This document shows, one piece after another, positions 1 through 18,839 of a stretch of DNA of 18,839 nt. A program made the translations under genes and the position numbers. The notes below the pieces were generated by a model, which worked only from the letters and a program-made list of their open reading frames with translations, was not told the origin of the DNA and ran no database searches. The stretch's first letter is position 1, and each line of letters opens with the position of its first letter. This DNA comes from Candidatus Hodarchaeota archaeon (GTDB lineage: Archaea; Asgardarchaeota; Heimdallarchaeia; Hodarchaeales; Hodarchaeaceae). The stretch covers positions 1-18,839 of the forward strand of contig JAHQWW010000074.1 of the NCBI GenBank assembly GCA_029856365.1. The letters run 5' to 3'.

Positions 1-651
1 AATGATAATCGACTTACTGGAATTGCACTATATAACTCTGATAATAGCACTATATCTTACAATCATGTATCGAATGGTGTAAGCGGAATTAGTCTTTCTA
101 ATTCTTTAAGGAACACACTATTGGAGAATATGATTTCAGGAAACTCTGAAGTTGGAATAACTCTTGTTGAATGTGAAGATTGCACTATCTCCAAAAATTT
201 TGTCTTCAATAATCAATTTATTGGAATTAGCCTTTATAACTCTAGAGGTCATACCCTTTCAGCTAATACTATATCCAATAATGACGGATATGGTATTTTC
301 CTTAGCTCTAATACCAATAATATCAAAATTATTAGGAATGATTTCATTAGAAACAATCCATTTGGAAGTTCTCAAGCATGTGATGATGGAAATGGACAAA
401 ATAATACATTCTCCCATAATTTTTGGGAAGATTGGACAAACCCAGATGCAGATTCAAATGGAATTGTCGATGAACCATATTTCATTGATGGGCAAGCAGG
501 TAATAGTGATTTACATCCTCAAACTTTGTTTATTCCCCTCAGGCGTGGTACCACATTCAGATTTAGTTCAAATATTATCTTTGGAACCATTATGTTGTTA
601 CTAATCTTAAGTGCGCTCTTCGTGTCAATACGAAAACAAAAAACTAAATGA
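1..651 (+). CDS. 5'-partial NosD/right-handed parallel beta-helix (CASH-repeat) surface protein with C-terminal membrane anchor
   Basis: Frame 1 is open from base 1 (NDNRLTGIALYNSDNSTISYN...), so the TTG at 121 is not the true start. Repeated GIxLxxSxxNTIxxN beta-helix units, a NosD-type tail (NFWEDWTNPDADSNGIVDEPY with a DxDxNG loop), then a hydrophobic helix IIFGTIMLLLILSALFVSI and basic tail RKQKTK. Confidence 0.85.
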   Translation, partial: NDNRLTGIALYNSDNSTISYNHVSNGVSGISLSNSLRNTLLENMISGNSEVGITLVECEDCTISKNFVFNNQFIGISLYNSRGHTLSANTISNNDGYGIFLSSNTNNIKIIRNDFIRNNPFGSSQACDDGNGQNNTFSHNFWEDWTNPDADSNGIVDEPYFIDGQAGNSDLHPQTLFIPLRRGTTFRFSSNIIFGTIMLLLILSALFVSIRKQKTK

Positions 652-921
652 ATGGTTTTCTACTATAAAGATGTTATTTGGAATCATCCTCTTACAATCA
701 GTTATGATAAAAGAATTTAACACTGGCCAATATCCGTATGTTGTTCTAACGCGACAAACACCTCATTTTTTCAGAAATCTATATAGGTTGCCTTAAAGAA
801 CCTTATTCTACCTCACAATTGAAATTAAAAATTATTTTTCCTTAGTTTTAAAAACGTAAAATTAAAAGCATTCATATTAATCTCACTAATCTACTTCTGT
901 ATCCAAAGGCTGTGAAATTTC

Positions 922-2319
922 GTGATAGTTGTTTTTAATGAGAATCAAACACAATCATTTCTCCCGTTAGTTGATGCTCATACCCACATAGGTCGAGTAA
1001 AAATTGAAACTACGAAGGGTACTTCTCAACGAGTTAATAGGCCCCTAGATATTATTAACCTTTATGAAAAATTGCAGTACGAGATTCACAAACGCATTTT
1101 ACAAAATCAATCAGATTATTATGTAACATTACCTCCAGTAGGAGAACTTTCGCGAGCACTTTATCCGATGACAAGGAAATTATTGGATTTTAAAAGCTCA
1201 AAACCTAGAGGGTGGATTGTAGATCACATCGTTTGTTTTCCGTTTAATGACATTTTCCATAAAAAAACCAATCCAAAATTTGTGAAAAGTAATGAATATG
1301 TTCGTCATCAAACTCAATCCTTTGATTTTTCTTTTCGTTTTATACCGTTTTGCCGCGTCGATGCAACTGATGAAGGTGCAGCGGAAGAAGTCAGGAAATC
1401 TGTTGCTTTCGGAATGAGAGGACTGAAACTCCATCCCATGTCACAAGGTTGGATTGAGAGGATTATGTCAACCAACTGTAAAGATATCTTACAAACAGCT
1501 GGAGAACTTTCAATTCCAATCATTTTTGATGTTCCTAATAAAGGAGTAGCTGTTGACATAACCACAATTGCAGAAGAGGCACGACAAGAAGTTGATTTTC
1601 CAATCAATGTCGTCTTAGGTCATTCTGCTTTTGACTATAACTCAGAAGAAATCTTTGAATGTTTAACAAAAGACGGAATGTTTGCTGAAACGTCAGGAAT
1701 GAGAGGAAAAGATGTTGAGATTTATTTCAACAATCTTGTAAAGGTAGATGGATGGGAGGAGAAAATATTGTTTGGGACAGATTCAAATTACTTTGGTGTC
1801 TTACAAGCAGCTGATTTCATTACTTTTCTTTTATCAAAGAAGTTTAAAGAGCTCATTGAAAATAATGGCTCTGATATTGAACCATTAGCAGCAGCAGGAA
1901 GAATACTCGGTGGTAATGCTCTTAGAATTATTCCCCCTTCTTGGTTTGATAATAAACTAATTACCCCAAATAGACATCGTTCAAGATCTAAAGGATATTC
2001 AGCCGATTTACCGATTTTACAATCAAATTTGAAAAAAATTCTAACAAAACGGAATAACACTGGAACAATTGATCTTGCTAAACCACGGAACAAGGACTTT
2101 TCAATTCAAGTTTTAACTATTGGGCATGTAGACCAAAAATTTTCTTATATTCTTGAAACTAAGGACAATTATCAAAAAATTACACTCAGTCCGATATCTA
2201 ATCTTGATAGAATTAATGATTTACCCATAAAATCGCTAAGTCCTGTTGAATTGATCTCTAAATCGCGGAGAAGAAGATCACGTTTAAAAGAACAGACATT
2301 TCTTGAATTGTTGGGGTGA
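922..2319 (+). CDS. Amidohydrolase superfamily metal-dependent hydrolase (Amidohydro_2-like TIM barrel) with about 125-aa C-terminal extension
   Basis: Motifs VDAHTH (HxH), RFIPFCRVD, GMRGLKLHP, IPIIFD, VVLGH, ETS, KILFGTD and ILGGNALRI occur in the canonical order. Confidence 0.88.
   Translation: MIVVFNENQTQSFLPLVDAHTHIGRVKIETTKGTSQRVNRPLDIINLYEKLQYEIHKRILQNQSDYYVTLPPVGELSRALYPMTRKLLDFKSSKPRGWIVDHIVCFPFNDIFHKKTNPKFVKSNEYVRHQTQSFDFSFRFIPFCRVDATDEGAAEEVRKSVAFGMRGLKLHPMSQGWIERIMSTNCKDILQTAGELSIPIIFDVPNKGVAVDITTIAEEARQEVDFPINVVLGHSAFDYNSEEIFECLTKDGMFAETSGMRGKDVEIYFNNLVKVDGWEEKILFGTDSNYFGVLQAADFITFLLSKKFKELIENNGSDIEPLAAAGRILGGNALRIIPPSWFDNKLITPNRHRSRSKGYSADLPILQSNLKKILTKRNNTGTIDLAKPRNKDFSIQVLTIGHVDQKFSYILETKDNYQKITLSPISNLDRINDLPIKSLSPVELISKSRRRRSRLKEQTFLELLG
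2313..2319 (+). promoter_or_regulatory. Shine-Dalgarno-like GGGGTGA containing the amidohydrolase stop codon (translational coupling to the ligase)
   Basis: GGGGTGA lies 5 nt upstream of the in-frame GTG at 2325. GGTGA is the typical archaeal anti-16S match. Confidence 0.5.
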
Positions 2320-5297
2320 ATCACGTGAGTACTAAAGACTACTCGTTTAAAACAGAATTGTATTTCACTCATGGTATTGAAATTGAGAACCATCTTGTTT
2401 CCCGAAAGACTGGCGAAGTTATTGTGGGAGATATGCTATTATCCGCTTGGAATAAGATGTTTGAGGGTGCATCAGTATATTTATTAAAATTAAAAAAGGA
2501 TAAGAAAACCCCAAAGGAAATATCCAAAAGAATTGAAAAAGTAGAAGTCAAAGAGGAAATTAAGAGGGAACGAAAACTCAAATTCATTTTCGTGAACTAT
2601 AAACTAGGAAAAAAAATCGTTCGAGTTAATGTGTTTGGCCCAGATCCTAATATTGGGCAAATTACTTGGTTACTCGAGCTGGTAACTCCTCCTTGTGAGT
2701 ATTTAGAAGAGTTAGATTGGTGGATTGATACATTATTTGCCGCTGGGATTCAAGGACTACCCCCTGATGTTGCTCTACTTCCAATTGGATTAAATCCAAC
2801 AGAAAAAAGAGTAAGAAGTGGATTGACATGTGGAGAACATCATCATATTGGGATGAGTAAGCAAATACGTATTCCAATCTATAATATGTTGAGAAATTTT
2901 GTTCCCCATTTAATCGCTCTTAGTACAACATCACCATTTTTAGATAAAAAACCAAGTAGTAAGGTTCTAATTCGAAAAAGCAATGGGAAAGAACAAATTA
3001 TTGGGAGATGTGTCCATTCGTACCGGTTACTGAAAAATAGTGGTCAAATGGGGCCAAATATACCTTCATATTTACCAGTATTGGATAACAAGTCTACTAG
3101 AATGGATTTCGCCAAATCAGTTAGAAAAACTCCTCCAGATGACCGAATGGTTGACTTATATCCTTTTACTGATTACTCTACAATAGAGATCCGTTTCTTT
3201 GACGCTCAACCTTGGCCTGAGATCCGCTTGGCCATTGTACTTTTGATTCAAGCTCTTGCACAAAAAACTAAGAATTTAATTGAAAATAATGAAAAAGTCC
3301 CAAAAGTTGCATCAGAATGCCTTTACGAAAACCGAAGGAAATCTGTACAGTTTGGTTTACTCGCTCAATTTACCACTGATAATTGTTTGGACGATGACTT
3401 CTCCAAATTCTATAATTATGATATTACAACAGGTAAAAAAGCTTCAAAGCTAATGCATTCCATAAAATCTTTGTTAGTCTATGTTCAGCATGAGCTTAAG
3501 GGACTTGGATCGGAGTTGGAAAATTACTTACTAATTCCTATCCTTGGTTCTAATGATTATAATCCACCTCTTACTGTAACAGAATATCTGCTTTCTTTAT
3601 ACAAAGCATCTGGTGAAAGTATTTCATTCCTACCAAATTTGTATTACAACCAAGAAAATAGTTACCCATTAGTTGTTGATGGTGATTATTCTTCTCTTCA
3701 ACAAGTTGGAATAAAGGATGTTTTTGAAGTAAAAGACACAGAATCGTCCCTCCATCAATCATTACGTAAAGATCTAGCCAAACGGAAAATTTCAGTACCA
3801 AAAGTAACTAAAGAACCAGTAAAACCAAAGAAGAAGCCCCCCAAGAAACTACCTGAAAAAAAAGTCCCTCGGAAAAAACCAAAGAGAAAGAAAGTTGAGA
3901 AACCTATTGTAACACCCTCAATTAAGGTTGAGAAACCACCAACTTTAGCTAAAACAGAATTAAAGGCTAGAACATCCGTTTCTAAACCAATCCCAACTCC
4001 TGTTGAAGAACCAATTGAAACAGCAGAAGAAGAAATTAAAATCTCTGCTTTTGAAAATAGCGAGGATCTTGAAGTATTCTCACCAACCATAGAGGTTGAA
4101 GCTAAATACCAGAAAATTGAATCAAAGATTGCAAATGTCATGAGAACTCGACGTAAAGAAATTGAAGTAAAAAGGCGAGAGTTTTTCATTGAACATCTCA
4201 AGAAAGAACGTGTGGTATTTAAGCCCTCTCCAAAGAAGGTTTCTGCAATCTTCCCATCTTTAGTTTCTGGATCTGAAGTATTCGGATATATTGAGCTCAG
4301 TTTTCGTGATGTTAAACGAGCAATGTATAAATTTCGAAATAATCCTATATCCTTAATATTTAATGCCAAAGAAAAAGGAAAACCAGTAGAGTCTAAGATA
4401 AACACCTCAATAGACATATCAAGTCTTGAAGAAAGAGGAATGACTAGAATTCCATGTTCAATAAACCTTGGTGAATTGTATGGGGAAATAACTGTGAATG
4501 TGGAGGCTGTTACTGCAACAAATGAAAGTCTATTACCAAAAAAATTTTCATTTGTTTTAACTCGAAAAGATGAATTAGCAATTAATCCAAAGGAATTCTA
4601 TGTTACAGGGAATTATGGTCTTGTAGAGTGTATTTTTCAAGCAGTTAATGAATCAAAGGATTCAGAAAAAGGAGAACTCGAAGTATTCCTCGTGACTCAG
4701 GCTTTAACAGATCCAGTCTCAATATATTACACAAAATTTAACTTAAAACCAAAAGAAAATCTAGAACTAGCTCGGAGTATCGACTTATTAATTAATTATC
4801 AACATACTCCTTTTTACATTGTATCTCAAATCACAATCGGACGATTTAAGAAGAATAGGTCATTTAAAACAATTGGGCCAATAAAACCACTGAAAGAAAT
4901 ATGTGTCGATTGGAATTTCTCAGTAGACCCAACAAAAAGAACTAATCTCTGGGAAGGAGTAGAACCAAAAAAGCAGTATGAAGTGAACTTTGTATTTTAT
5001 TTTATTAAATCAATGCCGTATGCAACTATAACAATTCATGTGAATACTCTCCCTGGGGGCCAAACAAAACGATTAGCAAATTTTCGGATTAAAAGAGACA
5101 TAGATGCTGGGGATGAATTCGTCATCCCAAATATTAAGTTTAAAACACCGAAGGATTGTGGCTATCTCTATTTTGATGTTGAAATACGAAACGAAATGGG
5201 ATTAATTCCATTAGATCTCATTTCTGATCCAATTGGAGTTCAAAGTAAAGGTGAACAGGCAGCTACATATGAGGAGAGACTTGATTTGACTTTATAA
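2316..5297 (+). CDS. Carboxylate-amine ligase (glutamate--cysteine ligase GCS2/YbdK/amidoligase fold) fused to a Lys/Pro-rich linker and a beta-rich C-terminal region
   Basis: N-terminal motifs THGIEIE, LELVTPPC, GLNP, TCGEHHHIG, LIALSTTSPF, SYR and TIEIRFFD match the GCS2/YbdK catalytic set (ExE, E, HxH, R, ExR). The GTG at 2316 overlaps the upstream TGA. An in-frame GTG at 2325, preceded by GGGGTGA, is an equally likely start. Confidence 0.82.
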   Translation: MNHVSTKDYSFKTELYFTHGIEIENHLVSRKTGEVIVGDMLLSAWNKMFEGASVYLLKLKKDKKTPKEISKRIEKVEVKEEIKRERKLKFIFVNYKLGKKIVRVNVFGPDPNIGQITWLLELVTPPCEYLEELDWWIDTLFAAGIQGLPPDVALLPIGLNPTEKRVRSGLTCGEHHHIGMSKQIRIPIYNMLRNFVPHLIALSTTSPFLDKKPSSKVLIRKSNGKEQIIGRCVHSYRLLKNSGQMGPNIPSYLPVLDNKSTRMDFAKSVRKTPPDDRMVDLYPFTDYSTIEIRFFDAQPWPEIRLAIVLLIQALAQKTKNLIENNEKVPKVASECLYENRRKSVQFGLLAQFTTDNCLDDDFSKFYNYDITTGKKASKLMHSIKSLLVYVQHELKGLGSELENYLLIPILGSNDYNPPLTVTEYLLSLYKASGESISFLPNLYYNQENSYPLVVDGDYSSLQQVGIKDVFEVKDTESSLHQSLRKDLAKRKISVPKVTKEPVKPKKKPPKKLPEKKVPRKKPKRKKVEKPIVTPSIKVEKPPTLAKTELKARTSVSKPIPTPVEEPIETAEEEIKISAFENSEDLEVFSPTIEVEAKYQKIESKIANVMRTRRKEIEVKRREFFIEHLKKERVVFKPSPKKVSAIFPSLVSGSEVFGYIELSFRDVKRAMYKFRNNPISLIFNAKEKGKPVESKINTSIDISSLEERGMTRIPCSINLGELYGEITVNVEAVTATNESLLPKKFSFVLTRKDELAINPKEFYVTGNYGLVECIFQAVNESKDSEKGELEVFLVTQALTDPVSIYYTKFNLKPKENLELARSIDLLINYQHTPFYIVSQITIGRFKKNRSFKTIGPIKPLKEICVDWNFSVDPTKRTNLWEGVEPKKQYEVNFVFYFIKSMPYATITIHVNTLPGGQTKRLANFRIKRDIDAGDEFVIPNIKFKTPKDCGYLYFDVEIRNEMGLIPLDLISDPIGVQSKGEQAATYEERLDLTL

Positions 5298-5316
5298 TTA
5301 AAGAGTCAGATTTTTT
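5284..5316 (+). terminator. Possible terminator: weak hairpin plus T-tract after the ligase gene
   Basis: ATTTGACT (5284-5291) pairs with AGTCAGAT (5304-5311) with one G-U pair, and a T6 tract lies at 5311-5316. Confidence 0.35.
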
Positions 5317-5399
5317 CGAAATAAAATTAGCTTAAAAAAGATTAAGAATACTGATGTAGAATTATGTTAGTTAATTATTAAATTTAAAGAGGCTTAATC

Positions 5400-6680
5400 A
5401 TGGTTAAACTTAATGTTGTAAATGTTGGGAAAATCGAAGGTCGTGCATATTTACATCCGTCTGACATTAGTAACATTGGTGTTGAAGAATTTGATTTCGT
5501 CAAAATTTCAACAGAATGGGAAGACTGGGGAGCTGTTCAAATCCTATCATCTGATGAAGTTGCCAAGGGAACAATTGCTGTTGATGATAGTGTGTTAAAT
5601 TCAGCTAATATTTCTGATGGAGATACATGTGAAGTAGAACCTACAATAATCGCTGCAGGTATTAAATCAATTAAACTAGGCATTGAACCACTAGCTGGCC
5701 AAGAGGTAGAGGAAGCAATCTTGTGGATTGCTACTGAATTTGAAGAATTATCAACTGTACTTCGAAATAGGCCAGTATTTAACGGATTACAGATCGCTTG
5801 GGAAGACTGCCCGATAGGCAGCATAACAGTTCGATTCATGGGTTCGGAACCAGCCATTCAAGAGGGTGAGATTGGTATTGTTGATCCTACTGGTCGTGAA
5901 GTTGAAATCAACATCATTCCGTTCACTGAAATGAGCTTCAATGCGGTACTTGTTTTAGATGTTTCTGGGAGTATGCAGAAGAAAGATATGAAGGTTAAAA
6001 ATATTAGTGGCGCGTTAGAAGGGCTTAAAAAGGGTTTAGAGGAAACTGGTGAGTTAAATGCCTTTATTGAGAAGTTTGAGGAAGGCAAGAAAGTATCCCG
6101 TGTAGACGCTGCTGCGATGGCAATAATGCTCTTCATGTCTCTTAAAATAGCTAAAGGATGGGGAGAGCAGGTGCAGCTTATTACTTTCTCTGGTGATGTA
6201 GAAAAGTTTGCTTTAGGTGATTCTCAAGTCATTTCTTGCGTTGGTGAAACCAAGAAAGCTGGAATTGAAAGCATCATTGGTCATGTTGTTCAAAAAACTG
6301 CAGAAAGCTCTGGTCTTACTTTCCTCAGTGGAGCTCTTAATGATGCGTATAAAAGTATTGAAAACTTTGAAGTAAATCCAACGATAAACAAACGAAATCC
6401 AACAATGATCGTGGTTTTAACCGATGGCAATCCCAATAAAGGTGATGGATTAGGAGTCAATCCAATACCAGTTGTTAGAAATCATGTAGAAGCAACTCCT
6501 GAAGTCGTTCTTTATGCAATAGGACTTGGAGAAGCTGACAGATTGATGCTTCGTCGGGTAGGGGAAATTGGTAGGGGTGGATCATTGATGGCGGATGATC
6601 TTGAAACACTCATCGATTTCTATGATTCATTGGCCCAGAATTTCCAGATGGTAGTAAAAATGAAGAAACAAGAAGAGTGA
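5400..6680 (+). CDS. Cdc48/VAT/NSF N-domain-like module fused to a MIDAS-containing vWA domain (no AAA+ ATPase domain)
   Basis: Residues ~1-175 show two double-psi-barrel repeats (RAYLHPSDISNIGVEEFDFVKI; GTIAVDDSVLNSANISDGDTCEV) followed by a Cdc48 Nc-type subdomain (LRNRPVFNG...ITVRFMGSEP). The vWA part has VLVLDVSGS (DxSxS), LITFS, GLTFLSGAL, VVLTDG and LYAIGLG. No Walker A motif is present. Confidence 0.8.
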   Translation: MVKLNVVNVGKIEGRAYLHPSDISNIGVEEFDFVKISTEWEDWGAVQILSSDEVAKGTIAVDDSVLNSANISDGDTCEVEPTIIAAGIKSIKLGIEPLAGQEVEEAILWIATEFEELSTVLRNRPVFNGLQIAWEDCPIGSITVRFMGSEPAIQEGEIGIVDPTGREVEINIIPFTEMSFNAVLVLDVSGSMQKKDMKVKNISGALEGLKKGLEETGELNAFIEKFEEGKKVSRVDAAAMAIMLFMSLKIAKGWGEQVQLITFSGDVEKFALGDSQVISCVGETKKAGIESIIGHVVQKTAESSGLTFLSGALNDAYKSIENFEVNPTINKRNPTMIVVLTDGNPNKGDGLGVNPIPVVRNHVEATPEVVLYAIGLGEADRLMLRRVGEIGRGGSLMADDLETLIDFYDSLAQNFQMVVKMKKQEE

Positions 6681-8782
6681 TAGCCATGATGACACGAAAG
6701 GGCAGCTTACTAATTTTTATCATATTATTTCTTGGATTATCTCTAATTACATTTAGATTAAGCTTTCTCTCATCATCAAATGTCTCAACAAAATTTCGAG
6801 TGGATAGCATAACTAGACCAGTCGTGTTTGTCGACTTTGGACATGGAAATACTTATTATAACGAAATGAATGGAATCATAACTAATTTAACCGCTTGGGG
6901 GTATGATGTAATTAGAGGAATCGAAGTTTTCTCTGAAGAGGTTCTTAGTGATGTTGATATTATGATGATAGCCGCTCCTGCTAGTGAGAATAACAATTTT
7001 ACTACTACTGAGCTTGCAGCTATTCGAGCTTGGTTTGATTCAGGTGATAAAAGTATTTGGGTTGCGGGAGACTCTGATTACTTTACTTCTGCTCCAATTA
7101 AGCACGCAAATGCAATTCTCGAAGCCATTGATTCAACTATCTACTGTGAATCAGGGGCAATTGAGTCAAAGACAAATACTGGGGCAGTTTATCGTGTATT
7201 AGCCCCTGATTTTAATACTAGTCATCCTATCTGTCAAGGAGTAGAACATGTAGGTGAGATAGATGGAGTTCTCTTTCATGGCCCTTGTCCAGTAATAGGG
7301 TTTAATGGAACTGACTATGTTGCACTTGAAGAAGAAGAGAACATTCCTGACAATGTTCAAATCATCGTACAATGCAACGGAACTAATAATGCTTCTTGGT
7401 ATCGTAGGTGGTCTGAAAGATTAGGGTATGAAGTTCATCAATTGGGTGCCAACGCTTCATACGTTATGATGGCTATTGAAACAAATGCAGGAATTGCAGG
7501 TACAGGGACAATTATCGTTTCAGGTGAAGTTATTTGGAGTGATTATAAAATAATGTTTGCTCCACCTCCAGATTACCTTGAAAACAATGGAATTCATGTT
7601 GACAACTACATTATTGTTAAAAATACCCTCCATTGGCTAGAACCACCACCTCCTGGCCCTGGAGCTGTTATTAAAGGAGAAATTCCAATTGAAATTTTTA
7701 ATTTCATCGCTTATGGCGATACCCGAGGTGAGGACTATGGTTTTGGGGATGCTGGGGAATTGCATCAAGACATTGTCAATAGATACATGCTTTGCACTCC
7801 TGAATTAGTACTCCACACTGGCGACATGGTTTGTCAAGGTGGGAGATATGAAGAGTGGGAACCGTTTAATCAATCAATAGCCCCTGTTTGGGATGCTGGA
7901 ATCCCCTTCTATGGTGCTATTGGTAACCACGAAAAATACCTTGATAAAGGAGTTTTTGAAAATTATACGCGTTTCTTCGATTACTCGGCTGTAATTGATA
8001 CACCAGGAGAAAATGAAAGATGGTATTCGCTTGATTATGAAGGTGTTCACTTCATCAGTCTTAATACTGAAGAATATTTTGCCAGTGGAGAATTTATCTG
8101 CTCTACCGATCAGATGGATTGGCTTCTTTTTGATTTAAGCACTACCCAAACAGAAGATATCATTGTTGTGATGTTTCATCGGCCATGTTATTCAGTCACC
8201 CTAGGAAGTCCTTATCGTGAAGCTGAAGCAGTTACTATTCAAGATGCCTTTCATGACCTCTTCATTCAATATGATGTAGACGTTGTATTCAATGGTCATA
8301 ACCATTATTACTATCGGACTCTTCGTAATAGTATCTATTATGTGACAACTGGTGGAGGTGGTGCTCCCCCTGCGCACATTGATACCACTTGCAGTACGTG
8401 GCAAGAAGGAGATGTTGGATACACTGAATATCATTTCTGTAATGTCATGATTAATTCTACTAATATTGTAGTTGATGTCAGAACACTAAATGGATCTTCT
8501 TTAGATTTTTTTACTATTGATCCACTGAGTTCAGGTACCATCATCACCGAGGAAACGACTACTGAGGTTGACACCACTGAAAAAATTACTACTGATGAAA
8601 CTACCGATGGAGAAACCTCAACAACTACCCAACAGGATATAGAAACAAGTACACAAGAAACCACAAAGGATCAAGGTGAACCTCCGAAGATAACTCCAGG
8701 GATGACAATAACAACTACCATTCTTGTTATGGTTTTAATTAGTTCAATAATTACATTGAAACGAAAGAAAAAGCAATTCTAA
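6677..8782 (+). CDS. Secreted, membrane-anchored protein: GIFT/DUF4350 (GATase-I-like) domain + calcineurin-like metallophosphoesterase + Thr/Glu-rich stalk + C-terminal sorting/TM segment
   Basis: Signal peptide RKGSLLIFIILFLGLSLI; likely start is ATG 6686 or 6689 after GAGTGA. The N domain has VFVDFGHGN, LSDVDIMMIAAP and FTTTELAAIRAWFDSG..IWVAGD. Phosphoesterase motifs are YGDTR, HTGDMV, IGNHE, MFHRP and NGHNH. It ends in a TTEETTT-type linker and TPG-hydrophobic-KRKKK. Confidence 0.85.
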   Translation: MIAMMTRKGSLLIFIILFLGLSLITFRLSFLSSSNVSTKFRVDSITRPVVFVDFGHGNTYYNEMNGIITNLTAWGYDVIRGIEVFSEEVLSDVDIMMIAAPASENNNFTTTELAAIRAWFDSGDKSIWVAGDSDYFTSAPIKHANAILEAIDSTIYCESGAIESKTNTGAVYRVLAPDFNTSHPICQGVEHVGEIDGVLFHGPCPVIGFNGTDYVALEEEENIPDNVQIIVQCNGTNNASWYRRWSERLGYEVHQLGANASYVMMAIETNAGIAGTGTIIVSGEVIWSDYKIMFAPPPDYLENNGIHVDNYIIVKNTLHWLEPPPPGPGAVIKGEIPIEIFNFIAYGDTRGEDYGFGDAGELHQDIVNRYMLCTPELVLHTGDMVCQGGRYEEWEPFNQSIAPVWDAGIPFYGAIGNHEKYLDKGVFENYTRFFDYSAVIDTPGENERWYSLDYEGVHFISLNTEEYFASGEFICSTDQMDWLLFDLSTTQTEDIIVVMFHRPCYSVTLGSPYREAEAVTIQDAFHDLFIQYDVDVVFNGHNHYYYRTLRNSIYYVTTGGGGAPPAHIDTTCSTWQEGDVGYTEYHFCNVMINSTNIVVDVRTLNGSSLDFFTIDPLSSGTIITEETTTEVDTTEKITTDETTDGETSTTTQQDIETSTQETTKDQGEPPKITPGMTITTTILVMVLISSIITLKRKKKQF

Positions 8783-8869
8783 AGATTTAAAGTTCTGAAC
8801 AGCTAGAATGAACATGTCCTCTATTGAGAGAAGTGGTTATTCTAACCGCAACGGAAAAATGTGGGTTAG

Positions 8870-9265
8870 ATGTCATTAACTGAACTTCATTTACTTCTTT
8901 TAAAATTCATTCAATACTGCAATGACCTTAGTGATGACGCTCTCTTTGTCGTTGAAGGGAAAAAAGATACCTACACTCTACGCTTATTAGGTTTGACGGG
9001 GATAATCATTGAGAAGGGGCAAAAATCTCTTAATAAATTAGTTGATACGGTTTTTCAAGCTCCTATAATTGTAATTCTGACAGACTTCGATCGGAAAGGT
9101 AAATACTTGCGTAAAATTATTGGTAGAGAGATCCAGCAAAGAAAAGGGCATGGTAGAATCGATAATTACGCCAGACAACTTCTTTATAAGTTTTGTAGAG
9201 CCTATAGAATCACTGAAATCGAGGATCTTGATCGTTTTGCATCTAATGCTCAAGTAAAAAGCTAG
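8870..9265 (+). CDS. Small stand-alone TOPRIM domain protein (RNase M5/primase-like, archaeal UPF0292-like)
   Basis: TOPRIM motifs VVEGKKD and LTDFDRKG in a 131-aa protein ending EIEDL. Confidence 0.85.
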   Translation: MSLTELHLLLLKFIQYCNDLSDDALFVVEGKKDTYTLRLLGLTGIIIEKGQKSLNKLVDTVFQAPIIVILTDFDRKGKYLRKIIGREIQQRKGHGRIDNYARQLLYKFCRAYRITEIEDLDRFASNAQVKS

Positions 9266-9320
9266 GAAGGATGTTTTTCAAGTAGCTTCTTAAATGACAT
9301 AAAAGTCTTATATGCAATAA

Positions 9321-9334
9321 TTTTTATTTTTTTT
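9321..9334 (+). terminator. Archaeal-type oligo-T terminator candidate after the TOPRIM gene
   Basis: TTTTTATTTTTTTT about 55 nt downstream of the stop codon. Confidence 0.4.
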
Positions 9335-9418
9335 ACCAAGTTCTTTGCTTTATTCTGTTTATAATCCTAGTAACACAGCAGAAAGATCTATATTTGGAAT
9401 TCAAATTACGAGATGTAA

Positions 9419-10498
9419 ATGATGCAGGCTATAATGAAGACAAAAGAGGAAAAAGGATTTGAAATTCGAGAAGTTCCCGAACCAGAGATAACTCATGCTA
9501 ATGAAGTTAAAATTAAAGTTGATGTTGCTTCCATCTGTGGTACAGATCATCATATGTGGGAGTACGACCAATGGGCTCAAAAGCGATTACCTCCAGCTAT
9601 CCCATTTATCGCTGGTCATGAATTGGGAGGAGAGGTTATAGAAATTGGTCCTGATGTCAAAAACCTTCAGATAGGGAACAAAGTTTCACTGGAGTGTCAT
9701 GAGGCTTGTGGTACTTGTTATCAATGTCGAAGTGATCGTATGCACATTTGTCGATATACTAAAATTTTTGGGGTTGATAAAGATGGTATATTCACAGAGT
9801 TTACTGTTGTCCCCGAACTTAATTTGGTAAAAAATGATGCTAATCTTGATCCCGCTCTAGCTTCTCTTCAAGACCCCCTAGGAAATGCAGTCCATACAGT
9901 TTTTCCCAAGGGTTTAACTGAAGATGAAGGGATTGCTGGTAAAAACGTTTTCATAACTGGGTGTGGACCTATAGGATTAATGGCTATTCCAGTTGTGAAA
10001 TCATTTGGAGCAGCACAGGTCTTTGCTAGTGGCGGAGGTAGAAATTTACTAAGACTCGACATGGCTAAAAAATTAGGAGCAGATATGGTTCTTAATGCCC
10101 GTGAAGAAGAAGATATTCCCAAAATCATCAGGGACACAACTGATGGAAATGGTGTTGATATCCTTCTAGAGATGTCTGGTAATGTTCACGCTCTACGCCA
10201 GGGTTTAGAAGCATTAACACTAGGTGGGCGTGTTTCCTTATTAGGCTTCTTCCCTGGCCCAATCGAATTTGATATTAATTCGCTAATGATAAGTAAAGGT
10301 GCTAGTATATATGGAATTGCTGGTAGGCGTATGTTTGAAACATGGCAAGTGATGGGAGGAATTTTGAAGTCTAAAGAATTTCAGGATCAGCTAAAGAAAT
10401 TAATAACACATCGGGTCAATATGAAAGATTGGGAAAAGGGAATGATCGAAATCGATGAAAAGAGAGCTGTAAAAGTTGTTATGGATCCGTTCAAATGA
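9419..10498 (+). CDS. tdh: L-threonine 3-dehydrogenase (Zn-dependent medium-chain dehydrogenase)
   Basis: ICGTDHH, GHE, structural Zn motif CGTCYQC...C, DPLGNAVHT, GCGPIG, LEMSGN and GIAGRRMFETW. The last two are characteristic of Tdh. Confidence 0.9.
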   Translation: MMQAIMKTKEEKGFEIREVPEPEITHANEVKIKVDVASICGTDHHMWEYDQWAQKRLPPAIPFIAGHELGGEVIEIGPDVKNLQIGNKVSLECHEACGTCYQCRSDRMHICRYTKIFGVDKDGIFTEFTVVPELNLVKNDANLDPALASLQDPLGNAVHTVFPKGLTEDEGIAGKNVFITGCGPIGLMAIPVVKSFGAAQVFASGGGRNLLRLDMAKKLGADMVLNAREEEDIPKIIRDTTDGNGVDILLEMSGNVHALRQGLEALTLGGRVSLLGFFPGPIEFDINSLMISKGASIYGIAGRRMFETWQVMGGILKSKEFQDQLKKLITHRVNMKDWEKGMIEIDEKRAVKVVMDPFK

Positions 10499-10508
10499 TT
10501 CTCGGAGA

Positions 10509-10808
10509 TTATTTTCCTAAAAGTCGTCTTAACAACCCTTTCTTCTTGAAATGTTTATGCCATTGCCGAAGAATTTCATCACTGCAGTCATAAGGGCCAG
10601 TTAATGCATAGAATTCAATTCCTGCATTCACAGCAAGTTTTCTTAAATATTCACGATCGAGTTGAGATTCATTAATTTCAATAACTTTCAGTTTCTTCCC
10701 GACGTTGAAAAAAGTTAAGCGATAACCCTCTTTAGTCCTTTGCATTTCACAATAGTGATTTCGACTAGAAGGAACCTGAAATCTAGTTTTTTCGTTTTTA
10801 ACTAACAT
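10509..10808 (-). CDS. Hypothetical 99-aa protein with a C-terminal amphipathic helix (KKKGLLRRLLGK)
   Basis: Fills the gap between tdh (convergent, 10 bp apart) and the divergent solenoid gene. ATG start and ordinary globular composition. Confidence 0.7.
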   Translation of the reverse strand: MLVKNEKTRFQVPSSRNHYCEMQRTKEGYRLTFFNVGKKLKVIEINESQLDREYLRKLAVNAGIEFYALTGPYDCSDEILRQWHKHFKKKGLLRRLLGK

Positions 10809-11002
10809 AGAATCACAGTTGAACCATTAATCTAAAAATATTTGTGCATGTTTACACGCTTTAACTAAATAAACTTCATTTTTGATTTTTTTTCATGTTC
10901 GATAACAATAAAAAATAACCATTTAGCTATTATTGCAAAGAAAAAAAGTAATAAGTACTGGCTCCTTCAATAATAAATTGTGTTTAGAGGGTGGCATGAC
11001 GA

Positions 11003-14000
11003 ATGTCAGAAATTCAAAAAGAGTTATCAAAAGCTAAAACAAATGAGGATACCGGGAATTTTGAGAAAGCTGCTCAAAACTACTTCAAAGCAGCTAAGTT
11101 ATCAAATGATCTCAAACTTTACAACAAAGCCTTTTTTACAGCAAGGAAATCCGGTAGTTCTAATTTAATGTTCCAAACAGGAAAAAGCTACTATCACATG
11201 TTGGAGCAAGAAAATCAAGAAGAAAAGATTAAAGAATTGATTCCAACGTTCTTGGAAATTTCGGGTCGTGAACAAGATCGTTTGGCTGATTCCCCAAATG
11301 AAATGATTGGGGTTCTAGATTGGACTACTAAGTTATATCAATTAGTGGGGAAGACTGATGCTGCATATGATATCTCCTTACAAGCTGGAGAAACTTATTT
11401 TTCTTACGGACAACAACTTTTAACCACAAAGGTAAGACTAGGCAAGGAAGAGAAATGGCAAAGAGGATTAGAGCTGTTTGATAGTGCTATCGAAGCTTTT
11501 CAACAGATTAGGTTAGATACCCAATCGCTTGAGAAAATTCTTGAAGTTAAACTTGATAAAATAAGCAAATTAATCGACATTGGTCGTCATGTGGAAGGTG
11601 TTGAGGAGACCACAAATTTAATGGACTATTATAGATCTCAAGTGGCAGAAATTGTTCCATATTCTCATGAAGCTCTTTCTCTAAAAATTGCTAAAATCTT
11701 AGCACAAAAAAGTATTGCTGCTGCTCAAGATAAGAATTTCACCGTTTCCGAGGTGCTAATGAAGACAACAAAAGCAGGTTATGAAAATGCGGGGGAATTT
11801 ACTAAAGTTGCTCCTTATTTATGGCAATTAGCATTGATTTATGATGAATTTAATCAAAATAAACTCTTTTTTTCTCTTGTAGATGCAACATATGACACAG
11901 CTATGAAGTATCAGGATGAAACAATTCAACAAACGATTCTAAATTATCTAGACGGTCAAGCAAAAGATATCTGTTCAAAAATTATCAATTCTCGCCTTCT
12001 TATGGTCAAAAAAGGCCCAATCGAATTCCAAAACAATGAAGGGGTACAGTATCTATTAAAAAGTATGGATTTAGCTAAGAAAACCAATAATATTGAGATT
12101 CCTGACAAAACTTGCGGATTTCTCTTCCAATATGCTCAAACCATGTATGACAAGAAGTTAACAGATCATGCTTTCCCTTATTTTGAGTTCTGTGCTCAAA
12201 ATTGGTGGACCTTACAAAAAGGATCAAGTAAGACACAGGAAACCATTGACTATCTAGAATCCAAATTTGGTATTTTAATTACTGAAGGTAAGGTTAATAA
12301 AGCATCTAGACACCTAGGAACCATAATTTCGATCAAAATATTTATTGAGGAATATGAAAGTGCTGGTACTTCTGCTTTTTCATTTGCTCAATCAGCAGGT
12401 CAACAAGGAAAGCAAGAAATAGAATTAGAATTTCTGGAACGTGCTTATGATGCCTTTGTTGCTGTAAAAGCAACACTGAAATTACAAGATATGCTTAACT
12501 ATATTACCCAACAGATTGATCCATTATTCAATTTAGATTCTAAATCACAGGAACCTAGAAAGAAATTCATTCATTTAGGAGGTTTAATTGCTGCAGCGAT
12601 ATCAGAAGAGGCTCAAGGGGAATTTTTCCAGGCCACAACATTTAAAGCTCTCAATTCTGGGTTAATTGATCTAGGAATTAGCTTTGCAGATAAAACATTT
12701 GAAGTTTTGAAGAATTATGATCAGCACGCTGCTGCTGATCTTTACTTCAAAGTAGGATCTCTTTTGTTAGAAACTGATATGGAGAAAGCACTTGAATTTG
12801 TTTCGAAGTCGACGAAGTTTGCATCAGAACACGAACCTTTGAAGGAGCTGATAGAACGTAATCTTAATTATATCCAAGGAAATGCGCTTGCTAGCACAGA
12901 TTTATCCACTAAAATGTTCCTTGTAAAGAAACTGGAACTCTTATACGATATAGTTGAGAAAGGTGATGTTTTCAATGAATTCCTTTTTACTTTAACACAA
13001 AATCTTGCAGAAAATGCTAAGCAACCAGATTATTTTGCTGAAATGAAAAATCTTCTTTCTAAAACTTTTTATGGTTTCCATACTCAAGATCCTAATCATT
13101 TAAAACTTCCAGAAATCATTACGTGGACAAATAATCATATCTTGGAGGCATATTCAGATAGTGAACATGCTCAAATGTATGAGCTTGCTATCCAAAATTT
13201 AGCGTACCATGAAGAATTAAATCAAATCCAAGAGTACATTAATTTCTTTTGGACTCTTTTTAATAAATTTGTCTCTAACGAGGATTTCCCTCATGCTATT
13301 GCTTATTTCAAACAGGTTTACCAAACACTTGATCGGTTAGAGCAACCTATTGAAGTTAAAAAGGAAATCACAGAGAAAGTAGCTACATGTATAGATCGGG
13401 GTATCAAACCAAGAATAGCTGATGAAAAATTTGATGAGGCGTGGCCTATTATTGAAGGATTATTTTCAATTCTTGAGGAAGTGAGCTCGCATTCCGAAGG
13501 AATAAGCTTGTATCAAGCCAATGCTGAACTCTTCGCTCCAACTCGTTTAGATCTAGCTTTAACAATGTGGAGTCAAGCTATTGGTAAAGCTAAGACAATA
13601 AATGATAATGAAGCTATAACCGCAATGGCAAAAACCATTCTTGACGATGTTGTACCAATATATGTTGAAAGAGGAATTACTGGGGCGGTTAATCAGCTTT
13701 ATTCCCAAGCAGCCTCCGCTTATCATGCGTTAGGAAATACTGGTGCTATGTTAGATGTAATGTTAAATGCAACTAAATATAACTTATCTCTGGGTGATTT
13801 TGATGCTGTTCATGAACTAGGCAAAAAAGGGTTCGAAATAGCTATTAAATCCAATGCTGATGAATCTTTGTTCGAATTTGCAAACATGTTTTTCGCTGTG
13901 GGTAGTGGATTACTAACAGAAGATCCTGAGATTGGTGTTAAACTGATAAAAACAGCTTCAGATTATTTAGAAGATTATGGACCATCAGGATATGATCATT

Positions 14001-14485
14001 ATTGCATAAAAATGGCAGAAATTTACGAGGAATTGTATAATACTCCCTTAACACAACAAATAGCTCAAAACGAACGTGACAAGATTCTACAACATTTCAA
14101 AGATTCAGGAAGAAAAAAAGAAGAGGGCCGTTTTCTCATAAAGACCGCAAAGTTAAGTTTTCAAGCTGGCAAAATAAATGAGGGGTTAAATCTTATTTCT
14201 CAAGCAACTACTATCTTAAAAGAACTGGAAGACGAAGATGGCCTAAGTGAGATAGTAAGTACTTGTTTAAAAACGGCTGCTAACTACCGTGTTGGAACGG
14301 ATGAATATATCGCCCTTTCTCGTCATGCTGCCAGTGTGCAGGAGACAGCAACCGTTGAAATTTCTGAGGAGAAGACACAAGAAGCGTTCACTGATCTTTT
14401 TGATGGTTTATTGGATGATATGACAAGTCTAATGGATCCTAAAGAACGAGAAAGAAGAAAAAAAGAGAAGAAAAAGAGAAGATAA
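11003..14485 (+). CDS. Large all-helical alpha-solenoid protein (TPR/alpha-SNAP-like repeats)
   Basis: Recurrent helical-hairpin patterns EKAAQNYFKAAKL, KVAPYLWQLALIY, HAAADLYFKVGSLL, AVNQLYSQAASAYHALG and KEEGRFLIKTAKLSFQAG. No catalytic motifs. SD-like GAGGGTG upstream. Confidence 0.75.
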   Translation: MSEIQKELSKAKTNEDTGNFEKAAQNYFKAAKLSNDLKLYNKAFFTARKSGSSNLMFQTGKSYYHMLEQENQEEKIKELIPTFLEISGREQDRLADSPNEMIGVLDWTTKLYQLVGKTDAAYDISLQAGETYFSYGQQLLTTKVRLGKEEKWQRGLELFDSAIEAFQQIRLDTQSLEKILEVKLDKISKLIDIGRHVEGVEETTNLMDYYRSQVAEIVPYSHEALSLKIAKILAQKSIAAAQDKNFTVSEVLMKTTKAGYENAGEFTKVAPYLWQLALIYDEFNQNKLFFSLVDATYDTAMKYQDETIQQTILNYLDGQAKDICSKIINSRLLMVKKGPIEFQNNEGVQYLLKSMDLAKKTNNIEIPDKTCGFLFQYAQTMYDKKLTDHAFPYFEFCAQNWWTLQKGSSKTQETIDYLESKFGILITEGKVNKASRHLGTIISIKIFIEEYESAGTSAFSFAQSAGQQGKQEIELEFLERAYDAFVAVKATLKLQDMLNYITQQIDPLFNLDSKSQEPRKKFIHLGGLIAAAISEEAQGEFFQATTFKALNSGLIDLGISFADKTFEVLKNYDQHAAADLYFKVGSLLLETDMEKALEFVSKSTKFASEHEPLKELIERNLNYIQGNALASTDLSTKMFLVKKLELLYDIVEKGDVFNEFLFTLTQNLAENAKQPDYFAEMKNLLSKTFYGFHTQDPNHLKLPEIITWTNNHILEAYSDSEHAQMYELAIQNLAYHEELNQIQEYINFFWTLFNKFVSNEDFPHAIAYFKQVYQTLDRLEQPIEVKKEITEKVATCIDRGIKPRIADEKFDEAWPIIEGLFSILEEVSSHSEGISLYQANAELFAPTRLDLALTMWSQAIGKAKTINDNEAITAMAKTILDDVVPIYVERGITGAVNQLYSQAASAYHALGNTGAMLDVMLNATKYNLSLGDFDAVHELGKKGFEIAIKSNADESLFEFANMFFAVGSGLLTEDPEIGVKLIKTASDYLEDYGPSGYDHYCIKMAEIYEELYNTPLTQQIAQNERDKILQHFKDSGRKKEEGRFLIKTAKLSFQAGKINEGLNLISQATTILKELEDEDGLSEIVSTCLKTAANYRVGTDEYIALSRHAASVQETATVEISEEKTQEAFTDLFDGLLDDMTSLMDPKERERRKKEKKKRR

Positions 14486-14490
14486 AATCA

Positions 14491-14497
14491 TTTTTTT
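14491..14497 (+). terminator. Oligo-T terminator candidate
   Basis: T7 run 5 nt after the solenoid stop codon, with further T-runs downstream. Confidence 0.4.
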
Positions 14498-14654
14498 ACA
14501 CTCCTTTTAGAAAACGCTATCTTACCATTCCTTTTTTTCAAAACATTCTGTTGATAAATTGATAGCTTAGAATCCTTACATTTCGAGCAATATTTTTATA
14601 ATTAAGCATAAAATATCAATTCAACTTAAAATAAATAAAACAAAGGACATTTTT

Positions 14655-16079
14655 ATGACAATTGAAGAAATTAAAACTGATTATCAACCAGTTAAGTGGC
14701 AAAAAGTGTGGTGGAGCTCAATTGAATTTGGGAGTACGATTTCATCTGGGATTTTAGATACTTTCCTTGTAGCTTTTTATTTCTTTGATGTTCTTGGCGA
14801 GTACACTGGGCCAGGGGTGGTTGAGAGAATGTTCTTTATTGGAACCGTAATTTTTTTTGGAAGAATAATCCAGGGTCTTGCCAATCTTCCAGTGGCTCAA
14901 ATCTCTGATAGAATTCGGACAAGATGGGGAAGAAGAAGAGTCTTTGTATTATTTGGATCCGTTCCATGGGGATTAAGTGTTTTTATGTTATTTGGTATTC
15001 CTTCTCTGTTTCCACAGCTATTTGGAGATTCCTTAATTTTTTCGCTTGCTTGGCTTGCAATTTGGTATACATTCTACAATATTATGAATGCAGCGGTTAT
15101 TAATCCTTATTTAGCTATGTTACCAGAAATAGCTAAAGGATCTTTGGAAAGAACACGGTATCAACAATTCCGTACGCTTTTCGCGTTTCTAGGAATGGTT
15201 CTTGCCACAATTGTTTGGCCAATAGTTGGGGAAGAACTGGGTGCTCCAATAATTACCTGTTTGATGATTTTAACCGCCCTAACTATGGTTCTAGGTTCAA
15301 AGGAGGATGAGAAAGTTGAACCCACAACTATTGGTTTTAGAGAATCGGCTAACACGGTTCTGAGAAATCCTGCATTCCAGCCTTACATAGTGACGATTAT
15401 GGGGTGGACGGCTGCATCTCAGATGTTATTAGCACAACTTCCAATGGTTGTTGAAGGATTATTTGGATTAGATCTTGACTCAACAGAAACAATATCGTGG
15501 ATTGGTATTAAACCCTCTTTCTTAATGGCAATAGTCGGCGGAATCTTTATTATTACTGCAATCATAATAATTCCGTTTATTACCAAGATTCAATTACAAT
15601 TAGGTAAGAAAAAAAGCTTTCAGCTATTCATGATTCTATTTGCAGCATTTGCTTCCAGTATAGCCTTTCTGGGTTTTCTACCAGGCACACCATCAGCTGG
15701 TACAGATGATTACTATCGAATTATCTTTTTTCATCTTGTCATCAGCATCCTACTAACTGGAATCCCGGTAGGTGGCTTTGTGGTTTTACTATATTCTGTT
15801 TTTTCTGATGTTATTGATAATGATCATTATGGTGATCAAGAAAGACGAGAATCCATGTATTTTGCTGTGCAAGGAGTATTAGATTGGGGCGCTGCTAGTG
15901 CTGGAGCATTGATTATGGGTTTAATTTTAGCAATATTCGGAACCTCTGACTTTGGAGGAGTAGAAGATGCAGGAATTTTAGGAACTGGAAGTCTTGGAAT
16001 AAGAATTGTTGTGTTAGTTGCTGCAGCAATCATGGTTTTTGCTAGTTGGTGGTTCAGAAAATACCCATTAGAAGGTTAA
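14655..16079 (+). CDS. MFS transporter, glycoside-pentoside-hexuronide (GPH/MelB-like, MFS_2) family
   Basis: About 12 hydrophobic segments, with ISDRIRTRWGRRR, NPYLAMLPE..ER, LGKKK, SDVID and RRESMYF motifs typical of GPH symporters. Confidence 0.88.
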   Translation: MTIEEIKTDYQPVKWQKVWWSSIEFGSTISSGILDTFLVAFYFFDVLGEYTGPGVVERMFFIGTVIFFGRIIQGLANLPVAQISDRIRTRWGRRRVFVLFGSVPWGLSVFMLFGIPSLFPQLFGDSLIFSLAWLAIWYTFYNIMNAAVINPYLAMLPEIAKGSLERTRYQQFRTLFAFLGMVLATIVWPIVGEELGAPIITCLMILTALTMVLGSKEDEKVEPTTIGFRESANTVLRNPAFQPYIVTIMGWTAASQMLLAQLPMVVEGLFGLDLDSTETISWIGIKPSFLMAIVGGIFIITAIIIIPFITKIQLQLGKKKSFQLFMILFAAFASSIAFLGFLPGTPSAGTDDYYRIIFFHLVISILLTGIPVGGFVVLLYSVFSDVIDNDHYGDQERRESMYFAVQGVLDWGAASAGALIMGLILAIFGTSDFGGVEDAGILGTGSLGIRIVVLVAAAIMVFASWWFRKYPLEG

Positions 16080-16169
16080 TTCAAATCATTGAGTATTTTT
16101 GTATGAAAGATCTAATAATAAACTGCTAGATTTAGCAAATACATAGGGTTAATTGCAAGTGATTTTATT

Positions 16170-16682
16170 GTGAAGAATCAGAGAATTTTAAAGCAACTTA
16201 AAATGTGTGGTATTTCCAAAGGAGTATGGATTGATGCTGGATGTGGGAGAGGAACCTATACTCTCCCATTAGCGAAGTTAGCATCTCAGGTCATTGCAAT
16301 AGACAAAAATCCATATGATATTTCCTTCCTTAAAGCTAAACTCTCATCACCAGTCAATATAGTAGCTTTGGAAAAAGATTTCAATCAAGAACCTCTTTTC
16401 TATGATTTAGTTGATGGGGTATTATTCGGATTCTCATTGCATTATGAACACAGTCCAACTAAAGCATTACAAAACGCTTTCAATCAACTGAAATCCAATG
16501 GCATAATCATTATTTTTGAATATACCCATGAAAAACCACTACCTTGGGTACCGTATCCAGTTCCAAAATCATTATCAATTAATTTGCTTGAAAAAATCGG
16601 ATTTAGGGAAATAGAAACTATCTTACAAGATTCACGATTTTATATTATTCGTGGAAAAAAATCTTCAATATTACTTTCTTAA
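16170..16682 (+). CDS. Class I SAM-dependent methyltransferase
   Basis: Motif I WIDAGCGRG, VIAID, VDGVLFGFSLH and LKSNGIIIIFEY. Confidence 0.85.
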   Translation: MKNQRILKQLKMCGISKGVWIDAGCGRGTYTLPLAKLASQVIAIDKNPYDISFLKAKLSSPVNIVALEKDFNQEPLFYDLVDGVLFGFSLHYEHSPTKALQNAFNQLKSNGIIIIFEYTHEKPLPWVPYPVPKSLSINLLEKIGFREIETILQDSRFYIIRGKKSSILLS

Positions 16683-16683
16683 C

Positions 16684-17103
16684 TTACAATTTCATTGGCA
16701 TAACTGTAGCTTTACCGTCCACAACCAGTTCATTATCTTGATTTATACAAGTTGTCTTCAATATTACGCTTTCTTTTTCATCATCTTTATCTATCACTTC
16801 CACTGCTACAGTAATGGCATCTCCTATACGAATAGGCCTTTTAAAAATTATTTCTTGCTTTAGATATATACTGCCTGGTCCTGGAAGTTTACTTGCTAGT
16901 ACTGTTGAAATAAAGGCAGCAGAAAGCATTCCATGGGCTATCCGCCCTTGAAAGAATGTTTTCTTTGCGAATTCTTCGTCTAAATGAATTGGATTTCTGT
17001 CTCCACTAACTTCAGCAAATTTTTTTATATCGTCCTCGGTTACAGTTCTTACCAGTTCAGCTTTTTGGCCAATTTTTATCTCGGAATAACTTAAATTAAC
17101 CAT
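16684..17103 (-). CDS. MaoC-family dehydratase ((R)-specific enoyl-CoA hydratase, PhaJ-like hotdog fold)
   Basis: Hydratase-2 motif FAEVSGDRNPIHLD, plus RIAHGML, LPGPGSIY and FKRPIRIGD. Confidence 0.92.
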   Translation of the reverse strand: MVNLSYSEIKIGQKAELVRTVTEDDIKKFAEVSGDRNPIHLDEEFAKKTFFQGRIAHGMLSAAFISTVLASKLPGPGSIYLKQEIIFKRPIRIGDAITVAVEVIDKDDEKESVILKTTCINQDNELVVDGKATVMPMKL

Positions 17104-17149
17104 CTTATCATCTCAATTAAGACATAAGTAAGATAAATTGTTCTATGAG

Positions 17150-17178
17150 TATTATATAAAAAGAAAGGCTTATAGATT
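17150..17178. promoter_or_regulatory. Candidate divergent TATA boxes for the MaoC gene (-) and phosphorylase (+)
   Basis: TTTATATA on the minus strand about 50 nt upstream of the MaoC ATG, and purine-rich AAGAAAGG followed by CTTATA on the plus strand. The AT-rich background lowers specificity. Confidence 0.3.
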
Positions 17179-17260
17179 TCTACTTATATCATGGTATTCT
17201 TGACAATATTAACGCTGCAGAGTTGATTATTCTGACAGAATCCTGTTAATAGTGAGAAAA

Positions 17261-18640
17261 ATGGTTGAAATACCGAAACGGATCGAAAGGCTAAGTGAAC
17301 TTGCAGAAAATCTTACCTGGGTTTGGAATCCTAAAGCTCGTGAGCTTTTCAAGCGTCTGGATCACCCATTATGGGTTTACACCGATCATAATCCTGTTCG
17401 TATGATTCAAATAATGCCGCGTAAACGATTAGAGTCAGCTGCCCAAAATCCAGCTTTTCTTAAACATTATGACGGAGTAATGTTTGACTTCGACCGAGAC
17501 ATGGATTTTAAGGAAACATGGTTCTCAGAAAACTATCCAGATTTCAAAGGAGAGATGGCGTATATAAGCACTGAATATGGATTACATCAATCATTGCCAA
17601 TATACTCTGGTGGATTAGGAATTTTAAGCGGAGATCACATAAAAGAAAGCAGTGATCTGGGATTACCTCTTATAGGAGTAGGCTTTGTATATCCACAAGG
17701 CTATTTCAAGCAGCTCATGCCAAGAAATGGTTGGCAAGAGGCACATTATGAGTATATTAAATTTGAACAAACACCTATTAACCCTATTTTTGAGAATGAA
17801 CACGAACAATTGCATATTGAACTAAAATTCCCAAAATCCCTTTTTTTGCGAGTTTGGACCCTTAAGGTAGGAAGCACGCAATTATATTTAATGGACACAG
17901 ATATAGAAAAAAATAAACCCTGGGATCGAGGTCTTTCAGCCCGACTTTATGGAGGGGATCAAGAAATGCGAATACGCCAAGAAATTGTTCTTGGTTTCGG
18001 AGCTGTAAGAATTCTTTCTCATCTAGGTCATGATCCCAAGATTTATCATTGCAATGAAGGGCACACTTCTTTTGTGGCTTTCGAACTACTTAGAAGAGAA
18101 ATGACTGAAAATGGGAAAAATTTTGAAGAAGCGAAGCAAATTGTCCGTAATAAGATAATTTTCACTACCCACACACCTGTCCCTGCAGGACACGATCAAT
18201 TTTCCTTTGAATTAGTTTCAAAATACTTTCAAAATCTTTGGGAAAGTTTAGATATCAGTCGAGATGAATTTTTGGCCTTAGGTGCATTTGACTGGGGTTA
18301 TGGACAAGGCCCCAAATTTAACATGACTGCACTCGGTATTAGGTTGAGTCGATATCAAAATGCCGTGTCAAAACTCAATTGCGAGGTGAGCCGTAACATG
18401 TGGTCGGATCTTTTCTCCACAACAGAGTTTAAGGATCGCGATCCGATCCAAAATGTTACCAATGGCGTCCATATTCCCACATGGATTGGTATTCCATTTC
18501 AAACATTATATAAAAAGTATCTGGGGAAAAGTTGGTTGACTAAGCAAGATGATCCAGATTTTTGGGAACGAGTAGATGATATTCCAGATAAAGAACTTTG
18601 GGCTGCTAGAGAAGAATCAAGAGACCGGATGTTCGTATTT
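17261..18640 (+). CDS. glgP: Alpha-glucan (glycogen/maltodextrin) phosphorylase, N-terminal ~460 aa only; truncated by a sequence junction
   Basis: Hand translation from ATG 17261 gives MVEIPKRIERLSELAENLTWVWN...HNPV...AYISTEYGLHQSLPIYSGGLGILSGDHIKESSDLGLP...QGYF...RLYGGDQEMRIRQEIVLG...HCNEGH...FTTHTPVPAGHD...FNMT...VTNGVHIPTW...IPDKELW. The frame stays open to the window end, which explains its absence from the ORF track, but similarity stops near 18640. Confidence 0.93.
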
Positions 18641-18838
18641 TTCGCTGTAGGACTTCATATCTTCCCAGCCGTGGCCTTTGCTGAGCCCCTCGATATGAAT
18701 CTTCTCCGTTGGATACTTGCGGACAAGACCTTTCGATCCCTGCACGAGGAAGGCCCGGCTGTAAGGCCGCGGCAGGTTCGTGTCGTGCTTACAGATGATT
18801 GTCTTGCCCAGCTTTGTTTTTATCAGCGTGGTGTTGAC
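18617..18838 (-). other. Internal fragment of a GH109 / Gfo-Idh-MocA-family glycosidase gene (alpha-N-acetylgalactosaminidase-like), foreign composition
   Basis: Minus-strand translation VNTTLIKTKLGKTIICKHDTNLPRPYSRAFLVQGSKGLVRKYPTEKIHIEGLSKGHGWEDMKSYSEKYEHPVS*. The NTTLIKT..GKTI...HDT..PRPYSR...VQG.KG and YEHP motifs are recognisable from GH109. Hand-counted GC of 18641-18839 is about 54%. Confidence 0.75.
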
Positions 18839-18839
18839 G

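Follow-up and report, generated by a model that had tools for sequence, protein, structure and literature searches.

The window, the whole 18,839-nucleotide stretch analysed here from a Candidatus Hodarchaeota archaeon (contig JAHQWW010000074.1), contains three co-oriented genes encoding a TIM-barrel hydrolase (AH), a putative carboxylate-amine ligase (LIG), and a protein combining an N-terminal domain of the p97/Cdc48 type with a vWA domain (the N-vWA protein). The genes, listed in Table 1, lie where the first-pass annotation had placed them, and the AH stop overlaps the GTG start of LIG in a GTGA at positions 2316-2319. An alternative in-frame GTG for LIG is found 9 nt downstream of this start.

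Table 1. Features of the three-gene locus
Feature	Position	Strand	Description	Basis
AH gene	922..2319	+	465-aa metal-dependent TIM-barrel hydrolase; Amidohydro_2 fold, residues 14-340	Pfam, structure model
AH additions			Long N-terminal beta-hairpin; C-terminal alpha/beta domain, residues ~359-424	
LIG gene	2316..5297	+	Putative ligase with C-terminal extension	Open reading frame
LIG catalytic domain, aa 1-465	2316..3710	+	Putative YbdK/GCS2-type ATP-dependent carboxylate-amine ligase	Sequence
LIG linker, aa ~470-600	3723..4112	+	Lys/Pro-rich block followed by acidic block; some lineages only	Translation, composition
LIG C-terminal region, aa ~600-993	4113..5297	+	Beta-rich; lineage-variable	
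Hairpin and T-run between LIG and the vWA gene	5283..5318	+	AT-rich; possible terminator	Putative
N-vWA gene	5400..6680	+	Two-domain protein	Open reading frame
N domain, aa 1-178	5400..5933	+	p97/Cdc48/NSF/PEX1-type	Structure model, fold search
vWA domain, aa 179-426	5934..6680	+	MIDAS intact	Pfam, alignment

A terminator had been suggested at 5284-5316, between LIG and the vWA gene. An AT-rich 11-bp hairpin followed by six T's is indeed present (5283-5313), but the consensus scan for sigma-70 and terminator signals, whose counts are at shuffle level and which is unsuited to archaea, makes no call there, and the region folds no better than shuffled sequences (z of -1.38). A secreted Metallophos phosphoesterase gene (6677-8782) abuts the vWA gene; we rejected it as a fourth member, as it is absent from that position in relatives.

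Structures of the three proteins

The Pfam match of AH to the Amidohydro_2 family (Pfam ID PF04909) is weak (E of 1.1e-5; 25.8 bits against a cut-off of 26.4), and a phmmer search against PDB sequences yields no match. The predicted structure (pLDDT 89.4) resembles Amidohydro_2 structures with Z-scores of 21 to 23, among them 4dlf (Z of 23.0; rmsd of 2.9 Å; 246 residues aligned), and ACMSD, LigI, gamma-RSD, and IDCase with Z-scores of 20 to 22. AH thus belongs to the Amidohydro_2 branch of the amidohydrolase superfamily, with a (beta/alpha)8 barrel in which the strand-1 HxH and the strand-8 Asp are present; D18, H20, H22, K169, H171, H234, and D287 are invariant and D203 is nearly so among 36 homologues. 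The closest solved structures in the fold search are lactonases, decarboxylases, and hydratases, so that the activity is unreadable from the fold, and none of the best 50 structural matches is an amidase. Of the first-pass annotation's amidohydrolase "eraser", the TIM barrel therefore stands, whereas the role had come from the Pfam name and has no counterpart among the closest structures.

LIG matches GCS2 (Pfam ID PF04107; E of 1.7e-4; 21.5 bits against a cut-off of 21) and the YbdK-type NCBIfam models (E of 6.5e-17), the latter far under the equivalog cut-offs (61 versus 371 bits). With TIGR02050 the score is likewise below the cut-off (E of 1.9e-16; 60 versus 176 bits), which makes LIG a member of the GCS2/YbdK superfamily but not a YbdK orthologue. 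The metal and ATP residues of this superfamily, namely, the strand-1 Glu pair, the ELV-type Glu, the HxH, and the ExR, are kept: E24, E121 (in ELVTPPC), H175, H177, E291, and R293 are invariant in an alignment of eight divergent homologues. LIG would be an ATP-dependent enzyme that makes amide bonds.

At an E of ≤1e-30 the ligases group apart, in a clade of about 90 clusters whose members carry between 100 and 3300 extra residues. Some variants have giant coiled coils (2232-3804 aa), others a membrane anchor or Ig-like tails, and these point to a macromolecular setting. The C-terminal region of LIG itself probably consists of tandem Ig-like sandwiches (CARDB/Big/MG2-like); comparison with Atlas structures gives leads at TM-scores of 0.3-0.45 only, and a LIG orthologue of family f11 shows a weak MG2 match. 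The roughly 500 extra residues had been taken as an argument against a simple gamma-glutamylcysteine synthetase, which is not supported, because they vary by lineage and are missing from the ~570-aa ligases of family f14, and so are not core to the chemistry.

The third protein matches VWA_2 (E of 3.4e-8; 34.5 bits against a cut-off of 27), while its CDC48_N score (27.4 bits) is under the Pfam cut-off of 35.1. A lead for the N domain came from an Atlas feature search (score of 0.81), which the fold search then confirmed. The N-domain model (residues 1-178; pLDDT 88) superposes with p97-N (5glf_E) at TM-scores of 0.72/0.76 over 178 columns in Foldseek and with CDC48A-N at a Z of 16.2 (rmsd of 3.2 Å; 164 of 182 residues aligned), followed by PEX1-N (Z of 15.2) and VAT-N (Z of 13.7). 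As modelled, it is a complete p97/Cdc48-type N domain of about 180 residues, with the double-psi beta-barrel and the second beta subdomain. Pfam finds no ATPase domain in the protein, which leaves an N domain without an AAA+ ring. The MIDAS of the vWA domain is intact (D187-x-S189-x-S191, T307, and D342), with D187, T307, and D342 invariant and S189 and S191 nearly so in 10 divergent homologues. The identities first given to the ligase, the Cdc48-type N domain, and the MIDAS vWA domain are thus borne out by the catalytic motifs, the fold, and the conserved MIDAS residues.

The vWA C-terminus is acidic (QEE), but the residues are unconserved and we rejected them as a substrate tail. The vWA proteins of f14 have about 300 extra residues; the idea that these are an exchanged Hodarchaeales ligase tail was also rejected, as BLASTP gives no match, and the insert is a Pro/Gln-rich linker from the N domain to the vWA domain.

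A pairwise complex of the ligase domain with the N-vWA protein, one of those proposed for prediction at the outset, is predicted from shallow alignments with a score of 0.66, compared with 0.00 for the best of three controls. Of 80 solved complexes 58 attain this mark, against 2 of 110 mismatched pairs. At least 73% of contacts recur between runs, and the partner pLDDT is at least 82. In the prediction, the ligase domain contacts residues 40-43 and 66-75 of the N domain, and the interface includes the family-invariant R340, G347, and F352 of LIG and G74 of the N-vWA protein.

Distribution and linkage

The first-pass annotation treated the three genes as one module, and their occurrence agrees with this. 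Among 200 sampled Asgard genomes the trio is all-or-none by family and is found in about half, Hodarchaeales included. Given as ligase/hydrolase/vWA, the counts are 9/8/7 in the 10 genomes of family f1, 35/35/35 in the 43 of f11, and 38/39/39 in the 40 of f14, with 3/3/3 in f4, 5/5/5 in f12, and 6/6/6 in f23; all three genes are at zero in f3 (21 genomes), f5 (7), f17 (19), and f24 (7). Each is present in 59 of 85 high-quality Asgard genomes, and the trio is also found in one Hydrothermarchaeota MAG.

The gene order is reshuffled among lineages, but proximity is retained. The order AH>LIG>vWA found here is kept across the genus, whereas f4 has AH>LIG with the vWA gene 6 kb off, Freyarchaeota and Jordarchaeales have AH>vWA with a convergent LIG, and LIG>AH occurs in f14 and in one paralogous pair. 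Two kinds of fusion are seen: the protein P0172 is an N-vWA protein fused to a ligase domain, and ORFs of 878-893 aa fuse an AH-like domain to N-vWA. The AH part of the latter has lost H20, H171, H234, and D287 and is catalytically dead. No AH-ligase fusion is found among the 150 best ligase relatives. Proteins of 501-506 aa upstream of the Freyarchaeota and Jordarchaeales ligases were considered as hydrolase paralogues and rejected (13-14% identity; coiled-coil-like).

In the loci read and in a BLAST of the larger flanking ORFs, neither a fourth component common to the lineages nor a small tag gene was seen. Of the writer/eraser/reader module proposed earlier, the three-gene unit is supported, and the tagging reading only in part.

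Relation to known systems and bacterial counterparts

A literature search found no description of the trio, which is also outside the coverage of the FtsZ-like/vWA operons of Makarova and Koonin (2010), and it is apparently a conserved, undescribed unit. The catalytic domain of LIG matches the YbdK/GCS2 family (PF04107; E. coli YbdK, 1r8g, and a Salmonella protein, 1tt4), with the metal, ATP, and HxH motifs common to both, but the Asgard ligase falls in its separate clade, has extra residues, and is always accompanied by the hydrolase and the N-vWA protein. Pupylation (PafA/Dop) likewise has a GS-fold amide ligase and, as possibly here, a bond-reversing enzyme, and proteins are a possible target of the trio too; however, Dop is a paralogue of PafA, whereas the putative eraser of the trio is a TIM barrel, and the loci read show neither a Pup-like tag gene among their larger ORFs nor proteasome linkage. 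No Pup_ligase model of Pfam or NCBIfam matches LIG at an E of ≤0.01. The N domain has both subdomains in common with those of p97/Cdc48/VAT, NSF/Sec18, PEX1/6, and UFD1 (Z of 13-16) but differs from the p97 class in the lack of an AAA+ ring, the fusion to vWA, and the predicted ligase binding.

In bacteria, GCS2 ligases are fused to CDC48_N barrels (55-62 bits), and operons from Verrucomicrobiota and others (loci L038 and L039) encode ligases with CDC48_N-transglutaminase, CDC48_N-vWA, GATase_4, and GGACT proteins, including two enzyme families that reverse gamma-glutamyl bonds. On a further bacterial contig, GGACT>GCS2 lies next to a gene whose product has CDC48_N alone. These operons resemble the Asgard trio in the GCS2-clade ligase, the Cdc48N-type barrel-vWA protein, and the accompanying hydrolases, and the pairing of ligases with a transglutaminase-like peptidase, GGACT, and GATase_4 fits the writing and erasing of amides. 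They differ in the folds of the hydrolases, which are of the Ntn, papain-like, and GGACT types and not Amidohydro_2, and in having the barrel fused directly to the enzymes. Similarity is low between the bacterial and Asgard ligases (E of ~1e-11 to 1e-15), and the N-vWA proteins match weakly, in the vWA part alone (hhalign probability of 25%). Such bacterial operons may reportedly have been treated by Iyer et al. in 2009.

Possible functions of the trio

The co-occurrence, the shuffled but retained linkage, the two kinds of fusion, and the predicted interface between ligase and N domain make it very likely that the trio is a functional unit or complex. We favor a macromolecular mechanism of amide writing and erasing, an interpretation that we hold at slightly below even confidence. 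The three gene products would be subunits of one complex. The ligase, having the GS/GCS2 fold, would link a carboxylate, activated with ATP, to an amine, and the p97-type N domain would dock on its helical subdomain, so that the vWA MIDAS stays available for an acidic residue from a client or from the hydrolase. The latter would join via the vWA protein and reverse or process the ligase product. The most likely substrate would be a side chain of a peptide or protein, or a group tethered to a protein, that is given a gamma-glutamyl-type amide mark. In a more far-reaching version, which we regard as tentative, the trio would be a ubiquitin-independent protein-marking system of Asgard archaea and an ancient relative of the bacterial Cdc48N-barrel ligase/peptidase systems, with a role of the N domain in docking enzymes that predates AAA+; the MIDAS would capture client proteins, the ligase, held by the free-standing N domain, would add an amino-acid or gamma-glutamyl mark to them, and the TIM-barrel metalloenzyme would remove it.

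The ligase could instead amidate a metabolite through a transient gamma-glutamyl or similar handle, for which PuuA/PuuD and EgtA/EgtC are precedents, with the hydrolase acting on the amidated metabolite or a precursor and the vWA protein serving only as scaffold or regulator. This is possible, though we doubt it. Every characterised close structural relative of AH acts on small molecules, as do YbdK and GCL, the named families nearest to the ligase, and the f14 ligases manage without the extra domain. FluG/NodGS, too, joins an amidohydrolase-superfamily TIM barrel to a GS-fold gamma-glutamyl ligase, with both active sites needed and a small gamma-glutamylated intermediate proposed (PMC6478659), but its ligase is GSI/PauA-like and fused to the hydrolase, with no N-vWA partner described, whereas that of the trio is a GCS2 enzyme from a separate gene. 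A dedicated subunit with p97-type N domain and MIDAS, which all lineages keep and which occurs fused to one or the other enzyme, would be unusual for a two-step metabolic pair, and the dead-hydrolase-vWA paralogues, the giant coiled-coil ligases, and the bacterial transglutaminase-like peptidase better fit macromolecular clients.

A role in biological conflict, with the ligase modifying an invader or host target in a defence or mobile-element system, appears improbable. P0172 does lie beside genes for Mom, DNA methylases, QueC/QueF/TGT, TIR, and SLATT, a divergent version is near BrxL and AAA genes, one bacterial relative is near a Prim-Pol gene, accessory domains are highly variable, and paralogues are common. 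However, PADLOC-DB 2.0 models match none of eight window proteins, those of the trio included; housekeeping genes (PFK, MetRS, and ADH) surround the trio in Hodarchaeales and f4, with synteny across genus and family; and it is single-copy in this genome, its family-level pattern looking inherited and not patchy within families. Still less probable is the model of the first-pass annotation, in which the N-vWA protein reads a tag and passes tagged proteins to Cdc48 or the proteasome. This fold does bind cofactors and ubiquitin-like domains in p97/Cdc48, UFD1, and PEX1, and vWA domains act as proteasome or AAA+ adaptors, but in the loci read the trio has no conserved neighbour that encodes Cdc48, a proteasome subunit, or another AAA+ protein. 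The N domain, predicted to bind the ligase itself and in bacteria fused directly to a peptidase and to ligases, has the appearance of a docking module internal to the system. We give equally little credence to a maturation or self-modification machine, in which the hydrolase would be modified or metallated by the ligase and the vWA protein, or these two would act on one another in this way. The invariant Lys169 of AH adjoins the metal ligands, a carbamylated lysine is described for FluG-type homologues, and the vWA proteins CbbO, NorD, and CoxE function in enzyme activation; against this, the trio is without a MoxR-type ATPase, the dead-hydrolase fusions would be purposeless, and we know of no GS-fold ligase with a role in maturation or metallation.

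Hodarchaeales are often placed nearest to eukaryotes, and here a cofactor-binding N domain of the p97/Cdc48 type occurs without its ATPase, apparently holding an amide ligase. Should the trio mark proteins, Asgard archaea would have a new post-translational modification system beside their known ubiquitin-like ones; should it act on a metabolite, the result would be a new pathway, unusual in its scaffold. The trio in the Hydrothermarchaeota MAG and the bacterial Cdc48N-barrel/GCS2 operons are new here, and the latter open a first test to organisms that are easier to work with.

Three genes in one unit

The three open reading frames flagged by the first-pass annotation, encoding an Amidohydro_2-fold hydrolase (AH), a YbdK/GCS2-type ligase (LIG), and a protein with a p97/Cdc48-type N domain and a vWA domain (N-vWA), proved to be real, and the source genome carries one copy of each. 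The contig has a low GC content (32-40%); its close homologues bear the labels Hodarchaeales, Heimdallarchaeota or Promethearchaeota, which makes the source an Asgard archaeon. The AH and LIG genes share the nucleotides GTGA (2316-2319). The 102-nt spacer between LIG and the vWA gene contains an AT-rich hairpin followed by T6, a possible terminator. The GTG start of the Metallophos gene overlaps the vWA stop, and this gene was not found at the corresponding position in relatives. Its product starts with a hydrophobic segment, ends in a transmembrane anchor and has a stalk rich in Thr and Glu. Synteny of the Toprim and 1160-residue proteins with the trio is kept within the genus only.

Genes of the window and their products
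Feature	Position	Strand	Product
AH	922-2319	+	465 aa
LIG	2316-5297	+	993 aa
N-vWA	5400-6680	+	426 aa
Metallophos gene	6677-8782	+	701 aa, secreted or membrane-anchored; abuts vWA gene
Toprim gene	8870-9265		131 aa, PRK04017-like
Candidate TPR gene	11003-14485		1160 aa, weak TPR signal

Profile searches of 200 Asgard genomes and the gene order in the loci bear out the suggested co-occurrence and adjacency and show that the three genes are one unit. The family pattern is identical for all three, with ligase/hydrolase/vWA counts of 9/8/7 of 10 genomes in family f1, 3/3/3 in f4, 35/35/35 of 43 in f11, 5/5/5 in f12, 38/39/39 of 40 in f14, and 6/6/6 in f23, and none of the three was detected in f3, f5, f17, or f24. 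Among the high-quality genomes, each gene is found in 59/85, and the few mismatches that were checked lie at contig ends (e.g., G008). The linkage persists while the order changes: AH>LIG>vWA within the source genus; AH>LIG with the vWA gene 6 kb off, amid PFK and MetRS, in f4; AH>vWA facing LIG in Freyarchaeota and Jordarchaeales; and LIG>AH with the vWA gene 10-40 kb away in f14. A congener has a paralogous LIG>AH pair. In f4, the vWA gene is separated from the AH-LIG pair by a typical Asgard eukaryote-like gene, that of a Ras-family small GTPase of 340 aa (L009 1476-2498).

Domains and predicted contact

LIG residues 1-465 form the YbdK/GCS2-type ligase, with every expected motif invariant, followed by a linker (Lys/Pro, then acidic) and a beta-rich tail, for which only weak leads to CARDB/Big/MG2-like sandwiches were obtained. 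This tail had been taken as a hint of protein tagging, but it is lineage-specific, as ligases of about 570 aa (f14), 704 aa (membrane-anchored), and 2232-3804 aa exist. In the giant forms (L028 8001-16223; P0159, P0171), the catalytic domain sits close to the C-terminus, and one of their genes is placed among two vWA genes and one Amidohydro_2 gene.

The Amidohydro_2 match of AH is slightly below the Pfam cut-off, and its structure model (pLDDT 89.4) gives Z scores of 21-23 against Amidohydro_2 structures. AH looks like an active enzyme, since D18, H20, H22, K169, H171, H234, and D287 do not vary among 36 homologues and D203 hardly varies. Its best matches among solved structures comprise lactonases, decarboxylases, hydratases, and uncharacterised proteins rather than amidases, which calls for caution on its chemistry.

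The structure model of N-vWA residues 1-178 shows a complete p97/Cdc48-type N domain, with TM 0.72/0.76 to p97-N and Z scores of 16.2 to CDC48A-N and 15.2 to PEX1-N; the vWA domain retains the full MIDAS set. Archaeal AMP phosphorylase (4ga5) has an N domain that is likewise a structural match to this barrel (Z 14.5), and residues 3-104 of N-vWA are hit by the NCBIfam model AMP_phos. One congener has a gene like those for AMP/thymidine phosphorylases directly after its vWA gene (L017 5431-6951).

Complex prediction with custom shallow alignments suggests that the ligase domain contacts the N domain of N-vWA, with a model-confidence score of 0.66 versus 0.00 for the best of three controls; the mark for this score is attained by 58/80 solved complexes versus 2/110 mismatched pairs. 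At least 73% of contacts are common to the runs, with a partner pLDDT of 82 or more. On the N domain, the predicted contacts involve residues 40-43 and 66-75, and on the ligase residues 338-352 and 377-378; family-invariant positions are among them, and the MIDAS residues lie outside the interface. In P0172 (962 aa), a full N-vWA protein continues into a C-terminal ligase domain in one polypeptide. An AH-like domain is joined to N-vWA in 878-893-aa open reading frames of f23, f11, and Thorarchaeota-type genomes; its catalytic residues are lost there and kept in every stand-alone AH. The vWA-ligase fusion gene of P0172 lies at a contig end (L027 1-10889), next to genes for Mom, three N6/N4 methylases, a TGT-like protein, QueC, QueF, an Ogg-like glycosylase, TIR, and SLATT. 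This island is of a DNA-modification or defence type and may belong to a mobile element or virus.

Counterparts beyond Asgard and possible chemistry

The trio is not strictly Asgard-only, since genes for the ligase, the vWA protein, and an Amidohydro_2 protein also adjoin one another in a Hydrothermarchaeota MAG. In bacteria, more distantly related GCS2 ligases carry one to three fused Cdc48N-type barrels (CDC48_N 55-62 bits). In a Verrucomicrobiota operon (L038 578-14672), such a barrel is joined to two GCS2 ligases, a transglutaminase-like peptidase, a vWA protein, and two unassigned proteins; the operon further encodes GATase_4, GGACT, and a third GCS2 ligase. Its core is repeated on a second, unrelated contig (L039), and on a third GGACT>GCS2 adjoins a Cdc48N-only protein. 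The bacterial N-vWA protein bears only a weak resemblance to the Asgard one.

We found no published description of the trio in the literature; added here are the predicted contact between the ligase and the N domain, the counterparts in bacteria, the Hydrothermarchaeota occurrence, and the caution on hydrolase chemistry. The first-pass annotation proposed a protein-tagging module with the ligase as writer, the amidohydrolase as eraser, and N-vWA as reader. Neither the loci examined nor BLAST of the larger flanking open reading frames revealed the tag gene that this implies, or a common fourth component; the proposed Cdc48/proteasome link likewise gained no conserved neighbour of either kind in these loci, and PADLOC gave no match for the window proteins. 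Like the trio, FluG pairs an amidohydrolase-fold domain with a GS-fold ligase; the two cooperate on an intermediate that its authors take to be small and gamma-glutamylated (PMC6478659), which limits the tagging reading. We favour a gamma-glutamyl-type amide on a peptide or protein, as distant relatives suggest, because the bacterial operons carry GGACT, a GATase, and a papain-like peptidase. Gamma-glutamyl amides are cleaved by GGACT and EgtC-type GATases.

Other distant GCS2-type ligases (P0230, P0245, P0248) carry one or two fused cold-shock (CSD) domains, a hint that one branch of the family is associated with nucleic acids.
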